Shown here piece by piece: positions 1 through 64,000 of a stretch of DNA of 64,000 nucleotides; position 1 is the stretch's first letter; each line of letters opens with the position of its first letter. A program made the position numbers and the translations under genes. The notes beneath the pieces were generated by a model. That model saw only the letters and a program-made list of their open reading frames with translations. It did no database searches and was not told the origin of the DNA. The stretch is from a virus, in the IMG/VR virus record IMGVR_UViG_3300036770_001537. One strand, 5' to 3'.

Positions 1-646
1 TGTGTTTTAACCAAGGGTCTTTACCGCCTACAATGTGACATCCCATGATATATACTGAATTTGTTCGCACAATATCAAATATTGGCCGTCCAAAATCCAT
101 AGGCCGTTTAATAAAATAGTGCATTTTATCTGAATCGAAATCATATTCCCATAAAAGAGTATCGGGTAACATTTCAGGATTTCTGACATATCCAAAGTCT
201 AACCAAGCAGCCAAATTTGTCTTGATAATCGCATTATCATATGCATGATTAACGAAATCTGTTTTCATATAATTTACCAAAACATAATCAGCATTCCAAT
301 ACTCCGGCATACGTGGGTCGTCAACAAATTTATAATACTCTGGTTGCCTTTGAATTTTTTCTATAGTAGGCTTCATATTCTTTACTGTTTCTTGAAAATT
401 TGTAGAAATCACCGTAGTATTTGATTCGGGTGCATTATTTTTTCTGATATTTTCAATACGATTGACATTTTGTTCATCGCAAAATATGATCATATCATTT
501 TTCATTTTAGATAAATTTTCAAAATAACTAAAATATAATTCTGTTGACCTTGGAATGTAATGTGGAGTTTCGACATTGTGTATAGTTTTATTCCAATTAG
601 ACCTTCCTATATCAAAGAAGGCCGTTACAATTGTTATATCACTCAT
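1..646 (-). CDS. WlaTC/HtrL (YibB)-family glycosyltransferase-like protein, runs off the window edge
   Basis: Not in the ORF track. My translation from ATG at 646 reads MSDITIVTAFFDIGRSNW..., later PEYWNADYVLVNYMK and AAWLDFGY, typical of the HtrL/YibB family. Confidence 0.75.
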   Translation of the reverse strand, partial: MSDITIVTAFFDIGRSNWNKTIHNVETPHYIPRSTELYFSYFENLSKMKNDMIIFCDEQNVNRIENIRKNNAPESNTTVISTNFQETVKNMKPTIEKIQRQPEYYKFVDDPRMPEYWNADYVLVNYMKTDFVNHAYDNAIIKTNLAAWLDFGYVRNPEMLPDTLLWEYDFDSDKMHYFIKRPMDFGRPIFDIVRTNSVYIMGCHIVGGKDPWLKH

Positions 647-670
647 GATATTACATCCTTTTTAAGAAAA

Positions 671-1525
671 TTATAGAAAGCGAATCCTCGACATTATGCT
701 ATTATCCCACCAATCTAAGAAGATATTCATATCCATATATTTGTTGGGCCTGTTATTCCTGAACATAGGCTGACTTAACATATTATAGTACAACTCATCA
801 TTGTTGTCAACTTCAATTATTCTTTCTAAAAATTTAGTATCATCACGATAATCATGCCAGTTAATCATAGCATCTGGATTAAAATCTAAATCTATTGTTG
901 GGCTTCCCCAATACACAGGAATTGTTCTAGCATAAAAAGAATGTAATATTTTTTCTGTAGCATATCCAGCATAACTACTATTCTCAAACGCCAAATTGAA
1001 TTTTCTAGTTTCAAGAAATTCTATCTTATCTCTGGTCAATCTTGATAATTTATAGCCTATATTATTGAAAAGTGGACCTCCGCTATCAACCTTTTTATAT
1101 TCATTGATGAGACCAAATAATTGATTGCGTTTTTCAGAGTATGGATTACTGACTACAAAAGTTGCAAATCCGGTTTTATCTTTTGGAGGAGGGAAATTAT
1201 CAATATCATAAAATCCTTGTTCTTTGGTTAGAGAGTATATTTCATGTATATATAGAGGCATTCTGAAATGACGACTGTCATCAATATGATCAAAAGTTAT
1301 ACCAGCATGACACTTATAATTCCAAAATCTCCTATTTTCTCCTGTAACAAAAACTTTAAATACTTTTTGGGGATCATATTGTTCATTCTTATTACCGAAA
1401 TTCTCATCACCAAATATCAATATATGTGGATTGTCGTCATCTCTAACAACATCATATTTTTGTTTTAATATACCCATAAACCAATCTGGCGTCATTCCAA
1501 AATCTGCAAATCCTATCTTTATCAT
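671..1525 (-). CDS. GT10 alpha-1,3/4-fucosyltransferase-like
   Basis: TGEN, VVSNP, KKVDSGG and FNLAFENSSYAGYATEKI...TIPVYWG motifs as in FutA-type GT10 enzymes. Confidence 0.85.
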   Translation of the reverse strand: MIKIGFADFGMTPDWFMGILKQKYDVVRDDDNPHILIFGDENFGNKNEQYDPQKVFKVFVTGENRRFWNYKCHAGITFDHIDDSRHFRMPLYIHEIYSLTKEQGFYDIDNFPPPKDKTGFATFVVSNPYSEKRNQLFGLINEYKKVDSGGPLFNNIGYKLSRLTRDKIEFLETRKFNLAFENSSYAGYATEKILHSFYARTIPVYWGSPTIDLDFNPDAMINWHDYRDDTKFLERIIEVDNNDELYYNMLSQPMFRNNRPNKYMDMNIFLDWWDNSIMSRIRFL

Positions 1526-1540
1526 GCGTATCACCTATAA

Positions 1541-2101
1541 TTATTTGTACCAATACCAAACGTCGTGCTCTGTTGTTAGAATTTCTTTTCCTTTTGTTTT
1601 TGCAAAGTCTTTAACTGCTCGATTAATACAATCTATCAAACTGAAGTCGTGGCCTGAAAAAATTCCACCAGATTTCACCTTATCATAATAATTTTGCATG
1701 TCTTTGGTGACTTGTTCATATGTATGTAGGCCGTCAATGAAAATAAAGTCTAAAGAATTGTCGGGAACATCATTAACTGCATCATCTGAATATTTTTTAA
1801 TAATGTTAACCCTATCACTAAATGGAGACATCCTCTGTAGGAACTCTTTGTATACCATATCTCTCTCATTCTTATTTTCACCGTTCCAGTCAATATAATT
1901 TGCAAAAGGGTCGATACAGTAAATTTTTGTTGTTTTATTGACTCTCAAAAAATATTCTGTCGTATATCCTCTTTCAACTCCAATTTCACATCCAACTGGA
2001 TCGGTCATATTTTTAATCAAATTTCCTATGCCATATCCAGAGATTCCGTGCCCATTAGGTAGTCTACCGCTTGAACTGTATATAAAAACATCGTCGTTCA
2101 T
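1541..2101 (-). CDS. Class I SAM-dependent methyltransferase (Methyltransf_24-like)
   Basis: GCEIGVERG, IDPF, LDFIFIDGLHTYE and GGIFSGHDF motifs. Confidence 0.85.
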   Translation of the reverse strand: MNDDVFIYSSSGRLPNGHGISGYGIGNLIKNMTDPVGCEIGVERGYTTEYFLRVNKTTKIYCIDPFANYIDWNGENKNERDMVYKEFLQRMSPFSDRVNIIKKYSDDAVNDVPDNSLDFIFIDGLHTYEQVTKDMQNYYDKVKSGGIFSGHDFSLIDCINRAVKDFAKTKGKEILTTEHDVWYWYK

Positions 2102-2138
2102 AATATTTTCCTTTGTTTAATAATTAATATCAAAAAGA

Positions 2139-3218
2139 TCAGCATACCCAAAAATGTTGACGTGCCTTAGTCTTAGCATTGGCTTCATTATCAATCTGAC
2201 TTTTTATCCAATTATATGTGTTCTCAATGCCATCTTTGAGAGAATACTTAGGTTCCCAACCAAGCTCTTTTTTGATAAGTTCATTATGGGAATTTCTTCC
2301 ACGAACACCTGTAGGACCATCGACATACTTAATCTCTACATTATTCTTTCTTTCAATAGACTTTGCGATATCAACAAGTTGATTGATCGTAACCATTTCT
2401 TCTGACCCAATATTTACAGGGCCGCTGAAATCAGACTCCATATGAAGACGTACAGCATCAATACAATCATCAATATACAAAAACGACCTTGTTTGCTCAC
2501 CATCTCCCCAAACCTCAATTGTGCCATCTGATTGAATTACCTTACGGCAAATTGCAGCAGGTGCTTTTTCTCTGCCTCCTTGCCATGTTCCCATTGGACC
2601 ATAGATATTGTGGAAACGTGCAACACGAACTGGAATGTTATAGTTTCTGCTATATGCGAAATATAGGCGTTCTGAAAATAGCTTTTCCCAACCATATTCA
2701 GAATCTGGATTGGCTGGATATGCAGTATCTTCACGACAATCTGGTGCATTTGGGTCCATTTGATTATGTTCTGGATACATACAAGCTGACGAAGAATAGA
2801 AAATCTTGGTTGGTGTTGTTCTAGTAATCTGTCCGAGATGTTGACGTACAACGCCATCCAGAACATTTAGATTGATCATTGCTGAATTGTGCATTACATC
2901 AGCATCATGTTCTCCTGTGAAAATATATCCGGCACCGCCCATATCAGCAGCAAATTGATAGATTTCATCAAAGGGAACATCAAACATAAGATTGAATGTT
3001 TGATAGGGATTTCGTTCGCATCCAGCAAATCGTAGGATTTCATACGCTTCACGAGTATCACGAAGATCACGAATAATAAAATGATCTGCATGAATTTTTC
3101 CAAACTCAGGATATTTGAGGTCTACACCTCTTACCCAATATCCTTCATCTTTCAGTCTTTTTACCATATGTGAGCCGATGAATCCACCGGCTCCTAAAAC
3201 AAGTGCAGTTTTTTTCAT
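2139..3218 (-). CDS. NAD-dependent epimerase, GDP-mannose 3,5-epimerase-like
   Basis: GAGGFIG, FAADMGGAGYI, SSSACMYP, YGWEK and GGREKAPAAICRK motifs. Confidence 0.9.
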   Translation of the reverse strand: MKKTALVLGAGGFIGSHMVKRLKDEGYWVRGVDLKYPEFGKIHADHFIIRDLRDTREAYEILRFAGCERNPYQTFNLMFDVPFDEIYQFAADMGGAGYIFTGEHDADVMHNSAMINLNVLDGVVRQHLGQITRTTPTKIFYSSSACMYPEHNQMDPNAPDCREDTAYPANPDSEYGWEKLFSERLYFAYSRNYNIPVRVARFHNIYGPMGTWQGGREKAPAAICRKVIQSDGTIEVWGDGEQTRSFLYIDDCIDAVRLHMESDFSGPVNIGSEEMVTINQLVDIAKSIERKNNVEIKYVDGPTGVRGRNSHNELIKKELGWEPKYSLKDGIENTYNWIKSQIDNEANAKTKARQHFWVC

Positions 3219-3220
3219 AA

Positions 3221-3751
3221 TTACCTCACGTACCAGAACCAACAACCATTTGACACCATAATAGGTGTTCCAATTTTATTAGATCGTCTAAATTTAGCCA
3301 AAGATTCTTTTACATAGATTTCATCATGGTTGTTACCACAAAAAATACCATTAGACTTGACCATACTATAATACTTTTCCATCTGTTTGTCAAGATTTTT
3401 TAGTGTTGAATTTACACATACAGCATCATATTTGTCTTTAAATTCTAAAGTAGTAAATCTATCAAAGTCTTTTGTATTCTTCTTGAGTATATATTCATGT
3501 TCTGGTGGAGCATCTTCAGATACAACACCATGAATCATGAAAATTTTAGGAACCATTCCAGAATCAGACTCTAACATATATACTGCATTATCACCCTTAT
3601 CTACACCAACATCTAGGATTCTTAGATCACCCCCTCTCATCCTTTTGATATATGGCATGATACCAATTCCGACAACATCCGAAGGGGGCCAAATACCCAT
3701 TTGTTTAGATTGCTCTACTGTAAATAAAGTTGGGTCCATCATCAAATCCAT
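3221..3751 (-). CDS. Divergent methyltransferase-like protein
   Basis: ILDVGVDKG and VKSNGIFCGNNH; ends CWFWYVR like the 1541-2101 product; start chosen after a GGAG SD. Confidence 0.55.
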   Translation of the reverse strand: MDLMMDPTLFTVEQSKQMGIWPPSDVVGIGIMPYIKRMRGGDLRILDVGVDKGDNAVYMLESDSGMVPKIFMIHGVVSEDAPPEHEYILKKNTKDFDRFTTLEFKDKYDAVCVNSTLKNLDKQMEKYYSMVKSNGIFCGNNHDEIYVKESLAKFRRSNKIGTPIMVSNGCWFWYVR

Positions 3752-3752
3752 A

Positions 3753-4652
3753 TTATTCTCCATAAATTCTTTCAATTTCTGCTTTGAGGCTTGGGATTCT
3801 GTCATACTGATGAACAATGGCAAATGGTTTACCATCATAAGTTTTCACCACACCAGAATCAAACTTAGGCTGATTATCTTCATAGTTCATTTGATACATC
3901 ATTTGTTTGGTGGGGTCGGCACCAAAATTCAACCCAATATCACCGCTACCGGCTTTTACTGCTTCAAGAGTTGTTCCAAGTTGAATAGCCCAAGCATCAG
4001 AATTGTTGGTCAAGAATGTTTCAGTTGAAAATGGTGGATTATCAATAATAAAGTTATATACTGCCTGATCTACAATAGGAATTGGTCTATTGATAGACAT
4101 TTGGAAAATATGTAGCATGAGCCCTTTTACTGTAAGAAATTCACCAGCAATGATTCCAACATTATAGATGTGCTTATCCTTCAACAAATTATGAAAGAAT
4201 GGTCCAAATGTTTCCATGAGATTTTGATTACCCCAAGGTTCATTTTTATATCTCATGCCTTCGGATGAAGCAACCAGATTATACATATACAGATTGTCAA
4301 CCAACCAGTCAGTAGGATTTTGTTGAAAAACAACATCTCTTGTGTCTGTTGTGATTACATATCGATACTGTGTTTTTGTTGTGTGTAGTGCATTCCAAAG
4401 ATAGAAAAATCTTTCTACATGAGGTGCATTGTTCGTTGGAGCAACCACATCACCATTATCTTTCTGTGTACCATATAATGATAACTCCACACCCATTTCT
4501 GTGAGTTTATCAATTGTTTCCTTGGTCATGTTTGTTCCTGTAAGAACAACATCACCATCAAATCCAGTCTTCTTGATAGAATTGACCCAATACTTTAAGT
4601 CATTCCAAGTATAGTTTGTTGCATTACCGATAATTAAATCTTTGATAGCCAC
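3753..4652 (-). CDS. Putative GT-A-fold glycosyltransferase
   Basis: TTDTRDVVFQQNP, NVGIIAG, DQAVYN and IVHQYDR motifs; sits in the glycan cluster. Confidence 0.55.
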   Translation of the reverse strand: MAIKDLIIGNATNYTWNDLKYWVNSIKKTGFDGDVVLTGTNMTKETIDKLTEMGVELSLYGTQKDNGDVVAPTNNAPHVERFFYLWNALHTTKTQYRYVITTDTRDVVFQQNPTDWLVDNLYMYNLVASSEGMRYKNEPWGNQNLMETFGPFFHNLLKDKHIYNVGIIAGEFLTVKGLMLHIFQMSINRPIPIVDQAVYNFIIDNPPFSTETFLTNNSDAWAIQLGTTLEAVKAGSGDIGLNFGADPTKQMMYQMNYEDNQPKFDSGVVKTYDGKPFAIVHQYDRIPSLKAEIERIYGE

Positions 4653-5389
4653 GGATATCCTCCACCATATTGCTTAAACATTTCAGCATTACCTTTTTCA
4701 AAAAATGAATAATCGCCACCGTATGCCTTTTCCATATCAGGAAGTCTATAGTTTAGTGTGTGCATACCAGTGGTATCAAACTTAGCCATATTTTTGATAA
4801 GCATAAAAAATCTTCTATCTCCACCCCAACCCCAATGCCAGAGATTACATACCTGAATTAGAAATTCTCTCTTGAAGCAGTATGATGATGTGTCTACTAA
4901 AAACTGCTCGGTCTTATCTTTGGTGAACCAAATCGGCCAACGTCCAATACTCTCACAGTTATCGTATGCAAGAAGTTTCTCTGGATGAATATAGACTTTT
5001 CTTAGTGAATGTGCCCATTCTAGATCATCAGTTTCAATCTTATCAACAAGAGTTGTGACATGATCATGATCCCACCAATTATCTTCATCCAGAAATAGTA
5101 CATAATCTTCATTTACCAGATGTGGATATGCAGCATATACACGATGACCGTAAAACCCATTACCACCAACATTAGTAGGTGTGCAAGTAGTAATAGTATA
5201 TTCAAAGGCTTCTTCATTCTTACTCATTAATTGATTGACCTTATCATAGTATTCCGGTCCATCAACAACAAGAAGATGTTTGATATTCTTATAAGACTGT
5301 GATCTAACAGATTCTACTGCTTTTGTTAGATCAGGGAGTCCAATAGTGGGAGTAATCACAACCACAGATTTTTCAATTTTCAATTTCAT
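4634..5389 (-). CDS. GT2-family glycosyltransferase
   Basis: VVVITPT...SVRSQSY...LLVVDG; YVLFLDEDN (DxD). Confidence 0.85.
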   Translation of the reverse strand: MKLKIEKSVVVITPTIGLPDLTKAVESVRSQSYKNIKHLLVVDGPEYYDKVNQLMSKNEEAFEYTITTCTPTNVGGNGFYGHRVYAAYPHLVNEDYVLFLDEDNWWDHDHVTTLVDKIETDDLEWAHSLRKVYIHPEKLLAYDNCESIGRWPIWFTKDKTEQFLVDTSSYCFKREFLIQVCNLWHWGWGGDRRFFMLIKNMAKFDTTGMHTLNYRLPDMEKAYGGDYSFFEKGNAEMFKQYGGGYPWLSKI

Positions 5390-5404
5390 AATAATCCCTT
5401 CTAA

Positions 5405-5794
5405 TTATAAATGATACTTAGGATTTCTGTTACATCCTATATATTTACCATGTATATATTTTGGATGATTTTTGCCGTATGTGTGTCTCTTTTTAGTTGC
5501 CATATCCTTCATATTATCTCTTTGGTTTCCGATGAATAAATGTTCTGGATTTACACATAACGGATTATCACATTTATGTAAAACATGATGAGATTCTGTA
5601 ATATTATGATCCTTATATATTTTCCAACTAACTCTATGGGCTCTCTGCATTATCATACCACTAGGTCTATGGGTAAAAACCCCATATCCGTTTCTTTTTG
5701 TTAATACATTTCCTAACCAGAGCCAACATCCTGTATTTGGCTCTGGTGAAATTTTACTTTCAAATGATTTTATATAATATCTTTCCCAACTCAT
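5405..5794 (-). mobile_element. Free-standing HNH homing endonuclease
   Basis: GCWLWLG, GYG, AHRVSW and VLHKCDNPLCVNPEHL...N..D motifs. Confidence 0.9.
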
Positions 5795-7098
5795 AGCAAA
5801 GCCGCTTGGTAGTGCATAGCGTCAAAATCTCTCTCTTTACCTAAATTGATAAATCCTTCATCATACCAAAATTGAACGAATGGCTCATATTCTGGTTTAC
5901 TCATTTGGGCCTTTTTCCAAGGGGTTCTTAGAGAATTTCTATCTGGGTCGATATCCACCGCAATTCCCCATGAGTGCATTGACCATGCAGAACCACCACG
6001 CATCTTACGAACATTTAGGCAACCACCAAAGTAGTGTAACCGAAGTTGAACAATCTTGTCATATCCATAATGTTCTAGAGTACGATTCCAGATTCTTTCC
6101 ATAGGCTCTTTTACTAATCTATGGCAAGTATATGAAGTCAGTTTAGATCGGGTATCCCATGCAAGAACCATAGTGAATGGAACATTACACTTAACTTGAT
6201 TTGATCCAGGCTCACCATAGAATCTCATACATTCGCTTTGTCTCGGCCATGCTCTTTTTGGTTGAACATTAACCTTCACAGGCTCATTTACTTTTACAAC
6301 AATTGGTTCAAGATAATCACTTTTACCAATCAATTTTGAATATTTAGTGTGGATTTTCAATAGGGTTTTTGCATAATCTGAAGCAGTTGCATACCCTGTT
6401 GTGCCTTGAATTTTGATTGCTTCTTCTACAGTTTTGGCTTGAAATAGTTTGGAATAACGATCATTGTTAATCAGAAGGTCCAAATAATCACCACAAGATT
6501 CATCAAGATTATTGTATGCCCTAAACTTTTGCTGAACACGAATCATCTTACCATTGACTTCTTCATTAGTCCATGCAATTCTTGAACCTGCTGGCCCTTC
6601 ACCTTTGATACCAAAGGCATTATTACCAACCATAGATTTACCATAACCAGTCTCAAGACAGTTTTGTGCTGCTCCAAGATGTGCGATAATTTCAGGATTT
6701 TCTACATCTTTTAGTTTTGCCATCGTAAACAATGATGTGTAAATTTTGGCATAATATTCTTCAGGCTTTAGTTTGACAGAATGATTTTCTTCTGCTTTGG
6801 CTCTTGATGACAATGTTACTTTGGCTTTGAATAGTTCTCTTGCATGTTCTGTAGAAGGACCAATTAGACCATCGATATTACCAACTTCAATGTCCATTGA
6901 TTTATACAGAAGCTGTTCACCAGCAATAATTAGTCTTGCATTATCCCATGTTTTTGCATCAACATTCTCATCATTCTTCAACACATCACGAATTGCTTGA
7001 TATGTGTCTTCTTTGAATTTTCCGTTGATCTTACCTTTGAAATGATTAGTGGAAGCCAGATACTTTTGTAGTTCCACCTTTGCGTCAATTACAGGCAT
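5791..7098 (-). CDS. Multi-domain endolysin: PG-binding-like + GH73 glucosaminidase + M15 peptidase
   Basis: IDGLIGPST (PG-binding-like); AQNCLETGYG, NNAFGIKG, FRAY, GYATASDY (GH73); SMHSWGIAVDID and DAMHYQ (M15). Confidence 0.85.
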   Translation of the reverse strand: MPVIDAKVELQKYLASTNHFKGKINGKFKEDTYQAIRDVLKNDENVDAKTWDNARLIIAGEQLLYKSMDIEVGNIDGLIGPSTEHARELFKAKVTLSSRAKAEENHSVKLKPEEYYAKIYTSLFTMAKLKDVENPEIIAHLGAAQNCLETGYGKSMVGNNAFGIKGEGPAGSRIAWTNEEVNGKMIRVQQKFRAYNNLDESCGDYLDLLINNDRYSKLFQAKTVEEAIKIQGTTGYATASDYAKTLLKIHTKYSKLIGKSDYLEPIVVKVNEPVKVNVQPKRAWPRQSECMRFYGEPGSNQVKCNVPFTMVLAWDTRSKLTSYTCHRLVKEPMERIWNRTLEHYGYDKIVQLRLHYFGGCLNVRKMRGGSAWSMHSWGIAVDIDPDRNSLRTPWKKAQMSKPEYEPFVQFWYDEGFINLGKERDFDAMHYQAALL

Positions 7099-7114
7099 TT
7101 TGCCCTCCTATAAT

Positions 7115-7143
7115 AAAAAGAGAGGGTGTCACCACCCTCTCCT
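7115..7143 (-). terminator. Intrinsic terminator after hsp20
   Basis: GAGAGGGTG/CACCCTCTC stem followed by a T-run on the minus strand. Confidence 0.75.
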
Positions 7144-7157
7144 ACTTATAAATGATT

Positions 7158-7637
7158 TTATTCGGTCAATAACTTTTTTTCGGCAGAAGACTCCTCCTTA
7201 GAACCAATTTCAATCTTCTTTGGTTTCTTATTTTCTGGAATGAATCGTTCCAACCAGATTTTAAGCATACCGTTGATTAGGTCAGCATTCTTTACTTCTA
7301 CTGTATCAGCAAGAGTAAATTTGCGTGTGAATGCACGATCCGCAATTCCTTTGAATAGGAACTCAGAATCTTCGTCACTATTCACTTGACCTTTGATTGT
7401 CAATGTTCCGTCTTCCATAACAATTTCAATATCCTGTTGTCCAAATCCGGCAACAGCGATTTCAATCACATATGTATTTTCACCAGTCTTACGAATATTG
7501 TAAGGAGGATATGTGGAAATTTTGGGAAGGGTTTCACTAATAGAAGACAGTTTTTTGATCATATCATCAAAACCAACTGTTCCTTTCGATACATTAGTGA
7601 AGCCGAATGGATCATATAGATTTACGCTTGTCATCAT
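7158..7637 (-). CDS. hsp20: Small heat-shock protein, IbpA/Hsp20 family
   Basis: YPPYNI, IEIAVAGF, GIADRAFTRKFTLAD and NGMLKI motifs. Confidence 0.95.
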   Translation of the reverse strand: MMTSVNLYDPFGFTNVSKGTVGFDDMIKKLSSISETLPKISTYPPYNIRKTGENTYVIEIAVAGFGQQDIEIVMEDGTLTIKGQVNSDEDSEFLFKGIADRAFTRKFTLADTVEVKNADLINGMLKIWLERFIPENKKPKKIEIGSKEESSAEKKLLTE

Positions 7638-7641
7638 TTTT

Positions 7642-7725
7642 TAACTCCTATGTTAGCAAGTTATTATATTGTCTCCCTATAAGGCAAGACAGAGTTGAGG
7701 TACGCAATAACCTTATCCCCAACAT
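7642..7725 (-). promoter_or_regulatory. ROSE-like RNA thermometer in the hsp20 leader
   Basis: Final hairpin UAACUUGCU-AACAU-AGGAGUUA pairs UUGCU with the SD, leaving a bulged G; another hairpin (UGUCUUGCCUUAUAGGGAGACA) lies upstream. Confidence 0.7.
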
Positions 7726-7728
7726 CAC

Positions 7729-7759
7729 TATTTATAATACATTTTTATTGAGTTGTCAA
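7729..7759 (-). promoter_or_regulatory. Overlapping sigma70-like and T4 late promoters for hsp20
   Basis: Minus strand reads TTGACA-N17-TATAAATA. Confidence 0.6.
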
Positions 7760-7768
7760 GTATATTTT

Positions 7769-10700
7769 TTATGATGTCACCAAACCGGATGTTGTTGCTG
7801 ATCCAAAGTATGTTCCAGTAGCATTTCCGTTTAACCTAACTCCTATAAGTTGAGACCTTGCCGCACCTGATGATATGTTTATTCCATATCTTTGAGTCTC
7901 TGTGTATGAAAACCAAGGTGCTTTTCCAGCGGAACCACCAATCATCTGAAAACCATTTACTGTCGAAGACAAATATATCCCATCATAACCATTTGGAACG
8001 GCAGTTCCGTTATTATATACATCAATATCGGTCAATCCAATACCAGTTCCATTAAATACCGCTCCAAATGCGGCATGTCCGGCTATTTTACCATTAGACA
8101 GTCTAATTCCAGATGTATTCGTACCAAAATTCATACCAATGTCAGTGACTGCACCATGACAATATAAATTAGTTATGTTTAATCCTTCTAGATGTGAAAT
8201 ATACGCTGCATTATAATAATTAAACTCCAAATCCAAATTTTGCCCTTGAATAAATTGTGGATATGATCCGTATGGTAATCCTGGAGAATTTACACAATAT
8301 ATTCCAGTGTGGCCTCTTAATAACTGAACCTTATCCATATATATGGATGCAATAAACCCATCTATATGCAATAACTTGCAACTATTAGCGTGAGAACTTC
8401 CGGCAGAATTATTTCCAGCTAATATAACCCTTTCTAGATTTAATATATCCGATCTTTCTGTAGTACTATTTCTAGTTGAGCCTGAAGCATATATTTTCAT
8501 ACCATAATTTCCGCGAATATTTTCACAATAGAAATCTTCAAATGTTGTATTATGAACTTGTCTCATATTAACAGGGTTGTAACAATTATCAAGAAATACA
8601 TTATAAAAAGAAATTCCCTGTGTATGATCTAAATTGAAAACTATTCCTGTGTGATTTAGTCCATATATATAAATATTTTCAATATTCATCCAATATACTC
8701 TGGTTGATGTTCCACCAATAGTAAATAATGTAAATGTTCCAACTGGAGTTATTACGGTATTACCTATACCATCACCTACAATTTTTATGCCTCCTTTAGT
8801 TATAGAAGTTAATGCAGAAGTTACTTTATAATTTCCCTTTGGGAAATATAATATTCCTCCGTTAGAATTTATATATGCAATGGCAGAATTTATAGAAGAA
8901 GTATCATCATTAGAACCATTTCCAATTGCACCATAACTTTTAACATTTACCATATTCATGGTAGACCAAAGATTTGTACTATTTAATAATGTCGTGCTTG
9001 CTCCAGCCCCGGCCGTAGATAAATCAAATGTATATCCCCTAAATGTACCACCACTTTCAAAAATTCTTATATTATTTCCATTATTATCCAAAACAATGCT
9101 GCTGCCAGACAAAGTAGAAGTGGGGGCTTTAGTAAATCTAATTTCACCACCCTCAGCACCCGAAACTGATGTTCCACCTACTTCTAATGTTCCATTAATA
9201 ATTCCGCCAGTTTTGGCTAAAAATGTTGCAGTAGAATAAGCATTAGCTCCTATTCCGGTATTATAAGCAAGTAAATTAGCAGAATTGGCTTTATCATATG
9301 CAAGCTGTGTGATTGTTAAAGGAGAATAATATGATCCATGTTCTCCATCAAGTAAATCGGCATCTAGACCTGAACCAGAACCATCATTTCCTGCGTGCCA
9401 AACTTGTGCCTCATTATATTTCAATCCACCGGCACCTGCACTAGTAGCAGTAGTATCTACCTTTAACGTATTTGTCCATGAAGAAATTGTTTGTCCTGCG
9501 ACAGTTATTGGTGCTACAGATACACTAAAAACCCCAGCAGCCGAATCACTAGACATTACTAAAGCCACTGCCCCACCGTCAGATTCGTTGGTTCCCTTTG
9601 CAGCTATTACAGATCCATTGAAATAGTGTCCGGCTCTAATATTAAAGTTTCCGCCACCATCATTCCAAGAAATTCTTTTATGACCTCCATTGTCGAGTAA
9701 AATAGCACCACTGCTACCTGAAAACCATGCAGCACCTGTTGACAGAGATGTTGCAGTTGTACTATTAAAGTTGATCGTTTCGTTAAAAATCCAATCTCCA
9801 CTTATAGTCGCATTTTCTGTTTTTCTAGGAAAATCTGATGCTTGATATGTATCTAATGTGTCAGCATCTAGACCTGAACCAGAACCATCATTTCCTGCGT
9901 GCCAAACTTTATACTTGTTAGCACCCATTGACCAACCTCCAACAGAAAGTTGATTATCATCACCGCTCAATCCAAAATGAAACGCATAGTCACCACCTAC
10001 ATGAAAGGTTATTAATGCATCAGCACCTGCTGTTGGCTGATATACCTGAAGGCCATTTATTTGTCCTGTATTGGTTATATCAATAGCAGAATCATTGTAT
10101 ACTTGTAACACCCCACCACTAAATACATCACTTGCATTACTTCTCAAAAAACTAGTACTATCAAGCCCATCTAATGTTCCCGCATCACCTGTAATAGATA
10201 TTCCCCAAGTTCCAGATGCATCACCACCAGTTCTTGTTGGTACATTTAATGATGCCCTCATACCAGTTGCATCATTTTTTCTTATATACGAATCAGTGGA
10301 TGAGAAAAACACTGTCTCAGAAGATCGTGTGGTAACTGAATGACTCATATTAAAATATGATGCGAAACCATAACGACGATAATCATCGCCACTTGAGTTT
10401 CTTAGAACAATGGTATCTGCTGGTCCAGATGTTGAACCTACGCTTGCTGCATATCCATCTAGCAAATCAGCATCTAGACCTGAACCAACACCATCAACTG
10501 TCAATAGTGCAGATAGGATTTCTGATGCAGTTTGATCGGCAGTTGCACCAGATTCGATTCCATCAAGTTTTGTGCCGTCTGTTGCAATATCACGGCCATC
10601 TACTGTGCCAGTGACTGTAATATTTCCGCCAAAGTGTGAGTTACCATTAGAGAGGAATCTGGCAACAACTGTATCATAAGTTATATCAGTAGAATAATTT

Positions 10701-11917
10701 CCGCCACCTGAAATGATAGCAAAACTATCATTCACATCATTTTCCCTCAAACCGATAATTAAGTGTGCACTGCTTGGTGCGTAAATCAGTCCGCCGCCAG
10801 TTGAACCGGGTATCAAACCTGTTATATCAGTATTAGTTGATGAATAGTTAGTAAATGTACCAGATTTTAGTGTTATGTCACCAGTTGCAGTATCAGCAGC
10901 ATCACTTCGTAAGAAACTCGCAGCTTGGATTCCGTCTACCGTATCAGCATCTAATCCAGAACCAGAACCATCAACAGTTTTTATTTTGGTTAATATGTCT
11001 GATGCTGTATATGAACTTGAAGGTAAAAATGTTGCTGTAGCATAAGCATTAGCACCAGTGCCTACGGCAGTATTTGCACCAGCAATAACTGATAATAGAT
11101 AAGCATTAGCACCAGCACCAACTGATGCAGCATAAGCATTGGCACCAGCACCAACTGCTGTATTAGCACCAGCAATAACTGATCTTAAGAATGTGTTAGT
11201 GGATGTGGTAAATGCATTTGCACCAGCACCTACGGCAGTATTAGCACCAGCAATTGTAGCAGAAGTAAATGCATTAGCACCAGCACCTACGGCAGTATTA
11301 GCACCAGCAATAACTGATCTTAAGAATGTGTTAGTGGATGTGGTAAATGCATTAGCACCAGTGCCTACGGCAGTATTTGCACCAGCAATAACTGATCTTA
11401 AGAATGTGTTAGTGGATGTGGTAAATGCATTGGCACCAGCACCTACTGCTGTGTTAGCACCTGCTATAACTGATCTTAAGAATGTGTTAGTGGATGTAGT
11501 AAATGCATTAGCACCAGCACCTACGGCAGTATTAGCACCAGCAATTGTAGCAGAAGTAAATGCATTAGCACCTATTCCGGTATTATATGCTAACAAATTA
11601 GCAGCATTGGCTTTATCGTATGCAGCAATTGTCACAACAGAAATTTCACCACCACCTATAATTGCAATATCGTAAGCAGAGTTGGCTTTATCATATGCCA
11701 ACTCTGCAAGTTCAGTTGTTTGGGTTGTTAAAGATATTCCATTTACATATAGTGTTCCGTTTGGGGAAAGTTTTAGTTTTTCATCATCATTTATTGAAAA
11801 TTTTATTATGCTAGAATTTTCATTATATTCTGTAGCATTTACATTCAATCCTAGTCCTATATAATTAAAATAAGAATTTGCCCAAGTTGATGTTAAATTT
11901 GATATTGAAACAGGCAT
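7769..11917 (-). CDS. Long tail fibre/tailspike with C-terminal pectate-lyase-like beta-helix
   Basis: GANTAVGAGANA repeats; repeated (W)HAGNDGSGSGLDADxLD; VNVKSYGAIGNGSNDDT...GILYFPKGNY beta-helix start. Confidence 0.85.
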   Translation of the reverse strand: MPVSISNLTSTWANSYFNYIGLGLNVNATEYNENSSIIKFSINDDEKLKLSPNGTLYVNGISLTTQTTELAELAYDKANSAYDIAIIGGGEISVVTIAAYDKANAANLLAYNTGIGANAFTSATIAGANTAVGAGANAFTTSTNTFLRSVIAGANTAVGAGANAFTTSTNTFLRSVIAGANTAVGTGANAFTTSTNTFLRSVIAGANTAVGAGANAFTSATIAGANTAVGAGANAFTTSTNTFLRSVIAGANTAVGAGANAYAASVGAGANAYLLSVIAGANTAVGTGANAYATATFLPSSSYTASDILTKIKTVDGSGSGLDADTVDGIQAASFLRSDAADTATGDITLKSGTFTNYSSTNTDITGLIPGSTGGGLIYAPSSAHLIIGLRENDVNDSFAIISGGGNYSTDITYDTVVARFLSNGNSHFGGNITVTGTVDGRDIATDGTKLDGIESGATADQTASEILSALLTVDGVGSGLDADLLDGYAASVGSTSGPADTIVLRNSSGDDYRRYGFASYFNMSHSVTTRSSETVFFSSTDSYIRKNDATGMRASLNVPTRTGGDASGTWGISITGDAGTLDGLDSTSFLRSNASDVFSGGVLQVYNDSAIDITNTGQINGLQVYQPTAGADALITFHVGGDYAFHFGLSGDDNQLSVGGWSMGANKYKVWHAGNDGSGSGLDADTLDTYQASDFPRKTENATISGDWIFNETINFNSTTATSLSTGAAWFSGSSGAILLDNGGHKRISWNDGGGNFNIRAGHYFNGSVIAAKGTNESDGGAVALVMSSDSAAGVFSVSVAPITVAGQTISSWTNTLKVDTTATSAGAGGLKYNEAQVWHAGNDGSGSGLDADLLDGEHGSYYSPLTITQLAYDKANSANLLAYNTGIGANAYSTATFLAKTGGIINGTLEVGGTSVSGAEGGEIRFTKAPTSTLSGSSIVLDNNGNNIRIFESGGTFRGYTFDLSTAGAGASTTLLNSTNLWSTMNMVNVKSYGAIGNGSNDDTSSINSAIAYINSNGGILYFPKGNYKVTSALTSITKGGIKIVGDGIGNTVITPVGTFTLFTIGGTSTRVYWMNIENIYIYGLNHTGIVFNLDHTQGISFYNVFLDNCYNPVNMRQVHNTTFEDFYCENIRGNYGMKIYASGSTRNSTTERSDILNLERVILAGNNSAGSSHANSCKLLHIDGFIASIYMDKVQLLRGHTGIYCVNSPGLPYGSYPQFIQGQNLDLEFNYYNAAYISHLEGLNITNLYCHGAVTDIGMNFGTNTSGIRLSNGKIAGHAAFGAVFNGTGIGLTDIDVYNNGTAVPNGYDGIYLSSTVNGFQMIGGSAGKAPWFSYTETQRYGINISSGAARSQLIGVRLNGNATGTYFGSATTSGLVTS
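11035..11575 (-). repeat. Tandem coding repeats (about 45/66 nt units) in the tail fibre
   Basis: Repeated FTTSTNTFLRSVIAGANTAVGAGANA and FTSATIAGANTAVGAGANA units. Confidence 0.9.
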
Positions 11918-11929
11918 ATAAAAATTTCC

Positions 11930-12262
11930 TTATAATGTGATGAAATATGTTCTTTGATAATCTTGGGAGGGAAGCCCATTAAAGTGAGCATCTGTTGCAA
12001 CATATGCTCCACTATCGAGACATATTAAAATATTATCATTTTCAATTAAATAATTCTCATAATCTTGTAAATCTATTTCATCTGAAATATTAAATGTATT
12101 AAAAGTGAATCTTACACCAGATTCATCACCTGTTACAGTGTCTCCGGATTTAATTTCGCCTCGAATATCCATTAGTATAAGTGTGCTAGAGTTAGCATCA
12201 TAATATCTAACTCTAGCAGTGGAATTTCGAACTCTGACTATTTCATTTACATAGAAAGTCAA
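11930..12262 (-). CDS. Hypothetical virion protein; module resembles the gp14/gp15 C-terminal insert
   Basis: FYVNEIV...ARVRYYD...LILMDIRGEIKSGDTVTGDESG pattern. Confidence 0.5.
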   Translation of the reverse strand: MTFYVNEIVRVRNSTARVRYYDANSSTLILMDIRGEIKSGDTVTGDESGVRFTFNTFNISDEIDLQDYENYLIENDNILICLDSGAYVATDAHFNGLPSQDYQRTYFITL

Positions 12263-12579
12263 GATACTGCTCCCGTTCCTCCACCACTGGAACCATATAC
12301 GAAAGTATCTGATGATCGACCTTTAGGATCATTCACTCCAGGCGGATGTAATTTTAAATCTATTTCTTTAGTGGTGTCTCCTATGGCACATATAATAAAT
12401 TTATTCTCTACATATATGCTAGGCGGTCCGGTTACAGGTTTCAACCTACCTCCACCATGATCGCACACATCATCCTCAACTGCCCATAGTAAATTATTAA
12501 CAAATACTGTAGAATTTCCAAATACTTCTGTGGCAGCTCCACATTTTCTCTTGTCTGTGTCTCTATGTGCCCCTGGCAT
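12259..12579 (-). CDS. PAAR-like spike-tip protein (gp5.4-like)
   Basis: MPGAHRDTD.R.CGA, STVFVNN, CDHGGG, GRSSDTFV. Confidence 0.85.
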   Translation of the reverse strand: MPGAHRDTDKRKCGAATEVFGNSTVFVNNLLWAVEDDVCDHGGGRLKPVTGPPSIYVENKFIICAIGDTTKEIDLKLHPPGVNDPKGRSSDTFVYGSSGGGTGAVS

Positions 12580-12860
12580 TATTTCTTATATCCACTTTTA
12601 TCATATTCTGGGTTAAAATCAATCCTTGGTGCCTGCTCAACGATGTGTTTACCGGCACCAATATATACATTTTCTTGTGCTTGAAGGTTGATATTTTTAC
12701 CATCAAATTCAATGTCGGAGTCAGTAGTAAATTTTAGTTTACTATGACCCTCAACAGTGATTTCATTATTATCATCAATATGAATCTTAACCCCACCATA
12801 CACATTAATTGTGGTAGGCTTGGTTACATAAATTTCATCAAGTTTTAGGCTTTTTAGCAT
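12579..12860 (-). CDS. Short beta-strand-rich protein resembling the gp5 C-terminal spike
   Basis: Alternating hydrophobic strands ending APRIDFN; directly upstream of PAAR. Confidence 0.5.
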   Translation of the reverse strand: MLKSLKLDEIYVTKPTTINVYGGVKIHIDDNNEITVEGHSKLKFTTDSDIEFDGKNINLQAQENVYIGAGKHIVEQAPRIDFNPEYDKSGYKK

Positions 12861-13371
12861 TACTAACTCCTGTAGAACCTAATCCGCCAACACGATTTGC
12901 TTTTAATTCTGGCTTATTCACAGTTTCAACAATATCATACTTCTCTTGTTTTACTAATTCGCCTTGGGCAATCCTATCACCATTTCTAACCCACATACCA
13001 ACAGTTGACCTATTATATAGAAGAACCATTAGCTCATCTACATAGTCAGAATCAATTACTGCTTCGCTGTTTGCTAAAACGATTCCTCGTTTGAGTGATA
13101 GACCTGATCTTGCGTGAAGTCTTACAGAATATCCTTCAGGAATATCTAGAATGAGTCCTGTAGGAACCATAACCCTTTCACCAGCATTAACGAATACATC
13201 ACCTTTCGGTGTATTTCTGGTAAAAGGTTTATTGGTCTCATTATATCCCGAATACCATTGTTTACCTGCACCTTGATATGCGATATCAAAACAAGCAGAT
13301 TGCTTGGTTGAAAATTCAGGTAATACAATATCAGGATGAGTTTTATACATAGACAATTTCACAGCCATCAT
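12838..13371 (-). CDS. dut: Trimeric dUTPase
   Basis: SACFDI, ARSGLSLK, VIDSDY, RIAQGEL and RVGGLGSTG motifs. Confidence 0.95.
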   Translation of the reverse strand: MMAVKLSMYKTHPDIVLPEFSTKQSACFDIAYQGAGKQWYSGYNETNKPFTRNTPKGDVFVNAGERVMVPTGLILDIPEGYSVRLHARSGLSLKRGIVLANSEAVIDSDYVDELMVLLYNRSTVGMWVRNGDRIAQGELVKQEKYDIVETVNKPELKANRVGGLGSTGVSNAKKPKT

Positions 13372-13384
13372 AATTTCCTTTCAC

Positions 13385-13555
13385 TTACTTTTTCTTGCGG
13401 GGAGTCTTCTTCTTTTCTTTTTCTTTAAATTCTGGTTGACCGTCATTGTTCCAAGTAACATCTACGTTCTTGTTCTGCTTTAGGTCAATCTTTGGCATAT
13501 TTTCTTTCACTTTTTCATAAGTGGAAACTACCCAAATTTTGATTTTGTCAAACAT
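13385..13555 (-). CDS. Small hypothetical protein (56 aa)
   Basis: MFDKIKIWVV...KKTPRKKK; GAGGA SD; fills the gap between regA and dut. Confidence 0.6.
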   Translation of the reverse strand: MFDKIKIWVVSTYEKVKENMPKIDLKQNKNVDVTWNNDGQPEFKEKEKKKTPRKKK

Positions 13556-13566
13556 TGTGTCCTCTG

Positions 13567-13977
13567 TTAGTTGACAGTTTCTTTGTTCTTTTTACCTATG
13601 GTATATTTAGTAACAAGTTTCCAGTCAGACTTTTCTTTATGAGAAATAACTTTGATTTGACTTAGTGTTGCCACTGGAGATTGAGTTTTACTCTCATCTA
13701 CCAAATCTAGCAATTCCCACTCATGAAGAAGATTGGCAATAGTATTTCTTCTTGCTTTATCATCTTCCGTGAAGTCTGAGCTTTTACCATCTAGTAAAAA
13801 CATTTCTTTGAAGTGGACGATATAATATTTGCCTTGTTTGTGTAAAATATGGCAAGATTGATATAGAGTCTTATCTTTTCGAGACGCAACACCAATCCTA
13901 GACAATGTTTCTCTAATCTTCAAAAAATCATCAGGCTCTTGAAGATTAACTTCTACGAGATCGTTTAAGTTTATCAT
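13567..13977 (-). CDS. regA: Translational repressor RegA
   Basis: DDFLKIRETLSRIGVAS...LYQSCHILHKQGKYYIVHFKE. Confidence 0.97.
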   Translation of the reverse strand: MINLNDLVEVNLQEPDDFLKIRETLSRIGVASRKDKTLYQSCHILHKQGKYYIVHFKEMFLLDGKSSDFTEDDKARRNTIANLLHEWELLDLVDESKTQSPVATLSQIKVISHKEKSDWKLVTKYTIGKKNKETVN

Positions 13978-14356
13978 TTATACCACCTTTATCAAGTTTC
14001 TTCTTAATTTCATTAAGTTGTTCACCAGAAAGAACTCGTAGTGCATCTTTGGCTTTGTCATAAGAATAGTTGTAATATTCTTTAACGGCATCCAAATCTT
14101 CTATAACATCTTTCTTGTGCCACTTCTGATACGGTCTTTTGTATGACCGTATAGTATTTAGATAATAGTGATATTGTAAAAGTTTATCTGTGTTTGGATA
14201 CAGATTCATCTGATTGGCATATAGAGCACAATCATAATGCTGTGATAAAGCACGATTAACAACGAAAGGGTTATATTCCCTTTCGTTTTCTTCTGTGATT
14301 ACAGGTTCTTTGGTTTGTAGAATTGATGGGATAATGTCTTTGAATGTGTCTGTCAT
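13946..14356 (-). CDS. gp62: Clamp loader small subunit
   Basis: YNPFVVNRALS, VKEYYNYSYDKA; synteny with gp44 and regA. Confidence 0.93.
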   Translation of the reverse strand: MTDTFKDIIPSILQTKEPVITEENEREYNPFVVNRALSQHYDCALYANQMNLYPNTDKLLQYHYYLNTIRSYKRPYQKWHKKDVIEDLDAVKEYYNYSYDKAKDALRVLSGEQLNEIKKKLDKGGINDKLKRSRRS

Positions 14357-15297
14357 TTCACCTCACAGTCTACCATAATTTCAGTTAGACAGGCAACAAG
14401 ATTAATCTCTTGGTCAGCAACAAATGCACTTTGATACTGATACCGAGCAATAATCACTACTGCCTGCGGAATACTTTCGGGCTTCATATACTCATACAGA
14501 CCATCATAAATCTTACGAAAGATTCGTGCAGGATCAATATCGGAATTTACGACAACCCATTTACGCATACCACCAAAGTTCTTTTCTTTTAGATTCTTAA
14601 TCAAATCAGACAGATTCTTGACATCTGTGATTTGAGCAATCATTCCAGCATCAATAGAACCGGAACCAGCATATCGTTGCAGTTCATTCAATGTCCTACG
14701 ATAATCTGGAAAGAACTTCTCTACAATCTTGATTAGAACCTGCTTATCATACTGAATATTCTCTGTTGTTAAAATCTCGCCAAGTCTCTTGAAGAATAGT
14801 GCAGCCATTTTTGGCCGTTCACCATTCACCAAAGTAAAGTCAATTACAGAACACCTTGAATGTAGAGCATCAATCAGACGAGATTTGAAGTTACAAGTAA
14901 AGATGAAGGTACAGTTGGCAGAAAATTCTTCAATTGCACCTCGCAACCCTGCTTGTGCTTCTGGTGTAATATAATCAGCCTCATCGAGAATGATGACTTT
15001 ACGACCACCAACAAGAGAAACTGTTGAAGCATAATTCTTGATTTTGGTTCTTAGAGTATCAATACCCCTTTCTTCGGACGAGTTAATGAATAGATAATTG
15101 ATGCCAATTTCTTCACACATAGCAATAGCCACAGTAGTTTTACCTACTCCGGCAGTACCAGTCAGCATCAAGTTTGGGATTGTCTTGGAATTAACATATT
15201 CCTGAAAGACCTTTTTCAGCCTTTCAGGAAGAATGCATTCCGAAACAGTCTTGGGCCTATACTTCTCCGTAAATAGAAACTCTTTATTTTCGCTCAT
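14353..15297 (-). CDS. gp44: Clamp loader large subunit
   Basis: EKYRP, GTAGVGKTT, ILDEAD and HSRC motifs. Confidence 0.97.
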   Translation of the reverse strand: MSENKEFLFTEKYRPKTVSECILPERLKKVFQEYVNSKTIPNLMLTGTAGVGKTTVAIAMCEEIGINYLFINSSEERGIDTLRTKIKNYASTVSLVGGRKVIILDEADYITPEAQAGLRGAIEEFSANCTFIFTCNFKSRLIDALHSRCSVIDFTLVNGERPKMAALFFKRLGEILTTENIQYDKQVLIKIVEKFFPDYRRTLNELQRYAGSGSIDAGMIAQITDVKNLSDLIKNLKEKNFGGMRKWVVVNSDIDPARIFRKIYDGLYEYMKPESIPQAVVIIARYQYQSAFVADQEINLVACLTEIMVDCEVK

Positions 15298-15352
15298 GTT
15301 AAAATACCCTTTATAATAAATAATAGGACGATAGTTCACGGTGGAGAATTAC

Positions 15353-15928
15353 ATGGGACACATTTATATCATAAAAAATATGATTACGCAAGATATTTAT
15401 GTAGGAAAGACTATAAAAACCATAGAAGAAAGGATGCGGCAACATATATATAAATCTAGATATGGTGTAGACACTCATTTATATAGAGCAATAAGAAAAT
15501 ATGGTGAAATCAATTTTATAATTGAAAATTTAGAGACTGTTGAAAATTCTCAACTAAATTTACGAGAATGTCATCATATAGAATCCCTAAAACCTAGATA
15601 TAACATGACAGGAGGCGGTGATGGCGGAAATACATTTATTTTTATCACAGAAGACACAAGAAAAAAGATAAGTGAAAGCACAAAGGGCGAAAAAAACCCA
15701 ATGTATGGTAAACGTGGTAAAGATAATCCGAATTTTGGGAAAAAACGTGGAAAAAATATAAAAATAAGTAAATCTTTAAATAATCCTTGCATCTGTGAAG
15801 GCAATCTTTTCAATTCCATCACAGATGCGGAGAATTACTATCGTGGCAAATATTCTGTACGAAAAAGATTAGATAGTCCTAAATATGAAGATTGGTATAG
15901 ATTAGTTCCAAAAACAAGAAGAAAATAA
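15353..15928 (+). mobile_element. GIY-YIG (Seg-like) homing endonuclease, the only clear plus-strand gene
   Basis: HIYII...IYVGKT...R...H; YNMTGGGDGG; GEKNPMYGK NUMOD-like repeats. Confidence 0.9.
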
Positions 15929-15933
15929 CTCGC

Positions 15934-16218
15934 TCACTTTAGAACTCCTTCATAAAATTCTTCAAACATCTTGTTTTCTTCCATTTCAGAAGAAAAGTTT
16001 GCCTTATGATGAACCTTTGCCATACGACGAATTAGTTTCTTATCAAGACCCAACTTTTCCGCCAGATCAGCAATTGCTTCTTTCTGTAGTTCTCGTTCGG
16101 CAGCAACTCGGGTCATAGAATCATCAAGTTCCTGAATACCCTTCTTGAGTTGTTGCTTTTGTTCAGATGATAGTGAATTTACGTTCATCACATTTTGGTT
16201 ATGACCCATTCCTGACAT
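15934..16218 (-). CDS. DsbA/GapR-like dsDNA-binding protein
   Basis: Coiled-coil followed by LGLDKKLIRRMAKVHHK; size and position fit T4 DsbA-like proteins. Confidence 0.7.
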   Translation of the reverse strand: MSGMGHNQNVMNVNSLSSEQKQQLKKGIQELDDSMTRVAAERELQKEAIADLAEKLGLDKKLIRRMAKVHHKANFSSEMEENKMFEEFYEGVLK

Positions 16219-16228
16219 AATATACTCC

Positions 16229-16885
16229 TTATGGTGTTTCTAGTGCAACAAAGTATTTGATGTTGCCGTTGGTTGATGTGAAAGTTGCAAACGCCTTATC
16301 CTTAATTTGAACCTCATAATCTCCTGGAATCATCTTCAAATTTTCTGTTTTGAAGATTGCGGTGAAACTATCACCATCATAATCCGAAATCTTATGAGAC
16401 GCAAAGTTTGATGTATCGTTCTTCTTCTCATGGACCTTGATAGTTAATTCACCATTACCACCTTCAAATGTTAGATTTGATAGATTATTCATTGAAGATA
16501 GACGAAGAAGTTTAGCCAAAACTGTATTGTGTAGAGTGAATGTTACGATTGGAGAATCAATCACCAACTCTTTATCTGGTGGCGTATCAATCAATTCTGG
16601 TGCACATGAATAATAGTTCAACTTGGTTGAGCCATCATCCATTACAACAAACTTATCTTGGAAAGTCAAGTCTGGATTAGTCAATGTCGTGACATTACCA
16701 AGAAACTGATTGAGATCATAGATACCAAACTTTGATGGAAAGTCTGCATCCTCAAATGATGCTTCAACAAGAATACTCTTGTCAGCAGAAATGGTTTTCT
16801 GAACTTTACCGGGACGAATTACCATGCCTGAATTGATTGTAGAGAAGTTTTTGAGAACGGTTAGAACCGTGTTGGATAGTTTCAT
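16229..16885 (-). CDS. gp45: Sliding clamp
   Basis: MKLS..LKNFSTIN, FGIYDLNQFL, ENLKMIPGDY, YFVALE. Confidence 0.96.
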   Translation of the reverse strand: MKLSNTVLTVLKNFSTINSGMVIRPGKVQKTISADKSILVEASFEDADFPSKFGIYDLNQFLGNVTTLTNPDLTFQDKFVVMDDGSTKLNYYSCAPELIDTPPDKELVIDSPIVTFTLHNTVLAKLLRLSSMNNLSNLTFEGGNGELTIKVHEKKNDTSNFASHKISDYDGDSFTAIFKTENLKMIPGDYEVQIKDKAFATFTSTNGNIKYFVALETP

Positions 16886-16914
16886 AATAAAGTCTCCTTA
16901 TTCAAGCGGACAAC

Positions 16915-16945
16915 CATTATACGACGGCTGTCCTGAAAAATCAAG
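16915..16945 (-). promoter_or_regulatory. Sigma70-like promoter upstream of gp45
   Basis: TTGATT-N17-TATAAT on the minus strand. Confidence 0.6.
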
Positions 16946-17579
16946 GGTTTTTGATAGGGCCTTGGAAAATTTTTAGCATATGATCTGCATGGGCAACAAG
17001 TTCTGCCTTACTACCATTGTTGTCAAGCACATAGTCAAATGGAGTGCCGATCCAAGAAGTTTCTGATGAATGAATACCCAAAGCTTTCAGTTCTTTTTGA
17101 TATTTGTAGTTGGTGGAATGGTTAGCATTCATTGCTAATTGATACCAATGTGGATCGGGACCACGCACAACACGGACAACAAATCCTCTCATAGTCCTGA
17201 TAAAGTCGATTTCATTATCAAACCTAACATCAGCAACAACCACATTTTTATGCTTTAGAAGTTTCCGTTCCAGCGAATAAATCCAGATGTTGGTATTAAA
17301 AACATCTCTACATGCTTCAGTACCCAAAGTCTGGAGTGCTCGTCTTGGCGTGAAATCATATCCTAAACGATTCGTCCAAAACTTATCCGGCGTTTCTCTG
17401 AATGCACGACTTTCATCAGTATCACCTTCAAGTAGATGCCTCTCCCATCCGAAGATAGAAGAAGCAGCATCCTTGAGAGAATCGGCAAATGATAGTTTAG
17501 CAAAGCCATACTTTTCAACGAGAGTGTCGGCAACGGTTCCTTTTCCGGCACCAGCAAATCCCACTAGTCCAATAATCAT
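16941..17579 (-). CDS. gp1: Deoxynucleoside monophosphate kinase
   Basis: IIGLVGFAGAGKGT, SFADSLKD, TPRRALQTLGTE, DVRFDNE. Confidence 0.93.
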   Translation of the reverse strand: MIIGLVGFAGAGKGTVADTLVEKYGFAKLSFADSLKDAASSIFGWERHLLEGDTDESRAFRETPDKFWTNRLGYDFTPRRALQTLGTEACRDVFNTNIWIYSLERKLLKHKNVVVADVRFDNEIDFIRTMRGFVVRVVRGPDPHWYQLAMNANHSTNYKYQKELKALGIHSSETSWIGTPFDYVLDNNGSKAELVAHADHMLKIFQGPIKNP

Positions 17580-17603
17580 TCTAAATCTCCGCTGTAACAA
17601 ATA

Positions 17604-18422
17604 TCAAATGCTTCCGGTAATTGCCGCAATCTTTGGAAGATCACCTTTGAAACCATATGTTCCAACGTGTTCGGTTTTCATCCACGGACATAGATAGATT
17701 TGACCACCAATTGCTCGCCAATATTGACAAAACATATAATCTTCCGATAGATAACGATGAGAATCTGGGTCAATTACAGTATCAAAATATGCGTGAATAT
17801 ATCGTGATCCATCAAAGTTTGCTTGACCTAGATGATCTGGTTTGTAGTTAAGATGAGGGTATTCCTCTTTGAATTTATCAAATACAGCACGCTTTACCAT
17901 CATAAAGCCTGTGCCAATTTCCATAACCTCAAGTGGTTCTGTAACCTTGAATTGTTTTGTGCCGGGAACAGCATTGAATACATATTCACCTGTCACACCT
18001 TCAAGTTCGCCAGGATTGAACTTGGATTCATCAAAGTCTGGGTTTGATAGTAGTTTCTTAGATGCGTTCCAGACTGCTTTCCAGTTGATAGATTTCTTGG
18101 GATATGGTCCGCCAATAATATCTTTATCTAGTGCAAGTAGAGCAACAACATCGTTGGGGTCAAAATTAATATCCGAATCGATGAAAAGTAGATGAGTAAA
18201 ACCTGAACGTAGAAACTCATCAACCAAATAGTTTCGAGCACGAGTAATCAGAGATTCGTTAAACAGGAAGGAGAATCGCACTTCAATACCATATCGCATA
18301 CACAAACCTTGAAGGTCAAGGCATGATTTCATATACAGTCCATTACAATTTCCACCATACATAGGTGTAGCAACAAACAATCTATTCTTTCTTAGGTCTT
18401 CTGCTTTAATCTGTAGTTCCAT
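17604..18422 (-). CDS. GT-A-fold glycosyltransferase-like protein
   Basis: ATPMYGG, ESLITRARN, LFIDSDI, GTGFMMV and LSEDYMFC motifs. Confidence 0.65.
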   Translation of the reverse strand: MELQIKAEDLRKNRLFVATPMYGGNCNGLYMKSCLDLQGLCMRYGIEVRFSFLFNESLITRARNYLVDEFLRSGFTHLLFIDSDINFDPNDVVALLALDKDIIGGPYPKKSINWKAVWNASKKLLSNPDFDESKFNPGELEGVTGEYVFNAVPGTKQFKVTEPLEVMEIGTGFMMVKRAVFDKFKEEYPHLNYKPDHLGQANFDGSRYIHAYFDTVIDPDSHRYLSEDYMFCQYWRAIGGQIYLCPWMKTEHVGTYGFKGDLPKIAAITGSI

Positions 18423-18469
18423 TCTTTATTCACTCCTTATAATAGTGAAGGCCACATCTCTATATAGTA

Positions 18470-18499
18470 TAAAAAAAGGTGGCTTCATCAGCCACCTTT
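18470..18499 (-). terminator. Intrinsic terminator after the AAA+ gene
   Basis: AAAGGTGGCT/AGCCACCTTT stem with a T7 tail on the minus strand. Confidence 0.8.
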
Positions 18500-18505
18500 G
18501 ATTTA

Positions 18506-19708
18506 TTAGAAAGCAACTTCATCAGTCTTTGGCGTTTCAGCAGCACTTCCGGTTGGTAGTGGATTGATTGTTTCGTCCAACTTCTTATACAAATCCATGA
18601 AAGAGTTTTTAGTATCAACGTCAAACCGATTTAGGCAGAGATTGATTGCCTTCTCACGATTCTTCTTGAAGATAACATATGCTTCACAGATGTGAACGAG
18701 GCGTCGAGTAGAAATGATTTCAGACACAGCACCTTCGTTGAATGACTTACGAATAACATCAGCCCAAGATACCAGACGATTGATATAATCGGTATCATTA
18801 GAATCAATCGCAGTCAGAGAAAGAAGATGGTTTGTAAGAATCTTCTTTTCAATCTTCTCTTGAGGATATTCTTGTTCCATAGTCACAGAGAAACGCTCAA
18901 GAAATGCTTCGTTCATAACATTCGTGCCGATGAAACGACCGTCTTCAGAACCTTTACCCTTGGTATTTGCAGTAGCAATTACATTGAAACCCTTAGCAGG
19001 AGTAATCAACTTGTTAATCTTCTTCAGGAAGATTGGCTTACCTTCAAGAACAGGCTGTAGGCACATAAGTTTGTTTGAGCCAAGATCGACCTCATCGAGA
19101 AGAAGAATTGCACCACGCTCCATTGCATGAATAACAGGACCGTTTTGCCATACTGTCCGACCGTCAATAAGACGGAAACCACCAATCAAATCATCCTCAT
19201 CAGTTTCAATTGTGATATTGACACGAATACACTCACGCTTTTCAATAGCACAAACCTGTTCAACCATCATGGTTTTACCGTTACCAGAAAGGCCGGTAAT
19301 ATACATGGGATAGAAACGAGAAGACTTTACGATTGCTCGAACATCGGCAAAGTTTCCAAAGGGAACATAACCTTCGGCCTTGGTAGGAATGAGTGAAACT
19401 GTATCGACGGTACTCGTATTAAGGGGAACGGCAGCAAGAGCCATGGCAACCTCCATTTTAGAATCAGTCTCAACAGTTTCATTAACAATTTTAGAAACGG
19501 CAACAGGCATTGGTGCAGTTACAGGGATGTTAATCATATACATTCCACGGCCAGAACGGCGTGAAGAATCATTAGTGAACCAAGTTGGAAACTTGATATT
19601 ATGCTTTTCACAAACATAGGTGATTTGCTTACGCGAAACGATATTGATATCACCAAATTCAGCCTTCACCGCATCAAAGAAGGGTTGCCGATCCACAGTC
19701 TTAGCCAT
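18506..19708 (-). CDS. MoxR/CobS-like AAA+ ATPase
   Basis: GLSGNGKT, DDLIGG, LLLDEVD, ATANTKG, NEAFLERF, ISTRRL. Confidence 0.9.
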   Translation of the reverse strand: MAKTVDRQPFFDAVKAEFGDINIVSRKQITYVCEKHNIKFPTWFTNDSSRRSGRGMYMINIPVTAPMPVAVSKIVNETVETDSKMEVAMALAAVPLNTSTVDTVSLIPTKAEGYVPFGNFADVRAIVKSSRFYPMYITGLSGNGKTMMVEQVCAIEKRECIRVNITIETDEDDLIGGFRLIDGRTVWQNGPVIHAMERGAILLLDEVDLGSNKLMCLQPVLEGKPIFLKKINKLITPAKGFNVIATANTKGKGSEDGRFIGTNVMNEAFLERFSVTMEQEYPQEKIEKKILTNHLLSLTAIDSNDTDYINRLVSWADVIRKSFNEGAVSEIISTRRLVHICEAYVIFKKNREKAINLCLNRFDVDTKNSFMDLYKKLDETINPLPTGSAAETPKTDEVAF

Positions 19709-19740
19709 AACGAAGTCCTTTCATATCTCGATTATGATGT

Positions 19741-19769
19741 ATCTTAGCACATAGGAAAGTTGAAGTCAA
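19741..19769 (-). promoter_or_regulatory. Sigma70-like promoter of the AAA+ gene
   Basis: TTGACT-N17-TAAGAT; overlaps the hairpin CAAGCGGA..TCCGCTTG. Confidence 0.55.
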
Positions 19770-19797
19770 GCGGAATATTTCATCCGCTTGCACTCTT

Positions 19798-21957
19798 TTA
19801 TTTAGCAATCCTATCGACAAATTTCGATAGGAGAACTCGATTTACAGTTTTTTTGTTTGTAAAACGAGTGAACTCTTTGGCAATTCGAGATTTAGTCATT
19901 TTAGAATCTACCTTTAGATTGTCGTTTTGAAACTTCAACTTTGCGACATTCATAATGTAGTATTCATCATAACCGGCACTCGTCACTCCAAAGAAACCGT
20001 CATTCTTCCACTTTGTAGTATTGGCTGCAATCGTTTGTGAACTAAACATATACGAAATATTGTATATGTTACCAGAGTAGAGAAAGAATCCGACCAGATT
20101 GCACCTAGTCCTGTCTTTAAGCACTCGCAGACAAATATCGGTGTTGGAGTCGTTACTAACTGGATAATACACCTTCTTTGTCTTGGTGTCAGTAAGAATG
20201 AGAACCTGTTTCCTACTAACAGAACGAGGCATATTCGTCCTGACCGACCAATAATTAGATGCACCATCGGTCAAAACAATCGTATTGACAATTTGCAACT
20301 TATTCTTCTTCTGGAAATCAAGCACGATCTTATCAAGAGAAAGAATGGCCTGATTCAGCGGAGTATCTGACATAGGTTCGTTGGCATAATGCCCTCCGTT
20401 TGCCATACTCCACAGATGAAACATTGCTTCATTTAGAGTAGCAAGATTCATCCTAGACGAAAGAATATTACGCAGCTTGAACTTATGCATAAAGATGCCA
20501 CTATTAGGGTCTTTGTTAATAACCTGCACTTTAGTACCGGCATCGTCAGAACTACATATAGAGCGGAAGGTAAAGACTTCAAACGGAACCTGAATCCTGT
20601 TGCAGAACATAACTAGACTGAAAAGATGCTTCATTGTTTCTTTGATATTCTCATGCATAGAACCAGACCAATCAAGAAGCATGACAAAGCCATGATTCTT
20701 ACCTTCGGACACGACCGACATTTTACGGAACAAATCCTCATTATACTTGTATGAATGAATTTTATTCATATCAAGCACTCCAGTCTTGGCAATAGAAGTC
20801 CGAGAATACAAATCGGCAGCCTTCTTTTGCTCAAATTCCTTGACCATAAAGGAAACAGCAGCCTTTTCTTGCGTCTTGAACTTAGCCAAATCTTCACGAA
20901 GAATACGGGTCATATCATTCGTGATATAACCAACTTTCTTACGATATTCGAGATTATCTTTCCATTCTTTGAGAACGACTTTGTAATCATCGACAATGTT
21001 AGAATGCACGAACTCAGGAATATCCACATAGACATAATCGACATTTTCACTCTTGATAATCCTATCCTGAGAACTCTTTGACGCACGTTCGGTCAAACTT
21101 TCAGCAGTATCTTCTTCGTCAGAATGTGGAGACTTCTGTTCTTCTGTTTCGTCAATAGGTTCACCGCTATAAGGTGTGCCACTATTAGATTTTGAATCTT
21201 CAGAATCATCTGAATCTTCAGAAAAAGAATCAGAGTCAGAATCAGAATCGGAATCAGAATCGGAATCAGAATCTTCGTCAAACTCCATACCGTCAGATTC
21301 TTCATCAGAATCTTCGATATTCATCGCCATAGAAGGAGCCTGCTTCTTTTCTTCGATACCATAAGAATACATATCACTAGCGATGCTAATAACATCGGAA
21401 AATGTTTCAGCATTCTCAATGCGTGTAACAAACGCCTTTTCAGCATCGGAGAACTTGATATTATATTGTGCACCATTCTTGAAGAAGATGTTGACACGAT
21501 CAATCAGTGGCAAAGAATCGATATCCCGATCCTTTACACCAAAGAAATTTTTATCATGCAGTTCCTTGTAACCGACAACATAGTTACGCTTAGAGCCGGG
21601 ATAACGACGTTTTTGCCGCTTATCGATGCGTGCATCTTCAATAACATTCAAGAAATCCTTGATGTTATTCTTTTGCTTATCAGATGCGTTTGGACCATGC
21701 TTAGAATAAGCAATAGTTTCGATGCCAGTTTCCCAAGCATCGGGGGGTGTATCAAGTGCATGGCCAACTTCATGCACGACAAGCATATCATACAAGTCTT
21801 CGGAAATGTTATGCCATACGGGCAGAACAAGAAGCCGATCTTTGATATCAAAATATGCCGTTCGTGCTGAAGGATTATGTCGCATAGTAATATTTTCAGT
21901 TGCCAAGAGCTTAGCCAACTGAGATTTGATTTCAAAACTGATAGGTGCAGCAGTCAT
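19798..21957 (-). CDS. CobT-like protein: HExxH domain, acidic linker and VWA domain
   Basis: HEVGHAL, NVIEDARI, (DS)n linker, MIDAS DWSGS and LTDG. Confidence 0.85.
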   Translation of the reverse strand: MTAAPISFEIKSQLAKLLATENITMRHNPSARTAYFDIKDRLLVLPVWHNISEDLYDMLVVHEVGHALDTPPDAWETGIETIAYSKHGPNASDKQKNNIKDFLNVIEDARIDKRQKRRYPGSKRNYVVGYKELHDKNFFGVKDRDIDSLPLIDRVNIFFKNGAQYNIKFSDAEKAFVTRIENAETFSDVISIASDMYSYGIEEKKQAPSMAMNIEDSDEESDGMEFDEDSDSDSDSDSDSDSDSFSEDSDDSEDSKSNSGTPYSGEPIDETEEQKSPHSDEEDTAESLTERASKSSQDRIIKSENVDYVYVDIPEFVHSNIVDDYKVVLKEWKDNLEYRKKVGYITNDMTRILREDLAKFKTQEKAAVSFMVKEFEQKKAADLYSRTSIAKTGVLDMNKIHSYKYNEDLFRKMSVVSEGKNHGFVMLLDWSGSMHENIKETMKHLFSLVMFCNRIQVPFEVFTFRSICSSDDAGTKVQVINKDPNSGIFMHKFKLRNILSSRMNLATLNEAMFHLWSMANGGHYANEPMSDTPLNQAILSLDKIVLDFQKKNKLQIVNTIVLTDGASNYWSVRTNMPRSVSRKQVLILTDTKTKKVYYPVSNDSNTDICLRVLKDRTRCNLVGFFLYSGNIYNISYMFSSQTIAANTTKWKNDGFFGVTSAGYDEYYIMNVAKLKFQNDNLKVDSKMTKSRIAKEFTRFTNKKTVNRVLLSKFVDRIAK

Positions 21958-22054
21958 CGAATAACCTCCATCAACGATTGAACACCATATTACGACATTA
22001 TATGATAGAATGCAACATCAATTATCACATACCAGGTATGCAATTTAGCATACC

Positions 22055-23773
22055 TCAAGGTGCACTCAGAACACTGAAGTTCTTTTTCTTACTGAATTTA
22101 ATTGTTCTTTTGAATTTATCTGTCATTTGATCGTGCTTATGACTAATAACAAATACATTAGAATCTCCAATTAAAGACCACATTATTTTCAAAAATTCAT
22201 CTGTTCCAGAATCATCCAATGAACCATCAAATATTTCATCGAAGATCAAAAGATTTGTTGAAACACTACTTCTCATTTTCGATATTTCTCTCCAAGTGAA
22301 TAGTAATGCAAGATCAATTCTAATTTTTTCGCCTTCAGAGAAGTTTTGATATGCAAATTCATCACGATACCGTGATTTGATAGTTTCCTTGAAATTCTCA
22401 TCAATATTAAAATTTACTGAAAAATTCATCTGAGTCAAATACTTATTGATAAGTTTGTTGATCGTGGGAAGATACTGCTTGATAATTTTGGTCTTGATCC
22501 CACCATCTTTTAGTAGATTGACGGAGGTTTCAATATACAACTTTTCGTTCAATAAAGATTCTTTTTCTTTTTCAAGAGTTGCAATTTCATTTTGTATTTT
22601 GAGTAGATCATTTTCATTATTCTCAAGCAGTGAGTTTGATTTTGATAGAGAATCCATTTCTTTTTGAAGTTTGCTTACTTCTTCTGAAAATTGATTGCTT
22701 TTATACTTGTGCTGTGAAATTTGATTGGATAGTTTATTAATAGTTTCTAGTTTATTCTCAATGACTTCTATCTGAAGAACACATGAATCTATCTCAGAAA
22801 CAATCTTGGATATACCATCATTAAGGTCTACGATCTTATTTGTCAGTGAATCGACTTTATTAGACTTAAATGTTTCGTCTATTGCCTGTTTACAAGTTGG
22901 ACAATTGTCGTGTTTCTCAAAAAATGATAATTCGCAAGATTGCTTTTTGTGATTAGTTTCTATTTGTGATTTTAGTGATATTAATTTGGTATGTCGTGAT
23001 TTTAGATTCTTATAAGATGTTGTTTGCTGGAGTATCTCATTTCTTTGATCATCCAAACCTTGAATCTCTTCATTGATCTTTTTAATAGCTTTTTCATATC
23101 TTACCCTTTCGTGTTCCAGTTCTTTTAGTTTCTGATCATCATTTTGCTTCAAAGACTCTATTGTTCTCTTTATGTGATCGCAAGTTTCACTTTTACCGAG
23201 ACTTTCTATTCTATTCTTTTCCAATTTACTTTTATTGTCAGACAACTTCTGTTTGGCAATACTATTCATAACAGAAAAGATTTGAATATCCAGTAGGTCT
23301 TCAATAACAAGTCTACGATCAGCAGCAGATAATTGCATAAATGGTGTAAATGATGCTGATCCTAGAATAACAATCTGAGTGAAGGACTTATAATTCATAC
23401 GAAGGATGAACTTCTCCAGATTATCCTGGTAATCTTTTGTCGCAGAGTCTTGATTCAACAGTTTGTTATCACAATACACTTCAAAAACAGTAGGCTTGAT
23501 ACCTCTTATGACTTTATATTTCTTACCATGAGTATTAAATTCAATCTCTACTACACAATCTTTACCATTTACAGAATTGATAAGATTTGATTTGTTTATA
23601 TTCCTAAAAGATTTGCCGAACAAAGAAAAGGTAAGAGCATCTAGTAATGTGCTCTTACCTGCACCATTGTTTCCTATGATTAGTGTGTTTGGAGTATCGT
23701 CAAGGCATATTTCAGTCCATATGTTGCCAGTTGAAAGAAAATTCTTCCATCTAATCTTTTGAAAAATTATCAT
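22055..23773 (-). CDS. gp46: Recombination ATPase (SbcC/Rad50-like)
   Basis: GNNGAGKST, CPTC hook, FSEGEK and IFDE motifs. Confidence 0.96.
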   Translation of the reverse strand: MIIFQKIRWKNFLSTGNIWTEICLDDTPNTLIIGNNGAGKSTLLDALTFSLFGKSFRNINKSNLINSVNGKDCVVEIEFNTHGKKYKVIRGIKPTVFEVYCDNKLLNQDSATKDYQDNLEKFILRMNYKSFTQIVILGSASFTPFMQLSAADRRLVIEDLLDIQIFSVMNSIAKQKLSDNKSKLEKNRIESLGKSETCDHIKRTIESLKQNDDQKLKELEHERVRYEKAIKKINEEIQGLDDQRNEILQQTTSYKNLKSRHTKLISLKSQIETNHKKQSCELSFFEKHDNCPTCKQAIDETFKSNKVDSLTNKIVDLNDGISKIVSEIDSCVLQIEVIENKLETINKLSNQISQHKYKSNQFSEEVSKLQKEMDSLSKSNSLLENNENDLLKIQNEIATLEKEKESLLNEKLYIETSVNLLKDGGIKTKIIKQYLPTINKLINKYLTQMNFSVNFNIDENFKETIKSRYRDEFAYQNFSEGEKIRIDLALLFTWREISKMRSSVSTNLLIFDEIFDGSLDDSGTDEFLKIMWSLIGDSNVFVISHKHDQMTDKFKRTIKFSKKKNFSVLSAP

Positions 23774-24221
23774 GTTCCCTCAAATAAAAAATACAGTTGT
23801 ATAATATTGACACATCTTCTCTGAGAAGACCTATTCCTGTATTGCAATTACGGCATAATATTTTCCTAACCTTTCCTGTTTTATGACAATGATCCACATG
23901 ACCACAATCCAAAATATTTTTTTTGCAAATATAACATTTATTATCTTGATTCTGTAACATAATTTTAAACTGATCAAGTGTTATACCGAAATTTTTTTGT
24001 AGCTTATAATCTTTTCTTTTTTCAGGAGACCAGCGTTGATTATTTCTTTTTTGTTTAACTTTTTTTTCTTCTAATGTCAATTTATGATATTTTTTTCTAT
24101 AATGTTCATTATAGCAATCATCACATTTACCTCTATAAAGATTACTTCCATTTTTATTTTTTCTTAAAATGCGAAATTGTGATGTTGGTTTTTCGTGTTT
24201 ACATTGAGTGCACGTTTTCAT
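23751..24221 (-). mobile_element. Endonuclease VII-like HNH homing endonuclease
   Basis: CTQC...CDDC; QDNKCYIC...HVDHCHKTGKVRKILCRNCNTGIG. Confidence 0.88.
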
Positions 24222-24251
24222 TAGTGTTCCCTTTCTTAGTGGAAACACTAT

Positions 24252-24302
24252 TTAGTAAAATAAGTTCTTCCACCTAATTTTTTCAAATGTAAGAATAGCC
24301 AA
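24252..24302 (-). pseudogene. Relic 5' end of gp46 upstream of the endonuclease
   Basis: Translates (MA)ILTFEKIRWKNLFY*, compared with gp46 MIIFQKIRWKNFL. Confidence 0.7.
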
Positions 24303-24308
24303 TCTCCA

Positions 24309-25382
24309 TTATTCAATATGTTTCAAGGATACTGCTTCAGTATAAATGTCTCTCATAAACTTTTTCATCTTATCATTATCTACAGGCAGAGTCAAGTTGT
24401 TGATGTATGCGTCAATGATACTTCTGGTATCCTGTATTCCTTCAACAATATCTTCTGATTCATCCAGAAATGAAACATCTTCTATTATTGATATGTCAAT
24501 TGGTGAGACTGTGTGTATTTTGTCAATCAGGGTATCAAACGCATAAGGATTTGTCCTGTTGATACATATAACCTTAACATAAACATTTGAATACTTGCTA
24601 TAGTCTGTTTTATTGATTTCATTTAGTATATCCTTTGTCTTAACATCATCATACACAATCATCTGAAAAATGTTATATGGGCTCTGATAGAACTCAAACT
24701 TTCTTGTATTAGTATCAAAAATAGTGAATCCTCTAGGATCATTATAATCAGACCAAATAAATTCTGCAAAAGCACCAATATAATGAATGTTCTTGGCAGA
24801 AGATTTGTGATGATAGTGACCTGAAAATACAAGATCAAATTTATCATAAACCTTTCTATCTACACCATGATTAGATACAGTTCCTTTGAACATCTCAAAC
24901 CCGTTTAGTTCCAGATGTCCCATGACAACATCACATTTACTGTTCTCAATCAGTTTATATGACTGTTCGTGGTTATCATCGGAAATCCACGGAAGCAGAA
25001 GAATATCTGTTCCATTCACATTGATTTCCGTTGCATTGATATAGGTATTGATTCCTTTATATCTACCAGTTACCATTTCACTCAACGCATTGATATCATT
25101 GGTGTTTTTGTAAAACACATCATGGTTCCCTGCTATGATATGGCAATCAAGGTTTCTATTTTCAACCTGTAAAAGAAAATCTTCACGGATTCTTTTTGAT
25201 GTTAGATAATTGACATATTTTCTCCTGTCAAATAAATCACCAAGATGGACGATTGTCCTGATATCCTGATCGTCAATAATAGAAAAGAACCAATCATAGT
25301 TCTTTTTCATATAGTCATGAAAAACCATGCTGTCATTTCTAATGCCAGCATGGGTATCAGTAATCATAGCAATTTTTGTCAT
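24309..25382 (-). CDS. gp47: Recombination nuclease (SbcD/Mre11-like)
   Basis: DTH, GDLFDRR, GNHD, GHLE and SGHYH motifs. Confidence 0.96.
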   Translation of the reverse strand: MTKIAMITDTHAGIRNDSMVFHDYMKKNYDWFFSIIDDQDIRTIVHLGDLFDRRKYVNYLTSKRIREDFLLQVENRNLDCHIIAGNHDVFYKNTNDINALSEMVTGRYKGINTYINATEINVNGTDILLLPWISDDNHEQSYKLIENSKCDVVMGHLELNGFEMFKGTVSNHGVDRKVYDKFDLVFSGHYHHKSSAKNIHYIGAFAEFIWSDYNDPRGFTIFDTNTRKFEFYQSPYNIFQMIVYDDVKTKDILNEINKTDYSKYSNVYVKVICINRTNPYAFDTLIDKIHTVSPIDISIIEDVSFLDESEDIVEGIQDTRSIIDAYINNLTLPVDNDKMKKFMRDIYTEAVSLKHIE

Positions 25383-25582
25383 TATGCCCTTCTTTTCTTG
25401 GTCTTCCCCATATTTGCCATAGCAACTTCGTCATCATACTTACGAATTGCTTTATCTAACTCTCTGCGAATTTCATCAAGCCTCATTCTATAATTACCAC
25501 GAACATATACATTATCATCGCGGTTCAACATCTCACGAATTAAGTGCTGAACCTGAAACGGAATATTACTCTCTCTTTCCAT
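25382..25582 (-). CDS. Hypothetical protein
   Basis: ORF between gp55 and gp47 with a GAGG SD. Confidence 0.7.
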   Translation of the reverse strand: MERESNIPFQVQHLIREMLNRDDNVYVRGNYRMRLDEIRRELDKAIRKYDDEVAMANMGKTKKRRA

Positions 25583-26129
25583 TGTCTTCCTCATAAAATT
25601 TCTGTAAGCCTACTTTCGCATTCTTACGCTTTTCTTTTTTAAGTTCTTCTTTCTTCTCAAACTTTCTCATAAACTGATGTATGTTATCATATAGTGTGGA
25701 AGAAATCAACTGTCCATCTTCAGAATCTTTAGACTCATAAAGTTGTGTCATTGTCTCTTGAAAATTCTTATAGATTATATATCGATTCTTCTCTTCTTTA
25801 CTTATACGACGAAGAAAAGCATAGTAGATGATCTGTGTAAAGTATGCGAAAGGGTTCTGACCGATAGCAGGATTATAATCCTTGAAGTATAGAATGCAGT
25901 TTTCTATGCCGTCTGAAACCATTTCATCTCTGTATGAGTAATTCACAAAGCAGGGCTTCATGGATAAACGATCTGCAATCTTCCAGATACATTCACCGAT
26001 ATAGTCTGGCATCCTTGGTTCTTCATTCCTACCTGATGCTCTATATTCTTCCAGTTTTTTTCTGTATGCAATGATTTCTTGATAGAATCTTTCATTATCT
26101 ACATATTTCACTTTTTTCTTCTGTTTCAT
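25566..26129 (-). CDS. gp55: Late-transcription sigma factor
   Basis: YVDN, YIGECIWKIA, NYSYRDEMVSDGIENC, NPFAYFTQIIYYAFLRRI. Confidence 0.96.
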   Translation of the reverse strand: MKQKKKVKYVDNERFYQEIIAYRKKLEEYRASGRNEEPRMPDYIGECIWKIADRLSMKPCFVNYSYRDEMVSDGIENCILYFKDYNPAIGQNPFAYFTQIIYYAFLRRISKEEKNRYIIYKNFQETMTQLYESKDSEDGQLISSTLYDNIHQFMRKFEKKEELKKEKRKNAKVGLQKFYEEDNGKRE

Positions 26130-26139
26130 ACATTTTCCT

Positions 26140-26192
26140 CTTGACAACCTTGACAAGCACTATATAATGGCTATGTCAGCCCTTCAATGAAT
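26140..26192 (+). repeat. 53-bp exact repeat, copy 1; contains TTGACA-N16-TATAAT
   Basis: CTTGACAACCTTGACAAGCACTATATAATGGCTATGTCAGCCCTTCAATGAAT, identical to 44496-44548. Confidence 0.95.
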
Positions 26193-26206
26193 ACTATTAG
26201 TTACTA

Positions 26207-26488
26207 TTATACATCAGTTAGTGACTTTAGCTTCTTCATCTGCTTATCAATTACTTCTGCTCTGTTAGGCCATTTAATCATAGGTTTAGATGGGTCTTTA
26301 GCCAAGTTCTCTAGTAGTGGAGTAAAGATAGCATTTACTGCATGTAATCTTTTCCTAAGATCATCTACTTCTTCCTGCAAGGAAGAGTATTGAGTATGTG
26401 ATGCTACAATTTCATCTTCATCAGAGAATGTAAAACCAAAATCATTATTAGTATCATTAACATCTAGGTATTGATTCTTGACTGCCAT
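26207..26488 (-). CDS. Conserved hypothetical protein
   Basis: DFGFTF...PLLENL.KDP...IKWPNR, a pattern seen in T4-like phages. Confidence 0.7.
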   Translation of the reverse strand: MAVKNQYLDVNDTNNDFGFTFSDEDEIVASHTQYSSLQEEVDDLRKRLHAVNAIFTPLLENLAKDPSKPMIKWPNRAEVIDKQMKKLKSLTDV

Positions 26489-26940
26489 CAGTGTAATTTC
26501 CTCTTACCATTCTTAATTTCTTCAAGCATTTCTTTAACATACGATAATTCTGAGTCATCTACTTCAACATCAAACATATCATCAATATCTTCCATTGCTT
26601 TCTTGGAAGACTTTTCTTGTTCTAGATATGTCAATTTGGTTAGTGATTCCCAATAATAATTATCCATTTCATCAGATGCATCTGACATAGTGAGAATATC
26701 ATTTGGATAGATTGTAAATTCTTGTTTAGAGCAAATCTCTGGTAGAACCCATTGTAGTAGAGATAGACTTAGATATCCTGGTCTTGATTGACTCACAGAA
26801 TATACAATTTTTAATGGATTCAGTAGAACATAGTATTCATCATCATCTGTTTTATAGTAAACTACTTCAGACGCTAAATCTTCACCTGTATTGAGTCTGA
26901 TAAATTTAACAGAAGATGAGATTGGTTCTGGCTGGGTCAT
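26488..26940 (-). CDS. Conserved hypothetical protein (Sm-like fold) between uvsW and gp55
   Basis: IRLNTGEDL...LLNPL...LQW; synteny. Confidence 0.65.
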   Translation of the reverse strand: MTQPEPISSSVKFIRLNTGEDLASEVVYYKTDDDEYYVLLNPLKIVYSVSQSRPGYLSLSLLQWVLPEICSKQEFTIYPNDILTMSDASDEMDNYYWESLTKLTYLEQEKSSKKAMEDIDDMFDVEVDDSELSYVKEMLEEIKNGKRKLH

Positions 26941-26945
26941 GTGTA

Positions 26946-28415
26946 TTAGCCTTTCAATTGTATCTTATAGATTTTGAATGAGAATTTTTCTTCAGAATAG
27001 ATTTGAATACGTGAAGAAAAGTGTTTGAGAGTATAGTTTTCTTTTTTACGATAGCGTAGGTCATCTGCAATATCAAATAATGTTGCTTCTGTTTTGGTAT
27101 CAGATTTTCTGAGACTTCTACCAATTGATTGCAGATTTCTAATCCTTGATTTAGATGGGCTGGCAAATATTACATTATGTAGATTCTTTATATTAACTCC
27201 TGTAGAGAATGTTCCATATGAAGCAATGATTATAGCATCTGTTTCAGATTCTACAATCTTTCGTGTTTCTTCACGAACATTTACATTCACATCACCATGA
27301 ATAAAAAATACTTTTCTATCCTTGGCTCTACTATTTATCATGTCATATAATATAGACCCATGTTTATCTACATACTGATATAATATAAGAGTATTACCAT
27401 TCAATGATAATGATAGATTGGATATGAATTTATTTCTTTCTTCATTGAGAACAAGATATTCTATTTCTTGTTGATATGTATAATTTCTTGCCAACTTACA
27501 GCTTTCATCTGAATGTTTGAGAAGAAGGCATTTAATCTTGAAATCAGCAACGTGTTTCTGGTCCATAAGCTCTTTGGTAGTAATGACTTTATGGACCGAA
27601 CCAAATAGTCCTTCCAAAACAAGTTTGTGTGTTTTTGTACCATCAAGTGTGCCTGTAGTACCAATTCTATACTTGGCATTAGTGAGAGATGTCATGATGT
27701 CTGTTAGAGATTTTGCTTTGAACTGGTGTGCTTCGTCACCGATGACAAATCCAAACTTCTTGAAGTATTTGGGAGGGAGTTTGTGTAATGATTGCCAAGT
27801 AGAAATGGTTACTCTTTTGTTGGTATCTTTGTCCTGGCCTTGGTATATTCTATGGACATTATCCTCAACATTCCAACCATTTAGTTCAGAGTAATCTTTG
27901 AAGTCTGAATATAATTGCTCTACCAGAGATATGTTGGGAACAATAATAAGACCTCGTTCTTCAGTCTCAAGAAAATGTCTAAGCATCAAATAGATAATCA
28001 AAGACTTTCCTGATGCTGTTGGTGACAGTAACAATGCTCTTTTTGATCTGACAGCATGAACGAATGCTTCAACCTGATAATCTCTTGGCTGATATTTTGG
28101 ACCTATTGTCTCAATGAATTTATTTGCTTCGTTCAATGAAAATGATGTTGTGGAATCATCATATTTGTATGTATAATTACGACTTTTACAGAATGATATA
28201 ATATGTTGGATAAGTCCTCGGTATATCCTACGATTTCTAACATCCCACAATCTTATCTTTCCGTCCCAAAGACGAGCACGAAATTGTGGTGTGAATTGAG
28301 CCCCCGGAATAGTTAAAGTAAAATAATCTCTAAGCTCATAAGATATTGATTCGTCACACTGTATAGTGACAAAGACTTCGTTTTCATTTTTTATTATTAC
28401 ATCAGCCTCTGCCAT
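26946..28415 (-). CDS. uvsW: SF2 helicase UvsW
   Basis: WDGKIRL, PRDYQ, SPTASGKS, DEAH and QSIGR motifs. Confidence 0.96.
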   Translation of the reverse strand: MAEADVIIKNENEVFVTIQCDESISYELRDYFTLTIPGAQFTPQFRARLWDGKIRLWDVRNRRIYRGLIQHIISFCKSRNYTYKYDDSTTSFSLNEANKFIETIGPKYQPRDYQVEAFVHAVRSKRALLLSPTASGKSLIIYLMLRHFLETEERGLIIVPNISLVEQLYSDFKDYSELNGWNVEDNVHRIYQGQDKDTNKRVTISTWQSLHKLPPKYFKKFGFVIGDEAHQFKAKSLTDIMTSLTNAKYRIGTTGTLDGTKTHKLVLEGLFGSVHKVITTKELMDQKHVADFKIKCLLLKHSDESCKLARNYTYQQEIEYLVLNEERNKFISNLSLSLNGNTLILYQYVDKHGSILYDMINSRAKDRKVFFIHGDVNVNVREETRKIVESETDAIIIASYGTFSTGVNIKNLHNVIFASPSKSRIRNLQSIGRSLRKSDTKTEATLFDIADDLRYRKKENYTLKHFSSRIQIYSEEKFSFKIYKIQLKG

Positions 28416-28854
28416 TAAGATACATTTCCCATTTGATTATGTTGCTCAACTGAAAAGTTCTATTGTTTAATTCTTTCAATACTCTATCACAATAGTCTAC
28501 TATTTCTTGATGAATAACTTTTTTGATTAGAATTTTATTTAGGTCATCATCAGAATCAAGATACGATGGAATATCCTGCCTCATTATCTTCTTCATCTGT
28601 GGTTCCCAACCATATTCTTTCAAGTCTTCTGGATTATTCAAATCACCCATATAATACTCAATCTTCACTTTCTTGAGAGTATTATATTCATATGATAACT
28701 TCTTGACTATTAGGTTATGATGGGATAGTATGTTGAGGTATTTTGAATGAAGGTTGGGTATTCTACTCAATTCTCTTGTAGGATCGGTAGTATCAACTGG
28801 AGAATCATTTAGCCATTCTTCAGATAGGGTATCTATTGTGACTGGTGGTTTCAT
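28402..28854 (-). CDS. uvsY: Recombination mediator UvsY
   Basis: IPNLHSKY...YYMG...R.FQLSNIIKW; adjacent to uvsW. Confidence 0.9.
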   Translation of the reverse strand: MKPPVTIDTLSEEWLNDSPVDTTDPTRELSRIPNLHSKYLNILSHHNLIVKKLSYEYNTLKKVKIEYYMGDLNNPEDLKEYGWEPQMKKIMRQDIPSYLDSDDDLNKILIKKVIHQEIVDYCDRVLKELNNRTFQLSNIIKWEMYLNGRG

Positions 28855-28882
28855 ATTTATAATCCTCTATAAAATAATATTC

Positions 28883-28910
28883 ATTATAAAGGATTATTAT
28901 TATGTGTCAA
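28883..28910 (-). promoter_or_regulatory. Sigma70-like promoter for uvsY
   Basis: TTGACA-N16-TATAAT. Confidence 0.65.
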
Positions 28911-28911
28911 G

Positions 28912-29507
28912 TCATAATCTTTGAATTTTTTCTTTTTTCTTCGTGATATTTTTTCATTCTTAGTGATTGTAGTATTCTATTTTTTTCGTCAGACCAATAC
29001 TTAATCCTTTTATTTTTTTGTTTTTCTTTTACATCTTTGCGTTTGCTTGGATTTTTATCTGGATTATTTTTATAATATTCTGATCTTTTTTTACCTTCTA
29101 TCCTTTATCGCCGGGATACGCATTGGATTTTTATCTGGATTATTCCTATGATAATTTTTAAGACCTTGAGTGTTTTTACCTTTCATATTATTTTTTTGTT
29201 TTTCTGTCATTCTATATCCAGAAGTTCCATCACCACCGTCTGTTCTATTCCTCAATATCCCAGTTCCATTATCTTTACGACCATACCAACGAATTAATCT
29301 GCGTTCTAAAGCAAAAGCACCAAGTTCAGTTAGGTTTGATTCGCATATAATAATCCTTGATTTCTCTTTTGGGATGCTAATAGATTCCTTTTTCCCTTTT
29401 TTAAACAATCTTTTATTTCTACCTTTGCCGATATAATATGGTGTGCCATCTTCACGAAGATATGCATAGACATAGAACTCTAATGAATTTGATTTATAAA
29501 TAGACAT
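28912..29507 (-). mobile_element. GIY-YIG-like homing endonuclease, frameshifted near 29095
   Basis: [18 protein letters not shown]...[10 protein letters not shown]...[10 protein letters not shown]; the +1 frame continues with a second NNPDKNP repeat to TGA at 28912. Confidence 0.8.
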
Positions 29508-29509
29508 GG

Positions 29510-29564
29510 CTGGTGCTCCTGTTTAGCATTAGGGTAGGTAGATGTTGGTAGCATCGTGACCTAC
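29510..29564 (+). ncRNA. Candidate two-hairpin antisense RNA, copy A
   Basis: CUGGUGCU/AGCAUUAG and GUAGGU-A-GAUGU-loop-GCAUC-GUG-ACCUAC; TATAAATA at 29495. Confidence 0.6.
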
Positions 29565-29572
29565 ATTTCTAT

Positions 29573-30091
29573 TTATAGTCTTTGTATCTCAAAAAAGTCA
29601 TACCTAAATGTCACATCCATGACAATAGTATTATCAGCATTGTTTTTGGTATCAAACTGAATACCAGATAGAGCATATGGATGGCAGTTCTTAAATAAGA
29701 TACGTATATTCTGTATATTAGAGTTTGTATTGATCGTCAGGACTGCATCATGATATGGCGTCTTTTGTTCGTTATAGAATCTAATATACTGAGCGTAATC
29801 TTGTGGTTTGGTTAATGCTACCAACCAATCATGAGTTTCTTCCCATGTTCTAAGGTCTTCATCTACGATTGCTGTTATATTAAATTGATCATATACCAAT
29901 GTATCACCATGCCTAAACATATTGGCAAATGGTGAAGGCACCTGAACTGGTGATGTTGATATGCCTGGAATTTCTGCCGTTTGAGCAAAATACCGCAAGA
30001 AAGGCATTGTAGGAAACGAGAATGTAAATTTAGTTGCTTGTAGAAAACTGGTGTTTTCTGGAATCTTAGTTAATACTGATTGATTTGACAT
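29573..30091 (-). CDS. gp3: Tail completion/tube terminator
   Basis: NTSFLQATKFTF, AEIPGIS, VDEDLRTWEETHDWL, VTFRY. Confidence 0.85.
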   Translation of the reverse strand: MSNQSVLTKIPENTSFLQATKFTFSFPTMPFLRYFAQTAEIPGISTSPVQVPSPFANMFRHGDTLVYDQFNITAIVDEDLRTWEETHDWLVALTKPQDYAQYIRFYNEQKTPYHDAVLTINTNSNIQNIRILFKNCHPYALSGIQFDTKNNADNTIVMDVTFRYDFFEIQRL

Positions 30092-31197
30092 TACTTCCTC
30101 ATATTTGCTTCTTTGCCATTTGGATGCCAGTCCCATAAATCTCGATGGTGATATTTTATTGTGGCTAATACTAGAGGATCATTTTCTCTGTTATCTAGCA
30201 ATTTTTCTGCAATATGTGAATGGCTTGCTGCTGCTGCACGCACTTGTTCATCAGGATGTTTATGTAAAACTTCTGCATGTTCGGGATGATGATTGGCTAT
30301 TGCAGCAAGAACTGTTGGCGATCTTTCTGGTTTCTTGGTGAAAAACATACCTTTACCTGGATTCATATATTTGTCGGCAACAGATTCCCATTTGGCTGCT
30401 GCTGCTCTTACATCATCTGATGGATGGTCTATAAACTCATGTGCGAGTGTTTCTGAGCCTTCTACGATTCTTCTTTTAATTCTTTTAGATGCATCAGATG
30501 TACCAGGAGATTTTTTCATATATGTGCGAAGACTATCTTCATCTTCAAATAATTTACCATATTTTGATTTTTTAAGTGCAGGAATATCTTTCAGTTCTGG
30601 ATGTTTTTTGGTAAGATCAAGTAAACTAACTTCATTATCTCTTGAATCTCTTGCTATACCGCCTTCACCTTCATGATAGGCATATACTCCTGATGGTGTA
30701 TGGATAGTATACATATGATTTCTTTCACCCGGTTCGGCATTTGCATCCCTATAATGCTCGAAAGCATTTTCCTTACCTGTGGCAGCAACACACCAATTAG
30801 TCTTTCCTCCACCATAATTTTTGATACATGCTTCTTTGGTATCAACTCTATTTACTTTGATATTATCACTTTCATGGACGGGAACAACAGCATTTTCTTG
30901 TTGTTTCTTAAACTCTCTTTTTCTCAAGTGAAACGTCACATTTTTACTCAAACTATCATAATTTTCATATGAGTTAATGTCTCTGTCATCTTTGTGCATG
31001 ATGTCTTTTACAGAATGAAAGTCTTCTATTGTCTTTGCTACTTCTTTCATATCTGCATCTGGAGGAATATTTTTACCTAACCATTCACCATATGAAGATA
31101 GATGTTTCTTTGGAAGTTCAGATAAGTGAGGATATTTTTCTATAATATCCTTGGCTCTTGCTTCTGTCAGGTATGTGTATTCTTTGAATCTTAACAT
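30091..31197 (-). CDS. Hypothetical protein, candidate internal head protein with HEAT-like C-terminal repeats
   Basis: MLRFKEY..LTE start; YGGGKTNWCVA; HPSDDVRAAAA and HPDEQVRAAAA repeats. Confidence 0.6.
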   Translation of the reverse strand: MLRFKEYTYLTEARAKDIIEKYPHLSELPKKHLSSYGEWLGKNIPPDADMKEVAKTIEDFHSVKDIMHKDDRDINSYENYDSLSKNVTFHLRKREFKKQQENAVVPVHESDNIKVNRVDTKEACIKNYGGGKTNWCVAATGKENAFEHYRDANAEPGERNHMYTIHTPSGVYAYHEGEGGIARDSRDNEVSLLDLTKKHPELKDIPALKKSKYGKLFEDEDSLRTYMKKSPGTSDASKRIKRRIVEGSETLAHEFIDHPSDDVRAAAAKWESVADKYMNPGKGMFFTKKPERSPTVLAAIANHHPEHAEVLHKHPDEQVRAAAASHSHIAEKLLDNRENDPLVLATIKYHHRDLWDWHPNGKEANMRK

Positions 31198-31439
31198 TAG
31201 TTGATTACCTTATAAAAGTCAGCATTGACATATTCTGAAGTATTACCAACACTCACTTGAACTTCTTTGATTACTGCATCAATATTATCTTTCCAGTAGT
31301 TTAGAAACTTATGCACTCTTGGCATATCTGGAACAATGTCTTCACACTGCCAATAAAATTCATTTAGTAGATTAGTGTAGTCTGGTATATAATATATTAC
31401 GCCTACTAATATGAGTTCTTTTTTGCGAAGAATAATTAT
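31197..31439 (-). CDS. Usg-family protein
   Basis: IYYIPDY..LLNEFYWQCEDIVPDMPRVHKFLNYW...I..V; probable ATA start after GGAGG. Confidence 0.75.
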   Translation of the reverse strand: MIILRKKELILVGVIYYIPDYTNLLNEFYWQCEDIVPDMPRVHKFLNYWKDNIDAVIKEVQVSVGNTSEYVNADFYKVIN

Positions 31440-32737
31440 GTTACTTCCTCCCAATCTATTGTTCCTGAAGCATCATCACCAGCAGTTCCTGCCATTCCTG
31501 CAAGTGTTAGAACTTCTGGTGTATTTGTCAGACCATTTCTTGATAGCTGATATTTGAAAAGAGCATCTTTGTCTAATGATACTAATGCAGATGTTTGATT
31601 GGTTATTCCTACTAAACCTTGTTGAACAACAGTTCCGCCAGAGATAGAATTTGCTACCATATTATATTCTACAGGAGAATCTGATGCAGCAGATGTGAAT
31701 ACGGTATTTCCGCCAAGTGTTCCACCAGAGATCAGAGCATATTTGGCTCTACCATTATTTCCTTCTGCAAGGAATGAAATGTTTGTTGGAATCACAATAG
31801 AATCTAATTGGTCTGCTTTCAATCGTATTGAAACTATTGGATACCATATACCAGCAGTTGCCATATCAATGACAGAATTTGCAGGGGTTCCGATTGATCT
31901 TGGCTTTCCTCTTAATTCATAACCGCCTTCTGACACTACAGAAGAACATACTTGTTTGAGAGTAGAATTGTTTGCCGTTGTGTCGGTATTTGTAATTTCA
32001 AGTCTAACTGGAAGACAAGCAGTAGTCATATATGGACCATCTACAATATTTGCATGATGGAATGAATGACAATGAATCAATTGACCGTTGATAACAAACC
32101 CACAACGAACTGTTCCAAGACCAAGCCATTCAATATCAATAAACATAATCTGTGCTTTGGTAATATCTAATGTCAAACCGGATGGACCTGCTCCATCTAA
32201 TTTATCATAATTCCAATCTGCTTGTTCAACTGGAGTATCAGTTGGTGTGCTTGTAGAATTGCTTCTTTTGACAAATGATAATGTTGAACCATCAAGTTCC
32301 AAGAATATTCCGTTTCTAGTATCAAAGTATCCAACTCTTTGTCTCAATCCTTCTTTTGCAGGATTCATAATAAATGTTTGTAGAATCTGTAGAGATTTTC
32401 CTGGCTGGTATGCAAACACCCTTCTAGTTTCACGAATAACTTCTGCTCCGGATGAAGTATTAACACTCATTGAAAATGCAGCAGTATTTGCAGTATATGA
32501 ATATGTTCCACCACCAGTATTGGCAGTATGAAATTTACCGTTTGGGTCATAACGATGTTGTGAATCAAATAATGTTAGTGGTGTTGAAACTCTTGCACGA
32601 CCAAAGGCATCTACAGCCATGCCTGAAGGATTGGCTGCACCGACTAAATTACCATATTGATCTGCCAACATAACTGCTTCAAATATAGTAGTTTCTTGTG
32701 GAAGATAACGATATGTGTCTTTTCTAAATTGTGCCAT
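31436..32737 (-). CDS. Conserved phage structural-type protein
   Basis: DAFGRARVSTPLTLFDS, YQPGKS, EWLGLGTVRCGF; late promoter upstream. Confidence 0.6.
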   Translation of the reverse strand: MAQFRKDTYRYLPQETTIFEAVMLADQYGNLVGAANPSGMAVDAFGRARVSTPLTLFDSQHRYDPNGKFHTANTGGGTYSYTANTAAFSMSVNTSSGAEVIRETRRVFAYQPGKSLQILQTFIMNPAKEGLRQRVGYFDTRNGIFLELDGSTLSFVKRSNSTSTPTDTPVEQADWNYDKLDGAGPSGLTLDITKAQIMFIDIEWLGLGTVRCGFVINGQLIHCHSFHHANIVDGPYMTTACLPVRLEITNTDTTANNSTLKQVCSSVVSEGGYELRGKPRSIGTPANSVIDMATAGIWYPIVSIRLKADQLDSIVIPTNISFLAEGNNGRAKYALISGGTLGGNTVFTSAASDSPVEYNMVANSISGGTVVQQGLVGITNQTSALVSLDKDALFKYQLSRNGLTNTPEVLTLAGMAGTAGDDASGTIDWEEVT

Positions 32738-32783
32738 TATACCATCTCTTATTTTGAGTTATCATGTATATTTATAAAACCAC

Positions 32784-32811
32784 AAAAAAAGAGGGGATTT
32801 CTCCCCTCTTT
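32784..32811 (-). terminator. Terminator after gp23
   Basis: AAAGAGGGGA/TCCCCTCTTT stem with a T-run. Confidence 0.85.
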
Positions 32812-32841
32812 AGTATTTTATTGTTCTTATTATTAACAGAA

Positions 32842-34182
32842 TTATGTGAGGTTACGGACTCTGAAAATTCTGTAGTAGATGTTTGCGTTGTTGGCATTGG
32901 TGTTACGTGGAGCAACAGCACCATCACCAGCAGCAGTAGCAAATGGGTTAGCAACCATACCATAACGGGTTTTGAAGCCGATCTTTGGTTGGAAGGTGTC
33001 TTGACCGATTGCACGAACCATTTGTAGTGGAACGTATGGGCAATAGAATAGACCAGCGTCATAAGGTGATGTACCTTTATAACCAACTGTGCAGAGTTCA
33101 TCGCCATTAGCGGAACCACCGAAATATGGATCGATATAAACTTTGATTCGGCCATGTAGTGTGCCAGCAAAGGTATTACCTGTGTCGTCAACAACTAGAT
33201 CGGCTTGTAGAGCAGGTGTATAATCGAGAACACCAGCCATTGCAAGAGCAGAAGCAACGTCTGAAGAAACGATTAGGGTATTGCCCTTCCCTCTACGTGT
33301 TGCACGAGCAATAGCGTTGCATTCACGTTCGATTTGGAAAACCATACCTTTGAACTTTTCAACTGACCAACGGCCATTTGAATCTGTATCAAGATCGAAT
33401 GTACCAGCAGATGTAACACCATATTGTGCACCAACTGTAGCAGAAGAATAGATTGTACGAACTACTTCACGATTGATTTCAGCAAGAATTTCTGTTGAAA
33501 GAATGTTAGCTAGTTCGGTTTCTGCATCAAGACCGTGAACTGCTTTGAGGTCTTGTGCTAGTTCCATTGTGTACTCTGCTTTTAGAGCACGGCTACGGGC
33601 AGTAACAGTAACCTTGTCGATGTTGAATGCCATTTCAGCAAATTGATTTGTTGAAACGTCACCGAGTGCTTCTGCTTGACCAGTTGTCATGCCACGGCCA
33701 TAGCCATAAACGTCGTCGTCACCTAGAGCAAAAACTGGGTTTGTGTTGGCAAATGAACCACGGACGTTACCATTAGCACCGAGAGCATTTGTACCAGAGA
33801 AAGCAGTATTTGCTTCGTTGAATAGTGCTTCTGTGCCAGTTTGATTCTTGTAACGTGAACGCATTGCGAAAATTAGTCCTGTTGGACCAGTCATAGGCTG
33901 AACACCACAGATGTCATAAGCAATGAGGTTTGGTAGTGCACGACGAACTAGTGAGATAAGAATTGGATCGTATGCAGCAATGTTTGTGCCTGAACCAAGA
34001 CCACCACCAGCATTTGTTGGTGCGGTTTCATTTAGTTGGCGTGATTCTTCAGCCATTGCTTTTTCTTGGTTCTCAAGAATGATAGCAGTAACTGCACGAC
34101 GATATGGGTCTTTAATTTTTGAAAGACCGTCGTGGTCGAGAACTGGGGACCACTTATTTTCTAGGGCTTCTGAAAGATACAT
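32842..34182 (-). CDS. gp23: Major capsid protein
   Basis: LIAYDICGVQPMTGPTGLIFAMR, ELAQDLKAVHGLDAE, FQPKIGFKTRYG. Confidence 0.99.
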   Translation of the reverse strand: MYLSEALENKWSPVLDHDGLSKIKDPYRRAVTAIILENQEKAMAEESRQLNETAPTNAGGGLGSGTNIAAYDPILISLVRRALPNLIAYDICGVQPMTGPTGLIFAMRSRYKNQTGTEALFNEANTAFSGTNALGANGNVRGSFANTNPVFALGDDDVYGYGRGMTTGQAEALGDVSTNQFAEMAFNIDKVTVTARSRALKAEYTMELAQDLKAVHGLDAETELANILSTEILAEINREVVRTIYSSATVGAQYGVTSAGTFDLDTDSNGRWSVEKFKGMVFQIERECNAIARATRRGKGNTLIVSSDVASALAMAGVLDYTPALQADLVVDDTGNTFAGTLHGRIKVYIDPYFGGSANGDELCTVGYKGTSPYDAGLFYCPYVPLQMVRAIGQDTFQPKIGFKTRYGMVANPFATAAGDGAVAPRNTNANNANIYYRIFRVRNLT

Positions 34183-34210
34183 TTTTGTTATTCTCCTTAT
34201 AGGGTTTTTA

Positions 34211-35455
34211 TTATCTTGGTAATTTTTTACCTAAAGTTCTTACATAAGCAGCCATTGGGCCACTCAATTCTTCAGTTAACACTTTTCCATCTGATGGTTC
34301 TACTGGATCAAGTGCGTCTAGTCTATTCACTGGCTTAGTGAAATAGCCTTCACGGAGGGTGGCTACTTTACCAGCAAACTCGTCTGGTGATGTGAAGTTT
34401 ACATTTTCAGCGAGAGTTAGTAGTTTCTCAGCTTCTGTGTTTGTTAGACCTTCACATGCATTAGAGATGATTTCGTGCTTGAGAGATTCGTTAAGTGTTT
34501 TTGTTAGTTCAACATTCTTGGAAATCTCTTCGTTGAGTTGGTTTTCTAGTGCTTCAACTCTTGAGCCTAGTTCTTCAACTACAGATACTTTGTCTTCTGG
34601 AACATCAATGTAGTTTTCTGCAAATAGTGTCTTAAGGCCAGAAATAAATTCTTCGGTGATTTCTGTGCGAAGACCTGTTTCAATGGCAACTTCATTTTCA
34701 GCTACCCATTGTTCGACAACATATGATAGATATGAATCGACTTGTTCTGTAAGTTGTTCCATGATAGCAGAAACTTCTTCTTCAAGAGATTTTGCATATG
34801 CTTCTTCAAGAACAGAAACTTCTTCTTGGACTCGTGTTAGAACGGCAGACTCAAAGATTGTTTCAGCTTTGGCACGGAAATCTTCTGATAGGTTTTCACC
34901 AGCAAGAAGGGCATCAACGTGCTCTTTCATTGTTTCTTTATTCATATGTGAAGACTCGTCCATTTCTTTCTTGTCTTCTTTTTCATCTTCTTTTTCGTCT
35001 TCGTCTTTTTCTTCTACGATTTCAAAGTTTTCAGCAATTGCTTCTGCAATCTCATCTTCTGAGTAACCTTCTTCAATCATCTCGTTGATGAATGCTTCTA
35101 GTTCTTCAGAAATTTCTACTTCTTCGTCTTCCATAATTGATGCCTGTTGTGTTGGTTTTTCAGCAGGAACGGCAGATTGGGCAGAACGAGAATTATCTTT
35201 ACCCATCTTTGCAGCAGCCTTGGCTGAAGGTGGAACATCTGTATTGTTTACCAATGCTGGACCCAAATCTTCAGCAGCTTCTGCACCACCGGGAGCATTT
35301 GATCCAGGATTAGCAAATCTGCCTTCTACGGACCTTGAACCGGGATGTAATGTCTGCATATTAGGTGTCATAGACTTTGCACCACGATCTGGCGTAGGAT
35401 CATCAGATTCTTTCATTAGAATCTGCTTTGCTGTTTCTGTTAATGACTTAGCCAT
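34211..35455 (-). CDS. gp22: Prohead core scaffold
   Basis: Acidic coiled-coil; FRAKAETIFESAV, YLSYVVEQW, MAAYV. Confidence 0.93.
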   Translation of the reverse strand: MAKSLTETAKQILMKESDDPTPDRGAKSMTPNMQTLHPGSRSVEGRFANPGSNAPGGAEAAEDLGPALVNNTDVPPSAKAAAKMGKDNSRSAQSAVPAEKPTQQASIMEDEEVEISEELEAFINEMIEEGYSEDEIAEAIAENFEIVEEKDEDEKEDEKEDKKEMDESSHMNKETMKEHVDALLAGENLSEDFRAKAETIFESAVLTRVQEEVSVLEEAYAKSLEEEVSAIMEQLTEQVDSYLSYVVEQWVAENEVAIETGLRTEITEEFISGLKTLFAENYIDVPEDKVSVVEELGSRVEALENQLNEEISKNVELTKTLNESLKHEIISNACEGLTNTEAEKLLTLAENVNFTSPDEFAGKVATLREGYFTKPVNRLDALDPVEPSDGKVLTEELSGPMAAYVRTLGKKLPR

Positions 35456-35493
35456 TATAGTTAACTCCTTTTTTATTTTAGTATTTATAATTC

Positions 35494-36129
35494 TTACAAT
35501 TTTGAGATAGCAGAAAATCCCTTATGGTGTTTTCTTTTTCCAGTTGTAGTAGAATATAAATGCGACTGTGACAATTCATATATTCTACAAAATTCATTCA
35601 TATTAAAAATTTCTTCTTTGTGTCCATCCGGAAAAGTTATAATATACCATTTAGATTTACTGTTTCCTATGTTCTTTTTATGGTTAGAACTTCTCTCGGG
35701 TTTCTTTTTGTTTATATTCGCAGCAGATATTTTATCTTTTTGCTCTTGTGTCATAGGAGGTCTGCGTCTCATTCTCAAAGCATTAGATATTTTTTCTTTT
35801 GCTTTTTCTGAATTTGGTATACCTAATCTAGAAGGAGGTCTTAAGTCTACACCAACTCTATTCGTGATATGTTTTCCAAACATACTGTGACAAATTTTTA
35901 TCATATGATATTCTAGATCATATGCATATTTTTCATCATCTATATTTTCAACAATATATGTAACTCTAGGTTCGTGACCGAGCATTCTTATATTATTTAT
36001 TGTTGATAGTTTTTTCAAATTATTTTTATCTCTACCATTAATATGCGTATATGCTCTATCGCCCTTTCCTTTGCCGATGTAAAAAGGAATATTATTAATA
36101 GGGTCTACTAGTGCATATACATAATACAT
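35494..36129 (-). mobile_element. GIY-YIG-like homing endonuclease
   Basis: YYVYALVDP..PFYIGKGKGDR; NUMOD3-like repeats; KRKHHKG. Confidence 0.85.
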
Positions 36130-36130
36130 A

Positions 36131-36787
36131 TTAAATACTTTTTATGAGATTTTCAAACAATATAAGAGATTTTTCTTCAATTTGTCTCCTAGAAAATGTT
36201 TTTATTTGCTTTCTTGTCTGTTCGACATATCTTTGGTGCCATTTTCCAGTAAGATTATCTAACCACCAGTCGTAGTTCTCCATAATACCTTCAACAAATG
36301 CGTTTGGAGCAGAAGGGTCTGCGACGATATCTGCTGCTGTAGCAAGTTTGTAATCATCTTGAACTAATTGATAACCATTATGTGGCTTTAGTGAACCTAC
36401 ACCTCTTGTTGAAACACCTAAATTAGCACCAGAGTCTAATAGACCTTTCACTATATTTCCCATAGGAGTATCTACAATTTTAGCTTTGCCTATGAAATTA
36501 TTTCCATCTGGACGAAGACTTGTAATCATATGTGAAACTCTATCCAGATTGATCGTTGGATTATCAGGATGACCAAGTTCTCCATATGCACGATTCTTAT
36601 TTACATACTCAGAGTTGTATCTGTCTACTTCTTTATTTAGTGTAGCAAAAGGATATACTCTGCCGTTTTTATTCTTTTGATCTGCTTGCATGAAGATGCC
36701 AGAAATATGATAAGACTTCTTACCACTTTCTTTATTGTCTTCTATGAGATATTTGATCTCTGAGATTTCTTCTGAAATTAATTTCAT
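36131..36787 (-). CDS. gp21: Prohead protease
   Basis: NKNGRVY, GELGHP, LGVSTRGVGS, DIVADPSAP. Confidence 0.97.
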   Translation of the reverse strand: MKLISEEISEIKYLIEDNKESGKKSYHISGIFMQADQKNKNGRVYPFATLNKEVDRYNSEYVNKNRAYGELGHPDNPTINLDRVSHMITSLRPDGNNFIGKAKIVDTPMGNIVKGLLDSGANLGVSTRGVGSLKPHNGYQLVQDDYKLATAADIVADPSAPNAFVEGIMENYDWWLDNLTGKWHQRYVEQTRKQIKTFSRRQIEEKSLILFENLIKSI

Positions 36788-36791
36788 TTGT

Positions 36792-37034
36792 TTAGAATCC
36801 TAATCTTTTTCTTTTGAGGATAGACCTTTTTCTTTTCATGATGATTCTAGCCATTTTAGGTCTTTTTTTAATCTTTGCTCTCTTTTGGCCGAGTCTTCTA
36901 TTGCGTCTTTCAGCAACAGTCATTTTTGTCATCTTGCCACCACGGAGAGTATAGCCGGGAACATTAGACACTTTCTTTCGTCTTTGAACTTGTCCATTTC
37001 TAATTCTAAGTTTGACTAATTTAACTCGTGCCAT
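36792..37034 (-). CDS. Very basic small prohead-core-like protein (gp68-like position)
   Basis: K/R-rich; immediately upstream of gp21. Confidence 0.55.
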   Translation of the reverse strand: MARVKLVKLRIRNGQVQRRKKVSNVPGYTLRGGKMTKMTVAERRNRRLGQKRAKIKKRPKMARIIMKRKRSILKRKRLGF

Positions 37035-37336
37035 TATTGTCTTCTTTTCGCTGCCAATTTCATTTTCTTGCGTTTCTTTTTCAGGTAATTATATACAGCC
37101 ACATTATCAAGACTAGATCGATTTGCCTTTTTAGAAACTTCTACTGTCTTTTTAGACTTATCTTCCTCATCTTCTTCATCATCTTTTTTCTTATCTTTTT
37201 TTGCTTCATAGAGGAATGCAGAAATCATCTTTTTCTTTTCTTCCAACTTAGACTCGACAAGTGAAGCAACTTTGAAGTCAAATTCTTTTTTGGCTTCAAT
37301 AAGGTTTTTATCTATGATGTTTTGAATAAATTTCAT
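37034..37336 (-). CDS. Prohead-core-like protein
   Basis: FIQNIIDKNLIEAKKEF...LEEKK; head-module position. Confidence 0.5.
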   Translation of the reverse strand: MKFIQNIIDKNLIEAKKEFDFKVASLVESKLEEKKKMISAFLYEAKKDKKKDDEEDEEDKSKKTVEVSKKANRSSLDNVAVYNYLKKKRKKMKLAAKRRQ

Positions 37337-37854
37337 AGTGAGTATGGTCCTCTATTGAATGCTGCTGGGTCTGCGGTTTGTCCTTGATCGTAATCACCGC
37401 TTTCTTTTCTAACTTCAACGAAAAGAGTAAAGTTGTCATTGGCTTTCATACCATAAGTAGAGATTAGAATATCGCCAGAACTATTTGCCTCTGGATTTGG
37501 GAATGTGCCGTGACCAACTCCTCCCCATGCTTCACCAGAATAATCAAATGAATCGTTGGATACTACAATGATTTCTGAGTTGGAATCACCATGCCACTGT
37601 AATTTAAGGTATCCTGTAGAATCTGGGCCAATGTTAGTTGCTCCCTTGATTCTGCTGATTGTTGTTCTGTATGTTGATTTTTGGTCCGTATCAGATGTCA
37701 TGATGTAACCATTGGCATTTAGTGCATATGCTAATGTTGAAACATCTATTAGTGTGGCATTTGAAAATTGTGTGCCATCAGAAACACAAACAAACTTAAT
37801 CAATGCTCGTCTGTTTGTATCAACAATTCTATGTTCTCTTAGTAAATTTGCCAT
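37333..37854 (-). CDS. Hypothetical head-module protein
   Basis: Full ORF ending GQTADPAAFN. Confidence 0.55.
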   Translation of the reverse strand: MANLLREHRIVDTNRRALIKFVCVSDGTQFSNATLIDVSTLAYALNANGYIMTSDTDQKSTYRTTISRIKGATNIGPDSTGYLKLQWHGDSNSEIIVVSNDSFDYSGEAWGGVGHGTFPNPEANSSGDILISTYGMKANDNFTLFVEVRKESGDYDQGQTADPAAFNRGPYSL

Positions 37855-37855
37855 A

Positions 37856-39331
37856 TTAATGCCTAACTATAAAATTGATTGCTTGTTTGAATGATGTAAT
37901 ATCTTCAGACAACATTCTCTCGATTTTCTTCTTGTTATCTTCGTTGAGAGAATTGTAAATCTTCATTACTTTTTTTGCTGTTCCTTTATTTATAGTAACA
38001 GAGTTTTCATCAGAAAAATGAATAACACTTTCTGAGAGAGACTTGCTCTTGGAAAGTTTTTTGATTAGTGATAGGTTGGATTCCCACATATTTCTTTTTG
38101 CTGTTGGAGAAGAATATGTTGCTGGTTGTTGTGTATTATATGCAGCTACTTGTTGTGCTACTACAGTTGGATCGTTAGTTGCTTGCTGCCCACCACCATA
38201 CACTCTACCTAAATTACTGGCACCAGCTTGAACTTCACCTCTTCTTGTGAATCCATATACAGTTTGATCTGTTTGTTTTTTTACTCCCGATAAATCAACA
38301 TCACCAATAGCTTTTGCAGCAGCTTTAATACCTTTACCAACTAATTTCATAAGCCTACCTGCTTTTGATCTACCTGCACCTTTAAGAGCACCTTTAGCCA
38401 AAGCTCCGGCACCGGCTTTTTTCCCTAAACCTTTAGCTACCATTTTAGCTGCTTGAACGCCTTTAACTGCACCTTTTGCAACACTTAATCCAGCGGCACC
38501 AGGAATTGCTAAACTGCCCCACTCACCAGCAGAGGATGCTGTTGGATTTTCTTTTTCATATTTTTCAGGATCGCCGCCCAATGCTTTAGCGGCAGTATCA
38601 CTTAATCCAAAAGTTGCACCTCTTGCTACACCATAACCAAATGCCTTTGTCCTATCTTGCCAATTATCCCCTTCATTTAATTTATTTTCTCTAATTTGTT
38701 GAAGATTTCTTTTAAATCTGTTGGGAGATTCTTCTTTCAATTTCATGCCGGGAGCAAATTTCAATCTTGGATTTTCAGGCTCGTTCTGCTTCATATTTTT
38801 GAGAATATCAGAAGTATCAACATCCTTCTGCATTTCTCTGGCAGATGGAGATTTGGCATTTCCACTTGGAATCTTATTACCATCTTCTGGGCTTACTTTG
38901 GTATCAACACTCTCATTCATAGTCATACCTAATGGCTCACCTTTAGGTCCATATGGAATAGAGATATATCTGTCTAATGATTGTGAATAATACAATGCTA
39001 CTTTTTGATTATCGGGATACACTCTAATAGCCTTTCTTTTTAGGATTATGACTGTAGGTAGTTCTTGTTCGGTATGCTTACCAGAAAATCTTTTATCATA
39101 CTTACTCAGATGGTCTTGCTTTTCACATAGAATTTCTTCTGTCAAAACATCAGTAAATTCTTTCAGTGCTTTCGCTTCAGCCATAGTCATGTTATTAGGA
39201 TTTTTATTCAATGCTCTTTTGATAAGATTCAATCGTTTTTCTTCAAACAAACCAACTTCTGCCAATAAATCAATATTATCGGCTAAATCAACTTTATCGG
39301 CTTCTGATAGAATTTGTTTGATTGTCTTCAT
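37856..39331 (-). CDS. Hypothetical head-module protein with a G/A/K-rich central segment
   Basis: MKTIKQILSE start; VARGATFGLSD...GSLAIPGAAGL segment. Confidence 0.6.
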   Translation of the reverse strand: MKTIKQILSEADKVDLADNIDLLAEVGLFEEKRLNLIKRALNKNPNNMTMAEAKALKEFTDVLTEEILCEKQDHLSKYDKRFSGKHTEQELPTVIILKRKAIRVYPDNQKVALYYSQSLDRYISIPYGPKGEPLGMTMNESVDTKVSPEDGNKIPSGNAKSPSAREMQKDVDTSDILKNMKQNEPENPRLKFAPGMKLKEESPNRFKRNLQQIRENKLNEGDNWQDRTKAFGYGVARGATFGLSDTAAKALGGDPEKYEKENPTASSAGEWGSLAIPGAAGLSVAKGAVKGVQAAKMVAKGLGKKAGAGALAKGALKGAGRSKAGRLMKLVGKGIKAAAKAIGDVDLSGVKKQTDQTVYGFTRRGEVQAGASNLGRVYGGGQQATNDPTVVAQQVAAYNTQQPATYSSPTAKRNMWESNLSLIKKLSKSKSLSESVIHFSDENSVTINKGTAKKVMKIYNSLNEDNKKKIERMLSEDITSFKQAINFIVRH

Positions 39332-39480
39332 TATTTCTTACCAAAAAAATCTTGTGCTACTACGATCTTCTTTTCTTCTAGTCTTTGAGCAACCTTTTGC
39401 TTGATGACCTTCTCAAAGTTTTCTTTCATTGCTGAATATTTTTCATCAAGCATGTTCATAATGGCTTCTTTAATATGCAT
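39331..39480 (-). CDS. Small prohead core protein (gp67-like), 49 aa
   Basis: Below the ORF-track cutoff: MHIKEAIMNMLDEKYSAMKENFEKVIKQKVAQRLEEKKIVVAQDFFGKK; AGGAG SD and late promoter. Confidence 0.7.
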   Translation of the reverse strand: MHIKEAIMNMLDEKYSAMKENFEKVIKQKVAQRLEEKKIVVAQDFFGKK

Positions 39481-39515
39481 TTAACTCTCCTTGTAAAGAT
39501 ACAGTTATATTTATA

Positions 39516-40373
39516 TTATTTTGTAATACAGTTGAAAAACAGAATTTCAAGATTAATGTCTTGTGATACTGCATTACTTCCGACTAGAGTGTTTGGCCCA
39601 TCAACGATTTCTACAACCGTTCCTCTTGGTAACAGAAACTCCATATCTTCAGAGTTGGCAGAGAAGTCTGAAATATACATGCCTCTAGAATTTTTTCTGA
39701 TATTCAACTGTAGAATGGCTGCCATATTTCTACCAGCAGGACTTTTCTGTTTATTTTCGGATGAGTTTAATGCAGTATTTAAACTTAATGTTGTGTTTCT
39801 GTATGACTTGAATACAAATGATCGGCCAACAACAAAATCTTCTATGTTATAGTCTGGGCCTAATTTTACGAACACTGGAAAATCGAATGGTGCTCTGATC
39901 TTCTTGATTGCAGAATCTAGGCTTTCTACAACATTTGATATCGTATCTTCGGGAGATGTTACTTCAATTTTCTTGGCTGGAACATTAGGTGGCATCATAG
40001 ACAATCTATTATTGATGTCATAATAACCACCGTTGGTAAATGTATAGATAGCATTCAATTCATCATCGTCATATCTATCTGGTGTATATGCTGCGACCAA
40101 CTCTTGATGATATTGCTGAATGACGGGATCAACCAAAGACGAATATGCTCCAATATCATCCATATTATTTGCTTTGAATGTATTGGTTTTGACTGCTCTA
40201 TTAAAAGGAACTAACTTATCATTGACATTGATATGCGTGACTTGTTGTGTCTTTGGGTCTTCATACCGACCAAAGCCAACATAGTTTAGTCCAAGATTAG
40301 CAGCATCATATGCAGCATATGATGGTTCTTCGGTCTTTAATTGGTTTAAGTCTTCTTTGATGATCTTCTTCAT
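39516..40373 (-). CDS. ADP-ribosyltransferase-fold protein (VIP2/Alt-like)
   Basis: AIYTFTNGGYYDINNRL, LDSAI, ILQLNI...GMYIS...EDMEFLLPRGT. Confidence 0.75.
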   Translation of the reverse strand: MKKIIKEDLNQLKTEEPSYAAYDAANLGLNYVGFGRYEDPKTQQVTHINVNDKLVPFNRAVKTNTFKANNMDDIGAYSSLVDPVIQQYHQELVAAYTPDRYDDDELNAIYTFTNGGYYDINNRLSMMPPNVPAKKIEVTSPEDTISNVVESLDSAIKKIRAPFDFPVFVKLGPDYNIEDFVVGRSFVFKSYRNTTLSLNTALNSSENKQKSPAGRNMAAILQLNIRKNSRGMYISDFSANSEDMEFLLPRGTVVEIVDGPNTLVGSNAVSQDINLEILFFNCITK

Positions 40374-42022
40374 TGTAAAAATTCCAGTTCGTTGGCTTGT
40401 GTTTCAAACTTAGATGGTAATGGTGGCAGAATTGGTTGTCCGTCTGGTCCAATAGGATTACCGTCTGGTCCAATTGGCAATGGTTTGCCGTCTGGTCCCA
40501 ATCCTTGTGCAGCCAATTGTGCTTGTTGCTCTTGCTGTTGCTGAGCCTGAATTTCAGCCTCTTGCTGCATTTGAATATTGATTTCTTCAATCTCATCATC
40601 TGTTTGATACAGAACATTTCTTCTAACCCATTCTAATGAATAGTATTTTCCTACATATGGATCAATCATCTGTAGAGTTTGAAGTCTTGTTCCAAGAAGT
40701 TCAGATTCTTTAAGTTCAGTAAAGTTATTGTCTTTCTTGAAGTCATACCAAACTTTTTCTTTGAACTCTTTCCATTCTTCTTCAGTACAAACTCTTTTTA
40801 GAACAAGTTGGACTCTCATCAAATCGTCAAATAGTGTAGAGAATTTATTCCTTAGCCTTTGAACGAACTTTGTAAATTTCAATTCATCTCTGGTGATCTC
40901 TGTTGTTCTGCCGAGAGAAAATCCTTGCTGTGCTTCCAATCTTGAGATTGGAACGCCGAGTGATTTGTATAACTTCTTTTCAAAATACTGAACGTCTTCC
41001 ATCTGGCCTAAATTTTGCCCACCGGGAAGTGTTGTGATTTCTGTTCCTTTGCTACCTTCACGTCTTGGTAGCCAAAAATCTTCAAGCATAGAAAGATGTT
41101 TTCTATCATCTTTAATTTCACCAGTGCTAGAATCATATACAAGTTTGTTTCTATACTTGACCATGATATCACGAAGATATTGTTCTGCTTTGATCGTTGG
41201 CATGTTACCAACATCAACATAGAATATTCTGCGTTCTGGTGCTCTTGATAATCTGTAAATTACTGTAGCATCTTCAATCATTCTCAACTGATTGAGTGGC
41301 TTGATTGCTTTATGTAGATATGAGAGAACCATTGCTCTCTTAGAATCCATCAAACCAGAATTGACATTTACGATAGCATCTGTTGAAATTTTGGTGCCTA
41401 GGTTAGAATGTGCACCGATTACACCTCTTTCATTATAAAGATAGTATTCATTCTGCTTTTTGATGATTTCCATGCCCGTTTTTGGGTCTTTGGTCTTTTG
41501 AATCTCACGAATCTTTCGGATTCTTCGTGGATCAATATATCTAATTTCTTGAATGCCTTTGGCTGGTGATGATTCATCAATGACAACATGATAGAACATT
41601 CTACCATCAATATACCATCTTCTGAAAATATCATGTCCCATGTTACCAAAGTTCAAGAGTTTCTGAACATACTCAAATTCGTCACGCATCTTTTTCTTGA
41701 TTGCGTCGGAGATTTCTAGATCATCAACATTGATTTCTACCGAGTGTCCTGAGTCTTCAATTACAACTGCTTCATTGACAATTTCATCAATAGCAGTTTC
41801 TAATTCTGGCTGCATAGACATTTCACGATATCTGGTGATCAGTTCAATTTCATTACGAACAACACCATCAAGATCAACATATGTGCCATAATACGACCCA
41901 GATTGAATGGTGACTGCACCATCATCATTCTGAGGCAAGGCAAATGTTTTATTTTGCTCATCCTGATTATGCTGTTTATTTGGTTTTCGGGATATCTCGA
42001 ACCCGAATAATGTCACGGCCAT
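40370..42022 (-). CDS. gp20: Portal protein
   Basis: FRRWYIDGR, YRLSRAPERRIFYVDVGN, EDFWLPRREG. Confidence 0.98.
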   Translation of the reverse strand: MAVTLFGFEISRKPNKQHNQDEQNKTFALPQNDDGAVTIQSGSYYGTYVDLDGVVRNEIELITRYREMSMQPELETAIDEIVNEAVVIEDSGHSVEINVDDLEISDAIKKKMRDEFEYVQKLLNFGNMGHDIFRRWYIDGRMFYHVVIDESSPAKGIQEIRYIDPRRIRKIREIQKTKDPKTGMEIIKKQNEYYLYNERGVIGAHSNLGTKISTDAIVNVNSGLMDSKRAMVLSYLHKAIKPLNQLRMIEDATVIYRLSRAPERRIFYVDVGNMPTIKAEQYLRDIMVKYRNKLVYDSSTGEIKDDRKHLSMLEDFWLPRREGSKGTEITTLPGGQNLGQMEDVQYFEKKLYKSLGVPISRLEAQQGFSLGRTTEITRDELKFTKFVQRLRNKFSTLFDDLMRVQLVLKRVCTEEEWKEFKEKVWYDFKKDNNFTELKESELLGTRLQTLQMIDPYVGKYYSLEWVRRNVLYQTDDEIEEINIQMQQEAEIQAQQQQEQQAQLAAQGLGPDGKPLPIGPDGNPIGPDGQPILPPLPSKFETQANELEFLQ

Positions 42023-42038
42023 TAAATATTTCTCCTTG

Positions 42039-42070
42039 AAAATGTAGGGTGGATTTCTCCACCCTACTTT
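42039..42070 (-). terminator. Hairpin/terminator after gp19
   Basis: GTAGGGTGGA/TCCACCCTAC stem. Confidence 0.65.
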
Positions 42071-42075
42071 ATATA

Positions 42076-42672
42076 TTAGTCTATTCTAGCCACTACTGTT
42101 GTGCCTGTGGTGGCTGTGTTACTAGAGGCACTATCTGTTGTATCAGATTCCCACCATTGATATGCTAGTGTGACAGCATATTCTTCAATGGCATCATTAG
42201 CACCCCAATCAAGTTCAATTGGGGATATATCTATTGGAAACATTCCTACGAATCTATATGCTTTGATAGGGTCTCCAGTTTTACCAAACTGTGTAACAGT
42301 TGCTGGTCTCTGATAGCTTCTTGGATTTTCAAAATTTGCATTTCTTAAATTTCCGGCATGGGAATTTAATCCATTTAACCATATTTCAAATGCTTTACGG
42401 ACAATAAAATCTTCATCATTGATAATTGTGATTGTCCATTCAGGAAAAGTTCTATTGCCAGAAAATTTCAACTCCCTACCAAAATAAAACTGAGAGATTT
42501 GATTTACAGTAGAGCCTGGAAGCTGTGCTGCTCTTGCCATAAATGTTAGTTTGCGGCCAGCACCATCTGGTACACTAACACCAGTTGGGAATGTGAGCGT
42601 GCATTCAAATAGATTGGGTCTTGCCCCATCGTACAACATTTGTGATCTAAATTGATTTATATTAAATGCCAT
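42076..42672 (-). CDS. gp19: Tail tube protein
   Basis: GARPNLF, AAQLPGS, GNRTFPEWTITIINDEDF, YQWW. Confidence 0.96.
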   Translation of the reverse strand: MAFNINQFRSQMLYDGARPNLFECTLTFPTGVSVPDGAGRKLTFMARAAQLPGSTVNQISQFYFGRELKFSGNRTFPEWTITIINDEDFIVRKAFEIWLNGLNSHAGNLRNANFENPRSYQRPATVTQFGKTGDPIKAYRFVGMFPIDISPIELDWGANDAIEEYAVTLAYQWWESDTTDSASSNTATTGTTVVARID

Positions 42673-42715
42673 TTTTTAACTACTCCTTATTTTTATATTT
42701 TATTTATATTAAGAA

Positions 42716-44425
42716 TTAAAATCTACCGACAACTTCTTCGAACGCAACACCAGTACGCACTGCTACGAAGTTCAACTGGATAAAGTTGATTGATCTTGCT
42801 GGTTTGATGTAGATATCGCCAACAAATTCATTACGGTCGATAACTTCAGGAGTATTATTTGTAGTATCGCATACTACACGGAAATCGAAGATACCTCTAC
42901 GACCCTGAACATCTCGTAGGAATGGTTCAACTAGTGCTACGAACTGTGCTCTTGTAAATTCATCGTTGAACTCAAAGAGTGAGTATCTTGCAGCACGAGC
43001 AATTGCCTTTTCAAGAACAATGAACAATCTGCGGACGTTAATTCTGTCAAATGCAGATGGTTTTGCAAGCATTGTTTTGTCACCAAATAGAACAACACCT
43101 TCACCTGGGAAAGATAGAACAGGATTGATGCCATTCTTATACATATCGTCTCTATTTGCTTTAGTTGGATTCCAAGCAAGTTTGACGACATTTTTGATTT
43201 GACCACGATTGAAACCTGCTGGTGAGAACCAAGGATCACGCTCAAAATCTGTTCTTACACATAGACCGGCAATATCACCATTGAGAGGAACCCAACGATA
43301 TACATTGTTATATTTGTCAAACTGATATTTCCAGTTTCCGTCCATAACTGCGTATGAAGATGAATTGTATAGATTTCTTTTATCAATCATATCTGTCACT
43401 TCGTCTCCGGCATTATTAACAACATCGTTATAATCTGGAGAAACGAATACAACACAGTCTTTTCTAACTTCAGCAACATTATCTACGACATATTCAGATA
43501 CAGTTTGAGAATGTGCACCAGTTAGAATAAGAGATACGTCAACTTCTTCTGCATTGACAAATTTGTCGTATGCTAGGGTAATATCACCATCAGTTGGATT
43601 TTGCACAGTGCCATCTGAAAGTGAAGATGTGTATGATGTGCTGTCCTCTTCAAATTCTGTTCCAGATGCAGGAAGGCCCCAAGTTGCAGTTTCTTCTGTA
43701 GCATCTGCTTCATTGAGTGCATGATTTAGAATATAGATGTATCTTGAACGATCATTAATTACGTTAACATAATAATTTGAAGACCCATCATCATTTACAG
43801 AATCTGATGCCTTAGATACATATTGAAATTTTTCTAATACAGAATTAGCAAGGCCCGTAAATCTACCACCTTCATCAAGGACGATTATATGCATTTCGTC
43901 ATTTGCACCACCTACATTTGATACATATGTGGATGTTCCGGTAGGACCGTCAAACTGTTCAGCATATTCCCATCCAGCATATGCTGTAGAATTTGCTGAT
44001 GCCCAGAGAGAAACTTTAAGTGAGTTTCCTAATGTGCCAGGATATCTTGCAGCAAACATACCTAATGAATTTGCAGCAGCAGGAATACCTAAGTAATTGA
44101 TTTCATAATCATTTCTATTCTTGATAAGAATACCAGAACCATTTGATGTTGCATTACGTGAACCTGTATTTGATGCACGAACGACTCTCAAATTTCTAGC
44201 ATAAGAGAGGAAGTTTGCACAGGTGAAGAATGATCTAAAAGTGTTTGCATCTGGTCTGCCAAAAGTATTGACAAGTTCAACTTCGTTAGAAATGTTCACA
44301 ATCGTGTCCATTGGACCCCATACGAAATTACCAGCATAAGCACCTTCAGTAGTACCAACGGCAGGTACGATTGTTGTCAAGTCAATTTCAGAAACATTGA
44401 CTCCAGGTGAAAGAAAAAATGCCAT
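42716..44425 (-). CDS. gp18: Tail sheath protein
   Basis: SPGVNVSEIDLT, PWFSPAG, FDRINVRRLF, KPARSINFI. Confidence 0.98.
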   Translation of the reverse strand: MAFFLSPGVNVSEIDLTTIVPAVGTTEGAYAGNFVWGPMDTIVNISNEVELVNTFGRPDANTFRSFFTCANFLSYARNLRVVRASNTGSRNATSNGSGILIKNRNDYEINYLGIPAAANSLGMFAARYPGTLGNSLKVSLWASANSTAYAGWEYAEQFDGPTGTSTYVSNVGGANDEMHIIVLDEGGRFTGLANSVLEKFQYVSKASDSVNDDGSSNYYVNVINDRSRYIYILNHALNEADATEETATWGLPASGTEFEEDSTSYTSSLSDGTVQNPTDGDITLAYDKFVNAEEVDVSLILTGAHSQTVSEYVVDNVAEVRKDCVVFVSPDYNDVVNNAGDEVTDMIDKRNLYNSSSYAVMDGNWKYQFDKYNNVYRWVPLNGDIAGLCVRTDFERDPWFSPAGFNRGQIKNVVKLAWNPTKANRDDMYKNGINPVLSFPGEGVVLFGDKTMLAKPSAFDRINVRRLFIVLEKAIARAARYSLFEFNDEFTRAQFVALVEPFLRDVQGRRGIFDFRVVCDTTNNTPEVIDRNEFVGDIYIKPARSINFIQLNFVAVRTGVAFEEVVGRF

Positions 44426-44495
44426 CTTTTTATACTCCTTTTTGGAAGGGTTGTTTATTATTGTCTTATATTATTTAGAAAAATGACGTTTTTCA

Positions 44496-44548
44496 CTTGA
44501 CAACCTTGACAAGCACTATATAATGGCTATGTCAGCCCTTCAATGAAT
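44496..44548 (+). repeat. 53-bp exact repeat, copy 2
   Basis: Identical to 26140-26192; abuts the gp17 stop codon. Confidence 0.95.
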
Positions 44549-47202
44549 TATAGTTTATATCTATTACTTAACACTTCCCAATCAGTGTTATCAAATACGA
44601 ATCTATTGCCTTTACTGACTATCCACTTCTCCTTTGCATCTGCTTCAGGATCATCAAACTCATCAACTCCATTATCAATGATGCCAAATGGAACTAAGTC
44701 TTGATCCATGATATTCATCTGTTCTTGTTGCAATGCACTTCTAATATCATTATTAATATTTTCCTTAAAGTATCTTTGACCTGTTAACCAACCAAAGTGT
44801 ACCAGTGTCATTGCCAAATCATCATTATTACCTTCTTCTGCTTTGAATGTTTGTTTATCAGCAGAGAATGTCATTAGTTCTTGAATAGTATCATAGTCAT
44901 TGATAATTAACTTATCAGATTCAATCAATGTCTTTATATTAGCACAACCAATCATCTTGGTTTGTTTATTGGTCTTGAGACCATATGCAATCTTCTTTTT
45001 GAATCCGGGAGTATGTTGTTGACCATGCTTACCTTTTGTTTCAATCTTGATTAGATTATCATATGCTAGTTCATGATGAAGAATATCGGATACCTGTAAT
45101 CCAATAGAATTTATTTCTACAAGAACAAATGCATCATTATACATTTTTGCTGCTTGAAGAATTACAGTTGGAAACAATAATGGTGTTATCTTATTATTCT
45201 TATATTTCGCAACTTGTCTGTATGGAAACTCTGTAACATCTATAATTGAAAATGTTGAATAGTCTTGGTTTAGACCTTCTGCAACATCAACGGTCATTGT
45301 GTATGTATGATTAGGAATAGGTTCTTTGTAAATATGTAAACAATCATTCATATCTTTACGAATAGGTTCATGCCATACAAGTGAACGAAGTTTGACTGGA
45401 TGTATTAGTGTGTTCGTTGAACCAATAAATTCACATTCAAATTCTTGACGGAATTGATCTGGTGATGTGTTACGAATGGTTGTTTCTTTCCACTTCTCAT
45501 CACGACCAGGAACCATAGACCAGTGAATTTCAATTGGTTTATAAAGACTTTTTTCTTCGACTGCTTCAGTCCACATTTTATAGAATAGATTCATACCATT
45601 TGGAGTAGACACTATGATAACTTTGGTTGTGTTACCAGATGAAATGGTTGGGTATGTTGACATAAAGAATGCTTCGGCAATGTTATTGGGAACGAATGCA
45701 AACTCGTCAAGGAATATCATATTGAAAGCACGACCACGTACAGAAGAACCTGAAGTTGAGTCTGCTAATGCTTTTGATCCATTAGCCAATTCTATTGAAC
45801 CTTTATTCCACTCAATAACACCCTGCTTAAGAAAGAACGGTAGATATTCAAAAGCAAGTTGAAGTCTACTCATAATTTCACGGGCAGTAGAAGATTTGTT
45901 GGCAAGTATAGCAACATTTACATTTTCATTGAATAGAATATAGTGTAGTATATACGCGACAGATGTTGTAGTATTGTGTGTAGGAATTAGATTTTTTCCA
46001 ATTAGAAATAAGTGACTCTCATTGTCAACTTGTATACATTTTGTTGGAATGGATTCTGTCTCTACAATTTTTTTGATATATAGTCTTTTGTTTTTTTCTT
46101 TATAATTATGAGTGGATTGTCTGGATAATTTACGTGGTAATCTAAAGCAGTTGAATAAGTCTGTGGCAAATCTAACTATAAAATATAAATTCCCTTTTAC
46201 AGACTTAGGTCTTTTACGAGTTTTTACACCCAAAGACCTAAGAATAAAGATGAAGTCGTCAACAATGTTTTCATCTTTTTGACAGAACTCCATTTTTCCA
46301 CTGTTTGTGATGTAACCATCAGTGTCCATTAATCCTTGAATAATTTCTATTCTTTGATGTCTTGCCGAAAACTTGTAAATGTCTGGTATATGTTTATTAC
46401 CTTTTAGGCCATTTTCACGCAGACTTTTATGTAAGCCTTCAATATTGAAGTTGCCAACATTTACATTTTCTTTATATGGCCTAAAATTTGATATATTTGG
46501 TATGTTTGATTTATAGTGCTGATAATCGTCAATATGGCAAGTAATTCTACCATCACTTTTGTTGCCATCACCTAACCAGACACCCAAAACATATGGATCG
46601 ATTGGCAACTGTTTTTCTGGAAAATCTAAACACTCATTTAACTTAACATATAGGCCACTACTATTTTCTTTTTTTTCTGATAGTGTTTTGATTAGGTCGG
46701 GCATACCTAAAGTTTTAGACTTGTGTTTCCAATCGGAAGAGCAAACTTCCCATAGATGATCTTCATCACAAGTTATTGTTGTTCCATCATCAAATTGAAC
46801 ATCGTAACACTTTAGATTTTTTATTGGCGTTACTAGTTTTACTGTTGTCAATTTTCCGTCTGGACCATATATCTTATCGCCAACAGAAAGATTTCCAAAC
46901 TTGACAAATCCAGTATCAGTAAGGATATCTTCATTAATATCAATACCTTTACCAACCTGACGAGGTAATTTACAAATAGAGAATCTGTTATTATGGAATG
47001 TGTTAAGCATATCCTGTTGAAAGTCCCACATATCAAAGTGCATGAGACCTTTATCCACGTTAACAATCATCATATAATTGACAGCAAAATATACGGGATC
47101 ATTAGCACATTTTATGAACTCATCAACTTCATGCTGAGTAAAATTGTGCTGATAATCGTGTCTGGGAAGATTTGGATTGTTTTGATACCCAAAATTAGCC
47201 AT
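44548..47202 (-). CDS. gp17: Terminase large subunit containing an intein
   Basis: PRQVGK|TTT Walker A split by the intein; IFLDEFAF, STPNG, DVAEG, DDLAM. Confidence 0.97.
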   Translation of the reverse strand: MANFGYQNNPNLPRHDYQHNFTQHEVDEFIKCANDPVYFAVNYMMIVNVDKGLMHFDMWDFQQDMLNTFHNNRFSICKLPRQVGKGIDINEDILTDTGFVKFGNLSVGDKIYGPDGKLTTVKLVTPIKNLKCYDVQFDDGTTITCDEDHLWEVCSSDWKHKSKTLGMPDLIKTLSEKKENSSGLYVKLNECLDFPEKQLPIDPYVLGVWLGDGNKSDGRITCHIDDYQHYKSNIPNISNFRPYKENVNVGNFNIEGLHKSLRENGLKGNKHIPDIYKFSARHQRIEIIQGLMDTDGYITNSGKMEFCQKDENIVDDFIFILRSLGVKTRKRPKSVKGNLYFIVRFATDLFNCFRLPRKLSRQSTHNYKEKNKRLYIKKIVETESIPTKCIQVDNESHLFLIGKNLIPTHNTTTSVAYILHYILFNENVNVAILANKSSTAREIMSRLQLAFEYLPFFLKQGVIEWNKGSIELANGSKALADSTSGSSVRGRAFNMIFLDEFAFVPNNIAEAFFMSTYPTISSGNTTKVIIVSTPNGMNLFYKMWTEAVEEKSLYKPIEIHWSMVPGRDEKWKETTIRNTSPDQFRQEFECEFIGSTNTLIHPVKLRSLVWHEPIRKDMNDCLHIYKEPIPNHTYTMTVDVAEGLNQDYSTFSIIDVTEFPYRQVAKYKNNKITPLLFPTVILQAAKMYNDAFVLVEINSIGLQVSDILHHELAYDNLIKIETKGKHGQQHTPGFKKKIAYGLKTNKQTKMIGCANIKTLIESDKLIINDYDTIQELMTFSADKQTFKAEEGNNDDLAMTLVHFGWLTGQRYFKENINNDIRSALQQEQMNIMDQDLVPFGIIDNGVDEFDDPEADAKEKWIVSKGNRFVFDNTDWEVLSNRYKL
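45973..46947 (-). mobile_element. 325-aa LAGLIDADG intein with class 3 (WCT) signature, Gly at position 1
   Basis: GIDINEDILT...CDEDHLW...LGVWLGDG...GLMDTDG...KCIQVD...IPTHN|T. Confidence 0.9.
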
Positions 47203-47219
47203 TAATTTTGTTATTTACC

Positions 47220-49274
47220 TTATAGATTATTTGCCACGACTCTATTTGTAGCCGCTGGAGAATTTTCCAAAACAGTATATGTTATAGGAGTTCCATTTGA
47301 AGCTAGACCGGCATTGCCTACAGCAACCAATGTTTGCATTCCACCACATACACTAAATCCTACTGATGGAGATGAAGAAACTCCATATAACATATTATTA
47401 GTAATATATGCAGTATTTGCTAGTCCGGCTGAATTACCAATTTGCACACCTCTTACAACATCCTTAAAGATATTTCCATTAATATTAATAGTTCTACCTT
47501 CGCTATAGATAGAATATGTGCCTTTGTTATTCGCTATCATATTATTGGTTATCATCACATCTAACGATGTTATATCATTTGTGGTTTTATTATTATCAAT
47601 ATACATAGAATAGTTTGTTTGATTTTGTAAAGAATTGTTTTGTATTTTACAGAACCCGTTACTGCCAACAACTGAAATTCCTAATTCGCCTCCAATTAAT
47701 CTATTATCTATAATATTTGCATCTTCACAATATGATATTTCTATATGTTTTTCTATAGAATCGCAATTATGAATATAATTACCTCTAATCTCAACGGGTC
47801 TAGCATATACTGATCCTACATATCCAGATTTTGAACCATCAACTGCTATACCCACATTTGCATTATTTAAATTAGATATTATATTGTCACATACTATAAT
47901 AGACCCTTCTGCATAATCTGTAGTCCCGCTTGGATATATGGCACCATTAATGGATATTGCCGCTAGTACATCATTTTCACTATATCCTCTATACACATAT
48001 GATTTACCATCTATGATATTCTCAGAAATTATTAAATTTTTTCCGTGTTGTTTATTTTTAATTGCTACCCATTTAGAATTTTTTATAATATTACCAGTAA
48101 TAATGGAATTATCTGTCCACATATAAAGATCGATGGCTCCAATACCTTGTGTTACACCACATCCTCTATATTCAAATCTATTATTTAATACTTGAACTTG
48201 TGCTGGATATACTGTATTGGTTTGGGATGCTAAACTTGCAATAGCATATCTACCATTAGATGTTGCGGAGGGTGGATATGTGTTTGTAAAATCATTATTT
48301 TCTATACATGCGTCTAATTGATTTCCTATGAGAATATCGCCAGCACTATAATCATTAGATGAATATTCGAAACTATCTCTTCCATCAACAAATTTAGACT
48401 TTGTTACAAATAATATTTCTTTAGTATTAGATACATTTGATGTTGCGTTAGAATTATAATATATTGCATGATGTCCAGAATTTACAAAAAGACAATTATC
48501 TACTATAATATGTGCTGCATTACTGTTTGAGACACCTGTTGCTGTGATATATATAGAATCAAGTTGCGTATTGGCAACTTGATTCTGTTCGTTGCCATCA
48601 AAACCAATATTATCGAATTTGACTTTTGTTGCAGTACCAGTAATATTAATCAATTTATTGGATATTGCAAGATTATCTATAGCCTTGATTATTGATTTTT
48701 CTCTTGATGTTCCTAATATTTGCAGACTTCCATTAATATTTAATGAAGACACTAGGAATATTCCCGATGGAATATATAAATTTTTGTTGTTTGAAATAGC
48801 ATCATTTATTGCATTTTGTATAATAGTTGTGTTATTTGTTGAATTATCTCCAATAGCACCATAATCATCAATATTAATAATTCCAAAACCAGAATTTGCT
48901 TTATTGAATGCAGCAATTGAAATTACATTAGCACCAGCAATAGTAGCAGAAGCAAATGAATTAGCACCAGTTCCTACTGCTGTATTAGCACCTTCTATAA
49001 CTGATAATAGGTAACTATTAGCACCAGTTCCTACTGCTGTATTAGCACCTTCTATAACTGATAATAGGTAACTATTAGCACCAGCACCAGTATTATATGC
49101 TAACAAATTAGCAGCATTGGCTTTATCATATGCTGAGGAAGAAACTGCTGCAACATTATCACCATTAGCAAACAATTCACTAAAGTTACTATTTATTTTT
49201 GTGAAACTTGTTCTTAAAGGATCACCAGTGCCATCATTAGCAATTGTGCCTATGTTGATAATTTCTTTTGTCAT
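47220..49274 (-). CDS. Tailspike-like protein: baseplate-type N-terminus and parallel beta-helix
   Basis: INIGTIANDGTGDPLRTSFTKIN.NF; INIDDYGAIGD...LYIPSG; many NxI repeats. Confidence 0.8.
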   Translation of the reverse strand: MTKEIINIGTIANDGTGDPLRTSFTKINSNFSELFANGDNVAAVSSSAYDKANAANLLAYNTGAGANSYLLSVIEGANTAVGTGANSYLLSVIEGANTAVGTGANSFASATIAGANVISIAAFNKANSGFGIINIDDYGAIGDNSTNNTTIIQNAINDAISNNKNLYIPSGIFLVSSLNINGSLQILGTSREKSIIKAIDNLAISNKLINITGTATKVKFDNIGFDGNEQNQVANTQLDSIYITATGVSNSNAAHIIVDNCLFVNSGHHAIYYNSNATSNVSNTKEILFVTKSKFVDGRDSFEYSSNDYSAGDILIGNQLDACIENNDFTNTYPPSATSNGRYAIASLASQTNTVYPAQVQVLNNRFEYRGCGVTQGIGAIDLYMWTDNSIITGNIIKNSKWVAIKNKQHGKNLIISENIIDGKSYVYRGYSENDVLAAISINGAIYPSGTTDYAEGSIIVCDNIISNLNNANVGIAVDGSKSGYVGSVYARPVEIRGNYIHNCDSIEKHIEISYCEDANIIDNRLIGGELGISVVGSNGFCKIQNNSLQNQTNYSMYIDNNKTTNDITSLDVMITNNMIANNKGTYSIYSEGRTININGNIFKDVVRGVQIGNSAGLANTAYITNNMLYGVSSSPSVGFSVCGGMQTLVAVGNAGLASNGTPITYTVLENSPAATNRVVANNL

Positions 49275-49283
49275 TTTTTACCT

Positions 49284-49511
49284 TTATTTTTTACGTTCTA
49301 TAGTATTTAGTTTATTATAATACTTAGGGTCTTCACCGATATGAGCAAGGGCAATTCTACGAGCAACCTTTTCATTGGTAGAATGTTCTCCTTCTACCTT
49401 AATTCCCATTTCAAGCTGCTTTTTGATTTGTTTTACATCAACATTATGTTTCTTGGCTAATTCATCAACCGAAGATACTGGTTTGTTTAGAAACTCTTTG
49501 AATGATTTCAT
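49284..49511 (-). CDS. Small conserved protein (DUF5661-like)
   Basis: QLEMGIKVEGEH...IALAHIGEDPKYY. Confidence 0.7.
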   Translation of the reverse strand: MKSFKEFLNKPVSSVDELAKKHNVDVKQIKKQLEMGIKVEGEHSTNEKVARRIALAHIGEDPKYYNKLNTIERKK

Positions 49512-50020
49512 TAATCTTCCTTTTTCACATCAAAATTTCCAAATATTTTTAGATGAGGATGGTCCAATATCATTCTTTTCTCATCATTACTAATTTCTCT
49601 ATGCGGTGTTATTACCGTAGGTTTATGGGATTCATTACTTGGTGGCTTATGAATTGTGGCAGGAATAGCATCTTCAGGTATAGAATGCTCGGGTTTCTGG
49701 TCGTTAATCAATTTTCTTATTCCACCATGAGATATTTTTTCGCCCTTGAATACGACAACTCCGTTTGGATGAATCCATGCAGAATGTCTTGTTATTTCAC
49801 CTCTCTTAGATTTCAAATTTTCTATGTTTTCAGTATCTTCTTCATTACCTACCTCAACTTTTCCACTTTTTTTCACTTCAGTTGGTTTGGGATTATGAAC
49901 ATAACTTACTTCTGTCCCGTTTGGTCTTACTACGGCATGTGTACCAGAACCTGATTTAACTTTCATATATTTTGGTGGGCCTTTACCTGCTTCTTCTAAG
50001 TATTGCTTGAATGTTTTCAT
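49511..50020 (-). CDS. Hypothetical protein, candidate internal head protein
   Basis: [11 protein letters not shown]-terminus. Confidence 0.6.
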
Positions 50021-50622
50021 TTTTCTTCCTTGATTTTCTTCCAATATTCTCTCATTTTTTCCGAATGTTCGGGTCTTAATTTTCCTCTAAAATAATTTCC
50101 TTTTTTCGAATTTACTTCTTTAGAATATTTTTTGCCTAAGTTTGCCTCTGAGAGTTTTCTTCTTGTTTCTATACTGGGATTTCTTTTACTCTCTGATATT
50201 TTTTTCTTAGTATCTTCAGAATATTTTTTGCCTTTGTTCCATGCTATTTGAAGACCTTTCTTTCCCTTGTTCCAAGGAATCTGTCCTTTGTGCCCATCGC
50301 TTATTTTTTTCAACTGATTTTCATTAAATTTAAATCCAGATATCCCGTCGCCACCATCAGTTCTATTTCTTAAAATACCTGTTCCATTATCTTTACGCCC
50401 ATACCATCGTATCAACCTTCTCTCTAGTGCTAATGCTCCTATTTCAGTTAAATTTTCCTCAACGATAATAATGTGATTTTTATTTTTCGGTCTTCTTATT
50501 TTTTGAGAATTATGACTAGACCATGCTCGCTTGCCTTTACCTTTACCTATATAATATGGTGTATAGTCTTCTCTAATATAAGCATATACATAATATTCTA
50601 ATGTTGATTGATAAATAATCAT
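50017..50622 (-). mobile_element. GIY-YIG-like homing endonuclease with NUMOD3 repeats
   Basis: [18 protein letters not shown]...[10 protein letters not shown]...DGGDG; PWNKG repeats; GGAGG SD before ATG 50622. Confidence 0.88.
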
Positions 50623-50623
50623 G

Positions 50624-50679
50624 CTGATACCTCCAGTATAGGTGTTAGAATGGTCGGAGACGGCAATCTCGCGGGCCAT
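50624..50679 (+). ncRNA. Candidate two-hairpin antisense RNA, copy B
   Basis: CUGAUACCU/AGGUGUUAG and AUGGUC-G-GAGA-CGGCAA-UCUC-GCG-GGCCAU; GATAAATA at 50610. Confidence 0.6.
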
Positions 50680-50682
50680 ATT

Positions 50683-51099
50683 TTATTTATCTTCTTTCGA
50701 CTTTATCATTTTCAATAAGTCGGCAGTAGTTCCGCAGAAGACTGCCTTTTCTACTGTAATATCACCTTGAGGTGTCTTATTACTCACTTCTTTTAATTCT
50801 TTGGTAGTCTTTTGTAGAGCATATAAATCTTTGGTTGTTTCTGAAATTGTTTTCATCATTGTCGCAAATACTTCGTATGCCCGAGGACTTTCACTCTGTC
50901 TTGCCAACTCCTTCATATCTTCCATTGCCAGATTACCTTGTTGAATTAAGTTTCTAAAAGTTTGTCTGGCTAAGTTGTAATCTGCTTCAGCATCATTTGT
51001 CTGTGTAGGTTCAAGTATTTCCTGTCGCACAGGTTCAAGTATTTCCTGCTTTGGTGCTACTGGTTCAATACCCAAGGCATCTGTTAATTTTTTATTCAT
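50683..51099 (-). CDS. gp16: Terminase small subunit
   Basis: DYNLAR, SESPRAYEV, FCGTTADL. Confidence 0.93.
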   Translation of the reverse strand: MNKKLTDALGIEPVAPKQEILEPVRQEILEPTQTNDAEADYNLARQTFRNLIQQGNLAMEDMKELARQSESPRAYEVFATMMKTISETTKDLYALQKTTKELKEVSNKTPQGDITVEKAVFCGTTADLLKMIKSKEDK

Positions 51100-52112
51100 T
51101 ATTCATCACTCGCTATATTTGGATATTCTTCAATTGTTGTAGAGTATCCATAATCATCTTCTGGTTCAGCATCAATTGGATCGGGCTCTACAGTAATCTT
51201 GACAAGTTTTAGTGGTGTAGCGTCAAATGATGCTATCACATAATTAGCATTCGTAGTTACTGCACGAATTGTATTATTCACATTGAAATTTCCTTGAGCA
51301 CCACCAACAACAAGTCTATAGTTAGTATTGCTCCATTCATTCACAAAGCCGTATGCCGTTGCAGTTTCATATGTATTACCTTGATAGATTATATCACCTG
51401 TCTTAAACATACCGTTGCCAGTATTAGCAAGGTTCATTCTAATCACATTACCACGAACAAGTGATGGGTCATTAAAGATATTGGCAATTGCTTTGCGAAT
51501 AATCTTTGGTGTAGAAATTGGTCCAAAGAAATATCCCTTGAGTGTAAAAGTCAGCGTAAAATATACATATCTTACAGAATCATAATTACCCTCATACTGA
51601 ATGTTCTGTGTCACATTATTCAATATGATTGGTATATCTTTGAGAAAACCAAGTTCGGCAACTGGTGTAATAGTAACTGTATAATCTGGATTGAAGTATG
51701 GTAATATCTGCTCCATGATATGATTACCATCATCAATTGTCTTGGCATAGATATTCAGTTCAAAGTTGAAATCATATGGAACGCCCATATAACCTGATGA
51801 TACTCTTGATGCATTATCACCTTTAGCAACTCTTAGTAGAGAGTTCTGTTTCCTAGAAGCATCATATGAGAAATTAGTCAGTTCAAATGACATTCTTGGT
51901 AGTATCAATCCAACATCTTTTAAGAGGTCTGGATCAGTTTCAATTCTGGTTACAAACTTATCTTTGGGACCATATATCAAAGGAACTTTAATTCTCTTGG
52001 TTTCTACATCAGAAGCGTCGTATCTAACAAGGGTAATGTTATCAAACATATTACCCATGATGATTACATATTTTCTAAGTAGTTTGTAATAAAAATGTGC
52101 GTTACTTAACGT
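51099..52112 (-). CDS. gp15: Tail sheath stabilizer/terminator; apparent ACG start
   Basis: (ACG)LSNAHFYYKLLRKYVIIMGNMF, VPLIYGPKDKF, LPRMSFE, EQILPYFNP. Confidence 0.9.
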   Translation of the reverse strand, partial: TLSNAHFYYKLLRKYVIIMGNMFDNITLVRYDASDVETKRIKVPLIYGPKDKFVTRIETDPDLLKDVGLILPRMSFELTNFSYDASRKQNSLLRVAKGDNASRVSSGYMGVPYDFNFELNIYAKTIDDGNHIMEQILPYFNPDYTVTITPVAELGFLKDIPIILNNVTQNIQYEGNYDSVRYVYFTLTFTLKGYFFGPISTPKIIRKAIANIFNDPSLVRGNVIRMNLANTGNGMFKTGDIIYQGNTYETATAYGFVNEWSNTNYRLVVGGAQGNFNVNNTIRAVTTNANYVIASFDATPLKLVKITVEPDPIDAEPEDDYGYSTTIEEYPNIASDE

Positions 52113-52156
52113 GACACAGACTCCTGTAATTGGTGTTACTTATAAAACCGGCCGTT

Positions 52157-53029
52157 TCAAGGTTCGCCAAATGGATTTCGCTCACTCAAGTCAATATAAT
52201 TATTGGCTTCAGATTGAATGTCTTTGTTATTGAATAGATCATAATATACATGATCTCCCATAGTATCAACGGTACTAATAGACATAGATGTATTTGATGA
52301 TACGCCTATAACATTACCTTTTGATGCTTCAAAGGTTCCATTTGTTGCGTATAGATACAGTTTATTGTCTATACCATTCCAATCGGAAACTTTGGCTTCG
52401 GAGACTGCATAAGCAAGATTTGCACCTTGATACACGATTTCATCTATGTGATAATCACCTTCACCATTAACAACAAGTTCAATGTTATATGATGACTGCT
52501 TTTCGATCTCATCTATTCTTTCAACACCAGTAGCAATTGTCTCATTGGCATAACGGAAGGCTTCACATCTTAATTCGTAGATATATGGATATGGATATCC
52601 TCTGGTGAAGAATAGTAGCTCTTCTTCAACATACTTGATTTCAAATATTTTATTCATAACAGGAACAAAGAGAAGATCACCTTCTCTTGGTCTTTTAGTT
52701 ACTGTTGTTGGCATATACTTATCAAAAGTTCTTTTGGCTAAAATGATGTTTGTGTTATCACGAATCTCAAGTCCAAACTTGGAGAAGAAATCACCATCAC
52801 CTTCCCAACCTTCAACATTCGCCAGATACATTTCCATTTGATAAGCACGCTCAAATCTTGAGTGAATGTTTTCACCAAAGATAGGATCGTTTTCATCAAA
52901 ATCTTCTCTTGGTAGATAAAAAACATCGTGTCCCATAATCTTGATAGACTCTACAAGAACATCCTCATAGAGTCTGATTTCATTAATCTTTGTTGCTGCG
53001 TAGTTGTGAAAATAATGAGAAACCGCCAA
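52157..53029 (-). CDS. gp14: Neck protein
   Basis: ESIKIMGHDVFYLPR, FSKFGLEI, RPREGDL, NPFG; TTG start. Confidence 0.95.
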   Translation of the reverse strand: MAVSHYFHNYAATKINEIRLYEDVLVESIKIMGHDVFYLPREDFDENDPIFGENIHSRFERAYQMEMYLANVEGWEGDGDFFSKFGLEIRDNTNIILAKRTFDKYMPTTVTKRPREGDLLFVPVMNKIFEIKYVEEELLFFTRGYPYPYIYELRCEAFRYANETIATGVERIDEIEKQSSYNIELVVNGEGDYHIDEIVYQGANLAYAVSEAKVSDWNGIDNKLYLYATNGTFEASKGNVIGVSSNTSMSISTVDTMGDHVYYDLFNNKDIQSEANNYIDLSERNPFGEP

Positions 53030-53033
53030 TTGA

Positions 53034-53720
53034 TTATCCTTTTACTTTTCCTTTTGTCCAATCCTTACCAGGACAATCTTTACTTCTTTTATTTATCTTT
53101 CCATTGTTCCACCAGAAAGTTCCTCTCATCCACTCAGCATTATTTGGTGGTTTGCCTTTCATTGTAGCACTTGTTTTGGCGTTCATTTTCTTTTTGAGTT
53201 CAGGGTCGTGCTTCTTTCCATAAAAACCATTTTTATCACCAGTAAGTTTTTTACCATAGAAATAATTGTTTTTTCCAGAAATCAAATCACTTGCCTTATT
53301 TCTTCGTTCATCGGACCAAGATTCTCGTATTTTTTGTTTGGTTTCCTCTGTTCTTTTCTTGCCTGTGTTAGATTTGACCCTTTTAGCCTTTTCTTCTTCA
53401 GGTTGTTTTCTACCTTTATTTGCCGCCCAAGCGAGTTTTAGTGAAGTATTGGTTGTATATAAATTATAGTATTTTTTACCTAATTCTTCTTCTGATATCA
53501 AAGACAACCATTTATGTTCTTCTGATAGTAGATTATGTTTTTCTATATTTTTGCTCAAGATTCTTCTTTTGAAGTCATTAGGTCTTCTACGATAAGCATC
53601 ACGCATTCTATTAGAAGAACAAATATAACCGTCATTTAATGTTCCCCAATGGCAACCAATATAGTACATCTTACGCTTCTTATCAAACCAGATATAAATA
53701 AAACCTTCTTTTTCCATCAT
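53034..53720 (-). mobile_element. Seg-like GIY-YIG homing endonuclease
   Basis: GFIYIW...YYIGCHWG...DGYICSS; NUMOD3 repeats; WWNNG. Confidence 0.88.
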
Positions 53721-53755
53721 AACCTCCTATGACAATGGTTATGATTATATTTATA
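53716..53755 (-). promoter_or_regulatory. Late promoter with RBS-sequestering hairpin
   Basis: TATAAATA (53748-55), then a 9-bp ATCATAACC/GGTTATGAT stem over the SD and ATG. Confidence 0.75.
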
Positions 53756-53768
53756 TAAAACGAGTGTG

Positions 53769-54512
53769 TCACCCTAGATAAAATTGTGGTGGTTCTTCAT
53801 GAGTATCACGAATCAATTGCTCAATCTCTTGAATTTCTTGAATTGCCTCATTGAAAATCTGTTGTCCATTCATCTGGATTCCACCGGGTAACTGCATACC
53901 CTGAAACTTCTTCATATTGTTTCCCCACTGTCTTTTGATATATGCAGTGGTCAGTCTTTTTAGTAGTCTATCGTTCCAAACATCGGTGTAATTATTTGGA
54001 TCTAGGATAATATACCCTTCAATGATAATATATTCACCGGCTTCAATGTCATTATTCCAGTCCCAATCCAAATATAACTTATTGGAATGTCTGTTAAATC
54101 TAATTGGAATCTCACCGGAGAACAACATATCAAGTGTTCTGATGTGTTGCTGAGTTAGGACATAATTCACATATGATGTTGAAGTGAAGTCATATAGTTC
54201 GTGTAATCTAAGTTGGTATCTTAGATCGAACATATTTACAGATGCATTTGTTGATCCTACTGGAAATATTCTAGTTACACCAATAATGTTGTCTGTAATA
54301 GGAATATATTGATTAGTCTTATCCTCAGCCGTGACTTGATGCTTGAGATACCATCTTTCAACAGCATCAAAATGAAAGTCCTGAAAGTATTGTAATGCAG
54401 CATCTACAGCATCATCAACTTGGTCATCATCCACATTAATTTCTAATACAGGATGACCAAGTTGACGAAGACACCAGTCTATATGTTGTTGCCTAGTGGT
54501 AGGTATAGCCAT
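53769..54512 (-). CDS. gp13: Neck protein
   Basis: LRQLGHPVLEINV, KRQWGNNMKKF, LPGGIQMNG. Confidence 0.96.
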   Translation of the reverse strand: MAIPTTRQQHIDWCLRQLGHPVLEINVDDDQVDDAVDAALQYFQDFHFDAVERWYLKHQVTAEDKTNQYIPITDNIIGVTRIFPVGSTNASVNMFDLRYQLRLHELYDFTSTSYVNYVLTQQHIRTLDMLFSGEIPIRFNRHSNKLYLDWDWNNDIEAGEYIIIEGYIILDPNNYTDVWNDRLLKRLTTAYIKRQWGNNMKKFQGMQLPGGIQMNGQQIFNEAIQEIQEIEQLIRDTHEEPPQFYLG

Positions 54513-54515
54513 GTA

Positions 54516-54959
54516 TTACCTTTCTGAAGCATCTTTGAAGAATTGATCAATTTCTTCCTCTGAACTACCTGCTTGAGTCATGATAAAAATCAACAGTGGA
54601 TTGCTTCTCATATAAGTATTTGCTGCAAAATCTGTTTCTGCTTTGATTCTATCATCAGCACTCATTTGAGCAAATACCTGTTCTACTATAGAAGGGATAT
54701 CGCCATATTTTGTCATATTTAATGCTTCTTGGTCTGTTATTAGCCCTCTTTCTCTTAATTCGATTGCACATTGACGACGAGTTATTGAAATTGGAATAGT
54801 TGATGTGACAACTGGTTCATAAGGTCCAATTTCAATACCATCACTTATAATTTTATTATATACTGCATTATTAACATTAACCGGAACTTCAGTTGATTTT
54901 CCACTATATGTCAATATGATTTTAGTGTTTTGTTCATTTGCATATTTAGCCGTTTTCAT
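54516..54959 (-). CDS. Tail-fibre-associated (chaperone-like) protein
   Basis: ISITRRQ...EIDQFF pattern; follows a fibre gene. Confidence 0.5.
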   Translation of the reverse strand: MKTAKYANEQNTKIILTYSGKSTEVPVNVNNAVYNKIISDGIEIGPYEPVVTSTIPISITRRQCAIELRERGLITDQEALNMTKYGDIPSIVEQVFAQMSADDRIKAETDFAANTYMRSNPLLIFIMTQAGSSEEEIDQFFKDASER

Positions 54960-57657
54960 CTAAAACCTCCGGTAATGAAATATCTGGTTCTGGTTCTGGT
55001 TCTTTCAATGGTTCAAGTATTGGTCTGCCAAATTCGTCAGTCCATTGTGTATCAAGAATGTGTTGATCTTGTCTTTCACCAATGACCATCCAAGAAATTG
55101 TGTCTGTTGAAGATTGGTTCTGTGAGATAATTGTCAAAATGTTGTCGGAAACTGATCCACGAACCAAATCCCAACCTGAATCATTTTGTAGGAATACTTG
55201 AATGTTTCCATTTAGTGCAGAGAAAGTTCCTTCGGTCATACCAACATGAGTGTCTATATTGACTGTTGCTTGACCATTTTCTAGTTGCACTTTGCCACGA
55301 TAGATGTTATCTGCTGTTGGTGCTTCAACGAATGAATGAACGAGATTGTGTGTTTCTGAAAGTTCAGGAAGCGGATGAGAAATCTTGAATGAACCTGATC
55401 CTTTTGACAATGCACCAGATGTATATATGTCTCCTGTAGTATAAACTCCATATGTGGTAGAATATGCTAGACGGCAATATTTATTAGAAACGGAATTGTA
55501 AGCATACACACCAGACCCTGCACTTGCATTAGTTCTTCCATAAACACCCGCTTCAGTGCTATCGGTCTGACCATATACACCATAACTATTTGTTGAGAAT
55601 CCATATGTTCCTATGCCACTGGTGGACGATCCATATACAGCGGTTGTAGTTGATGACACGCCTCTAACACCATAATTAGAATCAGAACTGCCATAAAGCC
55701 CAATACCGCTAGACGATGAGGCAAGTACCCCACCAATAGTATCTCCAACAACATGAAATCTATAAGAAACAGATGGAGAAGTAATATTAACACCAATCCT
55801 ACCATCTCCGGTTATGGTCATTCTATCGGTGCTTGCTGTCAAGAAGTTTATGCTTCTTGATGCAGAACTATGGCCTATATCTAGACCAGTATTGTCCATA
55901 TTAAAAGTTGTATTATAAAAAGAGGTGCTATTTGATGTGAAAACATATTCTGCACTAGTGCCTGCTATGTGTAATTTTCCAGAAGGAGTGGATGTGCCAA
56001 TACCAACATTGCCGGAGGAATCAGCAACTATTCTTCGATTACCTTGGCCATCAGCAATAATCACATGGTTAGATAGAGAAGATGTAAGACCCGTTACATT
56101 TGATCCTACAATTGTATTATAATTGCCAGTTGTTATTCCACGACCAGTATTATGCCCAAGAAATGTGTTAACCGATCCATAAGTATTATCATATCCAGCA
56201 GCGTTACCTACAACAACATTGAAATTGCCAGTTGTTGTATTATAAAGTGTAGCATAACCGAGAGCAATATTTTCTCCGGCTCCAGTAGAAAACCTCAATG
56301 CACCCCATCCAACTGCGATGCTTCTTATACCAGTTGTATTTGAATATAATGCATATGATCCAATAGCAACACTTTCATATCCAGTTGTATTTGAATATAG
56401 TGATTGATATCCAACAGAAGTGTTATTATCTGCCGTGTTAAATCGTAAGGATTCATATCCAACAGCAGTATTGTATTGCCCTATTATATTTTGATAGAGA
56501 GCGTTAAAACCAACAGCAGTATTATAATTTCCTGTTGTATTTGAAAATAGTGCAGCATTCCCAACAGCAGTATTATAGTTTCCTATTGTATTATAATATA
56601 ATGCCTGATAACTAACAGCAGTATTTTGGGTTCCCGTTGTGTTTGAGTATAGTACACTCACACCAACAGCAGTATTGTATTGTCCTGTTGTATTTGATCT
56701 TAGTGCATTAACACCAACAGCAGTATTATATGCTCCTATTGTATTTAAATATAGTGCATTAACACCAACAGCAGTATTTTGGACTCCTGTTGTATTTGAA
56801 TATAATGCACTCATACCAACAGCAACATTGTAATTTCCTGTTGTATTTAAATATAGTGCTCTCCAACCAACAGCAGTATTGTCGATTCCTTCTGTATTTG
56901 TTTGTAATGCAAGCATACCAACAGCAGTATTGCGGACTCCTGTTGTATTATAATATAATGCCGAACGACCAAGGGCAGTATTTTCAAATCCTGTAGTATT
57001 TGAATATAGTGCAGCAACCCCAACAGCAGTAAGACTGGTTCCTATTGTATTTGAATATAGTGCATTCGTACCAACAGCAGTGTTATTGGTTCCTGTTGTG
57101 TTTGAATATAAAGAATCAAACCCAACAGCAGTGTTTTGGATTCCTATTGTATTTAAATATAGTGCCCGATATCCAACAGCAGTATTGCTATCTGCGGTTG
57201 TATTTGAATATAAGGCAAACATACCAACAGCAGTATTGTATTGGCCAATTGTATTTGTAAAAAATGCAGAACGACCAATAGCAGTATTTCTAGTGCCTGT
57301 TGTATTTGAAAATAGTGCTGTACGACCAACAGCCGTATTATAACTTCCTGTTGTGTTTGAATATAATGCTTGATAACCAAGAGCCGTGTTTTCAATACCT
57401 ATCGTGTTTGATCGTAGTGAATCTGAACCAACAGAAGCATTTTGTATTCCTGTTGTATTTAAATACAGTGCTCTCAAGCCAACAGCAGTGTTATGGATTC
57501 CTATTGTATTTGAAAATAAGGAAAGGGCACCAACAGCAGTATTATATTGTCCTGTCGTATTATTCTCTAAAGCATCAGCACCAACGGCAATATTGGTGCT
57601 GGAATAACCAGCACCATCATAATCAAGAACGACATTTCCTTGGATTTTTAAAGCCAT
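54946..57657 (-). CDS. Tail fibre with 14-aa NTAVGxxALxxNTxG repeats
   Basis: About 30 tandem 42-nt repeats; GNVGIGT; KGSGSFKISHP C-terminal domain. Confidence 0.85.
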   Translation of the reverse strand: MALKIQGNVVLDYDGAGYSSTNIAVGADALENNTTGQYNTAVGALSLFSNTIGIHNTAVGLRALYLNTTGIQNASVGSDSLRSNTIGIENTALGYQALYSNTTGSYNTAVGRTALFSNTTGTRNTAIGRSAFFTNTIGQYNTAVGMFALYSNTTADSNTAVGYRALYLNTIGIQNTAVGFDSLYSNTTGTNNTAVGTNALYSNTIGTSLTAVGVAALYSNTTGFENTALGRSALYYNTTGVRNTAVGMLALQTNTEGIDNTAVGWRALYLNTTGNYNVAVGMSALYSNTTGVQNTAVGVNALYLNTIGAYNTAVGVNALRSNTTGQYNTAVGVSVLYSNTTGTQNTAVSYQALYYNTIGNYNTAVGNAALFSNTTGNYNTAVGFNALYQNIIGQYNTAVGYESLRFNTADNNTSVGYQSLYSNTTGYESVAIGSYALYSNTTGIRSIAVGWGALRFSTGAGENIALGYATLYNTTTGNFNVVVGNAAGYDNTYGSVNTFLGHNTGRGITTGNYNTIVGSNVTGLTSSLSNHVIIADGQGNRRIVADSSGNVGIGTSTPSGKLHIAGTSAEYVFTSNSTSFYNTTFNMDNTGLDIGHSSASRSINFLTASTDRMTITGDGRIGVNITSPSVSYRFHVVGDTIGGVLASSSSGIGLYGSSDSNYGVRGVSSTTTAVYGSSTSGIGTYGFSTNSYGVYGQTDSTEAGVYGRTNASAGSGVYAYNSVSNKYCRLAYSTTYGVYTTGDIYTSGALSKGSGSFKISHPLPELSETHNLVHSFVEAPTADNIYRGKVQLENGQATVNIDTHVGMTEGTFSALNGNIQVFLQNDSGWDLVRGSVSDNILTIISQNQSSTDTISWMVIGERQDQHILDTQWTDEFGRPILEPLKEPEPEPDISLPEVLDENG
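56110..57600 (-). repeat. 42-nt tandem coding repeat array
   Basis: Recurring ccaacagcagt..tt...cctgttgtatt. Confidence 0.9.
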
Positions 57658-57669
57658 TTGTACTTACCC

Positions 57670-58359
57670 TTATCTCCTAAGTAATTTAATCCATTGATAG
57701 AAGTTTCCAACCCATCTCTTGGAACCAGAGTGACCACAATTAACAAGTGGATCAATAAACACACGTTCTCCAATACTCTTTACTTTGTCACAGAAAACAA
57801 TATCCTCTGACATCAATTGACCATCAACAACCTTGACTTCAAATACATTCTTAGTTGGTTGTTCTTTATGAGGTTCTTTATATTCTTCAGATGCTTCATA
57901 CACTTTCTTCAAAACATCTTTACGAATCCTCATCATTCCAGTACCAACACCATCAACAGATACCAGACCATTATCTTCAACAATAAAATCACCAAGTAAT
58001 TTTACGTTATACTGTTCAATATCTGATTTCTTTGGAACTGGTGCACCAACAACACCAACATCATGATTTAACATACGAAAGAAATCCTGTGGATTCCAAT
58101 CCTGATCTGTGTCAATGAAAAACAAATCATCAACGTCCAAATCAACTGCCATTTTGACAATATCATTTCTTGCTCTTTGAACCAGAGCATCAAATGACAT
58201 ATAAATTGGAATTACATTGATTCCATTTGCCAGACCAATCTTGCATGTTTCGGCAAGTGCTGCAACGTGCCATACATCCACTTTACCATCATAACATGGT
58301 GAAGCAAGCATAACAGTTCTCATTTTCTGAGTTTCTTGTTCAGTTTTTTCCATAATCAT
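57670..58359 (-). CDS. GT-A-fold glycosyltransferase-like protein, paralog of 17604-18422
   Basis: ASPCYDG, LVQRARN, FIDTDQ, GTGMM, SEDIVFC. Confidence 0.65.
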   Translation of the reverse strand: MIMEKTEQETQKMRTVMLASPCYDGKVDVWHVAALAETCKIGLANGINVIPIYMSFDALVQRARNDIVKMAVDLDVDDLFFIDTDQDWNPQDFFRMLNHDVGVVGAPVPKKSDIEQYNVKLLGDFIVEDNGLVSVDGVGTGMMRIRKDVLKKVYEASEEYKEPHKEQPTKNVFEVKVVDGQLMSEDIVFCDKVKSIGERVFIDPLVNCGHSGSKRWVGNFYQWIKLLRR

Positions 58360-58367
58360 TCACCTTT

Positions 58368-58685
58368 TTATTGTAGATCATTAATTGAGAAGTTTGATAC
58401 TCTTTCTTCTGTTGGTGGAGTATTGTGAGCATCATAATGGGCATCAAAGATTGTGTCCATATTAGATGGCATGAAACCAATCAATTCTGCTTTTGTGAAA
58501 TCAGAAGTTGTTTTGTTGAGATATTCAACGTCTTCTGTGTGTGGATATGCACGAGACCATGTTTTACCATCAGCATTTGTATGAGAATATATAACTTCAA
58601 TTTCCCATTGTTTGACAACATTATCTGCTGTACGTACTGTTGGTTGGGCTTTCTTTAGTGTTTTAGTTGTAGAATATTTAGCCAT
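58368..58685 (-). CDS. Hypothetical tail-cluster protein
   Basis: Full ORF with a GGAGG SD. Confidence 0.6.
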   Translation of the reverse strand: MAKYSTTKTLKKAQPTVRTADNVVKQWEIEVIYSHTNADGKTWSRAYPHTEDVEYLNKTTSDFTKAELIGFMPSNMDTIFDAHYDAHNTPPTEERVSNFSINDLQ

Positions 58686-58719
58686 TTTCGACCTCCTGTG
58701 GATTACTAGGCTGTTTGGG

Positions 58720-59295
58720 TTACTTATTATTTATATCATCAATTTGCTGCTGTAGGTCTTTTACTGCTGCAATCAAGAATGCTATTATTTCTATATAGTT
58801 GACTGTTTTAGTGCCATCAGATTTTGAATGGACGATTGTTGGAAGGATTTGTTCGACTTCTTGTGCGATTAACCCATATGATTTTTGTCCATTATTCTTC
58901 CAAGTAAATTCTTTAGGTTCTAATTGATTAATAGTATTTCTAACATATGGTATGAATAAATCATTGACATTTTCTTTTAATGTTATATCTGATACGTTAT
59001 CAAAATGGATTGCAAATATCGTATTTGAAGAATTTATATTTCCATTGACATCAAGAGGATATGATGCAGAAGATTTATTTATTCCAACATTGCCAGAAGG
59101 AAAATATAAACTGCCTACAAAAGAAACTCCAGAAGTGTTTGGCAGTGCTGAGTTAGCGGTACTAAATGCTGCATTTGTTCCATTATATACAGTACTGGTT
59201 AAAATATCATTTTGAGATAAATTTACAATAATTTGATTAGTTCTTGTTCTCCAAGTATCAAATGTATCAGTCAAGTTAACATTTGCTAATGCCAT
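58720..59295 (-). CDS. Short fibre protein with S74 intramolecular chaperone
   Basis: LTDTFDTWR N-terminus; SDITLKENV...YGLIAQEVEQILP. Confidence 0.8.
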   Translation of the reverse strand: MALANVNLTDTFDTWRTRTNQIIVNLSQNDILTSTVYNGTNAAFSTANSALPNTSGVSFVGSLYFPSGNVGINKSSASYPLDVNGNINSSNTIFAIHFDNVSDITLKENVNDLFIPYVRNTINQLEPKEFTWKNNGQKSYGLIAQEVEQILPTIVHSKSDGTKTVNYIEIIAFLIAAVKDLQQQIDDINNK

Positions 59296-60066
59296 TTAAG
59301 AGGATTCCTTTGATTTATTATTTATTGTATTTATAACATCAATTTCTTGACGCAAACTTTTTACTTCTGCAATTAGAAATGCTATTATTTCTATATAGTT
59401 AACTGTTTTAGTTCCATCCGACTTGGTGTGAACTATTGTTGGAAGGATTTGTTCGACTTCTTGTGCGATTAACCCATATGATTTTTGTCCATTATTCTTC
59501 CAAGTGAATGATACTGGATTCAGTTGATTTAAAGTTTTGGTTATATTGTCTAGAGGTAGTACATTATCCTTCAGAGATATATCCGATACGTTATCAAAAT
59601 GAACTGCAAATACCGTATTTGATGAGTTTATATTTCCATTAACATCAAGTGGATATGATGCAGAATTGTTTCCTATAGCAATATTGCCTGTTGGAAAGAA
59701 TAAATCACCAGAGAAAGAGACTCCAGAAGTATTAGGAAGTGCAGAATTTGCTTTATCATATGCAGGAGCAATATTTGCACTTATTGTTATCGTATCATTA
59801 ATATCATCAGCAGAAATATAAATATTATTTCCAGAAATCAAAGTCAATATTGCTTCAGATGTTCCAGCAACGACCAATGTTCCATTAGCATTTACAGTAC
59901 CAAATGCATTTCCACCAGTAGTATTAAAAGGAAGAATTGTGCCATTAGCATTTTTATAAAACAATTTACCATCAGCATAGTTGATTGCCAACTCGCCATT
60001 TGCCAGTATAGTTGGTTCTGCTGATGGAGTAGATGATTTCTTTAGTGAAATTACTGTGTTAGACAT
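59296..60066 (-). CDS. Short fibre protein with S74 intramolecular chaperone
   Basis: LANGELAINYADGKLFYK; SDISLKDNV...YGLIAQEVE. Confidence 0.8.
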   Translation of the reverse strand: MSNTVISLKKSSTPSAEPTILANGELAINYADGKLFYKNANGTILPFNTTGGNAFGTVNANGTLVVAGTSEAILTLISGNNIYISADDINDTITISANIAPAYDKANSALPNTSGVSFSGDLFFPTGNIAIGNNSASYPLDVNGNINSSNTVFAVHFDNVSDISLKDNVLPLDNITKTLNQLNPVSFTWKNNGQKSYGLIAQEVEQILPTIVHTKSDGTKTVNYIEIIAFLIAEVKSLRQEIDVINTINNKSKESS

Positions 60067-60503
60067 TAAAAGTCATTTACCGTTTCTAATGGTGTTTCTA
60101 GAACTTCTTCTTTAATTTCTTTTTTCTTCTTTGGTTTTCCGGTAGTGATTTCTATAATCTGATTCTGTAATTTTTGAATTTCTTCATCCTTGGAAGAAAT
60201 CTTCAGTTTCATTTGCCCCATTTGATTCATTAGAGTGTCCATATGAGACAGTTTATTTTTCATAGCATTATAAGAATCTTCCATAATTTTAGCATCATCT
60301 AAAGTTTTTTTACTGTTTTCGTTGATGCTTTTTTGATTCTCAAGTTCTGCTTGAATTTCTAAGATTTTTTGTTCTCTGTCAGCGACCAAATCAGAAGCAA
60401 CTTTTAACTGTGCTTGTGATTGAATATATTTAATATTCAGTTCATTAATAGTCGCCACACAAGTATCGATGTAAGCATTTACATATCTATTAGCATCACT
60501 CAT
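60066..60503 (-). CDS. Coiled-coil hypothetical protein
   Basis: Heptad-rich sequence. Confidence 0.6.
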   Translation of the reverse strand: MSDANRYVNAYIDTCVATINELNIKYIQSQAQLKVASDLVADREQKILEIQAELENQKSINENSKKTLDDAKIMEDSYNAMKNKLSHMDTLMNQMGQMKLKISSKDEEIQKLQNQIIEITTGKPKKKKEIKEEVLETPLETVNDF

Positions 60504-60515
60504 AATATTTCTCCG

Positions 60516-62102
60516 TTAAAAATTTCCCCCGTCGAGCATTCCGAACTGTGGAATACCGGAAGCACCTGCTTGTAAAACTTGTCCTTCAGTACCAGCAGAA
60601 GTTATGTTAATTGGTCCAGAAGTATTACCATATAAAATTCCATTTTGTGTGAATGAACTTCTGCCCGTTCCACCATATGTAACCTGAACGATATCAGCAT
60701 TCCAAGTACCAGATACTATTGTTCCAAGTCCTGTAATACCAGAATAATCTCCTGTCACTCTACCAGATGGAATGGTTCCGACTGTTAAGAATGAAGCATT
60801 ACCGGCATTTACATTCGCAGTGTTTGCTTTATCGTAAGCTGTGTTGGCTGTTAATTGAGCGGCATTTGCTGAATCATATGCAGAGTTGGAATTTAAGAAT
60901 GCACCATTGGCTGCATTATAAGCAACATTTGCAGTTAATAGACCAGCATTAGCAGCAGCAAATGAAACATTAGAATTTAAGAATGCAGCATTAGCAGCAT
61001 TGAATCCAACATTAGAATTTAAGAATGCAGCATTAGCAGCATCAAATGAAACATTAGAATTTAAGAATGCAGCATTACCAGCAGCAAATGCAGCATTTGC
61101 TGCATCATATGATGATCTGATCCACACTGTTGTATTTGTACCAGATAGAATTAGATTTGTTGTTCTAATGTCTGCATTCAACACTGCAAGAGTAAAGTTA
61201 TTTCCATTTGGATCAATGTGATTATTGATTGGTTCTTCATTATATTCTTGGAAGATATAATATTCTTTGGTAGAATGATCTCTATAAACACCAGTGTGAA
61301 CATTTTGTCCTGTGGAATTGACATAGTTGGCAATAAAACCAATATCAACTATGTCGGAAACATAGTTATTACCAGCAAGATAGATTAGTGGATCAGATAC
61401 TCTTAGTGTTTCAGAGTCTACAACATATGTGTTACCAGAAATTACAAGATCACCAACGATAGAAACGTCACCAGTTACTGTACCACCTGATGTTGAAAGT
61501 CGTGTATTAGAATCATCGAATGCCGAATTTGCTGTAATATATGCAGAATTAGCAGCATTGAATCCTACATTAGAGTTTAGAAAAGCAGCATTAGCAGCAT
61601 CATATGCAGTATTTGCTGTCAATTGTCCGGCATTAGCTGAATTATATGCAGAGTTGGAATTTAGAAAAGCTGCATTCGCAGCATTGAATCCAACATTAGA
61701 ATTTAAGAATGCAGCATTAGCAGCAGCAAATGAAACATTAGAATTTAAGAATGCGGCATTAGCAGCATTGAATCCAACATTAGAATTTAAGAATGCAGCA
61801 TTCGCAGCATTGAATCCAACATTAGAATTTAAGAATGCAGCATTAGCAGCATCAAAGATTAGATTTGATGAAGTGAATCCAGTGTTTGCAGTCAAAAATG
61901 CTGCATTTGCAACATTGAAAATTGTGTTTGATAAATCTACATAAAACTTACCACCAATTGCTATGACACCAGAGCCATCAGATGTTCCTATGAATAATTT
62001 TTCTGAGAGATATGAATATGCTGGTTCAGCAGCAGTTAATGTGCCAGACGTAGGAACAGTAGTGGTGCTTGATCTTTTGATCTGAATTATTGTATTTGCC
62101 AT
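60516..62102 (-). CDS. Fibre protein with 14-aa AANAAFLNSNVxFx coiled-coil repeats
   Basis: IQIKRS, AEPAYS N-terminus; ends LDGGNF. Confidence 0.8.
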   Translation of the reverse strand: MANTIIQIKRSSTTTVPTSGTLTAAEPAYSYLSEKLFIGTSDGSGVIAIGGKFYVDLSNTIFNVANAAFLTANTGFTSSNLIFDAANAAFLNSNVGFNAANAAFLNSNVGFNAANAAFLNSNVSFAAANAAFLNSNVGFNAANAAFLNSNSAYNSANAGQLTANTAYDAANAAFLNSNVGFNAANSAYITANSAFDDSNTRLSTSGGTVTGDVSIVGDLVISGNTYVVDSETLRVSDPLIYLAGNNYVSDIVDIGFIANYVNSTGQNVHTGVYRDHSTKEYYIFQEYNEEPINNHIDPNGNNFTLAVLNADIRTTNLILSGTNTTVWIRSSYDAANAAFAAGNAAFLNSNVSFDAANAAFLNSNVGFNAANAAFLNSNVSFAAANAGLLTANVAYNAANGAFLNSNSAYDSANAAQLTANTAYDKANTANVNAGNASFLTVGTIPSGRVTGDYSGITGLGTIVSGTWNADIVQVTYGGTGRSSFTQNGILYGNTSGPINITSAGTEGQVLQAGASGIPQFGMLDGGNF

Positions 62103-62103
62103 T

Positions 62104-62331
62104 TCAGAAAGTTCCTCCGTTTACGATTGGCAATTCTTTGATCACATATTTTCCTGTTGCTGAATCATAAACCAAGGTGTCATTATTATCTGGTGATGAT
62201 GCATCAACATCTATCAAACCCGATAATTTATTTCCTGAAGAAATTCCTATAGATCGTATAATCGATCTTTGTTGATTGTTTATAGAAACTCTATTTTTTG
62301 GTGTTGAAGTTACTGTTACTTTTGTGCCCAT
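62104..62331 (-). CDS. Small structural protein
   Basis: LSGLIDVD...TLVYDSATGKY...NGGTF. Confidence 0.6.
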   Translation of the reverse strand: MGTKVTVTSTPKNRVSINNQQRSIIRSIGISSGNKLSGLIDVDASSPDNNDTLVYDSATGKYVIKELPIVNGGTF

Positions 62332-62369
62332 TTTACTTTGTGACCGATTTTAAATTGCTTTTAGATTTC

Positions 62370-62708
62370 TCATCTCGTGCAAGAAGGAGAAATTGTTATG
62401 ATACCTTCAAGTATTCTACTTACAGAATTTGCATCATCAGTAGATTTCACATCAAACACATATCTTCCGGGTTTTATATTAGCAGTATTTGAAGCTGACA
62501 TAGACATAGTAACTTCTCCATTAGCAGCATTTGTTATAGTGCATACTATATTTGCTGTGATGTTTGCTGAATAATATGATCGTCTTACTTGACTTTCGAA
62601 AGAATATCCTGAAATATTCACAGCAGCATTCGTAACATCATCTGTAATGTTGATGACATTATTAAATGTTGTTCCTTGATCTACTACCAATTCTACGTAT
62701 GCTGCCAT
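62370..62708 (-). CDS. Conserved virion protein (BppU-like adaptor)
   Basis: VDQGTTF, GRYVFDV, RILEGIITISP. Confidence 0.65.
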   Translation of the reverse strand: MAAYVELVVDQGTTFNNVINITDDVTNAAVNISGYSFESQVRRSYYSANITANIVCTITNAANGEVTMSMSASNTANIKPGRYVFDVKSTDDANSVSRILEGIITISPSCTR

Positions 62709-62912
62709 TTATCTTGATAGACCTTTTAATAATTGTTTGATTTCTTCCATATCAGATTTCAAAGATGAAAGATCATTTTCAAGTTTTATCAATTTCATAT
62801 CTTTCATCTTCGATTTTTTATATGATATCAAAGCGTCCTTATCTTTATTTATCAATATTCCATCAGTTACTTTATATATACCTTTAACGTCCGTTTTCAT
62901 TCCTGACATCAT
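62709..62912 (-). CDS. Small coiled-coil protein
   Basis: GILINKD...LKSDMEEIKQLL; usual neighbour of the large structural gene. Confidence 0.6.
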   Translation of the reverse strand: MMSGMKTDVKGIYKVTDGILINKDKDALISYKKSKMKDMKLIKLENDLSSLKSDMEEIKQLLKGLSR

Positions 62913-62917
62913 ACACC

Positions 62918-64000
62918 TCACAATTGTAGTGCAATAGCACGTAAATCTGTCACTCTAGGGATTCTAGATGCATCATCTGATCCAAGACCAATTTTTATTG
63001 CATAATGTTTGAATCTAGTGAATTTCTGTCCGCTATCTGAAACATACTCAACTATTCCAGGATCACCAACGCTATCTAATCCAGTCATAACAGATATTGG
63101 GAATTTGAATCCATATTCTATAAAATTATTTTTATTAGACAGTGATGAATATACATCACTTTTATTTATGTAGTCTAATTTGATCCAAGGCCTATCAGAG
63201 AATGCGGTGTCGTCTTCTCCATTAAGGATTTTTACCCAGACATATATTTCGGTTCCGGGTGGTCTATATGCCGTTAAAATAACATTTAAATCCTCAGCAT
63301 CTTGGTCGGTAGCCAACGTAATTTGTTTACTCAAGTATGTATTTATTAGATTGCCGCCTCTAGATAAATCTTCGTTTGTGATATCATTATTTAGAAGATA
63401 ATCTACAAATATTGTATGTGTTCTATTTAAGTCCAAAACAGGGGACACATATTCACTACTGGTTCTCATTGTAGTTCTAATTTGATTAGACTGTAAACCT
63501 CCAAAATCATTAATTTCATCTGTTCTAGAATAGAGTGCTCTTTCGGAATCGAAACCATAATCGTTTCTATCTGAAATATACATGAAATCACCTACAACAG
63601 AAGTGTTAGATATAGATTTCATTTCAAATGAGACAACACATGGAGAAAAGTTCAAATACTGTGGTTCAAATTTAACAGTAGAATACCTTTGTCTATCTAT
63701 AGATTCTACATTGAATTGTTGTCCAGAATATAGTCCTCTAATAGTATCGTTTGCTAATATAATTCCATTTGAATCTTTTAATCTAATTCTGTAATCTGGA
63801 TTATTATCATCAAATTTATAAAGAGTTGCAAAAGTATTCGCGATTGATACTACATTAGCGGTTACTCCCTTAGATACTAAATTTGATCCATAATATGCAG
63901 TGACTGTCTCTCCTATTTCAAATCCACTATTGGACATTATATAGAGTGGTGATGATGCTGTTAATACTATAGAGTTGGCGGTTGAATTTGCTCCTACCAA
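62918..64000 (-). CDS. C-terminus of a large virion structural protein (VrlC/DUF4815-like), partial
   Basis: VSPVLDL, YLSKQITL, AYRPPGT, FKHYAIKI, PRVTDLRAIAL. Confidence 0.75.
   Translation of the reverse strand: MVGANSTANSIVLTASSPLYIMSNSGFEIGETVTAYYGSNLVSKGVTANVVSIANTFATLYKFDDNNPDYRIRLKDSNGIILANDTIRGLYSGQQFNVESIDRQRYSTVKFEPQYLNFSPCVVSFEMKSISNTSVVGDFMYISDRNDYGFDSERALYSRTDEINDFGGLQSNQIRTTMRTSSEYVSPVLDLNRTHTIFVDYLLNNDITNEDLSRGGNLINTYLSKQITLATDQDAEDLNVILTAYRPPGTEIYVWVKILNGEDDTAFSDRPWIKLDYINKSDVYSSLSNKNNFIEYGFKFPISVMTGLDSVGDPGIVEYVSDSGQKFTRFKHYAIKIGLGSDDASRIPRVTDLRAIALQL

Follow-up and report, generated by a model that had tools for sequence, protein, structure and literature searches.

Two homing endonuclease genes in the window, a 64,000-nucleotide stretch of viral DNA (IMG/VR record IMGVR_UViG_3300036770_001537), are each headed by a cassette of about 85 bases, in which a core of 55-57 nt, folding into two hairpins, lies between two convergent late-promoter boxes. 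The structure is real, the two-copy pattern being far beyond chance once relatives are added. We lean slightly towards the view that a small late antisense RNA, predicted from the sequence, covers the whole leader of the nuclease mRNA. On the broader proposal our judgement is evenly poised: that the cassette defines a family of structured, cis-antisense small RNAs that is widespread and as yet undescribed, with a late promoter in the first four codons of the gene, a portable brake acquired by unrelated homing endonuclease genes, each RNA controlling only its own nuclease through matched stem sequences.

The minus strand carries the genes of both regions examined, at 29 kb and 50 kb. Nuclease A (29091..29507, minus strand) is a GIY-YIG homing endonuclease of the YVYAY/YYIGKG type, and nuclease B (50017..50622, minus strand) a homing endonuclease with GIY-YIG and NUMOD3, 201 residues long counted from the ATG at 50622. 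Overall identity between the two proteins is 60%, and over residues 60-97 they hardly differ. Pfam places the NUMOD3 of nuclease B above the cut-off and its GIY-YIG catalytic domain just under it; in nuclease A no Pfam family was matched, NUMOD3 included. Nuclease A has a tail gene (29573..30136, phrog_45) on one side and uvsY/uvsW on the other, while nuclease B sits just after gp15 and gp16 (small terminase, 50683..51099). At 138 residues, nuclease A is short compared with the 170-220 of its relatives, and a similar peptide, NNPDKNP, can be read in another frame from the 230-nt gap before uvsY (window 28862-29200); the DNA-binding tail of the protein may therefore be frameshifted or decaying. 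An exact TATAAATA at 28854-28861 (minus strand) overlaps the uvsY start codon (TATAAATATG) and therefore cannot serve the uvsY start as annotated. No close relative of the window was found by DNA among deposited phages.

The span originally noted for copy A consists of the 65 nt from the stop codon of the upstream gene to the ATG of nuclease A, together with the first codons. Its antisense box, an exact match to TATAAATA at 29495..29502 on the plus strand, is formed by codons 2-4 of the nuclease A gene (TCT ATT TAT A). The predicted body of the antisense RNA is the 57-nt core at 29508..29564 (plus strand), running from an inferred 5' end at G29508, 6 nt past the end of the box, to the end of hairpin 2; it is the exact complement of the late mRNA leader, whose inferred 5' end is at 29564. 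The predicted hairpin 1' (29510..29532, plus strand) has 8 bp and a 7-nt loop (29518-29524), and holds at 29516-29519 the anti-Shine-Dalgarno (anti-SD) sequence CUCC, complementary to the GGAG of nuclease A. A one-base linker, G29533, separates it on the same strand from hairpin 2' (29534..29564, plus strand), in which an outer stem (29534-39/29559-64) is followed by A29540 opposite GUG (29556-58) and by an inner stem (29541-46/29550-55). The sense box, again an exact TATAAATA, lies at 29570..29577 on the minus strand and contains the TAA stop (29575-29573) of the tail gene. In copy B the antisense box is GATAAATA (50610..50617, plus strand), in codons 2-4 of nuclease B (ATT ATT TAT C); the core (50623..50679, plus strand) comprises a hairpin 1' of 9 bp at 50624-50648, with the anti-SD CCUCC at 50630-34, and a hairpin 2' at 50650-50679; and the sense late box GATAAATA (50684..50691, minus strand) overlaps the TAA stop of gp16. 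A stop codon of the upstream ORF also falls inside the sense box in 16 of 49 other loci with a recognisable upstream ORF.

The first-pass annotation had described a shared two-hairpin fold flanked by convergent late boxes, with every non-Watson-Crick pair a G.U on the plus strand, and each of these points held. The two-hairpin fold is the predicted minimum-energy structure of the plus strand in both copies (-20.3 kcal/mol for copy A and -20.4 for copy B, versus -12.0 and -11.3 for the mRNA strand), the boxes of copy A are exact, and all non-Watson-Crick pairs of both copies are G.U on that strand. Taken singly, the copies have modest fold z-scores, -2.1 (A) and -1.65 (B). A canonical intrinsic terminator, that is, a GC-rich stem directly followed by a U tract, is absent from either strand of both copies; the U-rich tail past hairpin 2', which simply complements the sense box, does not begin until 5-6 nt beyond the stem.

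The annotation had also called for a covariance model and a search of phage genomes, and these revealed a widespread element. A protein-guided scan of viral contigs yielded 80 loci, and the same element is borne by about 35 of the 57 distinct upstream regions obtained from them. RNAalifold found compensatory changes at 11 of the 15 predicted pairs in an alignment of 33 copies, and the covariance model R1 makes 46 matches in the 80 protein-guided loci. A DNA pattern scan ignored the downstream gene and sampled the CATGCTG subclass only; among its matches listed, all 80 loci searched with R1 truly match, with at least 94 matches. The total is at least 142 R1 matches in 160 uncultured-phage loci, or 123 unique copies after deduplication, those of the window included, which rules out chance or mere paralogy of the two copies. 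In the window itself, R1 matches copy A at 29505-29582 (plus strand; 71.3 bits, E 4e-23) and copy B at 50620-50696 (plus strand; 59.9 bits), and these are the only true matches; a third match, at 63112-63175 within a structural gene, is weak and lacks significance. Among cultured phages a single carrier was found, Pseudoalteromonas phage vB_Psh_XG4, with the element at 56126-56208, and the cassette is absent from the cyanophages S-SRM01, S-N03, B23, ACG-2014f and S-PM2, which encode related nucleases or an antisense RNA.

Pairing is nearly perfect across the relatives. Among 85 distinct copies, 99.0% of 1360 cells pair, and double compensatory cells number 220 against 47.3 in shuffles, counts that overstate the independent events because the copies are phylogenetically related. 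The observed covariation score was reached in none of 500 shuffles, and in slid-partner controls pairing falls to 34-49%. Both helices contribute: hairpin 1 shows double changes at five of its eight pairs, and the outer stem of hairpin 2, 100% paired in the 85 distinct relatives, at five of six. Beyond the helices, the unpaired motifs UAGAG and CGYG are conserved. The suggestion that the element stands outside the known Rfam families proved right for the window and for four relatives, ribozymes included: Rfam 15 gave no match at the gathering score in the window and nothing at E<=1 in the relatives, and the sole weak match is a chance snoRNA (E 8.9) at 29583-29664, adjoining copy A.

The strand on which this pairing is maintained was examined in 117 unique copies by typing pairs in a strand-neutral way, G.U and A.C being treated alike and the helices being placed by invariant anchors. 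On the antisense strand, hairpin 1 has 665 Watson-Crick pairs, 177 G.U (116 of which are the invariant third pair) and no A.C. The outer stem of hairpin 2 has 686 Watson-Crick, 16 G.U and again no A.C pairs, and the inner stem 465, 17 and 5, respectively. Thus, the variable wobbles comprise 94 G.U versus 5 A.C, one further G.U being invariant. Single transitions make G.U and A.C equally often, yet G.U dominates; the pairing is therefore selected on the strand opposite the mRNA, and the earlier claim that the fold favours the antisense strand is borne out by this polarity. Positions 4 and 5 of hairpin 1 vary among A-U, G.U, U-A, U.G, C-G and G-C, and their evolutionary paths cross wobbles on the antisense strand only. 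On the covariance-model alignment, 99.0% of pairs form on the antisense strand versus 88.1% on the mRNA strand, and the core folds more stably on the antisense strand than on the other in 111 of 119 copies (mean -17.5 versus -13.1 kcal/mol).

A second line of evidence comes from the beginning of the genes. Their consensus start is ATG NNT ATT TAT, and the opposite strand of these codons reads the late box NATAAATA, which is also the consensus of the upstream sense box; GATAAATA is a common form of the latter (33 of 119). The antisense box is present in most of the 119 copies, as NATAAATA in 77 of them, and the third base of codon 2 is T in 107. Codon usage follows the box: at the gene start, Ile is encoded by ATT in 81 of 88 cases (92%), compared with 40% elsewhere in the same ORFs, Thr by ACT in 33 of 34 (37% elsewhere) and Asn by AAT in 19 of 19 (68% elsewhere). 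The TATTTA motif is kept in three reading frames, giving MxIY, MYL and MLFS/MIFS starts. M-x-I-Y begins nearly all nucleases that follow a cassette, unrelated ones too, and the pattern scan did not require it. The first codons are under nucleotide-level selection, and this synonymous-site constraint bears out the idea of a plus-strand late box written into them. The same box, NATAAATA, has been reported as the late box of cyanomyoviruses (PMC2984593).

The ORFs that follow the cassette fall into at least eight unrelated catalytic-domain clusters: the YVYAY GIY-YIG type of this window, an IYLYVKTHN..TGLKYLGKT type, four more GIY-YIG-like types, HNH_3 and HNH. Singletons include phrog_3339-type endonucleases and NUMOD3-only proteins, among others. 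The diversity of these families refutes a linkage to one nuclease family, and the tie to MxIY-YVYAY nucleases that had been drawn from the two copies was too narrow; the cassette is linked to homing endonuclease genes in general. The notion of a portable module carried by mobile nuclease genes was, for its part, sustained across unrelated endonuclease families.

Some cassettes precede ORFs of other kinds. Four head terminase-like ORFs (L095:1080-1601, L138:5908-6354, L113:249-677 and L128:302-703), which have an M-D/T-I-Y start, a small-terminase-like N-terminus (..LGxE/D..IP..) and then NUMOD3-like repeats, with no recognisable catalytic domain; they may be nuclease-less derivatives or fusion products. 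Four others stand before ORFs of merely 4-12 codons (L053:118-190, L110:1191-1267, L118:4543-4616 and L100:3258-3332), where the element apparently outlasts a decayed endonuclease gene. The window also holds a third homing endonuclease, a GIY-YIG-like protein (MMEKEGFIYIWFDKK...) at 53034..53720 (minus strand), whose leader is different and simpler. It consists of a 9-bp, all-Watson-Crick hairpin (UCAUAACC../..GGUUAUGA) that covers part of the Shine-Dalgarno (SD) sequence, abuts the AUG and lies between convergent exact TATAAATA boxes at 53748-53755 (minus strand) and 53693-53700 (plus strand), the latter written in the F-I-Y-I codons of the GIY motif. R1 does not detect this leader.

TATAAATA boxes precede most late genes in the window. 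The other leaders with this box are short, unstructured and without the element, so that it does not characterise late leaders in general. Upstream of a small heat-shock-like protein gene (7158..7637), the leader at 7640-7740 on the minus strand has TATAAATA, 5 nt and then a 7-bp hairpin (GUUGGGG../..CCUCAAC), and so shares the box-to-hairpin spacing; it is not an endonuclease cassette. In the cassettes, the gap between the sense box and hairpin 2 is 5 nt in 77 of 119 copies, as it is in copy A, and 3-5 nt in 109 of 119. The late machinery of T4 reads TATAAATA, and its transcripts start about 6 nt past the box. With this geometry and the observed spacing, both inferred start sites fall at the bases of the hairpins.

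Since the two boxes form an inverted repeat, the downstream one could be both a second promoter and one arm of a stem, and covariation was therefore tested beyond the shared hexamer. No covariation appears at the variable positions of the boxes or at those flanking them (z -2.3 to +1.3), and box variants, such as CTAAATA upstream or TAC downstream, are uncompensated. Because they do not covary, the boxes appear to act as two promoters rather than as a stem. A long-range box-box stem, which would create a three-way junction mask, was rejected for the same lack of covariation and for its weak thermodynamic effect.

These results bear directly on an explanation that needs no antisense RNA, which we consider unlikely, though the most serious of those weighed here. 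The cassette would be a sense-strand leader only, its hairpins acting in the mRNA as a T4-type translational mask, as a 5'-terminal stabiliser or as both, and the first-codon box would merely pair with the promoter box in read-through RNA, hiding the start region until late transcription. Masks of this type are an established paradigm, known for I-TevI, I-TevII, I-TevIII, segB and mobE (PMC2988022), and Dassa et al. (2009, PMC2677866), in their account of hairpins upstream of metagenomic GIY-YIG and Vsr-like genes, gave the hairpins this reading. Hairpin 1 does hold the SD sequence in its loop and 3' arm, hairpin 2 is placed at the inferred mRNA 5' end and, being almost all Watson-Crick, forms in the mRNA too, and the minimum-energy fold of 29500-29580 has a short closing stem. 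Against this, the polarity of the wobbles is reversed, the mRNA strand having an A.C mismatch in every copy and about 94 more, so that hairpin 1, with its invariant A.C and frequent others, offers no stable occlusion of the SD and AUG on that strand. The T4 masks, moreover, need the loss of the 5' arm, whereas here both hairpins lie downstream of the inferred start and the late mRNA, its box being upstream of both, retains them. The predicted accessibility of the SD is practically the same in late and in read-through RNA (0.51 versus 0.47), the sole predicted change being that of codons 2-4 (0.68 versus 0.47). The absence of covariation between the two boxes also speaks against their pairing, and in both window copies the box contains or overlaps the upstream stop codon, so that any box stem would be opened by ribosomes terminating there.

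Wobble polarity by itself would be the same if the structure formed in single-stranded DNA of the template strand, for instance as a recombination, replication or homing-related signal, because G.T wobbles are tolerated there. Strand-specific wobble is typical of DNA hairpin signals such as integron attC sites and the ends of IS200/IS605, and the cassette does travel with mobile genes. We nevertheless regard this as quite improbable: we know of no enzyme or mechanism in T4-like phages that reads such hairpins, and two precisely spaced promoter boxes and an SD complement in hairpin 1 would be left unexplained. Less probable still, to the point of being very doubtful, is a nuclease-bound RNA cofactor, a ribozyme or a processing element, roles that had been entertained in the first-pass annotation. 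The conserved unpaired motifs would suit such a function. The cassette heads at least eight unrelated catalytic families, however, and no common protein partner is encoded next to it, which makes a cofactor unlikely; no Rfam family, ribozymes included, was matched, and nothing points to processing or self-cleavage.

We therefore return to the antisense RNA, and propose that both copies serve as 5' control cassettes, each for a free-standing homing endonuclease gene of a T4-like phage. Transcription from the sense promoter would give a nuclease mRNA that begins with the first base of hairpin 2; from the antisense promoter it would begin at the foot of hairpin 1', immediately beyond the AUG complement, and yield a small RNA that overlaps the mRNA by about 57 nt. 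The small RNA would be complementary to the entire leader, SD sequence included, and its anti-SD would be displayed by a stable 5' hairpin, partly in the loop and partly in the stem. Pairing with the leader would most likely proceed through a loop-loop contact to a full duplex, which would block ribosome binding and perhaps be exposed to RNase III; head-on transcription may add interference. The outcome would be a low output of a potentially self-damaging nuclease while phage genomes multiply late in infection. Both promoters being of the late class, such control would presumably be one of damping and not a switch. The activity of the antisense box, the RNA itself with its 3' end, and the repression of the nuclease are what we infer from the conserved sequence and fold; the label of antitoxin, previously suggested for it, is an analogy only. 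Antisense and sense-mask mechanisms could also coexist, since hairpin 2 forms on either strand.

If this proposal is correct, the cassette represents a new RNA family, absent from Rfam. The first codons of many proteins would then contain a promoter together with part of an RNA gene, and their puzzling universal M-x-I-Y start would be explained. It would also be a compact natural design for copy-number-compensated expression, and would provide a sequence tag by which metagenomes could be searched for homing endonuclease genes. Among the selfish elements of large phages, homing endonucleases are the principal ones; to our knowledge, their restraint is known for a few T-even cases only, all of them sense-strand masks.

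Literature searches gave no description of such an antisense module. The closest parallel in design is the IS10/Tn10 RNA-OUT/RNA-IN pair, associated with Simons and Kleckner in 1983, in which a promoter facing outward from within the 5' end of a selfish-element gene reportedly drives a small, stably folded RNA antisense to the start of the mRNA with its ribosome site; the promoters are said to face each other a few tens of bases apart, and RNA-OUT to cap the output of the enzyme as copy number rises. Like RNA-OUT, the RNA predicted here from sequence and fold is complementary to the mRNA 5' end and its ribosome site, over 57 nt. A candidate outward late box in the 5' end of the gene is conserved at synonymous sites and in three reading frames. 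Unlike RNA-OUT, it would use phage late promoters (TATAAATA), has two hairpins with conserved linker motifs, overlaps the entire 57-nt leader and, as an RNA predicted from sequence, is shared by many unrelated nuclease families.

With the T4-family masks (I-TevI, I-TevII, I-TevIII, segB and Aeh1 mobE), in which a late start inside a hairpin of the mRNA strand lets the late mRNA escape (PMC2988022), the cassette has in common the T4-like homing endonuclease genes, a late promoter directly before the gene, a hairpin that reaches the ribosome site and, presumably, limited expression. It differs in having both hairpins downstream of the box, and in that selection maintains its fold on the strand opposite the mRNA. 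The 'fractured genes' of Dassa et al. (2009, PMC2677866) are phage-like loci of ocean metagenomes with free-standing endonucleases of different families and 5' UTR hairpins. In the parts of that paper devoted to these leaders, a TATAAATA box and two conserved, mutually complementary motifs are reported upstream of the GIY-YIG and Vsr-like genes, and the hairpins are taken to sequester the ribosome-binding site on the sense strand; neither an antisense promoter nor strand polarity figures there. Compared by description only, those hairpins are possibly the same element, in which case they merit re-reading. An antisense RNA over a homing endonuclease gene has been observed in another T4-like phage: CfrI of cyanophage S-PM2 (Millard et al. 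2010, as summarised in PMC2984593) is about 225 nt long, overlaps the endonuclease gene and, according to that summary, runs back into the upstream gene. The arrangement observed for CfrI is like the one predicted here. The S-PM2 genome (NC_006820) contains no R1 match, and by that search CfrI is not homologous to the cassette.

Follow-up and report, generated by a model that had tools for sequence, protein, structure and literature searches.

A Recurrent Two-Hairpin Cassette at the Head of Homing Endonuclease Genes in T4-Like Phages, with a Putative Antisense RNA

Positions 50610-50691 of the window (the whole stretch of viral DNA that was analysed, 64,000 nucleotides) can be folded into two hairpins directly in front of a homing endonuclease gene, which raises the question of what this element is, on which strand its fold is maintained and what it does for the gene. 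The element is one copy of a widespread cassette heading homing endonuclease genes in T4-like phages.

Genomic Setting and Anatomy of the Element

Gene identities in the window were obtained from PHROG and Pfam matches, by which the source is taken to be a distant T4-like phage and the element at 50610-50691 to lie among T4-like structural and packaging genes. The PHROG/Pfam assignments used below, together with one stop codon, were:

28402-28854, minus strand, UvsY
29573-30136, minus strand, tail tube
44548-47202, minus strand, large terminase
50683-51099, minus strand, small terminase subunit (gp16-like)
50683-50685, minus strand, stop codon TAA of the small terminase, inside the forward box of the cassette
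51099-52058, minus strand, tail sheath stabiliser gp15

The closest cultured relatives of the small terminase are those of cyanomyoviruses, at 40% identity only, and its product was matched in one Logan run and in a 575-bp ENA contig. The cassette (copy B) fills the gap between the stop codon of this gene and the gene for a GIY-YIG/NUMOD3 endonuclease. All the motifs that the original prediction had listed for 50610-50691 were found in their places, and the locus was resolved into the following features:

50017-50622, minus strand, free-standing GIY-YIG homing endonuclease of 201 aa with a NUMOD3 motif
50610-50617, plus strand, inverted late-promoter-type box GATAAATA, in codons 2-4 (I-I-Y) and pointing back through the cassette
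50620-50622, minus strand, endonuclease start codon ATG, at whose Met the alignment with the paralogue begins
50624-50648, plus strand, hairpin 1, with CTGATACCT (50624-32), loop CCAGTAT (50633-39) and AGGTGTTAG (50640-48)
50630-50634, minus strand, Shine-Dalgarno sequence GGAGG, 7 nt before the ATG
50649, plus strand, linker A between hairpins 1 and 2
50650-50679, plus strand, hairpin 2, with ATGGTC (50650-55), G, GAGA, loop CGGCAA, TCTC, GCG and GGCCAT (50674-79)
50684-50691, minus strand, forward late-promoter-type box GATAAATA, facing the endonuclease gene and overlapping the TAA at 50683-50685

Read on the gene strand, the order is a (N)ATAAATA box, about 5 nt, a bulged hairpin, UCUAA, a ribosome-binding-site hairpin, CAGC, ATG and an inverted TAAATA box; this strand supplies a late-promoter-type box, leader, ribosome-binding site, start codon and the first few codons. 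The inverted box at 50610-50617 also forms a 9-bp repeat with 50683-50691, of which it is the 3' arm. On the plus strand hairpin 1 has nine contiguous pairs (three of them G-U) and a 7-nt loop, with an anti-Shine-Dalgarno CCTCC at the stem/loop junction, and the gene strand forms four pairs only. Hairpin 2 has an outer stem of 6 bp and an inner stem of 4 bp closed by a 6-nt loop, and between the two stems lies a single covarying G-C/A-U pair with bulges on its flanks (on the gene strand, CGC opposite C); downstream of the hairpin on the plus strand an A is followed by a U-rich tract. Inspection by eye eliminated a K-turn reading of the bulged helix, as the pairs after the bulge are Watson-Crick and covarying.

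In the ORF list the endonuclease is a 220-aa frame that begins at 50679 and runs through both hairpins. The true start is the ATG at 50622, giving 201 aa and not 220 aa, and the 82-base element is therefore the leader plus the first four codons. The 220-aa version, beginning inside hairpin 2, is present among public gene calls in the same Logan run as the small-terminase product, and among the encoding contigs searched there was no record of the 201-aa product. Since the public call uses the frame that starts in hairpin 2, the cassette causes systematic ORF over-extension in automatic annotation.

Another copy of the cassette (copy A) lies elsewhere in the window:

29487-29578, minus strand, copy A of the cassette (its motifs at 29495-29577), lying between the tail-tube gene and a paralogous endonuclease
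29570-29577, minus strand, exact TATAAATA box of copy A
29495-29502, plus strand, exact TATAAATA box of copy A
29091-29507, minus strand, paralogous endonuclease behind copy A, 138-aa frame

In both copies the cassette overlaps the stop codon of the upstream gene. The nuclease domains behind them are 68% identical over 104 residues and their C-terminal tails are unrelated, in line with the close paralogy and differing tails that had been predicted. With a covariance model built from the family (R1, see below), copy B reached 75.8 bits and copy A 80.8 bits (E about 1e-13). No third match was obtained in the 64-kb window, whose three remaining GIY-YIG-like genes, starting at 53720, 36129 and 15341, lack the two-hairpin cassette.

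Several observations on neighbouring genes were made in passing. The gene behind copy A is split: its 138-aa frame has its stop codon at 29091-29093, where a seven-A run (29086-29092) begins, and the shifted frame stays open for 62 more residues, to 28906, and repeats the NNPDKNP motif. The break near 29086-29100 could be a frameshift mutation, a homopolymer sequencing error or a site of slippage; the cassette in front of the split gene (28906-29507) is intact (80.8 bits). In T4, gene 16 is followed directly by gene 17. In the window, the segment 47220-50044 between the endonuclease and the large terminase contains three ORFs of 177, 75 and 684 aa, the last with weak tail-fibre/baseplate-connector-like matches and the first with no match in PHROG. 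The large terminase ORF (44548-47202) codes for 884 aa, T4 gp17 being much shorter, and its PHROG matches fall into two pieces (about 20-683 and 411-800), which suggests an insertion, e.g., an intein or an extra domain.

Distribution and Covariation of the Cassette

IMG/VR contigs carrying relatives of the window nuclease showed the same upstream layout, and 35 distinct copies of the cassette were aligned (alignment A1) as the basis of covariance model R1. By this model the cassette is found in more than 60 places across uncultured phage contigs and in the cultured Rhizobium phage RHph_I1_18. Fifty copies adjoin relatives of the GIY-YIG gene (first contig set plus the window, which contributes the two known copies only), 12 were found in a set of five whole contigs (88-354 kb), one of which, 88 kb long, has six, and 13 adjoin HNH_3 genes (Pfam E 5e-13). 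The single copy in RHph_I1_18, at about 80,288-80,380 of MN988519.1, is intact; the gene behind it is endonuclease-like, unannotated and divergent from its upstream neighbour. Across the family the layout has (N)ATAAATA or CTAAATA as its box, CGC/C or CAC/U as the interruption, and GGAG in the second hairpin. One contig (L005) has the same order of small terminase, cassette and endonuclease as the window; the terminases are 44% identical and the N-terminal nuclease regions 73%, as expected for a homing element re-using its site.

Megablast of the region against cultured phages gave no match, and blastn with a consensus-like cassette query gave one weak match, to RHph_I1_18, which R1 then confirmed; neither search found sequence similarity to the cassette in cultured T-even phages, and in cyanophage S-SRM01 the cassette is absent at the related gene. 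No Rfam 15 family, HEARO included, reached its gathering score within the window, and at E ≤ 10 there were only chance snoRNA and sRNA matches. Literature searches led to reviews on how T4 endonucleases are regulated, to CfrI and to a catalogue of candidate phage RNAs, and to no description of the cassette, absence from the literature as a whole not being proven thereby. The cassette is apparently a new, undescribed RNA family doing a known kind of job.

The genes behind the cassette are mostly of the GIY-YIG type, and also include HNH_3 genes and an ORF with a NUMOD3 motif only; it is thus a module and not part of one nuclease lineage. It always lies directly at the 5' end of the endonuclease gene, so that the prediction that element and nuclease travel together holds. 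The swap of RNAs between the two nucleases that had been proposed implied in addition that each RNA is the cognate partner or guide of its nuclease, in the manner of HEARO or omega RNA. The constant adjacency is what such a relation would produce, and we nevertheless consider it extremely unlikely: the same cassette heads GIY-YIG, HNH_3 and nuclease-less ORFs, it contains no variable guide-like segment, it matches no Rfam family, and the proteins bear DNA-binding modules of their own, e.g., NUMOD3.

Covariation was very strong in hairpin 2. In A1 all 11 of its pairs were changed on both sides, with 97% of the cells paired; none of 500 shuffles reached the observed score, and slid registers did not come close. 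Even the interruption holds a real pair, the middle base of CGC/CAC covarying with the single base opposite (G-C in 30, A-U in 10 of the 47 sequences considered below). A chance origin of the cassette is ruled out by this result together with the model E value of about 1e-13, and it is confirmed that the two-hairpin cassette is real and covarying, with the window element as its second copy. The compensatory stem changes relative to copy A are present as originally quoted, and are ordinary compensatory drift within a large family.

A further explanation dispenses with RNA altogether and takes the inverted boxes and palindromic stems as a DNA or single-stranded DNA element for recombination, cassette exchange or protein recognition. 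It would suit the position of the cassette at the exact 5' boundary of a mobile gene, overlapping the upstream stop codon in both window copies, and its occurrence with nuclease domains that are unrelated to one another, a sign of recombination inside or beside it; G-T pairs in single-stranded DNA would equally favour the plus strand. Its probability is low in our estimate, as the stems vary freely and still keep their pairing, which is not how a protein-bound duplex palindrome evolves, and as the Shine-Dalgarno sequence, start codon and promoter boxes are integral to the cassette. Moreover, we know of no process in T4-type phages that exposes only the plus strand of the cassette.

Strand of the Conserved Fold

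The pattern of variation shows that the two-hairpin fold is under selection on the strand opposite the gene. Copy B folds with -25.2 kcal/mol (z -3.0) on the plus strand and -15.1 kcal/mol (z -0.6) on the minus strand, and copy A with -26.6 kcal/mol (z about -3) on the plus strand and -17.7 kcal/mol on the gene strand. Over the family the minimum free energy was lower for the antisense strand in 37 of 39 sequences (means -17.9 versus -14.0 kcal/mol for the sense strand), both exceptions, copy A and L005, having been entered with incomplete cores. RNAalifold applied to 47 sequences recovered both hairpins on the antisense strand (17 pairs, -17.2 kcal/mol) and hairpin 2 only on the sense strand (11 pairs, -13.9 kcal/mol).

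A census of pairs in the model-based alignment counted 599 Watson-Crick cells, 72 wobbles valid on the antisense strand only (35 once an invariant column is excluded), 13 valid on the sense strand only and 19 other cells, the cassette sequences being related, so that the wobble counts overstate the number of independent events. The G-U cells of the antisense hairpins are A-C mismatches on the sense strand; in hairpin 2 such cases occur in at least six different stem backgrounds, and in copy B the plus strand alone allows the U-G pair 50654/50675. On the antisense strand of the 47 sequences the outer half of hairpin 1 reads C-G in 47, U-A in 47, G-U in 47, A-U in 32 with G-U in 10, and U-G in 18 with U-A in 13 and C-G in 7, and the middle pair of hairpin 2 reads G-C in 30, A-U in 10 and G-U in 7. 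The HNH-linked copies have CGCCAG for CAUCAG, by which an antisense A-U pair becomes G-U and a U-G pair becomes C-G with all pairs kept; on the sense strand the same change replaces one mismatch by another.

Stability, pair census, RNAalifold and the HNH-linked copies thus bear out the fold antisense to the gene that had been proposed. Since the conserved fold fits the strand opposite the gene, the cassette probably makes a small antisense RNA restraining the nuclease.

Facing Late-Promoter-Type Boxes and Control of the Nuclease

The 8-mers that flank the hairpins, overlooked in the original prediction, are by their sequence T4-type late-promoter boxes, the left one falling in codons 2-4; late promoters read TATAAATA in T4 and NATAAATA in cyanomyoviruses (PMC2984593). 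The forward box has the form of T4-type late promoters and hardly varies: 46 of the 47 aligned cassettes have its TAAATA, written (N)ATAAATA or CTAAATA, and in 31 of the 46 it is separated from hairpin 2 by 5 nt. Late transcription in T4 begins some 6 nt past the box; with the 5-nt spacer, a transcript would therefore be expected to start with the first base of hairpin 2. Exact TATAAATA occurs 15 times in the window, which is an enrichment over the 8.6 expected. Eleven of the 15 are on the coding strand, seven of these 27-92 nt before an ORF start, and two of the four on the plus strand lie within the first 30 nt of endonuclease ORFs. For the bare 8-mer GATAAATA the window showed no enrichment, with 5 occurrences against 7.2 expected.

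Forty of the 47 cassettes have the inverted TAAATA and seven lack it. It equals NATAAATA in 29 of the 40, departs from the late-promoter consensus by a T or G in place of A or C in 11, and lies 5-8 nt from the CAG of hairpin 1 in 35. It falls in all three reading frames (M-S-I-Y, M-Y-L, M-I-F and others), with the ATG shifting inside the spacer, and it also precedes HNH domains. A spacing that is fixed despite a moving ATG and frame, also before HNH domains, therefore marks it as a nucleotide-level element. It could act as promoter for the antisense RNA, or it could pair with the forward box as the 3' arm of a helix on the sense strand.

In the window copies the boxes belong to closing repeats of 9 and 10 bp, which close the predicted fold on both strands. 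Family-wide, CTAAATA forward boxes mostly have ATAAATA as inverted partner, and complementarity beyond the shared 6-mer was not significant (permutation total 1.44 versus 1.19, p 0.09), with none in 16 of 39 cassettes; the closing repeat of the window copies is thus an exception, and the comparison favours two facing boxes rather than a conserved closing helix.

On this basis, with our confidence evenly divided for and against, we propose that facing late promoters give rise to the endonuclease mRNA and to a predicted cis-antisense RNA of 60-75 nt over its ribosome site. The two promoters would face each other at a distance of about 65 bp. From the forward one, the endonuclease mRNA would start exactly at hairpin 2, which would form a 5'-terminal stem-loop; the inverted box in codons 2-4 would drive the antisense RNA, whose first base would lie about 6 nt further on, where hairpin 1 has its base. 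The antisense RNA would pass through hairpin 1, with the anti-Shine-Dalgarno at its loop, and hairpin 2, and its U-rich end would be the complement of the forward box. The RNA would be perfectly complementary to the first approximately 60 nt of the endonuclease mRNA, including the Shine-Dalgarno sequence and AUG, which would therefore be masked, or cleavage of the duplex would be triggered. The outcome would be low synthesis of a potentially toxic nuclease late in infection.

Several points weaken the proposal. Where the forward box is CTAAATA, the inverted box is mostly ATAAATA. The putative antisense promoter is weakened by the inverted boxes that are missing (7 of 47) or off-consensus (11 of 40), and the terminator for the 3' end of the putative RNA is mediocre: the tail after hairpin 2 is moderately U-rich (mean 6.2 U in 12 nt, the first base always A), reading AUUUUAUUUAU and AUUUCUAUUUAU in the window copies, and a consensus terminator scan called none at either of them. 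A small peptide encoded on the antisense RNA was also considered and rejected; an AUG arises from the palindromic CATG, but it has no Shine-Dalgarno sequence and opens 6 codons only.

A precedent in T4 counts against the antisense reading and for a mechanism on the sense strand. The genes of I-TevI, I-TevII, I-TevIII, segB and Aeh1 mobE combine a late promoter with hairpins that sequester the ribosome-binding site (PMC2988022). A leader of this type would need no antisense RNA: on transcripts reading through from the upstream late gene, the box would pair with the TATTTA of codons 2-4 and close a three-way junction hiding the Shine-Dalgarno sequence and AUG, and transcripts from the gene's own late promoter, which do not include the 5' arm, would be translated, with hairpin 2 as 5'-terminal stabiliser. 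The closing repeats of 9 and 10 bp in the window copies suit this scheme, as do the G/C difference at their outer end, which is compensatory from copy A to copy B, the 5-nt spacer, by which a transcript would be expected to start with the first base of hairpin 2, and an inner extension of the repeat slightly above shuffles (0.87 versus 0.54). Against it, the repeat is in the family usually just the six A/U pairs of the boxes, and the Shine-Dalgarno hairpin has 3-5 bp only and was the one that RNAalifold missed. Furthermore, the mismatches tolerated in both stems are A-C and not G-U on the sense strand, and the divergent gene of RHph_I1_18 has no read-through to block and still has an intact cassette. 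The sense-strand scheme is the main rival of the antisense reading, and as the sole explanation we consider it rather unlikely; the two are not mutually exclusive.

Comparison with the T-even leaders shows likeness in the late-promoter box directly upstream of the endonuclease ORF, in RNA structure around the ribosome site and, in the window copies, in a promoter sequence that is one arm of a helix. Those leaders are gene-specific and very stable sense hairpins, whereas the cassette is one homologous unit across genes and phages, with a weak Shine-Dalgarno hairpin on the sense strand and a fold selected on the opposite one.

For the antisense RNA that we prefer, parallels exist outside T4. RNA-OUT of IS10/Tn10 and sar of phage P22 are folded cis-antisense RNAs of about 70 nt, which are transcribed from a facing promoter, cover the ribosome-binding site and start codon and limit translation. 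The putative cassette RNA would likewise be short (about the 70 nt class), stably folded and antisense to the Shine-Dalgarno sequence and AUG. It has no sequence or model similarity to them, and it differs in its boxes of T4 late type (RNA-OUT and sar have sigma-70 promoters), in having two hairpins with a conserved bulged helix, and in a homing endonuclease gene as the target.

In cyanophage S-PM2, CfrI is about 225 nt long and links psbA to the endonuclease gene (PMC2984593, citing Millard et al. 2010). The resemblance consists in an antisense RNA, putative in the present case, overlapping a homing endonuclease gene in a T4-like phage. As short conserved modules of a promoter-type box and stem-loops that recur at gene boundaries and may mediate modular shuffling, the cassettes also resemble the PeSLs, reportedly described by Arbiol et al. 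in 2010 as cassettes of a terminator-like stem-loop and an early promoter in T4-type phages. Unlike these, the cassette has facing boxes of late type and includes an ORF start, and PeSLs are not known to be tied to endonuclease genes. We know of no cassette shared with CfrI.

Homing endonucleases are abundant selfish genes of large phages. To our knowledge, the control that keeps them harmless is known only for a small number of T-even genes, every one of which has a sense-strand hairpin of its own. One recombining, covarying cassette serving both GIY-YIG and HNH genes would solve the problem in a general way. A single mobile brake shared by free-standing endonuclease genes of several catalytic families in many T4-like phages is conceivable, consisting of a small RNA gene read from a gp55-type late promoter within the first codons of the nuclease ORF, its product pairing with the mRNA leader; we advance it tentatively, at slightly less than an even chance. 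If real, and with the same reserve, which falls a little on the doubting side, such a module would be the first conserved antisense-RNA family for homing endonucleases and the first class of small RNAs from T4 late promoters. If the antisense RNA is true, control by facing-promoter antisense RNAs as in IS10 and P22 extends to T4-type late transcription, in the form of a compact and portable limiter of expression. As a ready-made RNA family for annotation, the cassette corrects start-codon calls (201 versus 220 aa) and marks the boundaries of endonuclease genes in metagenomic phages.

Two further arrangements of the boxes were observed. The GIY-YIG gene at 53034-53720 (minus strand), which has no hairpins, has the same facing pair of exact TATAAATA boxes:

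53748-53755, minus strand, forward TATAAATA, 28 nt before the ATG
53693-53700, plus strand, inverted TATAAATA, in the G-F-I-Y-I codons

The other is a cassette of the family (L092, 10366-10454 of contig G005). The ORF behind it (L092:1569-2090) has no recognisable nuclease domain; it carries NUMOD3 repeats and a C-terminal zinc-finger-like tail, CxxC...MKRYHFxNCK. In this cassette the forward box has been lost (TTAACTATTA) and the inverted box is an exact TATAAATA.
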